Shown one piece after another: positions 1-41,726 of a stretch of DNA of 41,726 nucleotides. The position numbers and the translations under genes are program-made. Source of the stretch: a virus. The stretch is from IMG/VR virus record IMGVR_UViG_3300045988_034074. One strand, written 5' to 3'. The first letter of the stretch is position 1. Every line of letters begins with the position of its first letter. The notes beneath the pieces are model-generated. The model worked only from the letters and a program-made list of their open reading frames with translations. It was not told the DNA's origin and ran no database searches.

Positions 1-94
1 AAGAGTGCTTGAAGAGTGCTTGAAGAGTGCTTGAAGAGTGCTTGAAGAGTGCTTGAAGAGTGCTTGAAGAGTGCTTGAAGAGTGCTTGAAGAGT
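1..94. repeat. Left direct terminal repeat: 8 full plus 1 partial tandem copies of the 11-mer AAGAGTGCTTG
   Basis: Perfect 11-bp periodicity read from nt 1 to 94. The same array is present at 41633-41726. Confidence 0.9.
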
Positions 95-113
95 TAAACA
101 ACGTTTTATTTTT
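94..113 (+). promoter_or_regulatory. Conserved 20-nt element TTAAACAACGTTTTATTTTT, copy 1 (function unknown)
   Basis: 19/20 identical to 21404-21423, which lies just upstream of the major capsid gene. Confidence 0.5.
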
Positions 114-116
114 TGG

Positions 117-140
117 ACAGATAGAAAATCTTCTATCTGT
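117..140. repeat. Perfect 10-bp inverted repeat ACAGATAGAA-aatc-TTCTATCTGT
   Basis: Reverse complement checked base by base. The right arm overlaps the first TATCTGTTA box. Confidence 0.8.
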
Positions 141-219
141 TACACACGCAAACTCAAACACTGTTTAACTATCTCATCTATTATCTGTTATTGTTGACTC
201 TCAGTCAATTATCTGTTAC
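133..219 (+). promoter_or_regulatory. Three direct TATCTGTTA boxes (134-142, 182-190, 210-218) matching the T7 RNAP class II pause/termination signal HATCTGTT
   Basis: Three exact 9-mers within 85 bp, just inside the terminal repeat. From memory, T7 carries the same CTATCTGTTAC at its concatemer junction. Confidence 0.6.
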
Positions 220-222
220 TCT
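194..222 (+). promoter_or_regulatory. Candidate host sigma70-type early promoter (TTGACT-17 nt-TACTCT)
   Basis: Hexamer match and spacing only. The position corresponds to the T7 early promoters. Confidence 0.3.
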
Positions 223-248
223 CATAGAGCCATAGAATTGACTCATAA

Positions 249-276
249 TTGACCGCAAAATGCCCTTTTGTATACC
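249..276 (+). promoter_or_regulatory. Candidate host sigma70-type early promoter (TTGACC-16 nt-TATACC)
   Basis: Hexamer match and spacing only. Confidence 0.25.
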
Positions 277-510
277 TATACATATTCCTGCATATCTAAT
301 CATAACGTACACCTTATAGATTTCATAGCGTGTACTCTATGGTATCTTTATGAGTTTCTATGCATATCCATACAGTGCTACGGTCTGCCTTTCCTATATA
401 GGTATATAATATATACATATATAGCTAACGTGCCACGCCTCACCTCAGCCTGATTAGGGCAATATGAAGACACATTAGACACATTCACTAAACTCTAATC
501 AAATCCTAAC

Positions 511-538
511 TGGACTTTTCCTTGCAAAGTGATATGAT
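511..538 (+). promoter_or_regulatory. Candidate host promoter with extended -10 (TGGACT-16 nt, TGaTATGAT)
   Basis: TG-n-TATGAT at 530-538 with a weak -35. It would start a roughly 290-nt leader ahead of the first gene. Confidence 0.35.
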
Positions 539-545
539 ATAGACA

Positions 546-838
546 ACAAGGACGGACACCTTGAACAGACCGAACGGAAACGATCGGGATGATGGGAAAG
601 GTTCTGAGAGCGTTCTTGAGTGACACGGTTCTTTGAAAACAGAATATGGTAAGCCGATAGCGAGGGACAAAATCTCACTAACACGAAACAAACGGCTATA
701 GCACGGCGTTCAGTGCGATGAACGCTAGGGGGTAGGAAACCGAACGCACCTACAGAAATAGCCCTACTCATAAGGGCTTGCAACAAACAACAAACAACAT
801 CACACAAATGTGAGTAGCATAGAAAGAGGGAAAACATC
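546..838 (+). other. Long untranslated leader or possible structured RNA ahead of the first gene
   Basis: The longest + strand ATG ORF here is 15 codons. Hairpins lie at 706-725 (7 bp), 732-753 (5 bp) and 760-778 (6 bp), followed by a CA-rich tract at 781-808. Confidence 0.4.
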
Positions 839-1183
839 ATGGAAGAGAAGAAGACAAATGTGGTCATGAATATCGGTTGCACTGATAAAGACGATAAAGT
901 CTTGAACAGAAATGTAATGATGGACATCATTGGTCTGTTTCATGACTGTACCATAATGCCTACCATCGGGTACTATAAGGGGAAACGTGAGAATAGCCTG
1001 AAGATTGAAATCTATGATATTGCGGTGGACGTTGCCGTGGATATGGCACGCTACTATGCAAACTCATTCAATCAAGAATACGTGGCATTGACTGTAGGGT
1101 CTGTCACAAAATTCATCACGGGTCATCTGTACGGGGATGACTTTCTTGACACGGTGGAAGAACTGGAAAGAGAGGCTAAATAA
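839..1183 (+). CDS. Early protein, unknown function (114 aa)
   Basis: First ORF after the leader, with a purine-rich RBS (AGAGGGAAAA). Its position corresponds to T7 gene 0.3. No family recognised. Confidence 0.6.
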   Translation: MEEKKTNVVMNIGCTDKDDKVLNRNVMMDIIGLFHDCTIMPTIGYYKGKRENSLKIEIYDIAVDVAVDMARYYANSFNQEYVALTVGSVTKFITGHLYGDDFLDTVEELEREAK

Positions 1184-1185
1184 TC

Positions 1186-1395
1186 ATGGATATTGAAAAG
1201 GGCATTGAGACATGGGAAATCAAAATGGTTAGACCTATCACTCTTTGGGGGGTTATCACACCTCGCATTGAGGCTATCGTAGCGAGGTATGGGTCTATGA
1301 TAGACCGTGCAAATAGCCTCAAAGAGAAACGGTCTATTGAACGCGAGTTTATCGTCACCATGCTTTCTCATGATGTTGTATGTGACTACGAATAG
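1186..1395 (+). CDS. Early protein, unknown function (69 aa)
   Basis: Starts 2 nt after the upstream stop. Same strand and tightly packed. Confidence 0.55.
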   Translation: MDIEKGIETWEIKMVRPITLWGVITPRIEAIVARYGSMIDRANSLKEKRSIEREFIVTMLSHDVVCDYE

Positions 1396-1415
1396 TAAAC
1401 TAGGGGGTATCCAAA

Positions 1416-1787
1416 ATGGAACTGATGAAACTGAGAGATCATAAATACGCACAATGCCATTACTATCACACAATGTACCTTGCGGGCAAAGAGGGATGGG
1501 GTCATGAATGGGGGTTTATGTCATACAGTACCCGCGTTATCATCGTGCGGGGTAGCCGTGTAGTATTCACCGGATACTACAGCCATACCACCTCTAAACA
1601 GCTCTCATGGTGGCTGAATGAATATGGTGATAGACTCAAGGGACTTGACAAAAAGACTCTTGACATTATGAATAGGGAACACATGGCTTACGATTTTAAG
1701 ACAGGTGAACTCACACCATTAACAGACTATGAATGGCGTGAACGCAAGGAAATTAGGCGGGCAGCTTTCAATGGCTATGGGTGGTAA
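1416..1787 (+). CDS. Early protein, unknown function (123 aa)
   Basis: ATG preceded by CTAGGGGGT. No family recognised. Confidence 0.6.
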   Translation: MELMKLRDHKYAQCHYYHTMYLAGKEGWGHEWGFMSYSTRVIIVRGSRVVFTGYYSHTTSKQLSWWLNEYGDRLKGLDKKTLDIMNREHMAYDFKTGELTPLTDYEWRERKEIRRAAFNGYGW

Positions 1788-1859
1788 CTCATAGCTAGTG
1801 TCTAGTCAAGTCAAGGGTGGCAAGGTGTCACCCTTTGGAACTCAAGAGGGTATCTCAAA

Positions 1860-1964
1860 ATGGTGGAAAAAATCAGTCGTGAAAAATTCATGGCAAGCAT
1901 GGACGGAAAACGTGTGTCTATAGAACGGAAGCCTAGCAAGGCAGACCCGATCTTAAAGACTTGA
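1860..1964 (+). CDS. Possible small basic ORF (34 aa, MVEKISREKFMASMDGKRVSIERKPSKADPILKT)
   Basis: Translated by hand in an otherwise empty 242-bp gap. AGAGGG lies 9 nt upstream. It is below the ORF-track length cutoff. Confidence 0.25.
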   Translation: MVEKISREKFMASMDGKRVSIERKPSKADPILKT

Positions 1965-2029
1965 CTTCCTTGCCAAGCAGAATTTCAAGGATAGCATTGA
2001 AATGATTATGTTTTTGGAGGGCTAACATC

Positions 2030-2509
2030 ATGGAATACGTTGACGAACTCAAGAACTTTGAAGAACTTTACAACATGTTTATTTACAAAGGGGAAGCAAG
2101 TGTCTTTCTTGATATGGTCAAGAAATTGCATTTAGAGGAAGCATACATGACATGGCTGAATGACCATTTCAAGGATACAGTCCCCACTAAAAGTACCATT
2201 GAATACTGTATCACTCACGAATGGGATGACTTCCGTATGCATATCCCCTATCTTACCTTGTCAAGGTTCACACCTCTCATGAAGACTCTTGTGGACTCTA
2301 TGGATGACCTTGAGAGAGTCGAACCTCTCACGTTTCCAATGACTTTTAGCAAGTCAGAACTTCCATCGGGGTGGGCAAGGTTCGCCAAGGAAGTCTATGA
2401 TTATGCACTTCCGATCAAGGTGGAAATCAATGTATCGGACATCAAGGCATATGTCATCACGGTCATGAAGGACTTCCGTGAAGTATTTGAAGAAAGAGAG
2501 GGCAAGTAA
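2030..2509 (+). CDS. Early protein, unknown function (159 aa)
   Basis: ATG preceded by GGAGGG. Confidence 0.65.
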   Translation: MEYVDELKNFEELYNMFIYKGEASVFLDMVKKLHLEEAYMTWLNDHFKDTVPTKSTIEYCITHEWDDFRMHIPYLTLSRFTPLMKTLVDSMDDLERVEPLTFPMTFSKSELPSGWARFAKEVYDYALPIKVEINVSDIKAYVITVMKDFREVFEEREGK

Positions 2510-2510
2510 A

Positions 2511-2747
2511 ATGCTTAAAGTTATCAATGAATATGATTTTGACACACTTTATAACAGTGCATGGGGACAGGCTGTGTCTGTTCTCAATGAAATTGATGAA
2601 GCGGACAAGAGCGAAGATCTCATGGACTTCCTTGAAGATCTCTATCCCGATGGCGTTGATGGTATCGAACTTAATGACCTCATTTCCTATGATTGGGAAT
2701 GGCTTTACAATCAAATTGGCATGCCGATGAAGGACAAGGAGGACTGA
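2511..2747 (+). CDS. Small very acidic early protein (78 aa, 21 D/E)
   Basis: In-frame ATG at 2511, one nt after the upstream stop, preferred over the track start at 2478. Confidence 0.6.
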   Translation: MLKVINEYDFDTLYNSAWGQAVSVLNEIDEADKSEDLMDFLEDLYPDGVDGIELNDLISYDWEWLYNQIGMPMKDKED

Positions 2748-2752
2748 CTATC

Positions 2753-2902
2753 ATGAAAACAGTTTTCAGAATTGGTATTGCCTTGTACTTACTTGCCCTT
2801 GCAGATATGCTGTTTGTAAGTACAGGGGCTATCACGCTTGCAAACTTTATCGCACTTTGCATTGTCTTGTTACTGATTGTTTTTGTTACGGCTATTGCCT
2901 AG
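2753..2902 (+). CDS. Small hydrophobic membrane protein (49 aa)
   Basis: ATG at 2753 preceded by AAGGAGG. The sequence is almost entirely hydrophobic (two predicted TM segments). Confidence 0.55.
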   Translation: MKTVFRIGIALYLLALADMLFVSTGAITLANFIALCIVLLLIVFVTAIA

Positions 2903-2919
2903 GAAGAGAGGAAACTATC

Positions 2920-3327
2920 ATGGAACGTACATTGGAAAGCACAAAAGAACTCAAGGAGATTGTCAAAGGTCTCATGATTGACCTTTTGGCGGACTATAGC
3001 ACTTGTCATCTGTGCTACTCATGGGATTTAGCAAACATCATCACAGGGGAAATCCTTGAGAGAAAGCCATGGTGGTGGTTGATTAACGTATGCAACTGTC
3101 AGTATAGGGAAATCCTTGATGACCTCAGAAGATACCATATCCTCAAGAAAGGGGACACAACGGACTGGGCAAGACAGGCTATCACGATTGAAGTCGCTGA
3201 ATTGTTAGGGGCTAGTGATGTCGTGATCGACACATGGAAGACGTATGATGATGAGAAAGGGTCTATGCCCGCCATGCTTGACCGCACCGTAGCAAGACAT
3301 ATCGCCATGGATTTGGCATTTGAATAA
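2920..3327 (+). CDS. Early protein, unknown function (135 aa)
   Basis: ATG at 2920 preceded by GAAGAGAGGAAA. The track start at 2857 overlaps the upstream gene. Confidence 0.6.
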   Translation: MERTLESTKELKEIVKGLMIDLLADYSTCHLCYSWDLANIITGEILERKPWWWLINVCNCQYREILDDLRRYHILKKGDTTDWARQAITIEVAELLGASDVVIDTWKTYDDEKGSMPAMLDRTVARHIAMDLAFE

Positions 3328-3342
3328 ACAGAAGAGAGTATA

Positions 3343-3369
3343 GACACAGGCTAGTAGTTAGTCTGTGTC
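3343..3369 (+). other. Long hairpin (12 bp including 2 G.U pairs, 3-nt loop) between the early genes and the RNAP gene; possible RNA processing site
   Basis: GACACAGGCTAG-tag-TTAGTCTGTGTC paired by hand. No U-run follows, so it is not a classic intrinsic terminator. Confidence 0.45.
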
Positions 3370-3374
3370 CTAAC

Positions 3375-3421
3375 TCAATTCAATTCAATTCTAATTCAAT
3401 TTAACTCAATTTAATTCAATT
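3375..3421. repeat. Array of about 7 TCAATT/CAATT units with 5- and 10-11-bp phasing
   Basis: Read directly: tcaattcaattcaattctaattcaatttaactcaatttaattcaatt, just upstream of the RNAP RBS. Confidence 0.7.
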
Positions 3422-3438
3422 AAAGAAAGGAGATTATC

Positions 3439-6063
3439 ATGCCAACATTAGATGATGAGTTAAAACTTGAGAATGAATACAGACACATGGCGATGGAAAA
3501 ACTCAAGGCAATTCTCTCTCACAAGGAAGAGACTGGAGACGCTTCTCATACAGCCATGGGTGCTGGTCTTATTAACCATCTGTACGACAATTTAGCACAG
3601 AACATGCGTGTATGGTTGGACGTACAGTTGACACCTAAAAGAGGCGTAAAGCCCATGTATTATCAGTTTCTCAAGTACGCCAATGCACAGTATGACGATG
3701 ATGAGACGTTCATTTCTATTCTGTGTCTCTCATTGCTCTCTAATGTCATCAATCAGGCTGCTATCAAGGGCGGGGATGACGAATATCCGTCCCTCTCTCA
3801 TATAGGGGAAATCATTGGTGTGCAGATCACTCAAGAAGTACACTTGCAGGAATTTCTGAACTACTTGCAGGGTGAAGATTATCAGAAGTATATCAATAGC
3901 ACCTTGTTTCAGGACTGGCTTAAAACAAATAACAAGAAAATGTTTGAATTTACCAACATTCCTATTGGTATCGCAAGGGGACTTAAGACAAGAAACAGTG
4001 ACTACTACAGACGCTACTATGTCAGGGAAGTAGAAAACAAGATTGTCGAAGCGGGTATCCCATGGTCTCCAAGGAAATTTGACAAGAACGTATGGTTCAC
4101 TTTAGGGGGCAAGTTAGTAGAGGTGCTGCTTTCCTCTACAGACCTCTTTGAACTCCAGTCGGTAGGTGGTGAGGTTGACAAGCTTCATCCGACACAGAAG
4201 TTCATTGATATTTGGAAGACCAATACAGACTATTCACTCTTGCATGCCTACTCCTCTTGTCCTACCATCATCCTCCCAAAGGACTGGACTGATATCAATG
4301 ATGGGGGCTACTACGGAGAACTGGCAGTCTTTAATAGCATGCTGAGACTCTATCGTTTTCAGGATGGTGGCTACTATTACAAGAAGTACATGAGTAAGCT
4401 CAAGTCTGCTGACCTCTCCAAGCCCATGAAGGCTCTCAATTCTATCCAAAGTACCCCATGGAAAATTGACAAAAAGGTACTGGAAGTGGCTCATGAAATT
4501 GTCAAGATGGGTGGTGATAGAGCTGGTCTGCCACGCACCGAACCATTTGAGGGTCTCCCTAAGCTCCATAATCCAACTGAACAGGAACTCAAGGAACACA
4601 AGCACAAGGCGTATCTGCACTACAAGAAAGAGTCTAGTCGTAAAGGTAAGATGATTAGAGTATTAGCTAACATCAAGACCGCAGACCGTTTTAAGGACTA
4701 TGAGAGGATTTACTTCCCTTGCAACATGGACTTTAGAGGCAGGGTCTATCCTATTCCGCCCTTCTCATTTCAGGGGGATGACCTTAACAAGGGTCTTATT
4801 CAGTTTGCGGATGCCCCCAAGATCACAGACCCAGAGAGCGAGCGTTGGTTCTTGATTGCAGGAGCTGAGTTCGCAGGGATTGACAAGGTGTCTTTTGCTG
4901 AGGAAATCAAGTGGGTCAAGGATAACGAACGCAATATCCTTGATACTGCGGAAGACCCTATAGCTATGTTGGACTGGTGGGGAAATCTTGATTGTCCCTT
5001 TGAGTTCCTTCAGTTCTGCTTTGAATACCATAAGATGATCGACTACAAGGCGAGTCACAATGGGTCTATCATCGGATGGTCAACTGGTGTTCCAGTGGCA
5101 TTTGATGGAACGTGTTCTGGTCTTCAGCACTTTTCGGCAATCTTGAGAGACCCTGTAGGTGCGGAAGCAGTCAATCTGAAACCAAGTGACAGACCTCAAG
5201 ATATCTATGGTCGTGTAGCACAGGTTGTAAATCAAGTATTAAAACATGATTCAGAACAGGGTACAGTAGATGAATGGGATGATGACAAAAATAGGATGAA
5301 GCTCGGGACTAAGACCATGGCACAGTTATGGCTGAACTTTGGTGTCAATAGAAAAGTCACCAAGCGTTCTGTCATGACACTTGCATATGGGTCTAAGGAA
5401 TACGGCTTCAAGGAGCAGATTCTGACAGACACTATTGAACCTCACATGAATGAAGGTGTCTTTACAGAAGCCAATGCACACCCTATGGCTGCTTACATGG
5501 CAAAGCTGATTTGGAATGCAGTTAGAAAAGTAGTAGTCAAGGCTGTCGAAGGCATGGAGTGGCTTCAGAAGGTTACTAGACTCATCTGCAAGAATGAGAA
5601 CGTAGTACAGTGGACTACCCCCATGGGTCTTTTAATCCACCAACCGTACCTGACCACGAAGACCAAGATCTATAGACTCCGCTTTGCACAGACACAGAAG
5701 AGAATTTATGTTCCCTATACATTAGGGGATGTAAATAGCAGAAAGCAAGCTAACTCCATTGCACCGAACTTCATTCATAGCATGGACGCAAGCCACCTTC
5801 AGCTTACGGTCTGCACCGCTAAAGACCAAGGCATTAACCATTTTGCGATGATTCACGACTCTTATGGGACTACAGTAGCGGACGCAGGGGTTCTCTTTAA
5901 GACTGTCAGAGAGTGCTTTGTGAAGATGTACACGGAACATGACGTACTTAAAGAGTTCGCTGAGGAAGTGTCGCACCTGACCGAAAAGGAACTTCCTGAA
6001 CTGCCAAGCAAGGGGTCTTTTGATATCAATGAAGTCCTGAGTAGCCTTTATGCATTTCACTAA
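3439..6063 (+). CDS. T7-like single-subunit DNA-dependent RNA polymerase (874 aa)
   Basis: Motifs DFRGRVYP, FDGTCSGLQHFSA, RSVMTLAYGS, PNFIHSMDASHL and IHDSYGT align with T7 gene 1. The length is close to the T7 protein (883 aa). Confidence 0.97.
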   Translation: MPTLDDELKLENEYRHMAMEKLKAILSHKEETGDASHTAMGAGLINHLYDNLAQNMRVWLDVQLTPKRGVKPMYYQFLKYANAQYDDDETFISILCLSLLSNVINQAAIKGGDDEYPSLSHIGEIIGVQITQEVHLQEFLNYLQGEDYQKYINSTLFQDWLKTNNKKMFEFTNIPIGIARGLKTRNSDYYRRYYVREVENKIVEAGIPWSPRKFDKNVWFTLGGKLVEVLLSSTDLFELQSVGGEVDKLHPTQKFIDIWKTNTDYSLLHAYSSCPTIILPKDWTDINDGGYYGELAVFNSMLRLYRFQDGGYYYKKYMSKLKSADLSKPMKALNSIQSTPWKIDKKVLEVAHEIVKMGGDRAGLPRTEPFEGLPKLHNPTEQELKEHKHKAYLHYKKESSRKGKMIRVLANIKTADRFKDYERIYFPCNMDFRGRVYPIPPFSFQGDDLNKGLIQFADAPKITDPESERWFLIAGAEFAGIDKVSFAEEIKWVKDNERNILDTAEDPIAMLDWWGNLDCPFEFLQFCFEYHKMIDYKASHNGSIIGWSTGVPVAFDGTCSGLQHFSAILRDPVGAEAVNLKPSDRPQDIYGRVAQVVNQVLKHDSEQGTVDEWDDDKNRMKLGTKTMAQLWLNFGVNRKVTKRSVMTLAYGSKEYGFKEQILTDTIEPHMNEGVFTEANAHPMAAYMAKLIWNAVRKVVVKAVEGMEWLQKVTRLICKNENVVQWTTPMGLLIHQPYLTTKTKIYRLRFAQTQKRIYVPYTLGDVNSRKQANSIAPNFIHSMDASHLQLTVCTAKDQGINHFAMIHDSYGTTVADAGVLFKTVRECFVKMYTEHDVLKEFAEEVSHLTEKELPELPSKGSFDINEVLSSLYAFH

Positions 6064-6090
6064 GTCACTAATTGCTCCACGAAGTAATAC

Positions 6091-6113
6091 TAATTGAGAC
6101 AAGAAACAGAGGA
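6091..6113 (+). promoter_or_regulatory. Phage RNAP promoter P1 (TAATTGAGACAAGAAACAGAGGA)
   Basis: One of four near-identical 23-mers, all intergenic and all on the + strand. It begins with TAAT as T7 promoters do. Confidence 0.7.
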
Positions 6114-6270
6114 GGAGAGAAAGAAGGTATCTTTAAGATATCTTAAAGAGTCTTACTAGATACCTTAAATCTAGCTACTATATACTATCTTAAAATATCT
6201 TAATATTAAGTATCTTTTAGATAGATAGATAATAGCTAGTAGTTAGTAACCTTATGGTATCTTAAAGACT

Positions 6271-6316
6271 CCATACCGCACCAAAAAGGACTGGTGAGGT
6301 ATGGGGTCTTTTTTGG
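6271..6316 (+). terminator. Intrinsic-type terminator (candidate early terminator)
   Basis: Stem CCATACC/GGTATGG plus CACC/GGTG, followed by GGTCTTTTTTGG with a T6 run. Confidence 0.6.
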
Positions 6317-6361
6317 TGTCTTAAATCTTTGTGTCTTATACCACGAGCCTTCGGCAGTGGC

Positions 6362-6382
6362 AACTGAGAATGTCTCTCAGTT
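6362..6382 (+). other. Perfect 8-bp hairpin AACTGAGA-atgtc-TCTCAGTT immediately upstream of P2
   Basis: Paired by hand. Confidence 0.5.
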
Positions 6383-6384
6383 AG

Positions 6385-6407
6385 TAATTGAGACAAGAAA
6401 CAGAGAA
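6385..6407 (+). promoter_or_regulatory. Phage RNAP promoter P2 (TAATTGAGACAAGAAACAGAGAA)
   Basis: Identical to P1 over 21 nt. It lies 29 nt upstream of the TSCPD gene. Confidence 0.7.
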
Positions 6408-6435
6408 GAACACAGTGAAAGGAGGTTGACAATTT

Positions 6436-6759
6436 ATGCATTTCTCTTTTAAGCCTAAAGGAGTCTGTTGTTGGCAGATTGAGTTCACCTTGACTCCTGT
6501 AGCAAACTTTGATAGGACTGAGGTAGTGCCAAATGAATATTGTGTAACACATATTAAGTTCACTGGTGGCTGCCAAGGTAACTTGAGTTTCATTGCAAAG
6601 CGACTTACAGGCTACACTGCTGCTTGCATTATCGCTACTACAAAGGGACACAAGTGTGGTACTAGACCCACCTCATGCATGAATGAGTTTAGTAAGTGTC
6701 TTGAGAACGCTGTAGAGATTATGAATGACAAGGAGTGGACGTTAGATGACTGCTTTTAA
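6436..6759 (+). CDS. Standalone TSCPD-domain (TIGR03905-like) cysteine-rich protein (107 aa)
   Basis: KGVC..I.F, FTGGCQGN and CGTRPTSCMNEF match the GGCxGN and TSCPD signature of the family, with the conserved Cys positions. RBS is AAAGGAGG. Confidence 0.65.
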   Translation: MHFSFKPKGVCCWQIEFTLTPVANFDRTEVVPNEYCVTHIKFTGGCQGNLSFIAKRLTGYTAACIIATTKGHKCGTRPTSCMNEFSKCLENAVEIMNDKEWTLDDCF

Positions 6760-7045
6760 GTACAGAGTAGGCAAGTTCAAGCTCGGAGATCTGGTCTATG
6801 CCCCCTTCCATGGCTATGGAATGGTGACAGAGATTCTCAAAGAGCCATGTGTCTATCCTATTGTAGTCACATGGTTTGCAACCAATGTACATCTGGTCGA
6901 AAGTGAAAGCACATTCACAGAAGATGGTTATCTGTCTGTCTATGCTAAAGAGGAGGATGCTTTGAAAATCACAGTAGTTAAGAGAAAACACAAGCATGGC
7001 AGGAAGCTCTTAAATCGCTTCAGAGAGTTCCTCAAGGGTGAGTAA
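6746..7045 (+). CDS. Protein with a single Tudor-like module (99 aa)
   Basis: FKLGDLVYAPFHGYGMVTEI...YPIVVTW...FTEDGY is the same module that repeats four times in the next gene. RBS is AAGGAG. Confidence 0.7.
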   Translation: MTAFKYRVGKFKLGDLVYAPFHGYGMVTEILKEPCVYPIVVTWFATNVHLVESESTFTEDGYLSVYAKEEDALKITVVKRKHKHGRKLLNRFREFLKGE

Positions 7046-7075
7046 GTAAATTATACTAAGAACCCTTGCAAACAC

Positions 7076-7109
7076 CTTAGAAACGATTTTGGAGCATCCT
7101 ATGGCTATT
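7076..7109 (+). promoter_or_regulatory. Conserved roughly 35-nt element, copy A (CTTAGAAACGATTTTGGAGCATCCTATGGCTATT)
   Basis: Shares 15 consecutive nt plus further blocks with 40351-40385. Both copies are intergenic. Confidence 0.5.
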
Positions 7110-7131
7110 CTAAGAAAAGAAGGAGGTTATT

Positions 7132-8391
7132 ATGTTTCATGTAGGTGATGAGGTCTATTCCGGAAGATTCGGTGAAGGCATTGTAACGGATGTTGATAAC
7201 AACGACCTGTACATCTATCCTATTCATGTTCAGTGGAAGGATAGCTGCAAGAGAAGCATTTTTACGCCAGAAGGTCGATATAATATCAGCTTTAATGACC
7301 CTGATGTTGACATTTGTATCCTGAAAGTTGGTAAGTTTAAGGTAGGCGATCATGTCTACTCTAAGCACTTTGGTGAAGGTGTAGTGGAACACATTGACGA
7401 CCCTAAGACGAATACATATCCAGTTCAGGTATATTGGATAGGTGCATGTCCTAGGTCTTTCAACTCTTGTGAGTTCTACACACCTGATGGGAAGTTCAAT
7501 AAGTTATACCCTCAGCCTGACAATGACATTATTCATATGTTCAAGCTCACCGATAGAGTCTTTTATCCTTACTACGGCAGAGGTACAGTAGTTGGAGACT
7601 TTAAGACCGATGTTCCATACCCTATTAGAGTCTTTTGGGACAAGCCATATTTTGCGGATGAACCATATAGTTCGTTTACAAGGGATGGGCGTATGTCACT
7701 TCATATGATTGATGGGGATGAGAATTTCAAACTTATGCTGTTAAAAGATATTCCTAAAGAGGAGACAGGAGAGAGCGAAGTGGGACAGATTGCAGGGGTT
7801 ATCAATTATGACATTGCAAAAAAGATGCATGAAGATGAAGAAAAAAGGAGTGTTGAAGGTAAAAAATTTAAGGTAGGAGAACGTGTTTGGTCTCCCTACT
7901 TTGGTGGTGGTGTCGTAACAAAGAATGAAGCAGCTGACAATTTCCCGATTGAAGTTCATTGGGATGATGGTCATCTGGTGGACTATGATTTCTTCATGGC
8001 AGATGGCAAGTTTAACGAAAGTGGCACTCATCCTGAAATGGGTATCTATCACATTGACCCTGAATATGCTGCTAAGGTACTTCCAGATATCATGAAGGAA
8101 CTCGCAGATGAAGATGATGAAGGCACTGTAGAGCGTATGGAAGATGCACTCAACAAGAAGACAGAAGATGCTGTCAACCCAGCCCATTACAAGGTAGAGG
8201 GTCTTCCTGAAGCTATTGACATTATCAACCATTTGATGCATCGGGAGCAGTATGAGGGATTCCTTTGGGGGAACATCCTGAAGTACGCCTATCGCTATGG
8301 CAGAAAAGGGGGCAAAGCAGAGACCGCCGGAAAGATCGCGTGGTACGCAAATCAGCTCAAGGATTTAGCAGAGGAAGGTGACAAGAAATGA
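7132..8391 (+). CDS. Four Tudor-like repeats fused to a C-terminal DUF3310 (T7 gp1.7-like) domain (419 aa)
   Basis: Repeats FHVGDEVYSGRFGEGIV.., FKVGDHVYSKHFGEGVV.., FKLTDRVFYPYYGRGTV.. and FKVGERVWSPYFGGGVV.., each ending in a xTxDGxF-type motif (FTPEGRY, YTPDGKF, FTRDGRM, FMADGKF). The C-terminus NPAHYK...GNILKYAYRYGRKGG is DUF3310-like. The gene sits where T7 has gene 1.7. Confidence 0.8.
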   Translation: MFHVGDEVYSGRFGEGIVTDVDNNDLYIYPIHVQWKDSCKRSIFTPEGRYNISFNDPDVDICILKVGKFKVGDHVYSKHFGEGVVEHIDDPKTNTYPVQVYWIGACPRSFNSCEFYTPDGKFNKLYPQPDNDIIHMFKLTDRVFYPYYGRGTVVGDFKTDVPYPIRVFWDKPYFADEPYSSFTRDGRMSLHMIDGDENFKLMLLKDIPKEETGESEVGQIAGVINYDIAKKMHEDEEKRSVEGKKFKVGERVWSPYFGGGVVTKNEAADNFPIEVHWDDGHLVDYDFFMADGKFNESGTHPEMGIYHIDPEYAAKVLPDIMKELADEDDEGTVERMEDALNKKTEDAVNPAHYKVEGLPEAIDIINHLMHREQYEGFLWGNILKYAYRYGRKGGKAETAGKIAWYANQLKDLAEEGDKK

Positions 8392-8678
8392 CTCTTGAAG
8401 AACTCTTAGAGGTAGTTCCAGATAACTACCCACTTGGTCTTATGGATTCTGACCCAGATAATTATTCTATTCTGGTCTTTGGCAATAAGAAAGACATCAT
8501 TTTTGGCTATGGGCAGAGAGCAAGACTTCTTCCTGAACAGGTGAAGAACTTGAAAGTCGTAGCTATCCATCCCGGTGCTAAACCATATCTTCCAGATGAT
8601 ACTGATATGTATGGTGATGATGCTATTGAACTGCATGTGATTACTAAACTGCTGATTGAGGTGTCTCAGGATGACTAA
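8388..8678 (+). CDS. Hypothetical protein (96 aa)
   Basis: ATGA start/stop overlap with the upstream gene. Confidence 0.6.
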   Translation: MTLEELLEVVPDNYPLGLMDSDPDNYSILVFGNKKDIIFGYGQRARLLPEQVKNLKVVAIHPGAKPYLPDDTDMYGDDAIELHVITKLLIEVSQDD

Positions 8679-8946
8679 GAAACAGTGCATCATCATCGGC
8701 ATTATTTCAGCTATTGTGTCTGGTATCTTCATGTACCTGATGAAATACTTTCCGTATGAATTTGCTCAGGTACTGTTCTGGCTCGTGTCTTTTGCTTTTT
8801 GCTTCGGATGCTTCTATCTGCTGATTGCTATCATCTGGACAAAAGGAGAGATCTTGCCAAACCCATACCCTACTATCTATCCATTTGACCCTCTCATTGA
8901 GGAGAAAATGAAGGAAATTGAAGAGATGAAGAAGGAGAAGAAATGA
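8671..8946 (+). CDS. Small membrane protein (91 aa, 2-3 TM)
   Basis: In-frame ATG at 8671 overlaps the upstream stop. The core is hydrophobic and the C-terminal tail is charged. Confidence 0.6.
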   Translation: MTKKQCIIIGIISAIVSGIFMYLMKYFPYEFAQVLFWLVSFAFCFGCFYLLIAIIWTKGEILPNPYPTIYPFDPLIEEKMKEIEEMKKEKK

Positions 8947-9557
8947 GAATTAACAATCTTCAGGTTTATGACATGCATAATTCAATCAGAGCCAGTGGGT
9001 ATCCAATGAAAGCCCATTTGGACATTGAAGATCAGCACAGATTCCTTGATGAAAAGGACTGGAAGAGAGCTGTGTCTTTAGCAAGCAGAGCGTCTAACGA
9101 AGGACACGATAACTTCCTGTCTGGAATTGTGGTGTCTTTTGACCTGACATGTACTGTCAAGATGTGGACAGAGTTTGAAAGATACCATTTTGCACAGATT
9201 GTGTCTAGTCAGTCAACTATGCATCGTCTGTCCAAAATGGAACTTGATACAGCATTTACACCATACACAGACCCATGGATTGTCAACCGTCTCAAAGAGT
9301 TGCAGAAGAGATACAATGAAGAACCTAGTGAACAGAACTTCTTGATTCTTCTGTATTCCTGTCCTACTGGTCTGCATCTGACTGCTCGGGTAACGACCAA
9401 CTATAGACAGTTGAAGACAATGTTGAAGCAGAGATACAATCACAAGCTGCCTGAATGGAGAAAGTTCTGTCGTGACATTCTGGAGCAGTGTCCGATGGCT
9501 GCTGAGTTTTTGTTAGGAAAAGGAGTATTTAATGAAGCTGCCAACACTGAAAATTAA
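8943..9557 (+). CDS. thyX: ThyX-family (flavin-dependent thymidylate synthase-like) protein with a non-canonical RHR motif (204 aa)
   Basis: GHDNFLSGIVVSF...FERYHFAQIVSSQSTMHR aligns with ThyX GHETPFEHIVFTF...FRHRIASYNELSGRY, and NYRQL aligns with NARSL. RHR reads RYH here. Confidence 0.55.
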   Translation: MRINNLQVYDMHNSIRASGYPMKAHLDIEDQHRFLDEKDWKRAVSLASRASNEGHDNFLSGIVVSFDLTCTVKMWTEFERYHFAQIVSSQSTMHRLSKMELDTAFTPYTDPWIVNRLKELQKRYNEEPSEQNFLILLYSCPTGLHLTARVTTNYRQLKTMLKQRYNHKLPEWRKFCRDILEQCPMAAEFLLGKGVFNEAANTEN

Positions 9558-9984
9558 GAAGCTGTATGAACATGCATTAGTTCCAAAGAAAATGACCAAA
9601 GGTTCGGTGGGTCTTGATCTGGCTGTGTCTGACCCTGTTACCTTTTTTCCGCATGTAGTGACAAAAGTATACACTGGTCTGGCAATGGCAATCCCTAAAG
9701 GATACCATGGTGAACTTCATATCCGTAGTTCATGGGGACAGAGAGGCATTAGACTTGCCAACTGTACAGGCATTATTGACTCCGACTATAGAGGAGAGAT
9801 TACATTGATGGTCATCAATGATTCTGATACTGTGTATCATGCTCTTGAAGGTAAACGCATTGCACAGTTCGTACTGGTGAAAGACCCAGCATTTAACATT
9901 GAAGAAGTAACTGTATTAGACAAAACTGAACGTGGTAATGGTGGATTTGGTTCTACTGATGAAGAAAACAAAGGAGATAAATAA
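9532..9984 (+). CDS. dut: dUTP pyrophosphatase (150 aa)
   Basis: All five dUTPase motifs are present: GSVGLDL, IRSSWG, GIIDSDYRGE, RIAQ and RGNGGFGST. Confidence 0.93.
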   Translation: MKLPTLKIKKLYEHALVPKKMTKGSVGLDLAVSDPVTFFPHVVTKVYTGLAMAIPKGYHGELHIRSSWGQRGIRLANCTGIIDSDYRGEITLMVINDSDTVYHALEGKRIAQFVLVKDPAFNIEEVTVLDKTERGNGGFGSTDEENKGDK

Positions 9985-9986
9985 TT

Positions 9987-10601
9987 ATGGCAAAGCATGA
10001 ATTTACAACTGGTGTTACCCCGAAGGGAAGCCTTCTGTTCCCTCATATCTATGAACCTGAACAGTATGAAGGCAAAGACGTAGGCTATACGGTCAACATC
10101 AAATTTGATCAGAAGGAAACTGATGCTCTAATTGCAGTCATTGATGAGGAACTGGAGAATGCTAAACATTCTATTAAACTGAAACCGGGGCAGAAGTGGT
10201 CTGCTGAACCGTTCCTTGGCTATAAGGAAGACAAGGATGGAGATATTGTCTTTAAGTTCAAAGCAAACTCTCATTACACGACAAAATCTGGTGAGACTCA
10301 TAAGGTCACTATCTCAGTCTTTGATGCACATGGTAAGCCGATCAAAGAACCGCTGTCTATCGGTAACGGAACTATTGCTAAGGTTGCATACACTCTTGTA
10401 CCATACTGGATTTCTAAGGTGGTCAATGGTATCAAACTCCGTCTTGATGCAGTGCAGATTATTGACCTGAAAGAATACGGACAGAAGGATGCAAAGGGCT
10501 TCGGCTTTGGTGAAGAAGAAGGCTTCTCCGCACCTGAAGAGAAGGAAGAAGACGATTCTCCATTCGCAGAGGAAACAGACGAAGATAACGGAGAGTTCTA
10601 A
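9987..10601 (+). CDS. T7 gp2.5-type single-stranded DNA-binding protein (204 aa)
   Basis: GNGTIAKVAYTLVPYW...IKLRLDAVQII aligns with T7 gp2.5. The C-terminal tail is acidic and ends in DEDNGEF, with a terminal Phe as in T7. Confidence 0.88.
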   Translation: MAKHEFTTGVTPKGSLLFPHIYEPEQYEGKDVGYTVNIKFDQKETDALIAVIDEELENAKHSIKLKPGQKWSAEPFLGYKEDKDGDIVFKFKANSHYTTKSGETHKVTISVFDAHGKPIKEPLSIGNGTIAKVAYTLVPYWISKVVNGIKLRLDAVQIIDLKEYGQKDAKGFGFGEEEGFSAPEEKEEDDSPFAEETDEDNGEF

Positions 10602-10603
10602 AT

Positions 10604-11053
10604 ATGAAGAGGTTTTTCAGTAGGCGAGGAGGTTGGTCTAAGCATGTAGATGCGACCTACAGATCTGGTCTGGAAGACAAAGTAGCAGCACAGCTTAGGG
10701 ATGCAGATATTGATGCGAAGTATGAGGAGTATCAGATTCCATATGAGATTCCAGCTACTTTACATCATTACACTCCTGATTTTGTTTTACCAAACGGTAT
10801 TATTGTAGAGACAAAAGGTGTCTTTGACGTAGATGACAGAAAGAAACATCTGCTCATCAAAAAGCAGTATCCTAAACTGGATATTAGATTTGTCTTTTCA
10901 TCTTCTAAGACACACATTTACAAGGGGTCTAAGACAACGTATGCTGACTGGTGTGACAAATATGGTTTCAAGTTTGCTGATAAATGGATTCCAGACAAAT
11001 GGCTAAGAGAAAGAAAGAGAGCCATCACTGGCTTGATTAAGAAGAAGAAGTAA
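10604..11053 (+). CDS. Endonuclease I, T7 gp3-type Holliday junction resolvase (149 aa)
   Basis: SGLEDKVAAQL, HHYTPDFVLPNGIIVETKG, DRKKHLLIKKQYP and IRFVFSSS closely match T7 endonuclease I. Confidence 0.93.
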   Translation: MKRFFSRRGGWSKHVDATYRSGLEDKVAAQLRDADIDAKYEEYQIPYEIPATLHHYTPDFVLPNGIIVETKGVFDVDDRKKHLLIKKQYPKLDIRFVFSSSKTHIYKGSKTTYADWCDKYGFKFADKWIPDKWLRERKRAITGLIKKKK

Positions 11054-11073
11054 TTGAGACAAGAAACAGAGAA
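11051..11073 (+). promoter_or_regulatory. Phage RNAP promoter P3 (TAATTGAGACAAGAAACAGAGAA)
   Basis: Identical 21-nt core. It lies 16 nt upstream of the gp3.5-like gene. Confidence 0.7.
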
Positions 11074-11088
11074 GAGGAGGTGAACTAA

Positions 11089-11451
11089 GTGGCGTTCGTG
11101 AATTTGAAGTTTAGAAAGAGAACGGACACCTACTATATCTATATCGTCAAGAAAGATCTGAAAGGCACAGCTTTAGAAGATCTTAGAAATAAATGCATGA
11201 GGAGAGGTGGTCTTGATACAGGATTCCATTTCATTGTGCGAGCAAATGGTGCAGTGGAAGTAGATAGGGTTGAATATGCATATGCTGGTTGGTGGTTCGA
11301 GCATGAAGACAAAGCTCTTGCCATTCTTATAGACACAGCTGGTGACGATAAAGTGACGATGGCAGCTAAGAAGGCTGTCAAAGAGATCACATCTAAGTAT
11401 CCAAATGCAAAGATTATGGAAACAAATGATGCTGGTGATATGGAGGGTTGA
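11089..11451 (+). CDS. T7 gp3.5 (lysozyme/amidase)-like protein lacking the zinc ligands; probable RNAP regulator (120 aa)
   Basis: GTG start with RBS GAGGAGG. VNLKFRKRTDTYYIYIV and DTGFHFIVRANGAVEVDR align with T7 VQFKQRESTDAIFVHCS and DVGYHFIIKRDGTVEAGR. The H17 position is Y, and the protein ends before H122 and C130. Confidence 0.7.
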   Translation: MAFVNLKFRKRTDTYYIYIVKKDLKGTALEDLRNKCMRRGGLDTGFHFIVRANGAVEVDRVEYAYAGWWFEHEDKALAILIDTAGDDKVTMAAKKAVKEITSKYPNAKIMETNDAGDMEG

Positions 11452-11456
11452 GTTTA

Positions 11457-13100
11457 ATGGAAGAGCTAGAGAGTACCGCAATTCGAGTACATCTGCCATG
11501 TCCAGATTGCGGTTCTCACGATGCTCTCTGTGAGTATAGCGATGGTCATACATATTGCTTCTCGTGCAAGACCTATCATAGTGGAGAAGAGGGCAGAGGA
11601 GGGGGTCATAACAAAAAGATCATTCCTATCGACAATATGAAACTGGACTCACTGAGAGCTAGGGGGATTACAGAAGTAACATGTCAGGCTTACTCATATT
11701 ACAAAGTCAGAATGGATGGTGGCTGGTGTCAGGTAGCGAACTACTTTGATGACGATGGAAAGATCGTTGGGCAGAAGCTCAGGTTCGCTAACAAGATCTT
11801 TAAGACAAGAGGTGATATCTCTACAAGATTCTACGGACAGCAAAAGTGGGCTGGTGGCGGTGGTAAGAAACTGGTCATCACAGAAGGTGAGATTGATTGT
11901 TTAACTGTGTCTCAGCTTCAGGGAAATAAATACCCTGTTGTGTCTATCCCGCTGGGCGTTGGTTCTGCTAAAAAGGTCTTTAAGGCAAACATGGATTGGC
12001 TGAACTCTTTTGAACAGGTCATTGTAATGTTTGACATGGACGAAGCAGGAAGGAAAGCAGTGAAGAGCATTGAGGGTCTTCTGAAACCTAATAAGCTATA
12101 CATTGCTAATCTTCCGCTCAAAGACCCAAATGAATGTTTGCTGAATGGCAAAGGACAGGACGTTATCAAAGCTATCTGGTCTGCAAAACCATACATGCCC
12201 GATGGCATTATTAACGGTAAAGACACATGGGATGAAGTATCCAAAGAAGATGACAATGACAAAGGCTATCCGTATCCATGGGATATTGATCTCAATAAGA
12301 TGACTATGGGTATTCGTAAAGGAGAGCTGACAGTCTTGACCGCTGGCACTGGCGTTGGGAAGACAACTTTTGTAAGAGAGATTGCCTATGATATGGGTGT
12401 CAACAAACATCTTAAAGTAGGCATGCTGATGCTTGAAGAGAACGTGAAGAGGACAGTCAAAGGTCTTATGTCTATCGCAGCTGGCAAAAGACTCTACATC
12501 AATAGGCAGGGTCTATCTGATGAAGAGTTCAGAGCAGCTTTTGATAAGACAATGGGGACAGGAAACTATGTTCTTTATGAACACTTTGGGTCACTTGAAG
12601 GTGACAATCTGATGGACAAAATTAGGTACATGGCTGTAGGTGAAAAATGTGACTTTATCATACTAGATCATGTATCTATCGCTGTCTCTGGTATCGAAGG
12701 AGACAACGAACGAAAGCTGATAGATGTGCTTATGACAACTATGAGATCTCTTGTCGAGGAGACTGGGGTTGGTCTTATAGTCATTTCACATCTTCGGCGA
12801 GTTCCTGACCAGCAGTCACATGAAGAAGGTGGGTCTACTTCTTTGTCCCAGCTTCGTGGTTCAGGAGCTATAGCACAGCTTGCAGATACAGTTATTGGTC
12901 TGGAGAGAAATCAGCAAGCAGAGGGTCGCAAGAAGAACCTTGTGAGAGTCCGTGTTCTGAAGAACAGATGGACAGGCGAAACAGGGATTGCTGGCTACTT
13001 GTATTATGATAGAGACACAGACAGATTGACTGCGGTTGATAGGCTGACTGATTTTGAAGATGATGAAGATAATGAGGAGGACACTGATTGTCCTTTTTAA
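11457..13100 (+). CDS. T7 gp4-type primase-helicase (547 aa from the ATG at 11457)
   Basis: N-terminal zinc ribbon CPDCGSHDALCEYSDGHTYCFSC, a TOPRIM region, Walker A GTGVGKTT and ILDH Walker B. The track start (TTG at 11448) is an alternative. Confidence 0.93.
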   Translation: MEELESTAIRVHLPCPDCGSHDALCEYSDGHTYCFSCKTYHSGEEGRGGGHNKKIIPIDNMKLDSLRARGITEVTCQAYSYYKVRMDGGWCQVANYFDDDGKIVGQKLRFANKIFKTRGDISTRFYGQQKWAGGGGKKLVITEGEIDCLTVSQLQGNKYPVVSIPLGVGSAKKVFKANMDWLNSFEQVIVMFDMDEAGRKAVKSIEGLLKPNKLYIANLPLKDPNECLLNGKGQDVIKAIWSAKPYMPDGIINGKDTWDEVSKEDDNDKGYPYPWDIDLNKMTMGIRKGELTVLTAGTGVGKTTFVREIAYDMGVNKHLKVGMLMLEENVKRTVKGLMSIAAGKRLYINRQGLSDEEFRAAFDKTMGTGNYVLYEHFGSLEGDNLMDKIRYMAVGEKCDFIILDHVSIAVSGIEGDNERKLIDVLMTTMRSLVEETGVGLIVISHLRRVPDQQSHEEGGSTSLSQLRGSGAIAQLADTVIGLERNQQAEGRKKNLVRVRVLKNRWTGETGIAGYLYYDRDTDRLTAVDRLTDFEDDEDNEEDTDCPF

Positions 13101-13115
13101 TAACTAGGAGGAACT

Positions 13116-14999
13116 ATGAAAGTTGATTGGGAAGATCGTGAAGTATCTATGGGTATCTTCAAAGCAAAGTATGCGAAGAACGCCGAAGAGACTCCAGAAG
13201 AATTTTGTGAAAGAGTAGCGTCTATCGTAAGACCAGAACTTCACGACTTTGTTAAAGAGAGTCTGGAAGCAGGAAGATTCTGTTTCGGAGGACGAACTCT
13301 CTACATGGCAGGAAGACCAGAAGTTAAGGCTTCTTCTTCTAACTGCTACATTATGCCGATGCCAGAAGATGACATTGAGTCTATCTATAAGTCCAATGCA
13401 CAGATGGCTCGTATTTTCTCCAGAGGTGGTGGAGCTGGTGTAAACATCTCCAACCTTAGACCAAAGGGAGCTAAAGTCCGTAATGCAGCCGAAACCTCTA
13501 CTGGTGCAATTTCCTTCTTGGAACTGTACAACACCACTGGTAACATCATTGGGGCGAGAGGGCGTAGAGCAGCAGAAATGGTCGTTCTGAATTGCGACCA
13601 TCCTGATGTTGAAGCTCTTCTGGATATGAAAGCATCTGGCGAAAAGTTGGCATCTATGAATATCTCGGTACTTTTCACTGATGAATTTATGGAAGCCGTT
13701 CTGAATAATAAGAAGTTCAGACTCCACTTTGAGTGTAAAGACACAGGTGAGAACATTGAGAAATGGATTGATGCTAGAAAGTTCTTCACACATTTTTGTG
13801 AGGTTGCTTGGGATATGGGAGATCCTGGGGTTCTGTTTAATGAGCGTATTCAGCAGCATAACTTTAATCCTAACCGTCCTAGCTATCATATTTCCACTTC
13901 CAATCCATGCAGTGAATTTCTTGGTGCTGACTACAGCTCGTGCAATCTCGGTTCTATCAATGTCTATAGCTTTGTTAGAAATAAGTTCCGCACTGATGCA
14001 TTCTTCGACTACAAAGCATTCTGCGAAACTGTAGTCAAAGCTGTAATGGCACTGAACGATGTTCTCTCTTATGGTTACGATAAGCAGCCACTCCCAGAAA
14101 ACAAGAAGTGCATTGATGACTGGAGACAGATTGGTCTGGGTCTGTTTGGTCTTGCAGATGCATTTGTAGCTCTCCGTATCAAATATGGTTCTGAAGAGTC
14201 TATTAAATTCGTAGACACCCTTCTGAAGACCATGCATGATATGGCAGTGAGAGCTTCTGTTGGTGAAGCTATCAGATTTGGGTCTTACGGTAAGTTCTTC
14301 AAAGGTATCCTTCCGACTGTTGATAAAGACCTGATGACCACTGAGGAACTGGATAGTGTAATGAAACATGGGATGGCTAATGCTTCTCTTCTGTCTATTG
14401 CACCTACAGGTACAATGAGTCTCTTCATGGGGAACTTTACAGGTGGCTGTGAACCTATCTTTAAGCTCTTCTATGATCGCTCTACACATAAGATGGAGAA
14501 GACTGGAGACAGCTTCCGTGTCTATGCAAGATCTATTGAAGACCTTCTGAACTACAATGGTCTTTCTTTGGATATGAGTGTAGAGGAAATCAAAGAGATG
14601 TTCCCATGGGTCGTTGAAGCACATGACATTCCGTGGGCAAGCCGCGTTATTCTCCAGTCCACTATGCAGAAGTATGTTGACAATGCTATTAGCTCTACTG
14701 TCAACCTTCCGCATGATGCAACTGTTGATGATGTATTTAATATCTATGTTGCAGCTTGGAGAAGTGGATGTAAAGGTATTACGGTATTCCGTGATGGATG
14801 CCGTAGAGGTAATATCCTTGGGGTTGAAGAGAAGAAAGAAAAGGTTGAACCAAAGAAAGCAGAGCCAGCACCAAAGAAGCCAACTTGCAGCGGAGATGCT
14901 GATTATAGAGAATGCCCAGAGTGTCATGAAAAACTCTTTAAGGTTGAAGGGCATTGTGGTTATTGCGTTGGTTGCGGTTATAGTGCTTGTGGCATGTAA
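13116..14999 (+). CDS. nrdJ: Class II (adenosylcobalamin-dependent) ribonucleotide reductase (627 aa)
   Basis: Active-site SNPCSEF, TVNLP and GCKGITVFRDGCR, plus a C-terminal Cys-rich zinc-ribbon tail CPECHEKLFKVEGHCGYCVGCGYSACG. Confidence 0.88.
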   Translation: MKVDWEDREVSMGIFKAKYAKNAEETPEEFCERVASIVRPELHDFVKESLEAGRFCFGGRTLYMAGRPEVKASSSNCYIMPMPEDDIESIYKSNAQMARIFSRGGGAGVNISNLRPKGAKVRNAAETSTGAISFLELYNTTGNIIGARGRRAAEMVVLNCDHPDVEALLDMKASGEKLASMNISVLFTDEFMEAVLNNKKFRLHFECKDTGENIEKWIDARKFFTHFCEVAWDMGDPGVLFNERIQQHNFNPNRPSYHISTSNPCSEFLGADYSSCNLGSINVYSFVRNKFRTDAFFDYKAFCETVVKAVMALNDVLSYGYDKQPLPENKKCIDDWRQIGLGLFGLADAFVALRIKYGSEESIKFVDTLLKTMHDMAVRASVGEAIRFGSYGKFFKGILPTVDKDLMTTEELDSVMKHGMANASLLSIAPTGTMSLFMGNFTGGCEPIFKLFYDRSTHKMEKTGDSFRVYARSIEDLLNYNGLSLDMSVEEIKEMFPWVVEAHDIPWASRVILQSTMQKYVDNAISSTVNLPHDATVDDVFNIYVAAWRSGCKGITVFRDGCRRGNILGVEEKKEKVEPKKAEPAPKKPTCSGDADYRECPECHEKLFKVEGHCGYCVGCGYSACGM

Positions 15000-15026
15000 G
15001 TAAAGCATATAAGGAGGAAATTAGAT

Positions 15027-16898
15027 ATGCTTATCTTTGATATTGAAACTGATGGTCTGTTAGACACGATGACTAAGATTCACTGCCTAAGCATATCTGA
15101 TGGACACCATAATGTTACTGGCTATAGACCTGAAGAGGTTGAAGCTGGTGTTAAGAGATTGTGGGAAGCTGTGAATAACGGAGAAGGAATTTGTGGACAC
15201 AATATCATTAACTTCGATATTCCAGCTATCCATAAGATCTATCCATGGTTTGAGATTCCGAGAGACAAGAGAAAGTTTGTTGTAGACACATTAGTTCTGG
15301 CAAGGCTGGTCTTTTCCAACATCTCTGAGTCGGACTATGGTGCTTTTAGACGCAAGGAGTTGCCCGGCGCTTTAATTGGGTCGCACACCTTAAAGGCTTA
15401 TGGGTATCGCCTTGGTGTCTATAAAGGCACATATGCGGAAGACACAGAAGATGCATGGGCAATGTTTAACGAAGATATGCTGAAATACAATAAGCAGGAT
15501 GTTGTCGTTACTGAAGCCCTTTATGAGAAAGAGCTGGCTAAACATTATCCAGAAGCTGCTATTGACCTTGAACATAAGGCTCAGTGGTTAATGACAAAGC
15601 AGGAGCAAAATGGTTTCCCATTTGACATTAAGGGAGCAAAGGAGCTTGAAAAGACCCTTAGAGACAGAGCAGCTATTGTGTCTTCCAAAATCAAAGACCT
15701 TGCTCCACCTATTCCAGATAAGGTCTTTATCCCTAAGAGAGACAATAAGAGACTTGGTTACAAGGCTGGTGTCCCTGTTCAGAGATACAAAGAATTTAAT
15801 CCGGGGTCTAGGCAGCAGATCGAATGGGTAATTAGAACGCATTATGGATATAGTCCACAGAATGAAGAATTGTATGCGGAAGATGGGAGGTTAAAGATAG
15901 ATGAAACAACTTTTCACTTTATGGCAAAAGACGAAGAAGCTCCTGAAGCAATTCGTACTTTGACTCCTTTGTTTGAAGAACAGTTGATGCTTACGAAGCG
16001 TCTGGGTCAGCTTGCAGATGGGACACAGGCGTGGTTGAAGTGTGTGAAAGGAGATGGCAAGATTCATGGAAGAGTTAATCCTAACGGTACTGTTAGTGGG
16101 CGTGCTACTCATTCTCAGCCGAATGTTACTCAGGTTCCTCACAATGCTAGTCCCTACGGCAAGGAGTGTCGTAGTCTGTTCGGAGTGCCTAAAGGATGGG
16201 TACAGGCGGGCATTGATGCTTGTGGTCTGGAGCTTAGGTGTTTGTCTCATTTCCTATACCCTTATGACTCTGGTGCGTATGCTGATGAAGTAGTCCATGG
16301 TGACATTCATACAGCAAATCAGAAAGCAGCTGGTCTTCCTACACGAGACGGAGCAAAGACCTTTATCTATGCTTTCTTGTATGGTGCAGGAGATGCAAAG
16401 ATTGGTAAGATCGTAGGTGGTGACGCAACTGATGGGAAACGACTCAAAAAGAAATTTCTTGCTGGGACTCCTGCTATTTCTTCTTTACGAAGGGATATTA
16501 AGAATTGTCTTATAGCTGAAGAGTACCATGGGAAGATCATTAAGTGGCGTAGAAAGTACCTAAAGGGTCTTGATGGTAGACACTTGCACGTTAGGTCTAT
16601 CCATTCAGCCCTTAACCTTCTCTTGCAGTCGGCTGGTGCTTTGGTTTGTAAGTATTGGATAGTAAGAACGGAAGAGAGGTTGTTAGCTCGTGGACTTACG
16701 CATGGTTGGAATGGTGATTTTGCTCTTATGGCTTGGGTGCATGACGAGCAGCAGATCGCATGCAGAACACCTGAGATTGCAGATATTGTTATTGCAGAAG
16801 CACAGGCTGCTATGAGAGACACACAAGCTCATTTTCATTTCAGAGTACAGTTGGATACCGATGGCATGAAAGGAGGAAATTGGTATGACTGTCACTAA
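15027..16898 (+). CDS. Family A DNA polymerase, T7 gp5-like (623 aa)
   Basis: Exo motifs FDIETDGL, HNIINFDIP and YNKQDV. Pol motifs A DACGLELRCL, B RDGAKTFIYAFLYGAG and C VHDEQQ. Confidence 0.95.
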   Translation: MLIFDIETDGLLDTMTKIHCLSISDGHHNVTGYRPEEVEAGVKRLWEAVNNGEGICGHNIINFDIPAIHKIYPWFEIPRDKRKFVVDTLVLARLVFSNISESDYGAFRRKELPGALIGSHTLKAYGYRLGVYKGTYAEDTEDAWAMFNEDMLKYNKQDVVVTEALYEKELAKHYPEAAIDLEHKAQWLMTKQEQNGFPFDIKGAKELEKTLRDRAAIVSSKIKDLAPPIPDKVFIPKRDNKRLGYKAGVPVQRYKEFNPGSRQQIEWVIRTHYGYSPQNEELYAEDGRLKIDETTFHFMAKDEEAPEAIRTLTPLFEEQLMLTKRLGQLADGTQAWLKCVKGDGKIHGRVNPNGTVSGRATHSQPNVTQVPHNASPYGKECRSLFGVPKGWVQAGIDACGLELRCLSHFLYPYDSGAYADEVVHGDIHTANQKAAGLPTRDGAKTFIYAFLYGAGDAKIGKIVGGDATDGKRLKKKFLAGTPAISSLRRDIKNCLIAEEYHGKIIKWRRKYLKGLDGRHLHVRSIHSALNLLLQSAGALVCKYWIVRTEERLLARGLTHGWNGDFALMAWVHDEQQIACRTPEIADIVIAEAQAAMRDTQAHFHFRVQLDTDGMKGGNWYDCH

Positions 16899-17121
16899 TA
16901 CGAAAGGAGTATTCTATTTGAATAAATATCTTGAGACACTTTGTAAAATGATGTTTAAGCAATACAGACTTCAGAGTGACTTTGCTAGAGAAAATGCATT
17001 CATTATTGCAGAAGCAGCTTCTCGTGGTCATATCACTTCTGTACTTTCTGGCACTGCTACGAACTCTTGGTACGTTACGTCAAAGGGATATAATCTCTTG
17101 AAGAAGGAAGGGTATGTATAA
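16885..17121 (+). CDS. Hypothetical protein (78 aa)
   Basis: RBS AGGAGG. It overlaps the DNAP stop and has a TAATG junction with the next gene. Confidence 0.55.
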   Translation: MTVTNTKGVFYLNKYLETLCKMMFKQYRLQSDFARENAFIIAEAASRGHITSVLSGTATNSWYVTSKGYNLLKKEGYV

Positions 17122-17870
17122 TGCTATATATTCTTCTGGATGCTGATATGCTTTGCTTTGTGTCTTGCTCTTCAGTGGAGCGAGAGATAAATTGGGGTGA
17201 TGGTCTTTGGACTCTTCACGCCGATGCACATGAAGCTGAAGCACAGATTGATGATAGGGTCGAAGGAATTGTCACAACGATCTTGGACAAGCTGAACTAC
17301 GAAGGTGAGTACAGGATCATTATGTGCATTTCAGACCCAGTAGCCAATTTCAGAAAAAAGATCTTGTCTACCTATAAGGCTAACAGAATTGGTAAGAGAA
17401 AACCTGTTTGCTATCGGGAAGTCCTTGATTGGATTAAAGCACATTACACTACAAGGATGATCCCGACCCTTGAAGCAGATGACGTAGTAGGGATCCTTGC
17501 TACTCACTTCAAAGGACAGGAAGTGCATAGTTCTGGTGATAAAGACTTTAGGTCTATCCCCGGTATCTTTTACAACTTCCTTAAAGGAGAGCTGTATCAC
17601 ATCTCTGAGAGAGAAGCAGACAAATGGTTCTACACACAGGCACTCATTGGAGACAAAGCAGATAACTATGATGGTTGTCCGGGGATTGGTGAAAAGACAG
17701 CAGAAAAGATTTTTAAGAAGGAGGGAGTCTCATGGGGGACAGTAAAGAAAACTTTTCTAAGAAAAGGTCTAACAGAGGAAGACGCATTGCAGCAAGCAAG
17801 GGTCGCTCGCATTCTAAGAGACACAGAGTGGAAGGATGGGAAGCCGATTCTCTGGTCTCCATCGAAGTAG
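17121..17870 (+). CDS. 5'-3' exonuclease, T7 gp6/FEN-like (249 aa)
   Basis: LLDADML, YKANR, EADDVVG, SGDKDF and the H3TH segment LIGDKADNYDGCPGIGEKTAEK. Confidence 0.9.
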   Translation: MLYILLDADMLCFVSCSSVEREINWGDGLWTLHADAHEAEAQIDDRVEGIVTTILDKLNYEGEYRIIMCISDPVANFRKKILSTYKANRIGKRKPVCYREVLDWIKAHYTTRMIPTLEADDVVGILATHFKGQEVHSSGDKDFRSIPGIFYNFLKGELYHISEREADKWFYTQALIGDKADNYDGCPGIGEKTAEKIFKKEGVSWGTVKKTFLRKGLTEEDALQQARVARILRDTEWKDGKPILWSPSK

Positions 17871-18319
17871 ACCCTAACGATAATAAGACCCTTGACTATA
17901 TTGCATCAAAGGTCTATCACGAAATTCGGGAGCTGAGATCTAAACCCGGTAAGACCTTTGCTGACTTTGGGTCTATCTACTATAGTCTTTACTGGCTCGC
18001 AGAAGCAAAGCACCTTATTCTATTTAGGGATACTAAAGGACACAATGTGGGTGTGTTAGCTTTTGATATTGTTACACCATGGTACACACGCTACACCTGT
18101 TTTAGTGAACTCTTTGTACTTTGCTTAGACCCAGCTTTTCATGGCTTTGGTCGCATAGCTCTTAGGTACATGAAGAAGAGAGCTAAGGGGCTTGGTTGTG
18201 CTTTAATGGAGACAGGAGCGTCCATGACCGATGACCCTAAGATGATTGAAAATCTCTATAAGAGACACGGTAAATGTACGTTTATGTATCCATGTTTTGC
18301 TTGGGTCTTTCCTAATTGA
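17732..18319 (+). CDS. GNAT-like acetyltransferase (195 aa from the ATG at 17732)
   Basis: The C-terminal half carries a GNAT motif A-like segment, LCLDPAFHGFGRIALRYMKKRAKGLGC. A strong RBS (AAGGAGGG) lies 7 nt before the ATG at 17732, inside the exonuclease gene. The first roughly 45 residues are very basic. Confidence 0.5.
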   Translation: MGDSKENFSKKRSNRGRRIAASKGRSHSKRHRVEGWEADSLVSIEVDPNDNKTLDYIASKVYHEIRELRSKPGKTFADFGSIYYSLYWLAEAKHLILFRDTKGHNVGVLAFDIVTPWYTRYTCFSELFVLCLDPAFHGFGRIALRYMKKRAKGLGCALMETGASMTDDPKMIENLYKRHGKCTFMYPCFAWVFPN

Positions 18320-18337
18320 GACAGCCTCTATAGTGGC

Positions 18338-18360
18338 TAATTGAGTCAAGAAACAGAGGA
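18338..18360 (+). promoter_or_regulatory. Phage RNAP promoter P4 (TAATTGAGTCAAGAAACAGAGGA), head of the structural block
   Basis: One mismatch to the consensus. The position corresponds to T7 phi6.5. Confidence 0.65.
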
Positions 18361-18370
18361 GGTATACATT

Positions 18371-18559
18371 GTGGATGAAATTAAGATTCCATATGTTCAT
18401 GAAGATATTGTAACGTATCTTGATGCCCTGTTTGATTTTGATTTGCTCTTAAATTCTCTTAAAGATGAATCCGCAGAGTACAAAATTGGATACATTAAGG
18501 GGGCAAGAGATATTATCAATCATTTACGTTCAGTGGCAAAGGAGCAGAATGAGAGGTGA
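18371..18559 (+). CDS. Hypothetical protein (62 aa from the GTG at 18371)
   Basis: The track start (TTG at 18341) lies inside promoter P4. The GTG at 18371 has RBS GAGGAGG 8 nt upstream. Confidence 0.5.
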   Translation: MDEIKIPYVHEDIVTYLDALFDFDLLLNSLKDESAEYKIGYIKGARDIINHLRSVAKEQNER

Positions 18560-18563
18560 TAGG

Positions 18564-18782
18564 GTGTGTTTATGGAAGACACCTAAGATTCCTACACCGT
18601 CTGTCACTGCTAGAGAGCTAATCCCTTCTACGGAAGCTGCTGATCCAAATTCTCCTATCTATGGTGGGACGGATACATGGAAGCAGAAACGGAGAGGTTC
18701 TCAGGCATTACAGATCAGGCGTGGAACAGACAACATGAATAACAGAGTTAGTGTAAACGACACAGGAGGTTGGAGTATTTAA
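18564..18782 (+). CDS. T7 gp6.7-like small virion protein (72 aa from the GTG at 18564)
   Basis: M-CLWKTPKIPTPS resembles the T7 gp6.7 N-terminus MCFSPKIKTPKM. The GTG follows the upstream stop. The in-frame ATG at 18549 is an alternative start. Confidence 0.55.
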   Translation: MCLWKTPKIPTPSVTARELIPSTEAADPNSPIYGGTDTWKQKRRGSQALQIRRGTDNMNNRVSVNDTGGWSI

Positions 18783-18784
18783 TT

Positions 18785-19057
18785 ATGGGCGGTATTGGAC
18801 ACGCTATTGGTAAAGTTATCTCAGCACCATTTCGAGCTGTAGGTAAACTTTTTGGAGCTAGAACTTCTACGGCATCTGTCACTCAGTCGGCAGGGGCAGC
18901 AGCATCTCCAGCAGCAGACGCACAGAATAATGACACCAATGTAGACACAGATGCTACTAAGCGTAAAAAGAAAGCAGTTGGTAAAAAGAGTCTGATGATT
19001 GATAATGGTTCTGATTCGGCTGGTGGTGGGACTACAGGAACAGGTCTTAACCTGTAA
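18785..19057 (+). CDS. T7 gp7.3-like tail/host-range protein (90 aa)
   Basis: The C-terminus KRKKKAVGKKSLMIDNGSDSAGGGTTGTGLNL resembles T7 gp7.3 RKKARAGGKKSLSVARSSGGGINI. Confidence 0.6.
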   Translation: MGGIGHAIGKVISAPFRAVGKLFGARTSTASVTQSAGAAASPAADAQNNDTNVDTDATKRKKKAVGKKSLMIDNGSDSAGGGTTGTGLNL

Positions 19058-19067
19058 GTGGTGACAC

Positions 19068-20618
19068 ATGGCTAAAAAAGGAACGACTTTTAATCATGAA
19101 GAGACAGCAAAGTCTATTTATGAGAGGTTGTCTTCTGATCGTTCTCCGTATATAACGAGAGCAGAAGATTGTGCTACCTACACAATTCCTTCACTCTTTC
19201 CTAAAGAGGGGTCTAATGGATCTTCTAACTTTGATACACCATATCAGAGTATTGGAGCTAGAGGTGTAAATAATCTAGGGTCTAAACTTATGTTGGCTCT
19301 GTTTCCACCAAACGACACCTTCTTTAGACTTACACCGGGAGAAGACGCAGAAGCAGACCTCGCAAATCAGCCTGAAATGCGTGAACAGGTTGAACAGGCT
19401 TTGGCTAATCTCGAACAGAAAGTAATTCAGTATGCGGAGACACATCAATACCGAGTGACCCTTGCGGAAGCTATTAAGGTATTGGTTGTGACTGGCAACT
19501 GTCTGCTTTTCTTGCCACCAAAGGAAGGTGGTATGAAGCTCTACAAACTGAACTCTTACGTTCTCCAGAGAGATGCTTTAGGTAACGTAGTACAGCTTGT
19601 TGCTATGGATAAAATTGCCTTTGCAGCTCTTCCAGATGACGTAAAGGCTATGGTCACTAGAGGTGGTGAAGAAAAGAAGCCAGAAGATATTATTACTGTC
19701 TATACCCATGTCTATCTTGAAAATGATGTATTCTACTCTTATCAGGAAGTAGATGGGGAAGTAGTAAAAGGGTCTGAACAGCAGTACCCGAAGGAAAAGA
19801 CCCCATGGATCCCTTTGCGTATGGTAAAGATGGATGGGGAGTCTTATGGCAGATCTTTTGTAGAGGAGTATCTGGGGGATCTTAGATCTCTTGAAGCTCT
19901 CTCTAAGGCTATCGTAGAAATGTCCGCTATCTGTGCTAATGTTCTGTACTTGGTCAACCCGAACGGTATCACAAGACCCTTTAAGCTCGCTAAAGCTAAA
20001 TCGGGTAGCTTTGTACCGGGAAGACCCGATGACGTACAGGCACTTCAGCTTAACAAAGGGGCAGATCTTCAGGTGGCAGCTTCTACTGTGACCATGCTCT
20101 CTGACCGCTTGTCTTTTGCATTTATGCTTAACTCAGCTGTACAGAGGAATGGTGAACGTGTAACTGCCGAAGAAATCAGGTACGTTGCATCGGAGTTGGA
20201 AGACACATTAGGTGGTGTTTATTCTATTCTGTCTCAGGAACTTCAGCTGCCTCTCGTAAGGAGACTTTTGGTACAGCTTGAAGGAACTGGTCAGATGCCA
20301 GATCTTGATGATCTTGTAGAGCCAACTATTACTACTGGTCTTGCTGCTATTGGCAGAGGGCATGATTTCAATAAGATGATGACATTCAGTCAGATTGTTA
20401 GCCAGAATCCAGAAATGGCTCAGGTCATCAACTGGCCTGTTATGGCTGAACGCATGGCAAATGGTCTTTCTATCAATACTGAAAATTTGATTAAGACCCC
20501 AGAGCAGATTCAGCAGGAACAGCAGCAGAGTCAGATGGCAGCAATGGCTGAAAGAGCAGCTCCACAAATGGCTGCTGGTATGATGCAACAAGCAAATGGT
20601 AATGAAGGAGGAACATAA
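19068..20618 (+). CDS. Portal (head-tail connector) protein, T7 gp8-like (516 aa)
   Basis: Size and position match. The N-terminal YITRAEDCATYTIPSLFP resembles the gp8 N-terminus, and the tail is Q/M-rich. Confidence 0.88.
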   Translation: MAKKGTTFNHEETAKSIYERLSSDRSPYITRAEDCATYTIPSLFPKEGSNGSSNFDTPYQSIGARGVNNLGSKLMLALFPPNDTFFRLTPGEDAEADLANQPEMREQVEQALANLEQKVIQYAETHQYRVTLAEAIKVLVVTGNCLLFLPPKEGGMKLYKLNSYVLQRDALGNVVQLVAMDKIAFAALPDDVKAMVTRGGEEKKPEDIITVYTHVYLENDVFYSYQEVDGEVVKGSEQQYPKEKTPWIPLRMVKMDGESYGRSFVEEYLGDLRSLEALSKAIVEMSAICANVLYLVNPNGITRPFKLAKAKSGSFVPGRPDDVQALQLNKGADLQVAASTVTMLSDRLSFAFMLNSAVQRNGERVTAEEIRYVASELEDTLGGVYSILSQELQLPLVRRLLVQLEGTGQMPDLDDLVEPTITTGLAAIGRGHDFNKMMTFSQIVSQNPEMAQVINWPVMAERMANGLSINTENLIKTPEQIQQEQQQSQMAAMAERAAPQMAAGMMQQANGNEGGT

Positions 20619-21400
20619 TGGAAGGTGAAGAACAGGTCGTAAATCCAACGCCAGAAGTTGACGCGGGTACTGTAGTTGATGCAGGGAAGACTGCTGAAAA
20701 GGCAGCTATTGACACTCTTGAAGAACACAAAGGTGTTGAAATTTCCGACAATGGTGAAAAAGTAGACACTAAAGAAAAAGAGGCTAAAGAAGCTGAAGAA
20801 AAGAAGCAGGAAGAGAAGACCCCAGAAGCTGAGATCAAAGAAGTCGAAGATGGGGTCAAAGAACAGCAGAAGGCAGAAGATGAAGTTAAGTCTGATCTGA
20901 CTTCTAAAGGTGTCGATTATGATGCCCTTGTGAAGGAATATGAAGACAACGGAAAACTCTCTGATGAAAGCATGAAGGCTCTTAAAGGAGCTGGCTATCC
21001 TGAAGCTGTAGTCAATGCATTTATTAAAGGCTTTGAAGCACAGGTAAACGAATTTACCAATGCAGTTTATAAAATTGCTGGTGGTGAAGCAGAATATGGC
21101 AAGCTCTGCAATTTCATTAAGGGTCTTGGTGAAGCCGATGTACAGGCTTTCAATGAGACTATCAACTCTGGTAGTCTGACCCAGCTTGCTGCTCTCATTA
21201 ACGGCTACAAAGCACAGATGACAACTAAATATGGAACGTCTAATCGCTCTATTCTTGGTGGTGCCAATACGGTTGAAACGAAGGGCTTTAATAGCAAAGA
21301 TGCTATGGTCAAAGCCATGAATGACCCACGTTACGGTACAGATATGGCATACACCGAAAAGGTACAGCGTATGACAATGCAGTCCACATTCTTGGGCTAA
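20618..21400 (+). CDS. Scaffolding protein, gp9-like (260 aa)
   Basis: Highly acidic and E/K-rich, located between the portal and capsid genes, with an ATG overlapping the portal stop. Confidence 0.75.
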   Translation: MEGEEQVVNPTPEVDAGTVVDAGKTAEKAAIDTLEEHKGVEISDNGEKVDTKEKEAKEAEEKKQEEKTPEAEIKEVEDGVKEQQKAEDEVKSDLTSKGVDYDALVKEYEDNGKLSDESMKALKGAGYPEAVVNAFIKGFEAQVNEFTNAVYKIAGGEAEYGKLCNFIKGLGEADVQAFNETINSGSLTQLAALINGYKAQMTTKYGTSNRSILGGANTVETKGFNSKDAMVKAMNDPRYGTDMAYTEKVQRMTMQSTFLG

Positions 21401-21403
21401 TTC

Positions 21404-21423
21404 TTAAACAATGTTTTATTTTT
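21404..21423 (+). promoter_or_regulatory. Conserved 20-nt element TTAAACAATGTTTTATTTTT, copy 2
   Basis: 19/20 identical to 94-113. It lies between the scaffold stop and the capsid RBS. Confidence 0.5.
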
Positions 21424-21445
21424 ATTGAAAAGGAGTTGATTATTA

Positions 21446-22435
21446 GTGGCAGACGTTACTGTCGCACAGCCCGGTCAGATTCAGGGTACTACTGACGCTC
21501 TGGGTGCTTATCTGAAAGTCTTTGCTGGTGAAACTCTGGCAGCTTTCTCTCGTTCTTCCGTTACGATGGGAAGACACATTGTCCGTACTATTTCTTCTGG
21601 TAAATCTGCACAGTTCCCGGTATTCGGTCGTGCAGACGCAGCTTACCTGAAACCGGGTAAGTCTCTTGATGATATCCGTCAGAACATTCCGACTGGTGAA
21701 AAGATCATCGTTATTGATGGTCTTCTGACTACCTCTCAGATGATTCCGGATATTGATGAGGCTCTGTCTCATTTTGATGTTCGCTCTGAATACTCCAAAC
21801 AGATGGGTGAAGCACTTGCTCTGAAAATGGATGGTGCTGTACTTGCTGAAGCAGCAAAAATGGTTGTTGCCAACAAGGAAAATCTGACTGGTCTGGGTAA
21901 AGGTGAGATCATCACTAAGAAGCTCGCAGCAGCTGATATTGGTGTTACTGAAGCAGAAGGTAAGGCTCTGGTACAGGCTCTTCTGGAAATTAAGGCTAAA
22001 ATGTCTAACAACTACGTTCCAGAAACTGAACGCTATGTCTTTATGACCCCAGAAGCTCGTACTGCACTCATTGCATCTCTGGTCGCTATTAACCGTGATT
22101 ACGGTGGTGTAGCAACTATTACTGATGCTAACATCCTCCGTATTGCTGGCTTCGATATCATCGAATGTCCACACCTGACCATGGGTGGTGCAGAAGTCAA
22201 CGATGGTCTGCTTCAGGGTGATGGTCATGTCTTCCCGGCTACTTACAAAAACAAGTGTGCATTCATTGCAATGCATAAGTCCGCTGTAGGTACGGTTAAG
22301 CTCCGTGACCTGAAGCTCGAACGTGCAAGACGAGCAGAATATCAGGCTGATATGCTTGCAGCTTCTTATGCTGTAGGGCATGGCGGTCTGCGTCCAGAAG
22401 CAGCTTACATGGGTTGCATTGAAGCAACTCTGTAA
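21446..22435 (+). CDS. Major capsid protein, T7 gp10-like (329 aa)
   Basis: GTG start with RBS AAGGAG. LKVFAGETLAAFSRSSVTMGRHIVRTISSGKSAQFPVFGR aligns closely with T7 gp10A. Confidence 0.95.
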   Translation: MADVTVAQPGQIQGTTDALGAYLKVFAGETLAAFSRSSVTMGRHIVRTISSGKSAQFPVFGRADAAYLKPGKSLDDIRQNIPTGEKIIVIDGLLTTSQMIPDIDEALSHFDVRSEYSKQMGEALALKMDGAVLAEAAKMVVANKENLTGLGKGEIITKKLAAADIGVTEAEGKALVQALLEIKAKMSNNYVPETERYVFMTPEARTALIASLVAINRDYGGVATITDANILRIAGFDIIECPHLTMGGAEVNDGLLQGDGHVFPATYKNKCAFIAMHKSAVGTVKLRDLKLERARRAEYQADMLAASYAVGHGGLRPEAAYMGCIEATL

Positions 22436-22443
22436 CTTAAACC

Positions 22444-22461
22444 GAGTATAGAGATATACTC
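22444..22461 (+). other. 7-bp hairpin with a GAGA (GNRA) tetraloop in the capsid 3' UTR
   Basis: GAGTATA-gaga-TATACTC paired by hand. Confidence 0.5.
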
Positions 22462-22476
22462 AAACTAATTAAAGAA

Positions 22477-22508
22477 GGGTGTATGGCTCGTACCATATAC
22501 CCTTTTAT
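22477..22508 (+). terminator. Terminator after the capsid gene (Tphi analogue)
   Basis: 10-bp stem GGGTGTATGG/CCATATACCC (one G.U pair), 6-nt loop, then TTTTAT. Same position as T7 Tphi. Confidence 0.7.
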
Positions 22509-22569
22509 GTCCCTTTAGTTCAGTGGAAGAATATTAAAGACTTGGGTTCGATTCCCAAAGGGGACTCCA
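22509..22569 (+). ncRNA. tRNA-like element lacking an anticodon arm, with encoded 3' CCA
   Basis: Acceptor GTCCCTT/AGGGGAC; U8; D-arm GTTC-AGTGGAA-GAAT; 9-nt linker; T-arm TTGGG-TTCGATT-CCCAA; discriminator T; CCA. Confidence 0.6.
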
Positions 22570-22599
22570 CAAAAACTATTATTTATGAAAGGAGCTACT

Positions 22600-23169
22600 A
22601 TGATTCTTACATCTAATAAATCCATAGATGCTATCAATGATATGTTAGCAGCTGTAGGGGAAGCTCCTGTCAATACTCTTGAAGACTCCCAGAATATCGA
22701 TGTTGAGAACGCCATTAGGGTCTTAGAGAAAGTAAATAGACAGGTGCAGTCTAAAGGCTGGTCTTTCAATCATGTTGATGAAGCAAAGCTGAACAGAGAT
22801 GTGACTACAAATAAGATCAAATGGCAGGATGACATTCTCTATATTGTCGGAACAGATGGGACTAAGTATGTCCAGAGGGGCGAATATGTCTATGATTTTG
22901 ACAATCAAACAGACACATTCACTTCGGATATTGAAGTAGAACTCATTCGTCTTATTGACTTCGACTACATGCCTTCTGTTGCTAGAGACTACATTGTAGC
23001 TAAAGCAGCTAGAATCTTCCAGTCTCAGACCCTTGATGATGACAGTATTGGTCAGAACCTTTTGGCTCAGGAACAGGAAGCATGGGCAGCACTTCAGGAA
23101 TATGAAATGGAACTTGGAGACTATTCTATGTTTAGTGTTCAGCCAGTTCAGACTCTGGAGGCACGCTAA
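22600..23169 (+). CDS. Tail tubular protein A, gp11-like (189 aa)
   Basis: The ATG at 22600 has RBS AAAGGAG. AINDMLAAVGEAPVNTLED...VNRQVQSKGWSFN aligns with T7 gp11. Confidence 0.9.
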   Translation: MILTSNKSIDAINDMLAAVGEAPVNTLEDSQNIDVENAIRVLEKVNRQVQSKGWSFNHVDEAKLNRDVTTNKIKWQDDILYIVGTDGTKYVQRGEYVYDFDNQTDTFTSDIEVELIRLIDFDYMPSVARDYIVAKAARIFQSQTLDDDSIGQNLLAQEQEAWAALQEYEMELGDYSMFSVQPVQTLEAR

Positions 23170-25541
23170 TGAGGAACACTAGAATTTCACAGACCATTAA
23201 GAACTTGATCTCTGGTATCTCTCAGCAGCCAGATCTTCTTAGGCTTCCTGAACAGCTCGATCAGCAGGTCAATGGTTTTTCTACGGAGTCTTCTGGTCTC
23301 CAGAAAAGACCCCCGACCCTCTATGTGAGTGATCTTGGAGCTGCACCTACTAACCCTAACTCTCTGGTGCATATCGTAAACAGAGATGAGAATGAAAAGT
23401 ATGTGATGCTCTTTGATGGGTCTTCAGCTAAGGTCTGGGATGAATATGGGAAAGCATATACTGTAAAATATGAGGGGGATGGAGAAGCCTATATCACAGT
23501 TGCTAATCCTAGAAAGTCTCTTAGACTCGTTACTATTGCTGATTATACTTTTATCGTAAACAGAGACAAAGTGGTCAAAATGGGAAAAGACCCAGTTCCT
23601 TACAAATGGGATGACCATAGTTGTCTTGTTAATGTTAAATCTGGTCAGTACGGTAGAACCTACAAGATTCTCATTAACGATGAAGTAATCGCAGAATTTA
23701 CGACACCTAATGGGAACAACGCAGCAGACACAAAGCAGATTGATACTAACTTCATTCGAGATAAGTTAGGAGCGGCTGCTACTGCTAAAGGATGGACAGT
23801 AGAGAAGTATAACTCTTCTCTTTACCTTACTAAAGCAAATGTGACTATTAAGACTGTCAAATGTGTCGATGGGTTCAATGGTCTGGGTATGTTTAGTTTC
23901 TTTCACACTGCTCAGAAATTCACGAACTTACCTACAGAAGCCAAAGACGGATACACAGTAAAGGTCTTAGGTGACAGTGGGTCTGGTTCAGATGACTACT
24001 ATGTCTCTTATAGATCTTCTGATAACATCTGGAAGGAATGTGCGAAACCGGGAATCATTGCTGGTTATGACAAAGCTACTATGCCTCATGTAATGGTCAG
24101 AAATGCTGATGGTTCATTTACTGTGAAGCCAGCTGAATGGGAGGATAGAGACATAGGGGATGAAGATTCAAACTCTGAACCTTCCTTTGTTGATGGGAAG
24201 ATCAATGATGTATTTCTCTTTAGAAATCGTTTAGGATTCCTTAGCGGAGAAAACATTATCCTCTCTAGGTCTGCATCTTTCTTCAACTTCTGGATGGGGT
24301 CTGCTGTAGAGGTACAGGATACAGACCCGATTGATTTGGCTGTATCTAACAATAAAGTATGCACACTTTATCACGCAGTACCATTTGCTCAGGACTTGGT
24401 ACTCTTTTCAGCTAACTCTCAGTTCATTCTGGCAGCTGATGGGGTCTTAACACCTCAGAACGCAGCTGCTCCTCTAGCTACTCAATTTACCTCTGCTAAA
24501 GAAGTAAAGCCTGTAGGAGCTGGTCGAAGAATGTACTTCATTGTTAAGAGAGCTGAGTTCTCTTCACTGAACGAATACTACACCATGAATGATACTCAGG
24601 GGACGAAAGATGCTCAGGATGTGTCTTCACATGTTCCTTCTTTTATCCCTAATGGGGTCTATGCACTGTGTCCTTCTAACAACGAACACATTCTGCTTGT
24701 ACTCTCTTCTGGTAACACTTCCAGAATCTATGTGTACAAATATCTGTTCTCTGAAGAAGATCGTATGCAGTCTTCATGGTCTTATTGGGAATTTAAGGGA
24801 GCGACCATCTTAGGCGGTGGTTTCTTTGATTCTACCTTCTACATGCTTGTTGTCAGAAATGGTGAATTGTTTATGGAGAAAATGATTTTCACATACAACA
24901 CCAAAGACTACAATGATGAACCTTACCGTGTCTTCCTTGACCGTAAGGCTGTGTCTGCTCCAATCGCTGATGACAACTATGATGACATTAACAACATGAC
25001 ACACTTACATCTTGCAAGGGCATATGGAAATTATCTGTCTACTGGTGCAAAGTATGGTGTCGTTACCTCTGATGGTCATTATTATGAGTTCTCTTATAAT
25101 GACGTAAAGAACGATAATGTCTACATCAATAGAGACTTGAGAGGACAGAAGGTCACTTTTGGAGAACTCTTTACGTTCTATGTTCAGTTTTCACAGCTTA
25201 TCATTAAGCAGAGAGGGACGGCTGGCATTGTAGCAGAAGAGGAGGGTAGACTTCAGGTTTCTCGTATGAAGATCAATTTTTCAAAGTCTGGCTACTTTGA
25301 AGTACATGTTAGTCACAAAGACCCCAGACCTCAGCATGTATACTATCATACTGCTAGAGTCTTAGGTGCAACGAATAACAAGATGAATGTTATACCTATG
25401 GAAACTGGGTCTATGATTATTCCTGTTATGAGTAAGAACGACAACTGCCAGATCTCCATTAAGACACAAGCTCCTACGGCTATGTCTCTTATGGGGTTCA
25501 CATGGGAAGGAAACTACATAAAGAGGACAAGAACGATATGA
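23169..25541 (+). CDS. Tail tubular protein B, gp12-like (790 aa)
   Basis: ISQTIKNLISGISQQPDLLRLPEQLDQQVNGFSTESSGLQKRPP aligns with the T7 gp12 N-terminus. The size also matches. Confidence 0.93.
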   Translation: MRNTRISQTIKNLISGISQQPDLLRLPEQLDQQVNGFSTESSGLQKRPPTLYVSDLGAAPTNPNSLVHIVNRDENEKYVMLFDGSSAKVWDEYGKAYTVKYEGDGEAYITVANPRKSLRLVTIADYTFIVNRDKVVKMGKDPVPYKWDDHSCLVNVKSGQYGRTYKILINDEVIAEFTTPNGNNAADTKQIDTNFIRDKLGAAATAKGWTVEKYNSSLYLTKANVTIKTVKCVDGFNGLGMFSFFHTAQKFTNLPTEAKDGYTVKVLGDSGSGSDDYYVSYRSSDNIWKECAKPGIIAGYDKATMPHVMVRNADGSFTVKPAEWEDRDIGDEDSNSEPSFVDGKINDVFLFRNRLGFLSGENIILSRSASFFNFWMGSAVEVQDTDPIDLAVSNNKVCTLYHAVPFAQDLVLFSANSQFILAADGVLTPQNAAAPLATQFTSAKEVKPVGAGRRMYFIVKRAEFSSLNEYYTMNDTQGTKDAQDVSSHVPSFIPNGVYALCPSNNEHILLVLSSGNTSRIYVYKYLFSEEDRMQSSWSYWEFKGATILGGGFFDSTFYMLVVRNGELFMEKMIFTYNTKDYNDEPYRVFLDRKAVSAPIADDNYDDINNMTHLHLARAYGNYLSTGAKYGVVTSDGHYYEFSYNDVKNDNVYINRDLRGQKVTFGELFTFYVQFSQLIIKQRGTAGIVAEEEGRLQVSRMKINFSKSGYFEVHVSHKDPRPQHVYYHTARVLGATNNKMNVIPMETGSMIIPVMSKNDNCQISIKTQAPTAMSLMGFTWEGNYIKRTRTI

Positions 25542-25996
25542 TTACTATTGATACAGCTACAGTAGATGACATTTGGAACTTTGCTGAGAACATTAGAAAG
25601 ATGGATGATGAGGAAGTAAAGTTTGTGTCTGGTAAATCCTTTAAGGAGCAAATGATCTTCCTTATGGCTCATGTAGAGGATGTAAGGGCTATCAAATGTG
25701 ATGGGGTCTTACTTGGTATCGGCAACTGGTATCAGGAGCAGCTTGATTGGGGTCTTTACTCTAAGGGTGTCATTGGTTGGATGCTTCTGACCAATGCAGT
25801 TGAAGACCACAAGATTGAATTTCTTAGATGGTCTAAAGATCTCGTAAAGACACTTTTGGAAGCCTACCCAGCTATCACAAATGTGGTCTATGCAAAGAAT
25901 GAACTTCATATTAAATACCTGAAGTTCCTCGGAGCTGAGTTCTGGGAAGACCCATTCAGAAAAGATCTTTGGCATTTTATTATAGAAAGGAGTTAG
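25538..25996 (+). CDS. Internal virion protein A, gp13-like (152 aa)
   Basis: ATGA overlap with gp12. Position, size and loose similarity to gp13 (WMLLT...YP...N.....HI.YLKFLG). Confidence 0.55.
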   Translation: MITIDTATVDDIWNFAENIRKMDDEEVKFVSGKSFKEQMIFLMAHVEDVRAIKCDGVLLGIGNWYQEQLDWGLYSKGVIGWMLLTNAVEDHKIEFLRWSKDLVKTLLEAYPAITNVVYAKNELHIKYLKFLGAEFWEDPFRKDLWHFIIERS

Positions 25997-26000
25997 TTCT

Positions 26001-26684
26001 ATGTGTTGGTGGGCTGTAGCAGCTCAGGTCGCAATGCAAGCGTATGGGATGAGACAGCAGTACAATGCTCAGGCAAAGTACCTAGAAGCTCAGGCTCAGG
26101 GAGCGACCAAAGAGATGAACTACGCTTTTCAGAATTACGAAATCGAAAGGCAGGACGCTTATGACGCTGCTGTAAACGATATTATTAAAACACGAATTAA
26201 CCAAATGCAGCTTAACTCACAGGTTAATGCTGCTATTGCAGAAGGTTATGCTGGTGGTGGTAGAACAGCAGATAGACTTATGAGAGCAGCTGAAGCAGAC
26301 ACATCTAGGTCTGTTGCTTCTGTTCAGGACAACTATCTCAGAAAGTCTAATGAAGTTGATCTCAACAAAGAGTCTACTTTGCTGTCTACAAAGGACTATA
26401 TTGCACAACTTAAGAAACAAGGTGAGATCTCTAGGTCTCAGAAGTTCTCCGATATTCTGTCTCTGGCTTCTACGGCTCTGTCTGGGTACAATGAATACAA
26501 GACACAGGCAGCAGCTGCTAAGGCTAAAGGTGGTACATTTGACTTCTGGGGTTCTCATAGTCCCAATACGAAATCTTCTGGGTCTTACTTTACCTATAAT
26601 TCTCAGGGGCTGCCTTCTATGGCAAACTATACGAACATTTATAAACAGGGTAAGTTGCGGAAAACCAACTTATATATTCAGTGA
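26001..26684 (+). CDS. Internal virion protein B, gp14-like (227 aa)
   Basis: The N-terminus MCWWAVAAQVAMQAYG...NAQAK resembles T7 gp14 MCWAAAIPIAISGAQAISGQNAQAK. Confidence 0.8.
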   Translation: MCWWAVAAQVAMQAYGMRQQYNAQAKYLEAQAQGATKEMNYAFQNYEIERQDAYDAAVNDIIKTRINQMQLNSQVNAAIAEGYAGGGRTADRLMRAAEADTSRSVASVQDNYLRKSNEVDLNKESTLLSTKDYIAQLKKQGEISRSQKFSDILSLASTALSGYNEYKTQAAAAKAKGGTFDFWGSHSPNTKSSGSYFTYNSQGLPSMANYTNIYKQGKLRKTNLYIQ

Positions 26685-26696
26685 TACGGAGGCTAA

Positions 26697-28904
26697 ATGG
26701 CTAGTATAACACAAAATGCAGTGGGTACGCAAAGGCAGTTCACACGCCAGCCAGTAGCCACTTATCAGAAGTCCTTGAGAAACCTTGTGGATTCTCAAGG
26801 CATCGTTAAATCCGGGGCTGGAGATCGACTGTATAAGGCAGTAACTGGTCTTGGGTCTAACATTATGAAATATGCTTCCAGTGAAGAAGACAGAGCTAGA
26901 GCAAGAACTGTAGAGGTTGAACCTCTCATCAATGCTGCTACTGAAGATGACTGGAAGAAATTGTCCGCTATTGAACTTCTCAATAAATATGGACAGTTCC
27001 AGCTGGCAGATAACCCATATGCTGTTGCTGCTATTGAACAGGCTCGTGGTAAGTACATGTCTGAGAAGTTCAATCAGCAGTATCAGATCACAATGGCTAA
27101 TGACCCAGTTAAAGAGCCAGACAAAGAACGTGAAAGATATGATAGCGAGAAACGAAAGTTCCTTGAAGATAATAAATCGGACTCTTATGATGTCGAACAG
27201 TTCTACAAAGGCTTCTGGGAGTCTAACCCTAAAGACCTCTTGGATATCACCAATCAGAAAGTAGCAGAGAAGTCTAAGAGTCTTGATACTATTAGGCGTG
27301 CAACTCTTCAGGCAGATGGAACTTCATACGTTGCTGAAAATACTGATAAGAGTCCAGAAGAGTACGCTCAGGGTCTTCAGCAGCTTGCTCTAAAATCTGT
27401 CTTGATGTCTTATCAGCCAGATGTCAGAAAATCTTACTTTGAAGGTATCTTGGAAGAGACTGCAAAAGAAACTGGGTCTCCAGACAAGATCAGAGCTTGT
27501 GGTGATATTGTCATTACTAATAATGAAGATGGCACTAAACCTATTCATGTTAAAGATGTCATTGACATGAACACATACATTCGTATGGCAGAAGACACAG
27601 CTATGGCTAAACCAAATGAATGGATGAATAAGCAGTATGAAGCTATGGCTAATTGTGATACTGTGGAGCAGCTTGATAAATGGTGGAATGCTCTGCCTAA
27701 AGAGGCTCAACATATGCTTAGACCTAAGTATGGTCAGCAGCGAGTAGCTCTTGTCAAAGCAGTAAAGATTAAGAAAAAGCAGATGATTAGAGCTAATCAG
27801 AAACAACTTGCAGCTAATGCAAAAGCGCAGAAGGCTGATGTTGCTCTTATTCGCTTTCTTAAGCATAAAGCAGATAATACTTATTGTACCACAGATGAAG
27901 CATATGGGGCAGCAATGAGACAATTAGCTGGTGTACAGCCGGGAGATACAAACACATTTGCTAGAATCATGTTCTGGAGTCCTAACTCTAGGATGCGTTC
28001 TGAGTACAAAGGATACTTTGAGAACAGTATCTTGGGGTCTTCAGCAAGTGAAATGGCAGATGCTGGTGATATGAAGAGTGTCACTACTGCTCTGGGTCTC
28101 TATAAGAATAATCCAGCTCTTTTTGAGGCTACCTTTGGTAAATCTTTGACTGACAATCTTCAGACCATTCAGGCTCTTATGGACTTTCAGGGGAGTGAAG
28201 AAGCTGGCTTTGAGATGTTCTGCAAGGGTCGTGATGCAATGGCTAGTGACTCTACGGTTGCACAGGCAGCTAAAGACTTCGCTGATAATGCGATGAGTAA
28301 TGGCTACACAGTTGAACTGAAAAATGCAGATAGTGATAAGCATGAAATGGTTGATGTGTCTATTTCTAATGATAGCTTTGCTAAGGTAAATGCTACAGCA
28401 CTGCAATACATCCGAGCTTGCTCTGGGTCTGAAGATGCAGCTAACCATATTCTGTCCTCTGTCTTAGCTAATAACTATGTTGAGTATGATGGGCATCCTC
28501 TGCCAGTTGCAGTCTTTGCTAGAAAGACAGAAGACACAAATGGTATTGATGCTTCTTCTGATGATGGTGTACTTGGTGCTGGTACTGAATACATGGATGC
28601 AAGAGTTGAAGAAACAAATGCAGAATATGTAGGCATGAACGCTACTTGGTGGTGGGGTGTCGATCATAAGATTCATTTTGGGGATCCTGTATATGGTCTT
28701 GATGAACATGATGGATATACTCCAGATGAGTTCTATGACCTTGTTAATCAGTGGCATTATGATCGTCAGGCAGCTGAAGAAGAATCTAGTGATGATAGCT
28801 CCACTGATGATAGCTCTTCTGATTCCGAGGGTGAAGGGTCTGGAGTAACCGAAACAGGGACTAGAAGAGCTACCTATGGTGGCGTAAGTTGGAATGGATA
28901 TTAA
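26697..28904 (+). CDS. Internal virion protein C, gp15-like (735 aa)
   Basis: Position and size match (T7 gp15 is about 747 aa). The sequence looks predominantly helical. Confidence 0.75.
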   Translation: MASITQNAVGTQRQFTRQPVATYQKSLRNLVDSQGIVKSGAGDRLYKAVTGLGSNIMKYASSEEDRARARTVEVEPLINAATEDDWKKLSAIELLNKYGQFQLADNPYAVAAIEQARGKYMSEKFNQQYQITMANDPVKEPDKERERYDSEKRKFLEDNKSDSYDVEQFYKGFWESNPKDLLDITNQKVAEKSKSLDTIRRATLQADGTSYVAENTDKSPEEYAQGLQQLALKSVLMSYQPDVRKSYFEGILEETAKETGSPDKIRACGDIVITNNEDGTKPIHVKDVIDMNTYIRMAEDTAMAKPNEWMNKQYEAMANCDTVEQLDKWWNALPKEAQHMLRPKYGQQRVALVKAVKIKKKQMIRANQKQLAANAKAQKADVALIRFLKHKADNTYCTTDEAYGAAMRQLAGVQPGDTNTFARIMFWSPNSRMRSEYKGYFENSILGSSASEMADAGDMKSVTTALGLYKNNPALFEATFGKSLTDNLQTIQALMDFQGSEEAGFEMFCKGRDAMASDSTVAQAAKDFADNAMSNGYTVELKNADSDKHEMVDVSISNDSFAKVNATALQYIRACSGSEDAANHILSSVLANNYVEYDGHPLPVAVFARKTEDTNGIDASSDDGVLGAGTEYMDARVEETNAEYVGMNATWWWGVDHKIHFGDPVYGLDEHDGYTPDEFYDLVNQWHYDRQAAEEESSDDSSTDDSSSDSEGEGSGVTETGTRRATYGGVSWNGY

Positions 28905-28917
28905 AGAGGTGATATGA

Positions 28918-31900
28918 ATGACTAATGTTGATGCTTTTCTAGCTGCTATCTCTGGAACAGAATCTGGTGGTGACTATGAGGCATATAATGAAAGTACAGG
29001 AGCTAGAGGCAAATATCAGTTTATTCCTAGCACCTATGCTGAGTATGCGGATGACCCAGATGACTGGTCTCCAGAGCAGCAGGAATTAGCAGCACATAGA
29101 ATGGCAGCTGAGTATATTGAAAAGTATGGATATAGAAATGCTGCTATTGCTTGGCAGGGTGGTGAAGGTGCCATTGGACATGAAGACTGGTCTGATGGCA
29201 ACATGACCACTGGCGAATATGCAGATGCAACGATGACTAGACTTCAAGCTATTATGGCTGGTGATGCCATTGATAATTTCGTTACCCCTTCTGGTGCTTA
29301 TGGGATGACACATCCATTTGCTCGCCCTAATCTTCCAGAAGCTCAGAAGGTCTATGGATTCTGGGATGAATTTTATAACAAGTTCATGAATCAGTTCGTA
29401 GATCAGGGTTCTGTGTCTGCGGTAAGAACTGCATGGGCAAACTTTGTTAATAGAGACTCTATGGCTGAATGGGCTATGAGTGACTATAAACCCTCTCAGG
29501 AAGATATTGAACTTGTCCAGAAGGGTCTTGAAGGTGACTCTATTGCTCAGAACTATGTTCTGTCTAATGCTCATAACAGAAAGACTCTTTTGGAACTCTT
29601 AGCAATGAAGCAGGAAGATCGTGATAGAGCTAATTCTGTAGATAACATGGACTATGGTTTGTCTTCAGTAGGTTCTATTCTTGGTTCTGTTCTTGACCCT
29701 ACGATTCTTTTAGCATTCGTTCCGGGGCTAGGAGTAGGCACTATTGCTGGTATTGCTTCTAAGGCTGCTAAAGTGAGATCTTTAATATCTCTTGGTGGTA
29801 AAGTTATCAATGAGCATAGAGCAGCTAAGATTGCAGCTAATGCTCTTACTTCTATGGTATATGCCGGAGCAGATAGATTTGCAGCACAGCGTTGGGGGGG
29901 CTTCACTCCAGACTATGCAACTGCAATGACCTTTGGTGGTATCTTAGGTGCTATTGGTGGGGCTATCTCTAAGTCCGGTGGTGGCGAAATGGCAAGACTG
30001 CTGGACAACAATAAGAAGAGACTTGAAGAAGAAACTGTTCGTGTTGCTATTGGTGCTACTCCACACATGGAAGCTAAACCAAATGCTCAGGCTGCTCTGG
30101 CTAAAGATATGATGGATGACTTTACTCAGGAAGGTACTGACATTGATCTTCACTATAAAGAGCGAGCAGCAAAAGCAGCAGCTGAGAAGGCTGAACTTGA
30201 AAGAGAGCCAGACGTTGCTCAGGAAGGTGCTTCTCTTGCAGGAGACTTCCAGTTCAGAAAAGATGCTGTAGCTCCAGAACAGATCAGTGGTGGTAAAGAC
30301 TTCAGCAAAGAAGTTAAGCAGAATGAAAACACTACTACAGGTATTCCTCAGCAGAAGCCATTTGAGACTGAAGCTCCTATTAGTCCTACTGGGGCTGTAG
30401 AGAATCTTAATAATGCTGCTGATGTTGTCTATCATGATCTTGTAGAACCTAACTCTATTACTGATACCCTTATCAAAAATGGTCAGTTGTTTATTCTTAC
30501 CGAAGCCAAAGCTCGCAAATGGGCTGCTCGGTATGGTGTGCAGCTAGACCCAAATGCTAAGGCTTTCAGTTTACCGGGTCTTGGTGTCTCTGTATTGATT
30601 CGTGAAAAGATCAATAAGAGAAACCTCACAGGGGTCGTTATGCATGAAGCTGGTGTCCATATGGCACTTCGCAACATGATTGAACCGAAGCTCTATGATG
30701 AGATCTTAGGCATCGTTAAAGATCGAATGGAACACTCTACAGACAAAGAGTGGATTAGAGCTACACGAAAGGCAACAAGTCCAGAGGAAGCTCTTGCTTA
30801 CTGGATTGAAAATATGGGTAACAGAAAGAAGAGGGATAGTGTCGTTAAGAGAGTCCGTCAGGGACTTGAACAGTGGCTTGACCCGAACTTTGATGCTGAT
30901 AAGTGGGTAGCAGACACAGTTGCTGGTGCTTTGAAACGTTATGCAGCTAAGAATAAAGATGTTGCTAAAGTTGTCAATATGATTCTTGACCCAGCTCGTG
31001 AAGTGAAGAGTAAACAGTGGGCAGCTGCTATAAAGGCTACTGGGTCTACTAACCCAGAAATTATCTTTAAGCATTGGATTACACATAAACCTAACAAAAA
31101 CTCTGCATTGTATAAAGAGATCAAAAGACAGGCAGAACTTGCATATGAAAGCAAAGAGCTGACTGATAAAGAGATCGAAGACTTTGCATTGAAGAAGTAT
31201 TTCCATTCTGACCTCTATGAAGATGCCCCAGTGGTAACTTCTAAGAATAAGAATAAGAAACCAACTGTTGAGGCTGTGGAGTCTAATGAGCATAAAGAGA
31301 TCAAAGAAGAACCAAAGGTCTTTGAAGACACAGAAAATCATGCTCAAGAAAGAGCTGACAACTCTCAGGGTAGTCTTGTGGACTCTTTGATGATGCGTAA
31401 CGCTGAAGAGACAATTCACAAGAATGACCCAGTACAGACACTTCCAGATGGTTCTCATATCATCAATGGTGTAACGTACTCTAAGAATAATGTCAATGGT
31501 GAGGGTATTGCTCAGACCGCAGAAGATATTGGTGAGATTGACTACTCTAAGGAGCATAAGGCTCAGACTATCTTTGACCCAGTATCTGATAAAGGACAAA
31601 GTTCTAAAGTACGTCAGGGTCACTTTGGTCGTGTGGGTCTGTTCATGGAACATGGTCTGTTTAATGGTACTATTTTTGGTATCATGAGAAACTCTCATTC
31701 CAGACTCTTGCAGATGCTGTCTAATATTCTGTTCAGAGACCCACGAATGGAAGCCTCTTATATTGACCACCTTCCAGCAGAAAGCATTAAAGATATGATG
31801 CTTGCTCGTTGGAATAATCAATATTATGCATTTGTTGAGAAACGTATGGACTACATTAAAAAGAACATTGGTTTCTTCCATAGCCTCATGAGAAACAACT

Positions 31901-34287
31901 GCATCAAAAAGGTCAATGAACAGATCATTCAGTGCTACAATGCAAAAGCTAGAGGAGACACTTTGGCTCTCAAAAAGTTCTCGCCAGAAATTCAGAGTAT
32001 GGCTAATGATCTTGAAGAGCTGCATAATGACATTCTGAAGCAGATGCAGACACGTTCAGAGAATCTTGGAGGGAGAAAAGGTCTTGGGTCTTTACTGGCT
32101 CAGATGGATACTGAAAACACCTCTAGGGAGTTCTTCCGCGTTACTAACTACACCAAACTTTATGAGTGGATGGGTCGTAACTACGATGATGCTAATGACT
32201 GCTTGGCAGATCTGACTGAGTATGCTAGACGCTTTATGGATAGAGATGCTGAGACTAAATACTTCATTGAGATGAAGAAACGTGAGTTTGAAGCTAAGAA
32301 GAAGACCTACAAAGGAAAGAAACCTCTCCAGTGGTCTGAACCTACAGAGGAAGAAATTGAGGAACATCTTGAACAGGCAGCTAAGAATTGGGCATATGGG
32401 CGTATAGATCAGAATAACTCTAAACTTAACTTCTCTCTTGATGACATGAATCTGAAGAATCCTTACACGGCTTGTGCAGACTCCTTGAAGCACAGACTCC
32501 CAGTAGATACTTCCGGGGTCATGAAGCTGAAGAATGGTGTCGAATTTAGCTTTGATAAGGATCTTAGAAGTTATGACCTTGATAACTTCTTACCGCAGAT
32601 TATGAACAGACTCAGTGGTGAAATTGCTCTTAGAGCTACCATTGGTGACTCTAAGGCACAGCAGGAGTTCTATTCTAAGATTGCACAGGAGATTACTAAG
32701 AACTCTCCGATCAGAAATGGTGGTAGAGAACTTGAAGCAATGCAGATGGGTCTTCATAAGATTCTTGGTATTGGGTCTTACAATGTTAATGAACAGAAGG
32801 GCTGGGATGCCTTTTCTAACATGTGGAGAGCTGCTACTTATGCTAACGTAGGGGGTAACATGACCTCTGCACAGTTAGGTGAACTTGGTGGCTCTATTGG
32901 CTATGGTGGCTGGAAAGTTCTGGTCAACAACATTCCGGGTCTTAGAAACTTAGGCAAAACTCTTAGACTTGGTAAGACTGGGGCTGAGATTGTCGATAAT
33001 GTCACTCGTAAGCTCTGGGCAGAAGAGATTGGTATCCATGGTTGGAGTACCTCTGCTTCTACAGCCTCTAAGATCTATGGGGAACTCTTTGATAAGGTGT
33101 CTGCGGATAATCCAGTACCATCTATGATTGGTAGAGGACTTGACGCAACTAATAGAACCATTAAGAGAACTGCTCTTCTTACCTCTTCTGTCAACTTTAT
33201 GCCAAAGCTCACTAACTGCATGGTTCAGTCTATGCGTAATGCAGCGATTGAAGATAGCTTGAAGTGGGCTGAAGGTAAGAACATGAAGGGGTGGTTCAGA
33301 AGACCATTCTCAGATAAGAAGTTAGCAGCAGCTGGTATTCATACAGCTGAGATGGCTGAAAAGGTTCGTCAGGCTACCAAAAAGTACCTTATTGATGAAC
33401 GTGGTAATCTTGACCATTGGCTTCAGGAAGACCCAATAACGTTCTCCAAATGGAAGCAACTCATGGATAATGAATCTATGAGAGGTATCCAGCAGCAGTC
33501 TATTGGTAACATGAACCCATTTAGAGAGAAGCATAGACTCTTCTTCCAGTTCAAAGACTTTACGATGAAGGCTATGAATCAGCAGTTCATGAGAGCTTTA
33601 TCGTCCCATGAAAGAGATGATGGTATGGCTGCTCTCTATTCGTACATGACCAATACAGCTACCTTCTATGCTTGGACTGTAGCTAAGTCCTATATGTATT
33701 ATCCAAATGATGAACAGAAGAGACAGGAGTACATGGAGAGAAATGGTAATCTCCAGCATGTCCTTCTCTCTGGTCTTTTCCGTATGTCTATGACTGCACC
33801 TCTGTCCTTCTTGGCTGATGGCTGGGAAATTGCTACAGGTCAGTCTATGTACAGAACTACGGTTGATAATACTAGAAGCAAAGCAGAGGCTGATAGGTCT
33901 TGGGATAAGATTGCACTTAGTGCTATCAATCAGGTTCCTACTGCCGGGACAGCTAAAAGAGTCTTTAATATGGGGCAGAGTGTTAAACATTTTGTGTCTG
34001 GTGATGCCACTAACGGTGATGTTGATAGATTCGTTCAGGCATTCCCTCTGGGGTCTTACCTCGGTATGTCCTATCTTGGTTCTATGATTAAGGAGAACAC
34101 AAATCTCCCAGACAAGAGATCGGACTACACTAAAGGACAGCAGACCCATAAAACTAAGAAGGCTAAGAAGGCTAAGAAGGCACAGAAGCTGGGTAGTGTT
34201 AAAGCAAAGACCAAAACTCAGTCACTCTTGACTTCTAAGCCAAAGGCAGCTAACAAGACACAGAAATTGATTGACAGTAATAAGTAA
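28918..34287 (+). CDS. Internal virion protein D, gp16-like, with an N-terminal lytic transglycosylase domain (1789 aa)
   Basis: N-terminal ISGTESGGDYEAY...GKYQFIPSTY has an SLT-type catalytic Glu-Ser and GxYQ. It is the largest gene, lies just before the tail fibre, and has a Lys-rich C-terminal tail. Confidence 0.85.
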   Translation: MTNVDAFLAAISGTESGGDYEAYNESTGARGKYQFIPSTYAEYADDPDDWSPEQQELAAHRMAAEYIEKYGYRNAAIAWQGGEGAIGHEDWSDGNMTTGEYADATMTRLQAIMAGDAIDNFVTPSGAYGMTHPFARPNLPEAQKVYGFWDEFYNKFMNQFVDQGSVSAVRTAWANFVNRDSMAEWAMSDYKPSQEDIELVQKGLEGDSIAQNYVLSNAHNRKTLLELLAMKQEDRDRANSVDNMDYGLSSVGSILGSVLDPTILLAFVPGLGVGTIAGIASKAAKVRSLISLGGKVINEHRAAKIAANALTSMVYAGADRFAAQRWGGFTPDYATAMTFGGILGAIGGAISKSGGGEMARLLDNNKKRLEEETVRVAIGATPHMEAKPNAQAALAKDMMDDFTQEGTDIDLHYKERAAKAAAEKAELEREPDVAQEGASLAGDFQFRKDAVAPEQISGGKDFSKEVKQNENTTTGIPQQKPFETEAPISPTGAVENLNNAADVVYHDLVEPNSITDTLIKNGQLFILTEAKARKWAARYGVQLDPNAKAFSLPGLGVSVLIREKINKRNLTGVVMHEAGVHMALRNMIEPKLYDEILGIVKDRMEHSTDKEWIRATRKATSPEEALAYWIENMGNRKKRDSVVKRVRQGLEQWLDPNFDADKWVADTVAGALKRYAAKNKDVAKVVNMILDPAREVKSKQWAAAIKATGSTNPEIIFKHWITHKPNKNSALYKEIKRQAELAYESKELTDKEIEDFALKKYFHSDLYEDAPVVTSKNKNKKPTVEAVESNEHKEIKEEPKVFEDTENHAQERADNSQGSLVDSLMMRNAEETIHKNDPVQTLPDGSHIINGVTYSKNNVNGEGIAQTAEDIGEIDYSKEHKAQTIFDPVSDKGQSSKVRQGHFGRVGLFMEHGLFNGTIFGIMRNSHSRLLQMLSNILFRDPRMEASYIDHLPAESIKDMMLARWNNQYYAFVEKRMDYIKKNIGFFHSLMRNNCIKKVNEQIIQCYNAKARGDTLALKKFSPEIQSMANDLEELHNDILKQMQTRSENLGGRKGLGSLLAQMDTENTSREFFRVTNYTKLYEWMGRNYDDANDCLADLTEYARRFMDRDAETKYFIEMKKREFEAKKKTYKGKKPLQWSEPTEEEIEEHLEQAAKNWAYGRIDQNNSKLNFSLDDMNLKNPYTACADSLKHRLPVDTSGVMKLKNGVEFSFDKDLRSYDLDNFLPQIMNRLSGEIALRATIGDSKAQQEFYSKIAQEITKNSPIRNGGRELEAMQMGLHKILGIGSYNVNEQKGWDAFSNMWRAATYANVGGNMTSAQLGELGGSIGYGGWKVLVNNIPGLRNLGKTLRLGKTGAEIVDNVTRKLWAEEIGIHGWSTSASTASKIYGELFDKVSADNPVPSMIGRGLDATNRTIKRTALLTSSVNFMPKLTNCMVQSMRNAAIEDSLKWAEGKNMKGWFRRPFSDKKLAAAGIHTAEMAEKVRQATKKYLIDERGNLDHWLQEDPITFSKWKQLMDNESMRGIQQQSIGNMNPFREKHRLFFQFKDFTMKAMNQQFMRALSSHERDDGMAALYSYMTNTATFYAWTVAKSYMYYPNDEQKRQEYMERNGNLQHVLLSGLFRMSMTAPLSFLADGWEIATGQSMYRTTVDNTRSKAEADRSWDKIALSAINQVPTAGTAKRVFNMGQSVKHFVSGDATNGDVDRFVQAFPLGSYLGMSYLGSMIKENTNLPDKRSDYTKGQQTHKTKKAKKAKKAQKLGSVKAKTKTQSLLTSKPKAANKTQKLIDSNK

Positions 34288-34296
34288 GGGGGAATA

Positions 34297-34557
34297 ATGA
34301 TGAATGAGGTAAATTGGAAGGATGTTTTCTTTATAATACAGATGCTTCTTATGCTAGGAGCATTCTGTTGGCAGATACCCTTCTGTGCTGGGGTGCTTAT
34401 GTTTGAACTAGCAATCCTTTGGTTCGTTATTCTTCCCATTTTTATTTTGGTATGTATCAATGTGATCTTTGGTGGGGAGGTATGCTTTATTGCTACCCTT
34501 CTTACCATTGCCATTGCTATTTACTATTTAGTATTACAAAGGAGATGGATAAAATAA
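34297..34557 (+). CDS. Small integral membrane protein (86 aa, about 3 TM)
   Basis: RBS AAGGGGG. Strongly hydrophobic. Its stop overlaps the tail fibre start. Confidence 0.6.
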   Translation: MMNEVNWKDVFFIIQMLLMLGAFCWQIPFCAGVLMFELAILWFVILPIFILVCINVIFGGEVCFIATLLTIAIAIYYLVLQRRWIK

Positions 34558-35930
34558 GTAACGAAAGAAAAGCTCAGATCTTTTATCAGGGTGATGGATC
34601 TCAAACACAATATTCGTTTCCGTTTGACTATCTTAGAAAGGCATTTGTACATGTCTCTCTGATTTCTGATGAGAAAATTGAAGAACTCACTCAGGGTACA
34701 GATTACACCGTAACAGACAGAGTCGTTACTTTAGCTGCTCCTACAGGTTTCAAAATTAAGATCTATAGGGTTACTACTACGAAACCTCTTGTAGGGTGGG
34801 CAGATGCTTCTGTCCTCAGAGCAGCAGATATGACCGTACAGTCTACTCAGCTTCTGCATCTGGCAGAGGAAACTTCAGACCATGCTCAGGAGGGTGGTCT
34901 TAGTAAAGATGGAACTGATAACATCTGGGATGCTCGGTATAACAAGATTAAGAACCTGTTAGACCCTACAGACCCCGGTGATGCTGTAAATCTTAATTAC
35001 ATCGCAAAGAATCAGACAAGTCTCTTAACGCAGCTTAACAATACAGGTGCAGCCCAGAACGCTTCTATTGTGTCTACAGGGGATACTCAGAACGCTCGTT
35101 TGACTGCTACAGGAGATAAGCAGAATACCCGATTGACCTCTACAGGGGACACTCAGAATAAGCGTTTGACTGATACAGGGGATTCTTATGTGGCTACTAT
35201 GACCACCTTAAAGAACACCGCAACTGACAAAGCTACTGAAGCTACAAATCAGGCAGCTCTGGCTAAGAAGTGGGCTGTGTCTGATACGAGTCCAGATGGA
35301 ACTACTGATAGTAAGTCTGCTAAGACTTGGGCTGAAAATGCAAAAGCCTCTGCGAGTAGCTCTGCATCCTCTGCAAGTGCTTCTGCTTCTAGTGCAGCAG
35401 TATCCCAGACAAGTGCTTCTAACTCTGCTTCTAGCGCTTCTACAGCTTCTCAGAAAGCAACGGCAGCATCTTCTAGTGCATCGGCAGCAGCTTCTAGTGC
35501 TTCTAATGCAGCTACAAGTGCTTCTAATGCAAAGATGAGTGAGACTAAGGCAGCATCTAGCGCAGCAGCAGCAGCTCAGAGTGCTATTGATGCTGCTAAG
35601 TTTGACCCTTCTAGCTACTACTTGAAAGCAGAAGTAGATAACAAAATAAAGAATATCTGGGAAACGCCAATGCATTGGGATGTAGCGGCAACGGATGCAA
35701 TAATGCAGGCAACATCTATCATATATGATGAAAAGGGAAACTTAGCAAGGTATCAGCTTGGTTTCCTAGCTACCATAATCACACAAAATATATATATAAA
35801 GCTAGACTCCTACGCTCTTAAAACTGATCTCCCTACAAAGACTTCACAGCTGACTAATGATAGCGGATTTGCCGCCATCAATAGCAACGGACACCTTGTT
35901 ATTAACGGAAGCGAGTTGTGGATAGAATGA
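34545..35930 (+). CDS. Tail fibre, T7 gp17 N-terminal domain type (461 aa from the ATG at 34545)
   Basis: KAQIFYQGDGSQTQYSFPFDYLRKAFVHVSL...LRAADMTVQSTQLLHLAEE aligns with the T7 gp17 N-terminus. It contains three 11-aa repeats and a Ser/Ala-rich tract. The track start at 34419 overlaps the upstream membrane-protein ORF in another frame. Confidence 0.88.
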   Translation: MDKISNERKAQIFYQGDGSQTQYSFPFDYLRKAFVHVSLISDEKIEELTQGTDYTVTDRVVTLAAPTGFKIKIYRVTTTKPLVGWADASVLRAADMTVQSTQLLHLAEETSDHAQEGGLSKDGTDNIWDARYNKIKNLLDPTDPGDAVNLNYIAKNQTSLLTQLNNTGAAQNASIVSTGDTQNARLTATGDKQNTRLTSTGDTQNKRLTDTGDSYVATMTTLKNTATDKATEATNQAALAKKWAVSDTSPDGTTDSKSAKTWAENAKASASSSASSASASASSAAVSQTSASNSASSASTASQKATAASSSASAAASSASNAATSASNAKMSETKAASSAAAAAQSAIDAAKFDPSSYYLKAEVDNKIKNIWETPMHWDVAATDAIMQATSIIYDEKGNLARYQLGFLATIITQNIYIKLDSYALKTDLPTKTSQLTNDSGFAAINSNGHLVINGSELWIE

Positions 35931-36484
35931 GTGACTTAGGTGCAATTTTTCATGTCAAAAAGGCAGAGGTGCAGTATGATGCTCATGCCTATACGACCCT
36001 TGATGAGTGTCCAGAACCAAACCTGAAAATTAAGTTCAATGGCTCTCCAGCATACATTAAGCTGGAAGCTAAAGGGAGTGGAGACGTACCTTGCTATGTC
36101 AAAAAGAGTGATGGAAGTGTATATCAGATAAAGAAAGAAGCAAAAGAAGCAGTAGTACCCACTGGAGAAAAACGAATATCAGTGCATGGAACATTTACAG
36201 TTCCTTCGGGGATTACAGTGCTTGAAATTGAATATGACACAGAGCTGTGCAGCAATGACTACGTTGGTGTTACACCGGGTAGTACACATAAAATAACGAT
36301 AGAATCAGCGGAAGGCACGGACTCTTCCCCCTATTATGTAACCGTCTACTGTAATACACACAGAAAATACTGGGCAGATTTGGAATGGGCATATGAACCA
36401 TACTTAGGTGTGCCAGACCCTAATGTAATAATAAGATGGTCTCCTGAAATTAACAAAAAATCTCCTACTAGAACTGATTATTAA
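35927..36484 (+). CDS. Hypothetical protein downstream of the tail fibre (185 aa); possible fibre-associated or receptor-binding component
   Basis: ATGA overlap with the fibre stop. No family recognised, so the function is suggested by position only. Confidence 0.5.
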   Translation: MSDLGAIFHVKKAEVQYDAHAYTTLDECPEPNLKIKFNGSPAYIKLEAKGSGDVPCYVKKSDGSVYQIKKEAKEAVVPTGEKRISVHGTFTVPSGITVLEIEYDTELCSNDYVGVTPGSTHKITIESAEGTDSSPYYVTVYCNTHRKYWADLEWAYEPYLGVPDPNVIIRWSPEINKKSPTRTDY

Positions 36485-36504
36485 CTAAAAGGAAGGTGAT
36501 TATC

Positions 36505-36786
36505 ATGTTCGCTTATCCCCCAGCACCACCATCTATCAATAGCTTTGGTGGTGAGGTAGCTGATGTAGAAGAAGTAAGGAGAGCTAGAGTAGACCCTTGT
36601 GGCTCTCTCACTTTCTTCATTTCTAAAAAAGAAAACAGGGTCTATGTAAAGTACATTGATCTTAGTGGTCTTCCAGTCATTGAAGTCTATGAGAAAGCAA
36701 AAGGACAGGAAGAGAGTCTAAATGAAAGGTTAAAGGCACTTGAAGAAAAAGTAGATACATTGATTACGAAAAGTAAAGGAGACTAA
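36505..36786 (+). CDS. Hypothetical protein with a C-terminal coiled coil (93 aa)
   Basis: The ATG at 36505 has RBS AAAGGAAGG. Confidence 0.55.
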   Translation: MFAYPPAPPSINSFGGEVADVEEVRRARVDPCGSLTFFISKKENRVYVKYIDLSGLPVIEVYEKAKGQEESLNERLKALEEKVDTLITKSKGD

Positions 36787-36788
36787 GC

Positions 36789-36977
36789 ATGATGAACACT
36801 AACATCGAAACAGCTCTTATGTCATTGATAGGTAGTGATCCACGTTTCCAGAGAGCAATGGCTATGATGCAGGGGAAGACATCAGCTGAAAGACAGCAGA
36901 TTGTTATGAACATGATTTCTACACAGGGTATCCCTCAGACACAGCTTGCTCCTCTTATTTTACGAAATGAATGGTGA
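36789..36977 (+). CDS. Hypothetical protein (62 aa)
   Basis: RBS AAGGAG. Starts 2 nt after the upstream stop. Confidence 0.5.
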   Translation: MMNTNIETALMSLIGSDPRFQRAMAMMQGKTSAERQQIVMNMISTQGIPQTQLAPLILRNEW

Positions 36978-36993
36978 TTCTATGGAGAACGGT

Positions 36994-37227
36994 ATGAGTG
37001 GTGTGCATCCTGTATTCAATCTGAATGAGAAGACAGGGGCAGGTTTCGGTGGTAGTGAATGGTTGTGGGTAGTCGTTTTATTCGTATTACTCGGTGGCGG
37101 TGGTAATCTCTTTGGTAACAAAGGGAATACTGCAACTCAGGCAGATCTCGTTCAGAGACTCCGCCCAGCTCCTGTTCCGGCTTTTATCGTTCCGGCACCT
37201 ACAGGTACAACTACCCCTACTCCTTAA
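36994..37227 (+). CDS. Single-TM membrane protein with a Pro-rich tail (77 aa); holin or lysis-accessory candidate
   Basis: TM segment WLWVVVLFVLLGGGG. The start is uncertain, with in-frame ATGs at 36967, 36982 and 36994. Confidence 0.45.
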   Translation: MSGVHPVFNLNEKTGAGFGGSEWLWVVVLFVLLGGGGNLFGNKGNTATQADLVQRLRPAPVPAFIVPAPTGTTTPTP

Positions 37228-37256
37228 TAATAAGTTAGTGGTAAGTTAAATATGGT

Positions 37257-37280
37257 GGGGAGTGTCTTTTGGCACTCCCT
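37257..37280 (+). terminator. Terminator-like hairpin (9-10 bp stem, UUUU loop) followed by an A/T-rich tract
   Basis: GGGGAGTGTC-tttt-GGCACTCCCT paired by hand. Confidence 0.45.
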
Positions 37281-37309
37281 ATTATATTTATATTAAGAAA
37301 GGGGACTAC

Positions 37310-37576
37310 TTGGATATTCTGAATAGTATTGTTGCTATTTTAACAGTAGCAAGCTGCCTTAGTGCTGCTTTTAACTACGTTGTTATCAGACCATTACAGC
37401 ACGCTATTGACCTGAATAGTGACGTATTGCATGAGTTGAAGAGAGAAATTGAAAGGAGTGTAGCAGACAGGCGTGCTTTGGATGTTCGTGTAGCAGCTCT
37501 TGAAGAAGCTCATAAGATCAATTCTAAACGCCTTGACGAGATATGCTCTACGTTAAGCGAAAAATCAAAGAGATAA
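37310..37576 (+). CDS. N-terminally anchored coiled-coil protein (88 aa from the TTG at 37310); i-spanin-like or lysis regulator candidate
   Basis: TM segment ILNSIVAILTVASCLSAAFNYVVI followed by a charged helical region. The track start (GTG at 37262) lies inside the hairpin. The TTG at 37310 has AAAGGGG 5 nt upstream. Confidence 0.45.
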   Translation: MDILNSIVAILTVASCLSAAFNYVVIRPLQHAIDLNSDVLHELKREIERSVADRRALDVRVAALEEAHKINSKRLDEICSTLSEKSKR

Positions 37577-37614
37577 TCAGTACGTTTAAGATTAAGAGAA
37601 GTGACAAAGACTCC

Positions 37615-37869
37615 ATGAGACTCATCAAATGGAGTCTTCGTTACCTTCTATTTTGTTTAGTGCTTTATCTTGTGATGACCTTATATGAATGGGTCGTTAC
37701 AGGTCATGCTAACTTATCTGAATTTAGACAATACATCACCGCCGTTGGTGGGTTGACTATTGCTATTCAGACCTTTAGCAGATGGCTAGTAGATAGCGAC
37801 CATGATGGTATCCCAGATGAAGCCAAAAAAGATAATGAAAGGAGATTCCCACCATATGACCCCAGATGA
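37615..37869 (+). CDS. Two-TM membrane protein, holin candidate (84 aa from the ATG at 37615; track start is 37543)
   Basis: Two hydrophobic helices (LRYLLFCLVLYLVMTLYEWVV and ITAVGGLTIAIQTF) and a charged C-terminus. It overlaps the endolysin start. Confidence 0.5.
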   Translation: MRLIKWSLRYLLFCLVLYLVMTLYEWVVTGHANLSEFRQYITAVGGLTIAIQTFSRWLVDSDHDGIPDEAKKDNERRFPPYDPR

Positions 37870-38335
37870 ATTTATTGATTTTATCGGAGACACAGCTGGT
37901 AAGATTTGTGCTGAATACAATCTTCCAGCTTCCGTATGTATCGCTCAGGCTATTCTTGAAAGTGGCTGGGGTAGATACTGCATTGGTCAGTTCAACTACT
38001 TTGGTCGCAAATGGAATGGCTGGGGTAACTATGTACGGCAGCAGACCACAGAATATGAGAATGGTGAATACGTCACTATTTATGATAAATTCCAGTCCTA
38101 TGAGTCTCTTGAAGATGCTATTAGAGACTGGTGCATCCTCATTACGGAAGAGCCAGCATATGCGGATGCTCTTGCAGAATGGCGTAGCAGATGGGTCGTT
38201 GAAGACTTCGTGTATGTCCTTGCGCCTGTTTATGCTACAGACCCAGACTATGCTCGCAAGATCGTAGCTACTATTGAAGCTAATGATCTCTTTAGATTTG
38301 ATGGATGGGGAGATGAAGACAATGCCGAAGATTAA
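37856..38335 (+). CDS. Endolysin, glucosaminidase (FlgJ/GH73-like) domain (159 aa)
   Basis: LPASVCIAQAILESGWGRYCIGQFNYFGRKW...YDKFQSYESLEDAIRDW matches the AQAxLESGWG...NNxFG signature of the mannosyl-glycoprotein endo-beta-N-acetylglucosaminidase family. Confidence 0.8.
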   Translation: MTPDEFIDFIGDTAGKICAEYNLPASVCIAQAILESGWGRYCIGQFNYFGRKWNGWGNYVRQQTTEYENGEYVTIYDKFQSYESLEDAIRDWCILITEEPAYADALAEWRSRWVVEDFVYVLAPVYATDPDYARKIVATIEANDLFRFDGWGDEDNAED

Positions 38336-38582
38336 CATTGCTATTATAGATCAGATTGCACAGCTGGAGGTCGATGCTCTTCTGGATGGTCTTACTGATC
38401 CAGAACTGAGACGTAATCCAGCTTTCCTTGATAAGGTCAGACGCTTCCTTAAAGAGAATCAGCTTCAGACCACTCCAGAGACACCGGGAGTAGCTGAACT
38501 GATGAAGAGGCAGCAGACCACAGATATTCCGATCTTTAAGGAGGAGGTAGGTGCCTTTGCTGTGGACGGAAGACCAAATTAA
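38322..38582 (+). CDS. Terminase small subunit, gp18-like (86 aa)
   Basis: A small ORF directly upstream of and overlapping the large terminase gene. The in-frame ATG at 38313 is an alternative start. Confidence 0.5.
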   Translation: MPKINIAIIDQIAQLEVDALLDGLTDPELRRNPAFLDKVRRFLKENQLQTTPETPGVAELMKRQQTTDIPIFKEEVGAFAVDGRPN

Positions 38583-40287
38583 GGCAGCCCATAAGGACTT
38601 CCGTGTATTCGTGTTCATGGTCTGGAAATCTATAGGGCTTCCAGACCCTACACCTATACAGTACGATATTGCAAAGTACCTTATGGATACCCCAACTGAC
38701 CGAAGCATCATTGAGGGGTTTCGAGGTGTCGCTAAGTCCTTTTTGACTTGTGCGTACACCGTATGGATGCTTTGGAAAGACCCCCAGATCAAGGTCTTGG
38801 TTGTGTCTGCATCCAAAGATAGAGCAGATGCAAACGCTGTCTTTATCAAACGTATCATCTATTTGCTGCCCTTCTTGGAACCTTTGCAGACCCAAAGGGG
38901 ACAGCGAGACACTCAGAACCTCTTTGATGTGGGTCTTGCAGTGCCAGATATTTCTCCATCGGTAAAGTCTGTAGGTATCACAGGTCAGATCACTGGTTCT
39001 CGTGCAGACCTCTTGATTGCCGATGACGTAGAAGTCCCGAATAACTCTGGTACTCAGGTGCAGCGTGATAAGCTAGGAGAAGCTGTAAAGGAGTTCGATG
39101 CAGTCTTAAAGCCGGGAGGTAAGATCATCTATCTGGGTACACCTCAGAACGAAATGAGTCTGTACAATGAACTCACCAAACGTGGCTATAAGAGACGCAT
39201 TTGGACTGTACTGTACCCTTCTTCGATCACCGAAAGAGAGACCTATGGGTCTGATTTAGCACCGTTTATTGCTGAACCGTATGATGAAGACCCAGAGAAG
39301 TATGCAGACAAATTGACTCCTACAGACCCAGATAGATTCAATATAGAGGAAATTGAGAAGCGAAAGCTGTCCTATGGTAAGGCAGGGTTCTCTCTTCAGT
39401 TCATGCTCAATACTAACCTCTCTGATGCTGAAAAGTATCCACTGAAGGTAAAGGACTTCATTGTAGCAGACCTTGATCTGAAACAGACCAGCCTCAAATG
39501 GGCATGGTGTTCAGAAGGCTCCAAAAGGCTCTCAGAGGTGCCGTCTGTGGCTCTTAAGGGAGATTACTTCTATAGTCCTTTGAGTCGCTCTGAGGAGGTT
39601 TCAGAGTATTCTGGGACGGTTATGGCAATAGACCCTAGTGGTCGTGGTAAGGATGAGACAGCATATGCTATCATTAAGTTCCTCAATGGCTACCTGTTCA
39701 TTATGGATATTGGTGGCTATCATGAAGGGTACTCTGAGGGGACACTTACGACCCTAGCTAACAAAGCTAAGTTCTATGGGGTCAATGAAGTGGTCATCGA
39801 ATCTAACTTCGGTGATGGAATGTTTTCTCAGCTGCTAAAACCTGTTCTAAATAGGATTCATCCTTGTGCCGTTCAGGAGATCAACAATAGACAGCAGAAG
39901 GAGAAGCGTATCATTGATACTCTTGAACCGCTGCTCATGAGTCATAAGATTGTCCTTAATCAGAGCGTTATTATGGACGATTATAGAGTCTATGAGAGAC
40001 AGCCAGCCTATAGCTTTGTCTATCAGATGACCAGACTCTGTGATGAACGTGGTGCTTTGGCTCACGATGATAGATTGGATGCTGTAGCTATGGCTGTAGC
40101 TTATTGGCATGATGTGCTTGATAGAGATGCTAATGTGGGTATGGAGGAGCATCTTGAAGAGGAATTAGAGATGTGGGCAGATCCTGATGGAGGTGCTTTG
40201 AACTGGGGTAAGCCGGAGGTCTTTAATGATAAGTTGAGTCTTGGTAAGATGCATGTGAATAGCTTGAACCCCTTCAGGAAGTCGTAA
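38551..40287 (+). CDS. Terminase large subunit, T7 gp19-like (578 aa)
   Basis: GTG start after AAGGAGGAGG. GFRGVAKSFLTCAYTVWMLWKDPQIKVLVVSASKDRADANAVFIK, SVKSVGITGQITGSRADLLIADDVE, KAGFSLQFMLNTNLSDAEKYPLK and GALAHDDRLDA align almost colinearly with T7 gp19. Confidence 0.96.
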   Translation: MPLLWTEDQIKAAHKDFRVFVFMVWKSIGLPDPTPIQYDIAKYLMDTPTDRSIIEGFRGVAKSFLTCAYTVWMLWKDPQIKVLVVSASKDRADANAVFIKRIIYLLPFLEPLQTQRGQRDTQNLFDVGLAVPDISPSVKSVGITGQITGSRADLLIADDVEVPNNSGTQVQRDKLGEAVKEFDAVLKPGGKIIYLGTPQNEMSLYNELTKRGYKRRIWTVLYPSSITERETYGSDLAPFIAEPYDEDPEKYADKLTPTDPDRFNIEEIEKRKLSYGKAGFSLQFMLNTNLSDAEKYPLKVKDFIVADLDLKQTSLKWAWCSEGSKRLSEVPSVALKGDYFYSPLSRSEEVSEYSGTVMAIDPSGRGKDETAYAIIKFLNGYLFIMDIGGYHEGYSEGTLTTLANKAKFYGVNEVVIESNFGDGMFSQLLKPVLNRIHPCAVQEINNRQQKEKRIIDTLEPLLMSHKIVLNQSVIMDDYRVYERQPAYSFVYQMTRLCDERGALAHDDRLDAVAMAVAYWHDVLDRDANVGMEEHLEEELEMWADPDGGALNWGKPEVFNDKLSLGKMHVNSLNPFRKS

Positions 40288-40350
40288 AACGCTTTCTGAG
40301 GGCTTCTAAGGGGGCTAGAAGGTAGTTTTACCTAAGACAGACAGGAAGCT

Positions 40351-40385
40351 CTTAGAAACGATTTTAGAGCGTTCTGGAGGCTATT
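40351..40385 (+). promoter_or_regulatory. Conserved roughly 35-nt element, copy B (CTTAGAAACGATTTTAGAGCGTTCTGGAGGCTATT)
   Basis: Aligned by eye with 7076-7109. Confidence 0.5.
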
Positions 40386-40411
40386 GCTAGTTTTACTATC
40401 TATTGCTAGTT
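40381..40411. repeat. 12-bp direct repeat CTATTGCTAGTT (40381-40392 and 40400-40411)
   Basis: Read directly. Confidence 0.75.
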
Positions 40412-40437
40412 GGTAGATCACTGCTAACTAGCTATTT

Positions 40438-40597
40438 TATCATTATGTATAAATATACAGAAAAATGTATAATTATAAATGAGGAAGAGCTAAATTTAAT
40501 TGTCAACTTATTTTTAATTGAGCCATGTATATACAATCTACCTAATTGTGTTAAGACCCGAAGGGGAGAAGGAAAAGTTATAGTATACATAATGATA
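40438..40597. repeat. 14-bp perfect inverted repeat TATCATTATGTATA (40438-40451) / TATACATAATGATA (40584-40597) bracketing 132 bp of AT-rich DNA
   Basis: Reverse complement checked by hand. Confidence 0.75.
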
Positions 40598-40849
40598 CTA
40601 CATTCTGTTCTTCACATTATGAGTTGCATAATGAATATTCATAAATATAAGTTAGTTAGTAGCTAGTAGATAGCTAGTTAATAGCTAACCTTAAAGATTC
40701 TTATGGACTCTTAAAGACCTCTTAAAGGGCTGGTCAGGTATCATAAAGAATTTCTAAACAATTCTAAAAGAGTCCTTTATGAGTTCTGACTGTAACCTTA
40801 ACTCTAGCTACTATCTAGCTATTATCTATCTATATAAAGGAAATGTACT

Positions 40850-41392
40850 ATGATTACTAAAGTAACATCTATTCTCAAATATATCATAGTAGCTGTAGTC
40901 TCTTTCCTCCTTGGCTATGGCTGCTATGCTATTCTACATTCTACTACCACTGACTCTGTGTCTAAAGTGGAGAGTCCAAAAGACTCTATTGGTACTGAGG
41001 TACTCCATGAAACGAACCATGTGACACTTAAAGAGAAGCAGCGGAACACAGACCCAGACTTGGTGGTAAATAACAGATACATTGCTGAGATCAATGGTCA
41101 GACCTTTGAGATCCCTAAGAGTCCTTCGGTGACTCATAAGGATAGCAAAGGAGTTCAGACCAAAGTGACCTCAGATATCAATATGACTCCAGTGGTCAAG
41201 AAATGGGCTGATCTGGAATACAAAAGGAACTGGGAAGTATCTGCTGGTCTTGGTAGATCTCATGATGGTCACTTCTATGTCCCTATTGGACTCCAGAGGA
41301 ATTACAACTACGATAGAGCCATTGAGATCTCTGTGGGACTCTCTAAAGACCATGTGGAGAACATTCAGGTGGTTCATAAGTGGAAGTTTTAA
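40850..41392 (+). CDS. Secreted or membrane-anchored protein (180 aa), unknown function
   Basis: N-terminal hydrophobic segment ILKYIIVAVVSFLLGYGCYA. The C-terminal 60 aa have an alternating beta-strand pattern and end in VVHKWKF. The position corresponds to T7 gene 19.5. Confidence 0.65.
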   Translation: MITKVTSILKYIIVAVVSFLLGYGCYAILHSTTTDSVSKVESPKDSIGTEVLHETNHVTLKEKQRNTDPDLVVNNRYIAEINGQTFEIPKSPSVTHKDSKGVQTKVTSDINMTPVVKKWADLEYKRNWEVSAGLGRSHDGHFYVPIGLQRNYNYDRAIEISVGLSKDHVENIQVVHKWKF

Positions 41393-41632
41393 CTGGGTCT
41401 TACAAAATTTTGGAAAAAATTGTGAAGTGTCTATTCATCCACTTGGGCGGGTCTGGATTCCCCCTCTATGGTACTCTTCAGGTCTTCGCAGCGTTACCAC
41501 TTTAGCTCTTTAGGACTTCACTGACACACAGATTACAACGCCATCTAACACATGCTCTATAGCACTCTTTAGGATACCTTATAGAACACTCAAGGGATAC
41601 CATGGCTAATACTGTCATGGATACTGGTGGAC

Positions 41633-41726
41633 GCTTGAAGAGTGCTTGAAGAGTGCTTGAAGAGTGCTTGAAGAGTGCTTGAAGAGTGCTTGAAGAGTGC
41701 TTGAAGAGTGCTTGAAGAGTGCTTGA
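41633..41726. repeat. Right direct terminal repeat: GCTTG plus 8 copies of AAGAGTGCTTG plus A
   Basis: Same 11-mer array as 1-94. Confidence 0.9.

Follow-up and report, generated by a model that had tools for sequence, protein, structure and literature searches.

Phage T7 gp1.7 belongs to the DUF3310 family (Pfam PF11753; E = 4.5e-23 for gp1.7 itself). As far as the account in PMC7693777 extends, metal-independent dTMP/dGMP kinase activity is known for full-length T7 gp1.7 only. The protein is also reported to activate the defense protein EfAvs5 (PMC11897194), and DUF3310 proteins were cytotoxic in mycobacteriophage overexpression screens (PMC10700055, PMC9339283). The small barrels that we describe below bring in a second set of described systems. 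Most of the characterized bacterial Tudor-like domains (Mfd, CarD, RapA, PcrA/UvrD, and NusG-KOW) act on the transcription machinery, and mutagenesis showed that PcrA residues H681 and K712 bind RNA polymerase (RNAP) (PMC5397179).

The window that we analyzed is a 41,726-nt stretch of DNA from an uncultivated T7-like phage (IMG/VR record IMGVR_UViG_3300045988_034074), whose host is probably Dialister or another member of the Veillonellaceae. Both reading frames named in the initial annotation of this DNA, ORF99 and ORF419, were present at the coordinates given there, and a strong Shine-Dalgarno sequence, AAGGAGG, was located ahead of the ORF419 ATG. The gene order was RNAP, TSCPD ORF, ORF99, ORF419, and later dUTPase, SSB, and endonuclease I, with a ThyX-like protein also encoded nearby. 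ORF419 was therefore located between the phage RNAP gene (gene 1) and a gp2.5-like SSB gene, amid nucleotide-metabolism genes, which is the gp1.7 position that had been assigned to it. Like T7 gp1.7, it appeared to be a middle gene.

The motif TAATTGAGACAAGAAACAGAG occurred in four copies in the window, compared to 0.02 expected, and was also picked up as repeat family D2. Its position and repetition suggested that it may serve as a promoter for the phage RNAP. The product of the 107-aa ORF matched the Pfam TSCPD model (E = 9.5e-11) and NCBIfam TIGR03905 (E = 2.5e-14, which is under the TIGR03905 cut-off), and this ORF was kept upstream of the module genes in relatives. The 96-aa ORF that follows ORF419 was a conserved partner gene of ORF419 in relatives, and a Dialister locus, in a possible prophage at about 2.00 Mb in a contig of Dialister sp. 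i34-0019-2H8, carried a 90-aa ORF with the same overlap. No RNA structure signal was found in the intergenic region from 7040 to 7125 (z = 0.15). The features of the locus are listed in Table 1.

Table 1. Positions of features at the ORF99-ORF419 locus of the window
Feature	Position (nt)	Residues (aa)	Strand	Evidence or remark
Putative phage-RNAP promoter, copy 1, TAATTGAGACAAGAAACAGAG	6091..6111		+	directly 3' of RNAP gene
Putative phage-RNAP promoter, copy 2	6385..6405		+	30 nt upstream of TSCPD-ORF99-ORF419 string
TSCPD (4-Cys) domain ORF, 107 aa	6436..6759		+	end overlaps ORF99 start by 14 nt
ORF99, stand-alone type E module and basic tail	6746..7045		+	module HMM E = 1.8e-21
ORF99 type E module	6764-6979	7-78	+	HMM; BLASTP to the four ORF419 modules
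ORF99 basic tail, KRKHKHGRKLLNRFREFLKGE	6980-7042		+	tail pI 11.6
ORF419 module A	7132..7323	1-64	+	alignment, HMM scan, BLASTP
ORF419 module B	7324..7539	65-136	+	alignment, HMM scan, single-module AF2
ORF419 module C	7540..7746	137-205	+	alignment, HMM scan, full-length AF2
First linker, acidic, with invariant motif	7747..7866		+	predicted helical
Invariant linker motif, GQIAGVINYDIAKKMH	7780-7830	217-233	+	
ORF419 module D	7867..8067	246-312	+	alignment, HMM scan, AF2
Second linker, acidic	8068..8172	313-347	+	conserved EGTVERMEDALNKK helix
DUF3310 (gp1.7-type) helical C-terminal domain and stop	8173..8391	348-419	+	Pfam PF11753
96-aa ORF, no assigned function	8388..8678		+	ATG overlaps ORF419 stop (ATGA)

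The initial annotation had described five modules, one in ORF99 and four in ORF419, and the same five modules of about 65 to 70 aa were recovered by alignment, by pairwise BLASTP, and by a six-frame HMM scan, which found no sixth copy in the window. The ORF99 module matched all four ORF419 modules in pairwise BLASTP (E = 1e-8 to 1e-5), and module A matched modules B (2e-16), D (1e-8), and C (5e-5). As shown by the five-module alignment, F, V, G, G, V, P, V, W, and G positions were invariant. The sequence pattern proposed for the modules holds as a consensus but not as a strict rule, since it is degenerate: module C has LTD in place of VGD, module D departs from the pattern with GE, FP, and MADG, and module A departs from it with FH and PEG. 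The modules were acidic to neutral (pI 4.4 to 6.8), and the net charge of ORF419 was -25.

The linker between modules C and D has one invariant stretch: G218, Q219, I220, A221, G222, N225, and I228 were invariant in every module architecture, and most of the invariant linker residues were present at 90% or more in a 65-sequence alignment. DSSP assigned a helix to residues 219 to 239 of the full-length AF2 model, where pLDDT was low. This linker, together with module D, showed a weak likeness to the UvrD C-terminus (NCBIfam E = 0.005).

The assignment of the ORF419 C-terminus to DUF3310 proved to be correct, as residues 349 to 407 scored 60 bits on the PF11753 model, whose cut-off is 24 (E = 2.3e-16). 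In BLASTP, the same region aligned with residues 106 to 168 of T7 gp1.7 (35% identity over 71 aa, E = 3e-10), and P-x-HY and GNILKY-x-x-R-x-G-K-K motifs were present in both proteins. PHROG families annotated as nucleotide kinase matched the domain as well. The domain is about 60 to 75 aa long and has about 30 residues that were invariant across homologues; its AF2 pLDDT was 50 to 79 in ORF419. Nothing was found when the DUF3310 part of ORF419 was compared with PDB sequences, and the full-length Foldseek search yielded no match for this helical domain. The two proteins differ in what precedes it. T7 gp1.7 has a Cys-rich N-terminus of about 105 aa, whereas ORF419 has four barrels and the invariant linker helix; the T7 N-terminus was considered as a relative of the modules and was rejected because the two were unrelated on comparison. 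In other phages, DUF3310 stands alone as a protein of 70 to 78 aa. The region ahead of the DUF3310 domain is a variable accessory of these proteins: it is Cys-rich in T7 and consists of one to four barrels in the lineage studied here.

The fold of the modules was examined with AlphaFold models. Module B alone was modeled as a small SH3/Tudor-like barrel with a pLDDT of 89.5, and the barrel strands of module A were placed at residues 7 to 44 with a pLDDT of 85 to 90. In the full-length ORF419 model (pTM 0.41), the four barrels stood apart from one another and the linkers between them had low confidence, which suggested that the barrels behave as beads on a string. The best Foldseek neighbors of module B were PsaE, the UvrD/PcrA C-terminal Tudor domain, and CarD/CdnL, with weak E-values of 0.06 to 0.6. 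One of them, 7egs_B, is the C-terminal domain of UvrD in complex with the RNAP lobe (TM 0.56/0.70, probability 1.0). Structures 5dma, 7egt_B, 6yi2, and 9dqs were also matched, and probabilities for the UvrD/PcrA set were 0.9 to 1.0 (E = 0.07 to 0.4). Tandem Tudor domains were among the other structural neighbors. For full-length ORF419, the top match was to Spt5 KOW arrays (E = 3e-6); its TM of about 0.12 reflects the repeated barrels only. The models supported the classification of the modules as SH3/Tudor-like barrels: they have the four to five strands of the SH3-like small-barrel superfamily, share the five-stranded barrel fold of the PcrA/UvrD Tudor domain, and have transitive sequence links to several families of that superfamily. 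The Tudor-like fold claimed in the initial annotation was thus upheld, with UvrD/PcrA and the N-terminal domain of CarD/CdnL among the nearest solved relatives. The RNAP-binding role attached to it fared differently, as the matches were sub-threshold and the contact residues were not kept (see below).

Comparison with individual small-barrel families revealed both likenesses and differences. The modules share with the PcrA/UvrD Tudor domain (PF21196; PDB 5DMA, 7EGS, 6YI2) a small barrel and the hairpin F-x-[VL]-G-[DQ]-x-V-x(4)-[FWY]-G-x-G-x-[VI]. In contrast to that domain, they are N-terminal and tandem, have no SF1 helicase domain attached, and exceed it in length by about 15 to 20 aa; their beta3-beta4 loop is long and variable, and they have an FTxDG strand. 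CarD/CdnL and the Mfd (TRCF) RID (PF02559; PDB 4KBM, 4XAX, 2LQK) have the same fold class, and the first approximately 24 residues are near-identical in pattern (one member of the aligned pair reads FKVGDHVYSKHFGEGVVEHID), but the Foldseek match was weaker (TM 0.39 to 0.44) and the modules lack the C-terminal DNA-binding domain of CarD. PsaE (photosystem I subunit IV, PF02427) has an entirely different biological context, but it gave a TM of 0.61/0.68 and shares a G-x-G-x-V...D...YP-V-x-V-x-F segment with the modules. Spt5/NusG KOW, 53BP1, and Spindlin tandem Tudor arrays likewise carry several small barrels per chain as docking platforms; however, the Spt5 and tandem Tudor arrays are eukaryotic, and ORF419 had no KOW Pfam match. 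The likeness to these arrays is architectural only.

Sequence profiles gave a similar picture. An exhaustive profile search tied the module to proteins above the Pfam thresholds for PcrA_UvrD_tudor and CarD_TRCF_RID. Among 145 family representatives, there were matches to CarD_TRCF_RID (22), PcrA_UvrD_tudor (17), PsaE (12), and DUF3553 (3); distant members such as P0193 and P0214 passed the CarD_TRCF_RID threshold. Members of the family also matched CAP-Gly and YccV-like models, and single members matched the YccV-like hemimethylated-DNA-binding and Phage_ProQ_C_like models. For the window's own proteins, PF21196 reached 12.4 bits on ORF419, against a cut-off of 23.9 (E = 0.15, residues 71 to 90 only), and had no match to single modules; PF02559 did not match ORF99, ORF419, or single modules. 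A broad module profile matched PcrA/UvrD Tudor entries with E = 4e-4 to 5e-4, and hhalign of the module profile with the Escherichia coli UvrD C-terminal domain gave a probability of 76%. CarD, UvrD, and PcrA entries recurred in PDB profile searches; with window-lineage profiles, the CarD and UvrD matches spanned the beta1-beta2 hairpin only, and the broader profile reached UvrD beta3. PsaE was both the best profile match (E = 4e-5) and the top Foldseek match. Because PsaE matches as well or better, the GDxVxxxxFGxGxV hairpin marks the fold and not a function.

The initial annotation knew of no such architecture in T7-like phages. This was correct for the cultured phages that we searched, but the architecture is widespread in metagenomic relatives and is present in UniProt/BFVD, where entry A0A8S5QMN1, named 'Nucelotide kinase', has modules joined to DUF3310. 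Among GenBank phages, megablast yielded no match to the locus, nor did tblastn yield one to the module region alone, even at E <= 1, and a tblastn of the full protein against known phages matched DUF3310 tails only. The phages with these tails (ESh6, EFA-2, HTVC033P, CRP-7, and 1N2-2) lacked the modules, as did the T7 left arm. When single modules were scanned against PHROG, the matches were weak only and were to families lacking assigned function; phrog_4943 seems to join a single barrel to DUF3310. Cluster look-ups of distant family members returned metagenomic proteins only.

In uncultivated relatives, of which there are hundreds with roughly 41 to 43 kb, the proteins carried one to four modules, drawn from five types, in many combinations. 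We counted at least 25 architectures, among them C-D, A-D, E-D, A-B-C, A-B, A-B-D, and A-B-C-D, and proteins that were about 90% identical differed by clean insertions or deletions of whole modules. In about 19 of 120 relatives, type E was fused in frame ahead of DUF3310; in others, it stood alone. Every module type was well conserved between phages, which indicated that the barrels are maintained and are not decaying spacers. Each type was also freely gained and lost, so no type is individually essential. This pattern of gain and loss also fits a dispensable or regulatory role.

Taken together, these data suggest that the most likely role of the modules is that of adaptors which dock a gp1.7-type domain on other proteins, and we give this explanation as a whole a probability of about 0.5. 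ORF419 belongs to the gp1.7/DUF3310 family and appears to be a middle (class II-like) gene, with a conserved core made up of the short invariant helix and the helical DUF3310 domain, which may have kinase activity. Its variable N-terminal extension is a flexible string of independently folding acidic barrels of types A to D, and the type E barrel is supplied separately by the gene directly upstream. Each barrel type may recognize its own partner, a protein or a peptide, to which the array may tether the DUF3310 domain or at which it may concentrate that domain. The partners are likely to be found in the machinery for nucleotide supply, replication, or transcription of the phage, or to be a host protein. 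Whole barrels are exchanged, gained, and lost by recombination between phages, which would change valency and partner range. The structural neighbors of the module include protein-binding small barrels (UvrD/PcrA Tudor, CarD/CdnL, PsaE, tandem Tudor, and Spt5 KOW). No shared functional surface was visible, because the residues common to all module types lie in the core and in turns. A cell-wall-binding SH3b domain was rejected as an identity for the modules because there was no SH3b match, no signal peptide, and a middle-gene DNA-metabolism setting; a virion or structural role was rejected because of where the gene lies and because the modules are fused to DUF3310.

The partner could instead be host RNAP. 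The barrels would then dock on its beta subunit (beta1 or lobe) in the way that CarD, the Mfd RID, and the UvrD/PcrA Tudor domain do, and the array would sequester or tether RNAP, compete with Mfd, UvrD, or CarD, or deliver DUF3310, in place of a gp2-type inhibitor. The lobe-bound UvrD domain among the best Foldseek matches, the recurrence of CarD, UvrD, and PcrA in profile searches, the distant family members above Pfam thresholds, and the known roles of bacterial Tudor-like domains all point in this direction, but the window's own module matches were all sub-threshold and PsaE, which is unconnected to RNAP, does as well or better. The RNAP-contact residues were also not conserved in our sequence alignments. 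Where PcrA has H681, the five modules have S, S, Y, S, and A, and no conserved Lys equivalent to PcrA K712 (UvrD K708) was found, with the alignment being uncertain in the C-terminal half. Of the PcrA surface formed by H681, W684, K712, and L714, the aromatic residue is retained, although PsaE retains it as well. Nor did the modules have conserved arginines equivalent to the RNAP-contact residues R25 and R47 of CarD, whose RNAP-interacting domain family binds the RNAP beta1 lobe through beta-sheet augmentation. Profile and sequence searches recognized no gp2 or gp0.7 homologue in the window, as the initial annotation had reported for gp2-type inhibitors. This fits a replacement, but gp2 is small and lineage-restricted, so the lack of a recognizable homologue says little, and it is uninformative outside enterobacterial T7-like phages. 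Moreover, RNAP beta is a highly conserved target, yet each module type is dispensable in some close relative. RNAP binding by the window's modules was therefore not supported, and we regard docking on host RNAP as unlikely. The narrower proposal that the barrels are phage mimics of the host's RNAP-docking Tudor domains (Mfd, UvrD/PcrA, CarD), forming a multivalent, shufflable array on beta-subunit docking sites in a gp2-less lineage, is less probable still.

Oligomerization or regulation of the DUF3310 enzyme is another role that the barrels might have, or they might be fast-evolving decoys or shields in a phage-defense conflict, which is conceivable given that T7 gp1.7 is reported to activate Avs5. 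Accessory or conflict loci typically show this kind of combinatorial presence and absence when near-identical phages are compared, and the cytotoxicity of DUF3310 proteins is in keeping with such a role, but the modules are well conserved within types and not hypervariable, and the full-length model lacks inter-domain packing. We rank this possibility a little below RNAP docking in general and a little above the mimicry proposal. Least probable, in our estimate, is that the barrels bind ssDNA, RNA, or modified DNA, as the Tudor-like or OB-like barrels of the KOW, YccV-like, and ProQ-C kinds do, and place DUF3310 on replicating or transcribed phage DNA. The YccV-like and Phage_ProQ_C_like matches of single family members, the Spt5 KOW arrays as top full-length match, and the strongly basic ORF99 tail would agree with this. 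However, the pI range of the modules and the charge of the whole protein argue against direct nucleic acid binding, no basic patch was conserved across module types, and the Spt5 match, as noted above, extends to barrel repetition only.

The barrel family is sizeable, with 890 representatives at 50% identity, and has no Pfam model. It connects the PcrA/UvrD, CarD, and PsaE small barrels and merits a model of its own. Few early and middle proteins of phages are as widespread as those of the DUF3310/gp1.7 family. If the barrels are docking adaptors, each barrel type is a possible bait for what the gp1.7-type domain is brought to. A host RNAP partner would make these proteins a new class of host-RNAP takeover factor with a new mechanism; if RNAP mimicry were true, transcription-coupled repair or the function of CarD could be blocked, and host RNAP could be stalled or sequestered and have a nucleotide-kinase-type domain placed at it. 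If the partners are replication or nucleotide-synthesis proteins, the finding would point to an organized dNTP-supply complex in T7-like phages.

Five segments of 64 to 72 aa, one in ORF99 (module E, followed by a basic tail) and four in ORF419 (modules A to D, from the N terminus to the C terminus), were alignable and shared invariant F, V, G, G, V, P, V, W, and G residues. In pairwise BLASTP comparisons, which were independent of any profile, the ORF99 module matched each of the four modules of ORF419 (E = 1e-8 to 1e-5), and module A matched modules B, D, and C with E-values of 2e-16, 1e-8, and 5e-5, respectively. A six-frame HMM scan of the window identified exactly five modules and no sixth copy. 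Both ORFs and the repeats described in the initial annotation were confirmed. The consensus pattern given there was right, although modules A, C, and D follow it only in degenerate form. The start of ORF419 was preceded by a strong Shine-Dalgarno sequence.

The assignment of the ORF419 C terminus to DUF3310, the family of the T7 gp1.7 nucleotide kinase, also held. Residues 349 to 407 scored 60 bits against a Pfam cut-off of 24, T7 gp1.7 matched the same Pfam model (E = 4.5e-23), and direct alignment of the C terminus with T7 gp1.7 gave 35% identity (E = 3e-10). As had been noted, the gene occupies the position of gene 1.7 in T7, between the RNA polymerase (RNAP) and single-stranded DNA-binding protein (SSB) genes. 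T7 gp1.7 has a Cys-rich N terminus, whereas ORF419 has barrels there instead, and the closest DUF3310 proteins of other phages are 70 to 136 aa long and lack a barrel; thus, the N-terminal extension is a lineage-specific accessory of the DUF3310 family.

The Tudor-like fold that had been proposed for the modules was borne out by a structural model and by agreeing sequence profiles. An AlphaFold2 model of module B, built on an alignment of 50 homologous module sequences, showed a small four- to five-stranded barrel (pLDDT 89.5, pTM 0.78). Foldseek found no PDB match at E ≤ 1e-3 for this model; the top neighbors, all with E > 1e-3, were nevertheless coherent and included PsaE (TM 0.61/0.68), the UvrD C-terminal Tudor domain bound to an RNAP lobe (7egs_B; TM 0.56/0.70), the PcrA Tudor domain (5dma), further UvrD Tudor entries (7egt, 6yi2, and 9dqs), and CdnL and CarD (2lqk, 4xax, and 4kbm). 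A lineage-specific module profile reached CarD, PsaE, and UvrD with E-values of 0.01, 0.014, and 0.1, and hhalign gave a probability of 76% over 24 columns for the module profile and the E. coli UvrD C-terminal domain. In the full-length ORF419 model (pLDDT 68, pTM 0.41), four separate barrels on low-confidence acidic linkers preceded a helical C-terminal domain, and the domains therefore behave as beads on a string. For this model, Foldseek ranked Spt5, with its tandem KOW barrels, first (E = 3e-6, although TM was only ~0.12), followed by PsaE, CarD, UvrD, and tandem Tudor proteins; the DUF3310 helices had no structural match in the PDB.

The module profile was run exhaustively with HMMER against 1.84 billion representative proteins; 890 matched at E ≤ 1e-3, and 104 of these reached E ≤ 1e-10. 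When 145 of the matched proteins were scanned against Pfam, DUF3310 was found in 41, CarD_TRCF_RID in 22 (best E = 6.9e-12), PcrA_UvrD_tudor in 17 (best E = 1.1e-14), PsaE in 12, and DUF3553 in 3. Among the tandem-array proteins of the family, P0193 exceeded the Pfam gathering scores of PcrA_UvrD_tudor (54 bits), CarD_TRCF_RID (38), and CAP_GLY (37), and P0214 and P0164 were likewise above gathering scores. A broader profile made from 116 diverse modules matched PsaE (E = 4e-5, including a common YPVVVRF strand) and the UvrD C-terminal domain (E = 4e-4 to 5e-4); CarD was absent from its top 60 matches. Because profile and Pfam links led to each of these families, we place the module in the SH3/Tudor-like small-barrel superfamily, as a branch linking PcrA/UvrD, CarD, and PsaE. 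This branch is without an earlier model, and Pfam has none for the array.

Searching 5.8 billion proteins yielded 367 relatives, so the architecture, for which the initial annotation knew of no example in T7-like phages, was not unique. All of the best 120 relatives contained DUF3310, preceded by two (73 proteins), three (34), or four (13) modules; relatives in IMG/VR had one to three. Modules were typed against the five window copies, for which scores between types were 62 to 146 versus self-scores of 356 to 413. At least 25 architectures were distinguished: C-D (28), E-D (19), A-D (15), A-B-C (11), A-B-C-D and variants (11), A-B (7), and A-B-D (6), as well as B-C-D, A-B-E-b, and others. In alignments of proteins that were 75 to 92% identical in their common parts, whole modules were cleanly deleted or inserted. 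The duplication of modules is old, with ~30% identity between types, and their shuffling is recent. The DUF3310 region and a linker motif predicted to be helical (GQIAGVINYDIAKKMH) were nearly invariant whatever modules flanked them, which places the motif with DUF3310 in the conserved core. Since the type-E module was fused in frame in other phages and was a stand-alone upstream ORF in several relatives, ORF99 and ORF419 form one functional unit, and the window carried the largest module set seen (four fused and one separate).

The window represents a T7-like podophage genome that is complete or nearly so and has, all on the + strand, genes for a single-subunit RNAP, a gp2.5-type SSB, endonuclease I, a primase-helicase, and the usual late functions. 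Megablast against 50,697 GenBank phages found no close relative, and the RNAP was at most 36% identical to known Autographiviridae RNAPs. In public assemblies, however, 55 blocks contained the exact ORF419 protein on contigs of ~41.6 kb, so the phage is a common uncultivated one. Each window end carried ~9 tandem copies of an 11-nt unit (AAGAGTGCTTG); this pattern would fit either direct terminal repetition of the phage genome or a circular-assembly overlap. Long stop-free antisense ORFs mirrored long + strand ORFs almost end to end and are probably a side effect of codon and strand composition.

A 21-nt motif (TAATTGAGACAAGAAACAGAG) occurred in four intergenic + strand copies versus 0.02 expected, one copy having a single mismatch. 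These copies are probably promoters for the phage RNAP. Two of them fall between the RNAP gene and the ORF99/ORF419 gene string, and ORF99 and ORF419 would therefore be middle genes; because only four copies were found, late promoters may differ. The stretch between these two copies lies at a position that we take to correspond to the T7 primary replication origin. The ORF99-ORF419 spacer gave no RNA structure signal (z = 0.15) and held a 25-nt sequence (CTTAGAAACGATTTTGGAGC) that recurred at 88% identity near the right end.

The neighbors of ORF419 concern nucleotide metabolism: a TSCPD 4-Cys protein, which was kept in relatives and has a domain seen elsewhere in ribonucleotide reductase contexts, a ThyX-like protein, and a dUTPase. 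The ThyX-like, dUTPase, and DUF3310 genes are a thymidylate-oriented cluster, which to our knowledge is unusual among T7-like phages, and a putative gp1.7-type dTMP kinase would fit into a route from dUMP through dTMP to dTDP. In every relative inspected, the Dialister locus described below among them, the 96-aa ORF that follows ORF419 had an equivalent that overlaps in the same way, which makes this ORF a candidate functional partner.

Features of the window and of the related Dialister locus
Feature	Coordinates	Strand	Remark
AAGAGTGCTTG repeats	1-100; 41627-41726		window ends
RNAP gene	3439-6063	+
TAATTGAGACAAGAAACAGAG copies	6091-6111; 6385-6405; 11051-11071; 18338-18358	+	intergenic repeat motif
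Stretch between promoter copies	6112-6384		after RNAP gene; non-coding, AT-rich, many TATCTTAA-like repeats
Hairpin, then T-run	~6272-6320		end of the 6112-6384 stretch
TSCPD (4-Cys) domain ORF, 107 aa	6436-6759	+	directly upstream of ORF99, overlapping its start
ORF99	6746-7045	+	module E
CTTAGAAACGATTTTGGAGC	7076-7100; 40351-40375
ORF419	7132-8391	+	modules A-D, DUF3310
GQIAGVINYDIAKKMH	7780-7830	+	ORF419 aa 217-233
96-aa ORF	8388-8678	+	ATGA start overlaps ORF419 stop codon; translationally coupled
ThyX-like ORF and dUTPase gene	8943-9984	+	the two overlap; ThyX-like ORF: Thy1 E 4e-4, below Pfam cut-off; PHROG 6721 E 1e-46
Antisense ORF, 634 aa	13104-15008	-	stop-free
Antisense ORF, 312 aa	21443-22381	-	stop-free
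Antisense ORF, 439 aa	30706-32025	-	stop-free
Antisense ORF, 187 aa	37775-38338	-	stop-free
T7-like gene block, Dialister sp. i34-0019-2H8	NZ_BAABYQ010000001.1: 2,003,531-2,012,196

Among 185,579 species genomes there was a single match, to Dialister sp. i34-0019-2H8, at a locus embedded in a 2.5-Mb contig. The T7-type RNAP of this locus was 52% identical to the window RNAP, closer than that of any GenBank phage; its ORF was missing ~200 aa in frame at the N-terminal end, and the locus had an inserted C5-methyltransferase-like gene. The locus also encoded a 230-aa protein with two barrels and DUF3310, the coupled small ORF, and, with gene order preserved, ThyX-like, SSB, endonuclease I, and amidase genes. 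It may be a T7-like prophage or remnant, and it suggests that the window clade infects Dialister or other Veillonellaceae. The BFVD neighbors included "ct"-named entries, which presumably come from a survey of human metagenomes.

These results showed that ORF419 is a gp1.7-family protein with a variable N-terminal string of recombining, acidic Tudor/SH3-like barrels on flexible linkers. The shufflable Tudor-like adaptor array is the new element, and gp1.7/DUF3310 is a known family. We favor, with a probability of about 0.5, the idea that the barrels are protein-docking adaptors that would hold the DUF3310 domain at a partner or raise its concentration there, in which case the type and number of modules would set partner range and valency. 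The initial annotation had proposed a special case of this idea, in which the partner is the beta subunit of host RNAP, and had drawn attention to the GDxVxxxxFGxGxV core. The same module family reaches PsaE, and this hairpin is a signature of the small-barrel fold, not of RNAP binding. Mutagenesis of the PcrA Tudor domain showed that RNAP binding depends on H681, W684, K712, and L714, and UvrD K708 is the counterpart of K712 (PMC5397179). When the five modules were aligned to the actual E. coli UvrD C terminus (GYKLGQRVRHAKFGEGTIVNMEGSGEHSRLQVAFQGQGIKWLV), the H681 position was S, S, Y, S, and A, and no conserved lysine was found in the FTxDG strand; the aromatic position was kept, but it is kept in PsaE too. 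The module positions aligned with CarD R25 and R47, which we take to be RNAP-contact residues, were not conserved either, and the window modules fell below the Pfam cut-off for PcrA_UvrD_tudor and had no CarD_TRCF_RID match. CarD and Mfd bind RNAP largely via backbone beta-sheet augmentation, so RNAP binding is compatible with non-conserved contact residues. No recognizable gp2 was found in the window, as had been reported, and this carries little weight as an argument for RNAP targeting. Nothing specific favors RNAP binding, and host RNAP is an unlikely partner.

Slightly less likely again is a role for the barrels in oligomerization, regulation, or conflict with host defenses, which is favored by the finding that T7 gp1.7 activates Avs5 (PMC11897194) and by the cytotoxicity of DUF3310 proteins in overexpression screens (PMC10700055, PMC9339283). 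Binding of nucleic acid by the barrels is the least probable of these ideas, as it is disfavored by charge (ORF419 has a net charge of -25, and the module pI values are 4.4 to 6.8). Interest in the array would rise sharply only if the partner were host RNAP. As it stands, the system offers clean handles for finding the targets of gp1.7-type proteins.

What the first reader, a model, noticed from the sequence alone, without database searches (positions are those of the whole stretch)
22509..22569. A tRNA-like element with encoded CCA but no anticodon arm sits immediately after the capsid-gene terminator
One nucleotide after the terminator's TTTTAT tract, the sequence folds as a tRNA missing its anticodon stem-loop. 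The acceptor stem is GTCCCTT/AGGGGAC (7 bp, one U.G pair), followed by U8-A9. The D-arm is GTTC-AGTGGAA-GAAT, with the conserved GG. A 9-nt linker, ATTAAAGAC, replaces the anticodon arm and variable loop. The T-arm is TTGGG-TTCGATT-CCCAA, with a canonical TTCGA loop, followed by discriminator T and a genomic CCA. I tried every register for a 5-bp stem with a 7-nt loop in the 26 nt between the acceptor and T arms and found none. The acceptor, T and D features are too canonical to be chance, yet the element cannot decode. It could act as an RNase P or RNase Z processing signal that trims or stabilises the capsid mRNA 3' end. It could be a CCA-adding or aminoacylation minihelix substrate. It could also be a decoy for host tRNA-binding defence or tRNA-modifying factors that recognise the elbow and acceptor. 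The plainer alternative is a decayed tRNA gene.
Basis: partly seen in the sequence, partly recalled or inferred. Interest (0 to 1): 0.75.

Follow-up and report, generated by a model that had tools for sequence, protein, structure and literature searches.

The report
Anticodon-less tRNA-like RNA in T7-like phage
A 61-base tRNA look-alike with no anticodon arm sits between the capsid and tail genes of an uncultured T7-like phage, is kept in shape by selection across related phages, and most likely works as a cutting signal for the host's tRNA-processing enzymes rather than as a decoder.

Summary
Window 22509-22569 (+) has a 7-bp acceptor stem, a D arm, a 9-nt linker where the anticodon arm should be, a T arm, a discriminator U and an encoded CCA. 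ARAGORN and a default Rfam scan both miss it. A sensitive Rfam scan scores it 45.7 bits against the tRNA model (cut-off 29), with the anticodon arm deleted.

The window is a complete T7-like podophage genome. Every relative of its clade carries something tRNA-shaped in the same slot. Two carry intact tRNAs (Arg-UCU, Asp-GUC). There are also 12 distinct anticodon-defective variants and a smaller acceptor/T-arm hairpin.

The defective variants keep 98% of stem pairs, with four compensated pairs and a covarying 15:48 tertiary pair. They are far more conserved than neutral sites in the adjacent capsid gene. They also swap between backbones as cassettes. So the element derives from a tRNA gene but has not simply decayed.

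No phage-promoter motif lies downstream, so every tail-gene transcript must contain it.

Best reading (about 0.5): an RNase P and 3'-processing punctuation signal, like plant mitochondrial t-elements or MALAT1-mascRNA. A trans-acting decoy RNA is not excluded. No transcript or enzyme data exist.

The parts
22509..22569 (+). Anticodon-arm-less tRNA-like element (61 nt): acceptor 22509-15/22559-65, U8 A9, D arm 22518-32, 9-nt linker 22533-41, T arm 22542-58, discriminator U 22566, CCA 22567-69
   Evidence: Sequence. Rfam tRNA 45.7 bits with the anticodon arm deleted. Armless covariance model R1 79.5 bits, the only copy in the window. Covariation in relatives.
22473..22508 (+). 14-bp hairpin (stem 22473-86/22493-506, loop CTCGTA) plus 2-nt tail AU. 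Terminator-like, but with a short, partly paired U-run. It ends 2 nt before the element, and position -1 is U.
   Evidence: Fold. Not called by the terminator scan. Relatives have hairpin + UUAUAU, AUAU or CUAU before the element, while clades without the element mostly have T4-T6 runs (one has T3).
22444..22461 (+). Hairpin GAGTATA-GAGA-TATACTC, invariant in sequence across the whole clade. Role unknown.
   Evidence: Single copy in the window. Exact matches in all relatives.
21446..22435 (+). Major capsid protein gene (upstream cistron)
   Evidence: tblastn to annotated T7-like major capsid proteins. ORF and translation.
22570..22599 (+). AU-rich spacer and Shine-Dalgarno sequence (AAGGAG 22589-94) of the tail tubular protein A gene. 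Probable zone of 3' processing.
   Evidence: Sequence. The spacer and RBS are conserved in relatives.
22600..23169 (+). Tail tubular protein A gene (downstream cistron). The true start is ATG 22600, not 22585.
   Evidence: Pfam Tube, E 1.9e-45. Relatives start at the equivalent ATG and lack the upstream ATG.
18338..18358 (+). Last copy of the 21-nt repeat TAATTGAGNCAAGAAACAGAG (candidate phage-RNAP promoter). No further copy lies before the genome end.
   Evidence: Four copies, at 6091, 6385, 11051 and 18338. Nothing above chance downstream at up to 7 mismatches.

Best explanation
The element is a tRNA-derived, non-decoding tRNA-like RNA gene that selection keeps in tRNA shape.

Proposed mechanism. 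It lies inside the late transcription unit, between the capsid gene with its 3' hairpin and about 19 kb of tail, internal-virion, lysis and terminase genes. Those genes have no recognisable promoter of their own, so every transcript that reaches them contains the element. Once folded, its 12-bp acceptor/T-arm stack, D/T-loop elbow, U at -1, G at +1 and 3' UCCA make it a substrate for host RNase P. RNase P would cut between U22508 and G22509. The host's tRNA 3'-end machinery would then cut or trim in the AU-rich spacer after CCA.

The cut would leave the capsid mRNA ending 2 nt after a 14-bp protective hairpin. It would release a roughly 58-61-nt CCA-ended RNA and free the tail-gene mRNA. That uncouples the stability and amount of the capsid message from the messages downstream. 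The element would therefore work as tRNA 'punctuation', like plant mitochondrial t-elements or MALAT1-mascRNA.

Shown here: the structure, its conservation and covariation, the common slot, and the absence of a downstream promoter motif.

Inferred, not shown: transcription through the hairpin, cleavage by RNase P, 3' trimming, and that cleavage is the selected benefit.
For: 1. tRNA shape. Rfam tRNA 45.7 bits with only the anticodon arm missing. G18 G19, the T54-A58 loop, U8 and A14 are all present.

2. Selection on shape.
- Over all 15 distinct slot occupants, 98.3% of cells are paired and 11/16 pairs show double changes. 0/500 shuffles reach this, and slid controls give 36-64%.
- Among the 12 anticodon-defective variants alone, 188/192 cells are paired. 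Compensated pairs occur at 2:71, 3:70, 50:64 and 51:63.
- RNAalifold recovers the three helices on an alignment not fitted to the structure.
- The Levitt pair covaries: G15/C48 in the window and L007, A15/U48 in all others (sequences).

3. Conservation against the neutral rate.
- Window vs L007: 4/61 differences against 0.32 at capsid 4-fold sites (P about 2e-6).
- L002 vs L004: 1/79 against 0.32 (P about 2e-12).
- L001 vs L005: 5/71, all in the T arm, against 0.35.

4. Slot logic. At the same junction, always after a hairpin and the leader ...UAU|G, sister phages carry tRNA-Arg, tRNA-Asp, several armless or short-armed variants, or a 6+6-bp acceptor/T minihelix. All of them share an acceptor stem stacked on a 7-nt-loop T-type hairpin. 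All except the outlying L015 and L034 elements also carry the canonical UUC-purine-A T-loop. That shared part is the part RNase P reads.

5. Hairpin tails. In slot-bearing phages the hairpin has a T-run of 1-4 (one exception, L015). Related clades without the element have runs of 3-6, mostly 4-6.

6. Promoters. The last promoter-like repeat is at 18338 and there is none downstream.

7. Precedent.
- An anticodon-less tRNA-like module with a 7-bp acceptor (M. smegmatis YrlA) is cut by M1 RNA and CCA-tailed (PMC4201824).
- t-elements define mRNA ends through RNase P/Z and are CCA-tailed but not aminoacylated (PMC1920247, PMC11658184).
- Minihelix substrates of RNase P (my own knowledge).
Against: - There are no transcript ends, no small-RNA data and no enzyme assay, and the host is unknown.
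- A pure cutting signal does not need its middle to be conserved. Yet each allele's middle is identical on backbones 30-35% diverged at neutral sites. That points either to recent cassette transfer or to a function of the released RNA.
- Allele classes are old and are shuffled among backbones. That pattern is more typical of accessory or counter-defence loci.
- Four of the 12 variants carry one acceptor mismatch, and L079 has CAA instead of CCA.
- Armless elements elsewhere sit inside tRNA arrays, where no extra punctuation is needed.
- The promoter motif is inferred from four repeats only, so other promoter types could exist downstream.
Confidence: 0.5

Rival explanations
1. The released, CCA-ended, anticodon-less RNA is itself the product. 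It would be a trans-acting tRNA-body mimic that titrates or blocks a host factor reading the acceptor end or elbow. Candidates are tRNA-targeting defence nucleases, acceptor-end modifiers such as CapRel or MenT, CCA-adding or repair enzymes, or EF-Tu. On this view the slot is a counter-defence cassette holding either replacement tRNAs or uncleavable decoys.
For: - Several old allele classes are shuffled among near-identical backbones, and intact tRNA-Asp and tRNA-Arg alternate with the armless forms.
- Each allele, including its middle, is nearly invariant across diverged backbones.
- CCA is encoded in 11 of the 12 defective variants.
- Armless elements also occur inside tRNA arrays of a 196-kb phage contig and of an Anaeroplasmataceae MAG contig.
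- Phage tRNAs are known to counter tRNA-cleaving defences, and CapRel and MenT act on the acceptor end (PMC11555353; bioRxiv 10.64898/2026.07.10.737580).
Against: - No target is known and no defence-related gene is linked to the element.
- The alleles' middles share no motif, and three alleles have no middle at all.
- The L008-type minihelix lacks both the D arm and CCA.
- Nothing here shows that the RNA accumulates.
- This rival is compatible with, and would depend on, the same RNase P excision.
Confidence: 0.2
2. It is a tRNA pseudogene without a function of its own. On this view a cargo tRNA gene lost its anticodon arm by deletion. The remaining order reflects youth and repeated recombination with intact tRNA genes of co-infecting phages.
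For: - Intact tRNAs occupy the same slot in sister phages.
- The armless model also scores the tRNA-Arg at 53.7 bits.
- Mosaic breakpoints lie inside the element, and L002/L004 carry a chimera-type C.A mismatch.
- Four of 12 variants have an acceptor mismatch, and L079 lost CCA.
- Truncated tRNA-Gly-like copies in three Rheinheimera genomes show that such deletions do occur, with stem mismatches in two of the three.
Against: - All 31 clade loci examined (30 relatives plus the window) keep an element. None has lost it, although the genome is compact.
- 98% of pairs are kept, with compensated changes on defective alleles only.
- Divergence is 5-25 times below neutral.
- Deletions always spare the acceptor, D and T arms.
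- The armless-A allele persists on two backbones 32% apart at neutral sites, and two of its four differences form one compensated pair.
Confidence: 0.17
3. It acts at the DNA level, as a recombination hotspot, an attachment-site remnant or a polymerase signal, and not as an RNA.
For: Recombination breakpoints cluster at and inside the element. tRNA genes are classic integration sites (my own knowledge).
Against: - No integrase was found among the 40 ORFs scanned.
- Both halves of the tRNA are present.
- Compensatory changes preserve pairing, including G.U pairs, on the transcribed strand.
- There is no match to the promoter repeat.
Confidence: 0.03

Closest known systems
Plant mitochondrial t-elements (PMC1920247; PMC11658184)
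   Same: - tRNA-derived, non-decoding tRNA-like folds that keep the GGTTCRANYCC T arm.
- They sit at mRNA boundaries inside polycistronic transcripts.
- They are cut by RNase P/Z to make mRNA ends.
- They end in CCA and are not aminoacylated.
   Different: - Organellar, not viral.
- Their CCA is added after transcription, whereas here it is encoded.
- Most keep a distorted cloverleaf, whereas here the anticodon arm is cleanly gone.
- Their processing is shown by experiment. Here it is only inferred.
MALAT1-mascRNA / MEN-beta tRNA-like (Rfam RF01684; Wilusz et al. 2008, my own knowledge)
   Same: - A tRNA-like RNA of about 61 nt lies directly after a 3'-stabilising structure of an abundant upstream RNA.
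- One RNase P cut makes both the upstream 3' end and the small RNA.
- The anticodon region is not functional.
   Different: - Eukaryotic nuclear lncRNA.
- The upstream stabiliser is a triple helix, not a hairpin.
- The Rfam score here is only 21.1 bits against a cut-off of 42.5, so this is an analogy and not membership.
YrlA (bacterial and phage Y RNA) tRNA-like module (RF02553; PMC4201824)
   Same: - Architecture of acceptor-like stem + D arm + V loop + T arm, with no anticodon arm.
- G15:C48 / A15:U48 covariation.
- The M. smegmatis version is cut by RNase P RNA and CCA-tailed.
- Also found in phages.
   Different: YrlA continues into a Ro60/Rsr-binding stem carrying the GNCGAAN0-1G motif and lies next to an rsr (TROVE) gene. 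Here there is no such stem or motif, no TROVE gene, and no RF02553 hit even at E<=10.
Ordinary phage cargo tRNA genes
   Same: Same slot, same flanks and same leader as the tRNA-Arg(UCU) and tRNA-Asp(GUC) of sister phages. Related in sequence to that tRNA-Arg.
   Different: No anticodon arm, so it cannot decode. ARAGORN gives no call.
tmRNA tRNA-like domain and plant-virus 3' tRNA-like structures
   Same: An acceptor/T-arm mimic without an anticodon, ending in CCA.
   Different: - No G3:U70 pair.
- No tag reading frame, and no tmRNA call.
- A standard, non-pseudoknotted acceptor stem.
- Located inside a DNA-phage operon, not at an RNA genome end.
- Only weak local Rfam hits.

Membership tests
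Canonical decoding tRNA (RF00005) | 7-bp acceptor stem, D arm, and a 5-bp T arm with a T-psi-C loop | tested here: met
Canonical decoding tRNA (RF00005) | Anticodon arm (5-bp stem with a 7-nt loop holding an anticodon) | tested here: not met
   13 model positions are deleted in the Rfam alignment. ARAGORN makes no call. Only 9 nt lie between the D and T arms.
Canonical decoding tRNA (RF00005) | Score at or above the Rfam gathering threshold | tested here: met
   45.7 bits against 29, but only with permissive filters. The default scan misses it.
Neutral tRNA pseudogene | Homologous to an intact tRNA at the orthologous locus | tested here: met
   tRNA-Arg and tRNA-Asp occupy the same slot. R1 scores the tRNA-Arg at 53.7 bits.
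Neutral tRNA pseudogene | Evolves at the neutral rate, with stems accumulating uncompensated changes | tested here: not met
   188/192 cells paired, with four compensated pairs. Divergence is 1-7% against 32-35% at 4-fold sites. Caveat: cassette transfer can shorten the age of an allele.
tRNA-like mRNA-processing element (t-element / mascRNA type) | Non-decoding tRNA-like fold placed at a cistron boundary inside a longer transcript | tested here: met
   It lies between the capsid and tail tubular A genes, and no promoter motif lies downstream.
tRNA-like mRNA-processing element (t-element / mascRNA type) | Ends of the element coincide with mapped transcript ends, with cleavage by RNase P and a 3' enzyme | not testable with these tools
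   No transcript or enzyme data are available. The substrate features are present: a 12-bp stack, U at -1, G at +1 and UCCA at the 3' end.
YrlA / bacterial Y RNA (RF02553) | Ro60-binding stem with the GNCGAAN0-1G motif, and a match to the Rfam model | tested here: not met
   No RF02553 hit at E<=10, although the model does detect Bacteroidota copies. No such motif in 22436-22600.
YrlA / bacterial Y RNA (RF02553) | Adjacent rsr (TROVE) gene | tested here: not met
   No TROVE hit among the 40 ORFs scanned with Pfam or PHROGs. The 1789-aa ORF was not scanned.
tmRNA | tRNA-Ala-like end with G3:U70, plus a tag-peptide reading frame | tested here: not met
   The 3:70 pair is C-G. ARAGORN finds no tmRNA.
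attP / integrative-element tRNA fragment | An integrase gene, and a 3' tRNA fragment identical to a host tRNA | tested here: not met
   No integrase in the scanned ORFs. Both tRNA halves are present. Identity to a host tRNA could not be tested because the host is unknown.

The most novel reading that the evidence does not exclude
The slot after the capsid gene is a counter-defence cassette. Sister phages load it either with replacement tRNAs (Arg-UCU, Asp-GUC, both isoacceptor types known as targets of anticodon nucleases) or with anticodon-less tRNA bodies. The armless RNAs would be excised by RNase P. They would then act as uncleavable decoys, or as sponges for host immunity proteins that dock on the tRNA elbow or acceptor end. 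Frequency-dependent selection would then explain the old, shuffled allele classes.
Probability: 0.13. Interest if true: 0.85.

Novelty: new variant of a known kind. Interest (0 to 1): 0.6.

Why it matters
If the punctuation reading is right, this T7-like lineage uses a stripped-down tRNA and host RNase P to do what T7 does with RNase III sites. That job is to set the 3' end of its most abundant mRNA and to release the downstream late messages. tRNA punctuation, known from organelles and from MALAT1, would then extend to a DNA phage.

It would also show that standard annotation systematically misses such elements. ARAGORN and the default Rfam filters both missed this one. Sensitive scans found similar armless elements in other phage and bacterial contigs.

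The cassette-like exchange with intact tRNAs gives a natural experiment on what a phage tRNA slot is for. It also offers a ready set of alleles to test for decoy or anti-defence activity.

Tried and rejected
- Megablast and blastn of the locus against cultured phages found nothing. The closest cultured capsids are about 50% identical, so there is no annotated relative.
- An exact-pattern scan for the element in viral contigs found nothing.
- My first degenerate D-arm pattern was in the wrong register for the window allele. It still turned up aberrant tRNA-like genes elsewhere.
- MAFFT misaligned the three alleles that have an extra D-arm base, so I used a covariance-model alignment together with RNAalifold on an unfitted subset.
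- Thermodynamic stability is not informative (z = -0.38).
- The more distant slot occupants (L008 minihelix, L015, L034) do not reach significance against Rfam tRNA or R1. They count only as candidates.
- I rejected a second copy or a dispersed family in the genome.
- I rejected tmRNA, YrlA and attP (see the membership tests).
- Aminoacylation identity has no support: there is no G3:U70 pair, and the acceptor resembles tRNA-Glu/Arg types, whose synthetases need the anticodon (my own knowledge).
- I rejected a coding role. The minus-strand ORF 22515-22769 overlaps the Tube gene and is mechanical.
- I rejected hairpin 22444-61 as a phage promoter. It is single-copy and unlike the 4-copy repeat.
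- Seven literature searches found no description of anticodon-less tRNA-like elements in phage late operons.
- The host could not be identified. One relative comes from a human gut metagenome.

Full report
**Observation**

The window is a complete T7-like podophage genome. It encodes:
- a single-subunit RNA polymerase (3439-6063)
- primase-helicase, DNA polymerase and endonuclease I
- portal, scaffold and capsid (21446-22435)
- tail tubular A (22600-23169) and the nozzle protein
- tail fibre and terminase

It has tandem-repeat terminal repeats.

ARAGORN reports no tRNA in the window. A default Rfam scan reports nothing. With permissive filters the Rfam tRNA model matches end to end at 45.7 bits (cut-off 29, E 7e-9), with the 13 anticodon-arm positions skipped. 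The element is therefore real, far beyond chance, and invisible to routine annotation. Its folding energy alone is unremarkable.

**Surroundings**

Between the capsid stop codon and the element lie two hairpins:
- GAGTATA-GAGA-TATACTC (22444-61), invariant in sequence.
- A 14-bp hairpin (22473-506) whose 3' strand uses the four U's. Only AU is left before G22509.

The terminator scan does not call the second hairpin.

After CCA comes an AU-rich 18-nt spacer, then the Shine-Dalgarno sequence, then the ATG of tail tubular A at 22600.

A 21-nt repeat, TAATTGAGACAAGAAACAGAG, occurs four times in intergenic positions: 6091, 6385, 11051 and 18338. It is the obvious candidate phage-polymerase promoter. 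Nothing resembling it occurs after 18338, even at 7 mismatches. If that reading is right, every transcript of the roughly 19 kb of late genes downstream of the capsid hairpin must pass through, and therefore contain, the element.

**Relatives**

I collected two sets of related loci:
- 42 viral-contig loci, found by a capsid-protein search.
- 16 genuine relatives, found by a metagenome scan with the invariant hairpin. One comes from a human gut metagenome.

Every member of the clade that shares the hairpin (capsid 84-98% identical) has something tRNA-shaped at the same place, always preceded by hairpin + ...UAU|G:
- **Intact tRNAs.** L057 and L098 carry tRNA-Arg(TCT). L064 carries tRNA-Asp(GTC).
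- **Anticodon-defective variants.** There are 12 distinct ones. In three kinds the arm is replaced by 4-5 nt: the window and L007; L003 and L066; and L079. Others have a 3-bp stem with a tetraloop, a 3-bp stem with an 8-nt loop, or irregular 22-nt inserts.
- **Minihelix.** The L008 group has only a 6-bp acceptor stacked on a 6-bp T-type hairpin, joined by an 11-nt linker and without CCA. It is not significant by covariance model.

Clades with capsids 76% identical or less have just a hairpin followed by a T-run, mostly of 4-6. The slot-bearing phages have runs of 1-4, with one exception.

**Is the shape under selection?**

I built a covariance model of the armless architecture (R1). It finds one copy in the window and all slot occupants in the relatives.

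- On the model-fitted alignment, 98.3% of cells are paired and 11 of 16 pairs show double changes. No shuffle out of 500 reaches the observed values, and slid controls give 36-64% pairing.
- Restricted to the 12 anticodon-defective variants, 188 of 192 cells are paired. Compensated pairs occur at 2:71, 3:70, 50:64 and 51:63. Four cells are mismatched.
- RNAalifold, run on a MAFFT alignment not fitted to any structure, recovers the same three helices with four covarying pairs.
- The tertiary Levitt pair also covaries. It is G15/C48 in the window and L007, and A15/U48 in every other allele and in both intact tRNAs.

Against the neutral yardstick of 4-fold-degenerate sites in the adjacent capsid gene, alleles are strongly conserved:

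| Pair | Differences in the element | Capsid 4-fold divergence | P |
|---|---|---|---|
| Window vs L007 | 4/61 | 0.32 | 2e-6 |
| L002 vs L004 | 1/79 | 0.32 | 2e-12 |
| L001 vs L005 | 5/71 | 0.35 | 4e-8 |

Two of the four window-L007 differences form one compensated pair. All five L001-L005 differences are in the T arm: two compensated pairs plus one loop base.

For contrast, truncated tRNA-Gly-like copies in three Rheinheimera genomes show stem mismatches in two of the three, as expected for decay.

**Cassette behaviour**

The element's history is decoupled from the backbone.
- Window and L002 are 98% identical across the capsid gene and identical through both hairpins. They diverge from base 13 of the element to the ribosome-binding site of the next gene, and carry different alleles.
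- A capsid tree puts the window (armless), L002 (22-nt middle), L001/L085 (14-nt middle) and L064 (intact tRNA-Asp) in one tight clade. The same 14-nt and 22-nt alleles recur together on a distant backbone pair, L005 and L004.
- The C4.A69 mismatch of L002 and L004 looks like the scar of a breakpoint inside the element.

So the allele classes are old, each is internally conserved, and they are exchanged by recombination.

**Mechanism**

Shown here:
- a tRNA-shaped, non-decoding element, conserved and covarying
- a fixed position after a hairpin, with U at -1
- encoded CCA in the window and in 11 of the 12 defective variants
- no downstream promoter motif

Inferred:
- Late transcripts read through the weak hairpin/terminator.
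- Host RNase P cuts at U22508|G22509. Anticodon arms are dispensable for RNase P. Minihelices are substrates, and so is the anticodon-less M. smegmatis YrlA with its 7-bp acceptor (PMC4201824).
- 3' processing then occurs in the AU-rich spacer.

The result would be a capsid mRNA ending just after a protective hairpin, a small CCA-ended RNA, and a separate tail-gene mRNA. This is how plant mitochondrial t-elements work (PMC1920247, PMC11658184), and how MALAT1-mascRNA works.

The strongest argument is comparative. Very different occupants share the slot: two unrelated intact tRNAs, many defective ones and a bare minihelix. What they all have in common is the acceptor stem stacked on a T-type hairpin.

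The main weakness is that a mere cutting signal does not explain two things. Each allele's middle is invariant across diverged backbones, and the locus behaves like an accessory cassette. Recent transfer could explain both. So could a function of the released RNA. I give punctuation 0.5, a trans-acting decoy or mimic 0.2, a functionless remnant 0.17, and DNA-level roles 0.03.

**Comparison with known families**

- It is not a decoding tRNA, because the anticodon arm is absent.
- It is not tmRNA.
- It is not YrlA: there is no RF02553 hit at E<=10, although the same model detects Bacteroidota copies. There is also no Ro-binding stem and no TROVE gene.
- It is not an attP remnant, because there is no integrase.
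- It works like t-elements and mascRNA, but membership in any processing class cannot be tested without transcript ends.

Seven literature searches found no description of such an element in a phage late operon.

Sensitive scans show that the architecture is not unique:
- L162 is an armless element with G15/C48 and CCA, next to a tRNA-Pro in a 196-kb phage contig.
- L219 holds one or two armless elements inside a tRNA cluster in an Anaeroplasmataceae MAG contig.
- Several phage tRNA-like genes have 4- or 6-nt 'anticodon' loops.

**Verdict**

The finding is real and was well described. The 'decayed tRNA' origin is right, but 'simple decay' is not. The element is a selected, tRNA-derived tRNA-like RNA, most likely a processing signal and possibly more. 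I rate it a new variant of a known kind, with interest 0.6.

Noticed in passing
window 22444-22461: Hairpin GAGTATA-GAGA-TATACTC just after the capsid stop codon. It is 100% identical in sequence in every clade member, although the flanks vary and carry indels. It is single-copy in the genome. Sequence-level conservation suggests a protein or nuclease recognition site.
   Followed up: partly
window 6091, 6385, 11051, 18338 (+): Four copies of TAATTGAGACAAGAAACAGAG in intergenic positions, probably the phage RNA-polymerase promoter. None lies downstream of the capsid gene, so all tail, lysis and terminase genes seem to depend on read-through.
   Followed up: partly
window 1-93 and 41630-41726: Both genome ends consist of about 8 tandem copies of the 11-nt unit AAGAGTGCTTG. 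These are direct terminal repeats built from a tandem repeat.
   Followed up: no
L034 1822-2450; also L011, L012, L013, L032: L034 has a group I intron (Rfam 69 bits) just upstream of the part of its capsid gene that matches. In these five loci the capsid match starts only at residue 53, which suggests intron-split capsid genes.
   Followed up: no
L162 2950-3009; L219 5309-5368 and 3080-3142: Anticodon-arm-less tRNA-like elements (R1 40-53 bits) lie inside tRNA gene clusters of a 196-kb phage contig and of an Anaeroplasmataceae MAG contig. L162 ends in an encoded CCA. L219 5309-5368 ends in CAA. L162 also has G15/C48.
   Followed up: partly
L218, L236, L249 (Rheinheimera soli, R. faecalis, R. 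mesophila): A chromosomal tRNA-Gly-like gene that lacks the 3' half of the anticodon arm and has an encoded CCA. It is present in three species, and two of the copies have stem mismatches.
   Followed up: no
L109 5195-5265, L110 4838-4910, L116 6649-6712, L175 801-872, L161/L164/L190/L191: Phage tRNA-like genes with full cloverleaves but 4- or 6-nt 'anticodon' loops. ARAGORN returns 'tRNA-???' or no call. L175 is close in sequence to the window's family (R1 64 bits) but sits in an early-gene region of a different phage.
   Followed up: partly
L242 2576-2938 and 7755-7874, and about 10 other Bacteroidota loci (L211-L250): D-arm/T-arm modules without an anticodon arm that match Rfam YrlA below threshold (about 35-37 bits). 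L242 has several copies. They are probably unannotated Y-RNA-like genes.
   Followed up: no
window 17732-18319: A 195-aa ORF between the exonuclease and portal genes with a weak GNAT acetyltransferase match (Pfam E 0.004, below the cut-off). Its PHROG family has no known function.
   Followed up: no
L004, directly after its element: A 21-nt insertion carrying a perfect small hairpin (GCTAGATTGAATCTAGC) lies between the tRNA-like element and the tail tubular A ribosome-binding site. It is absent from L002, which has the same allele.
   Followed up: no
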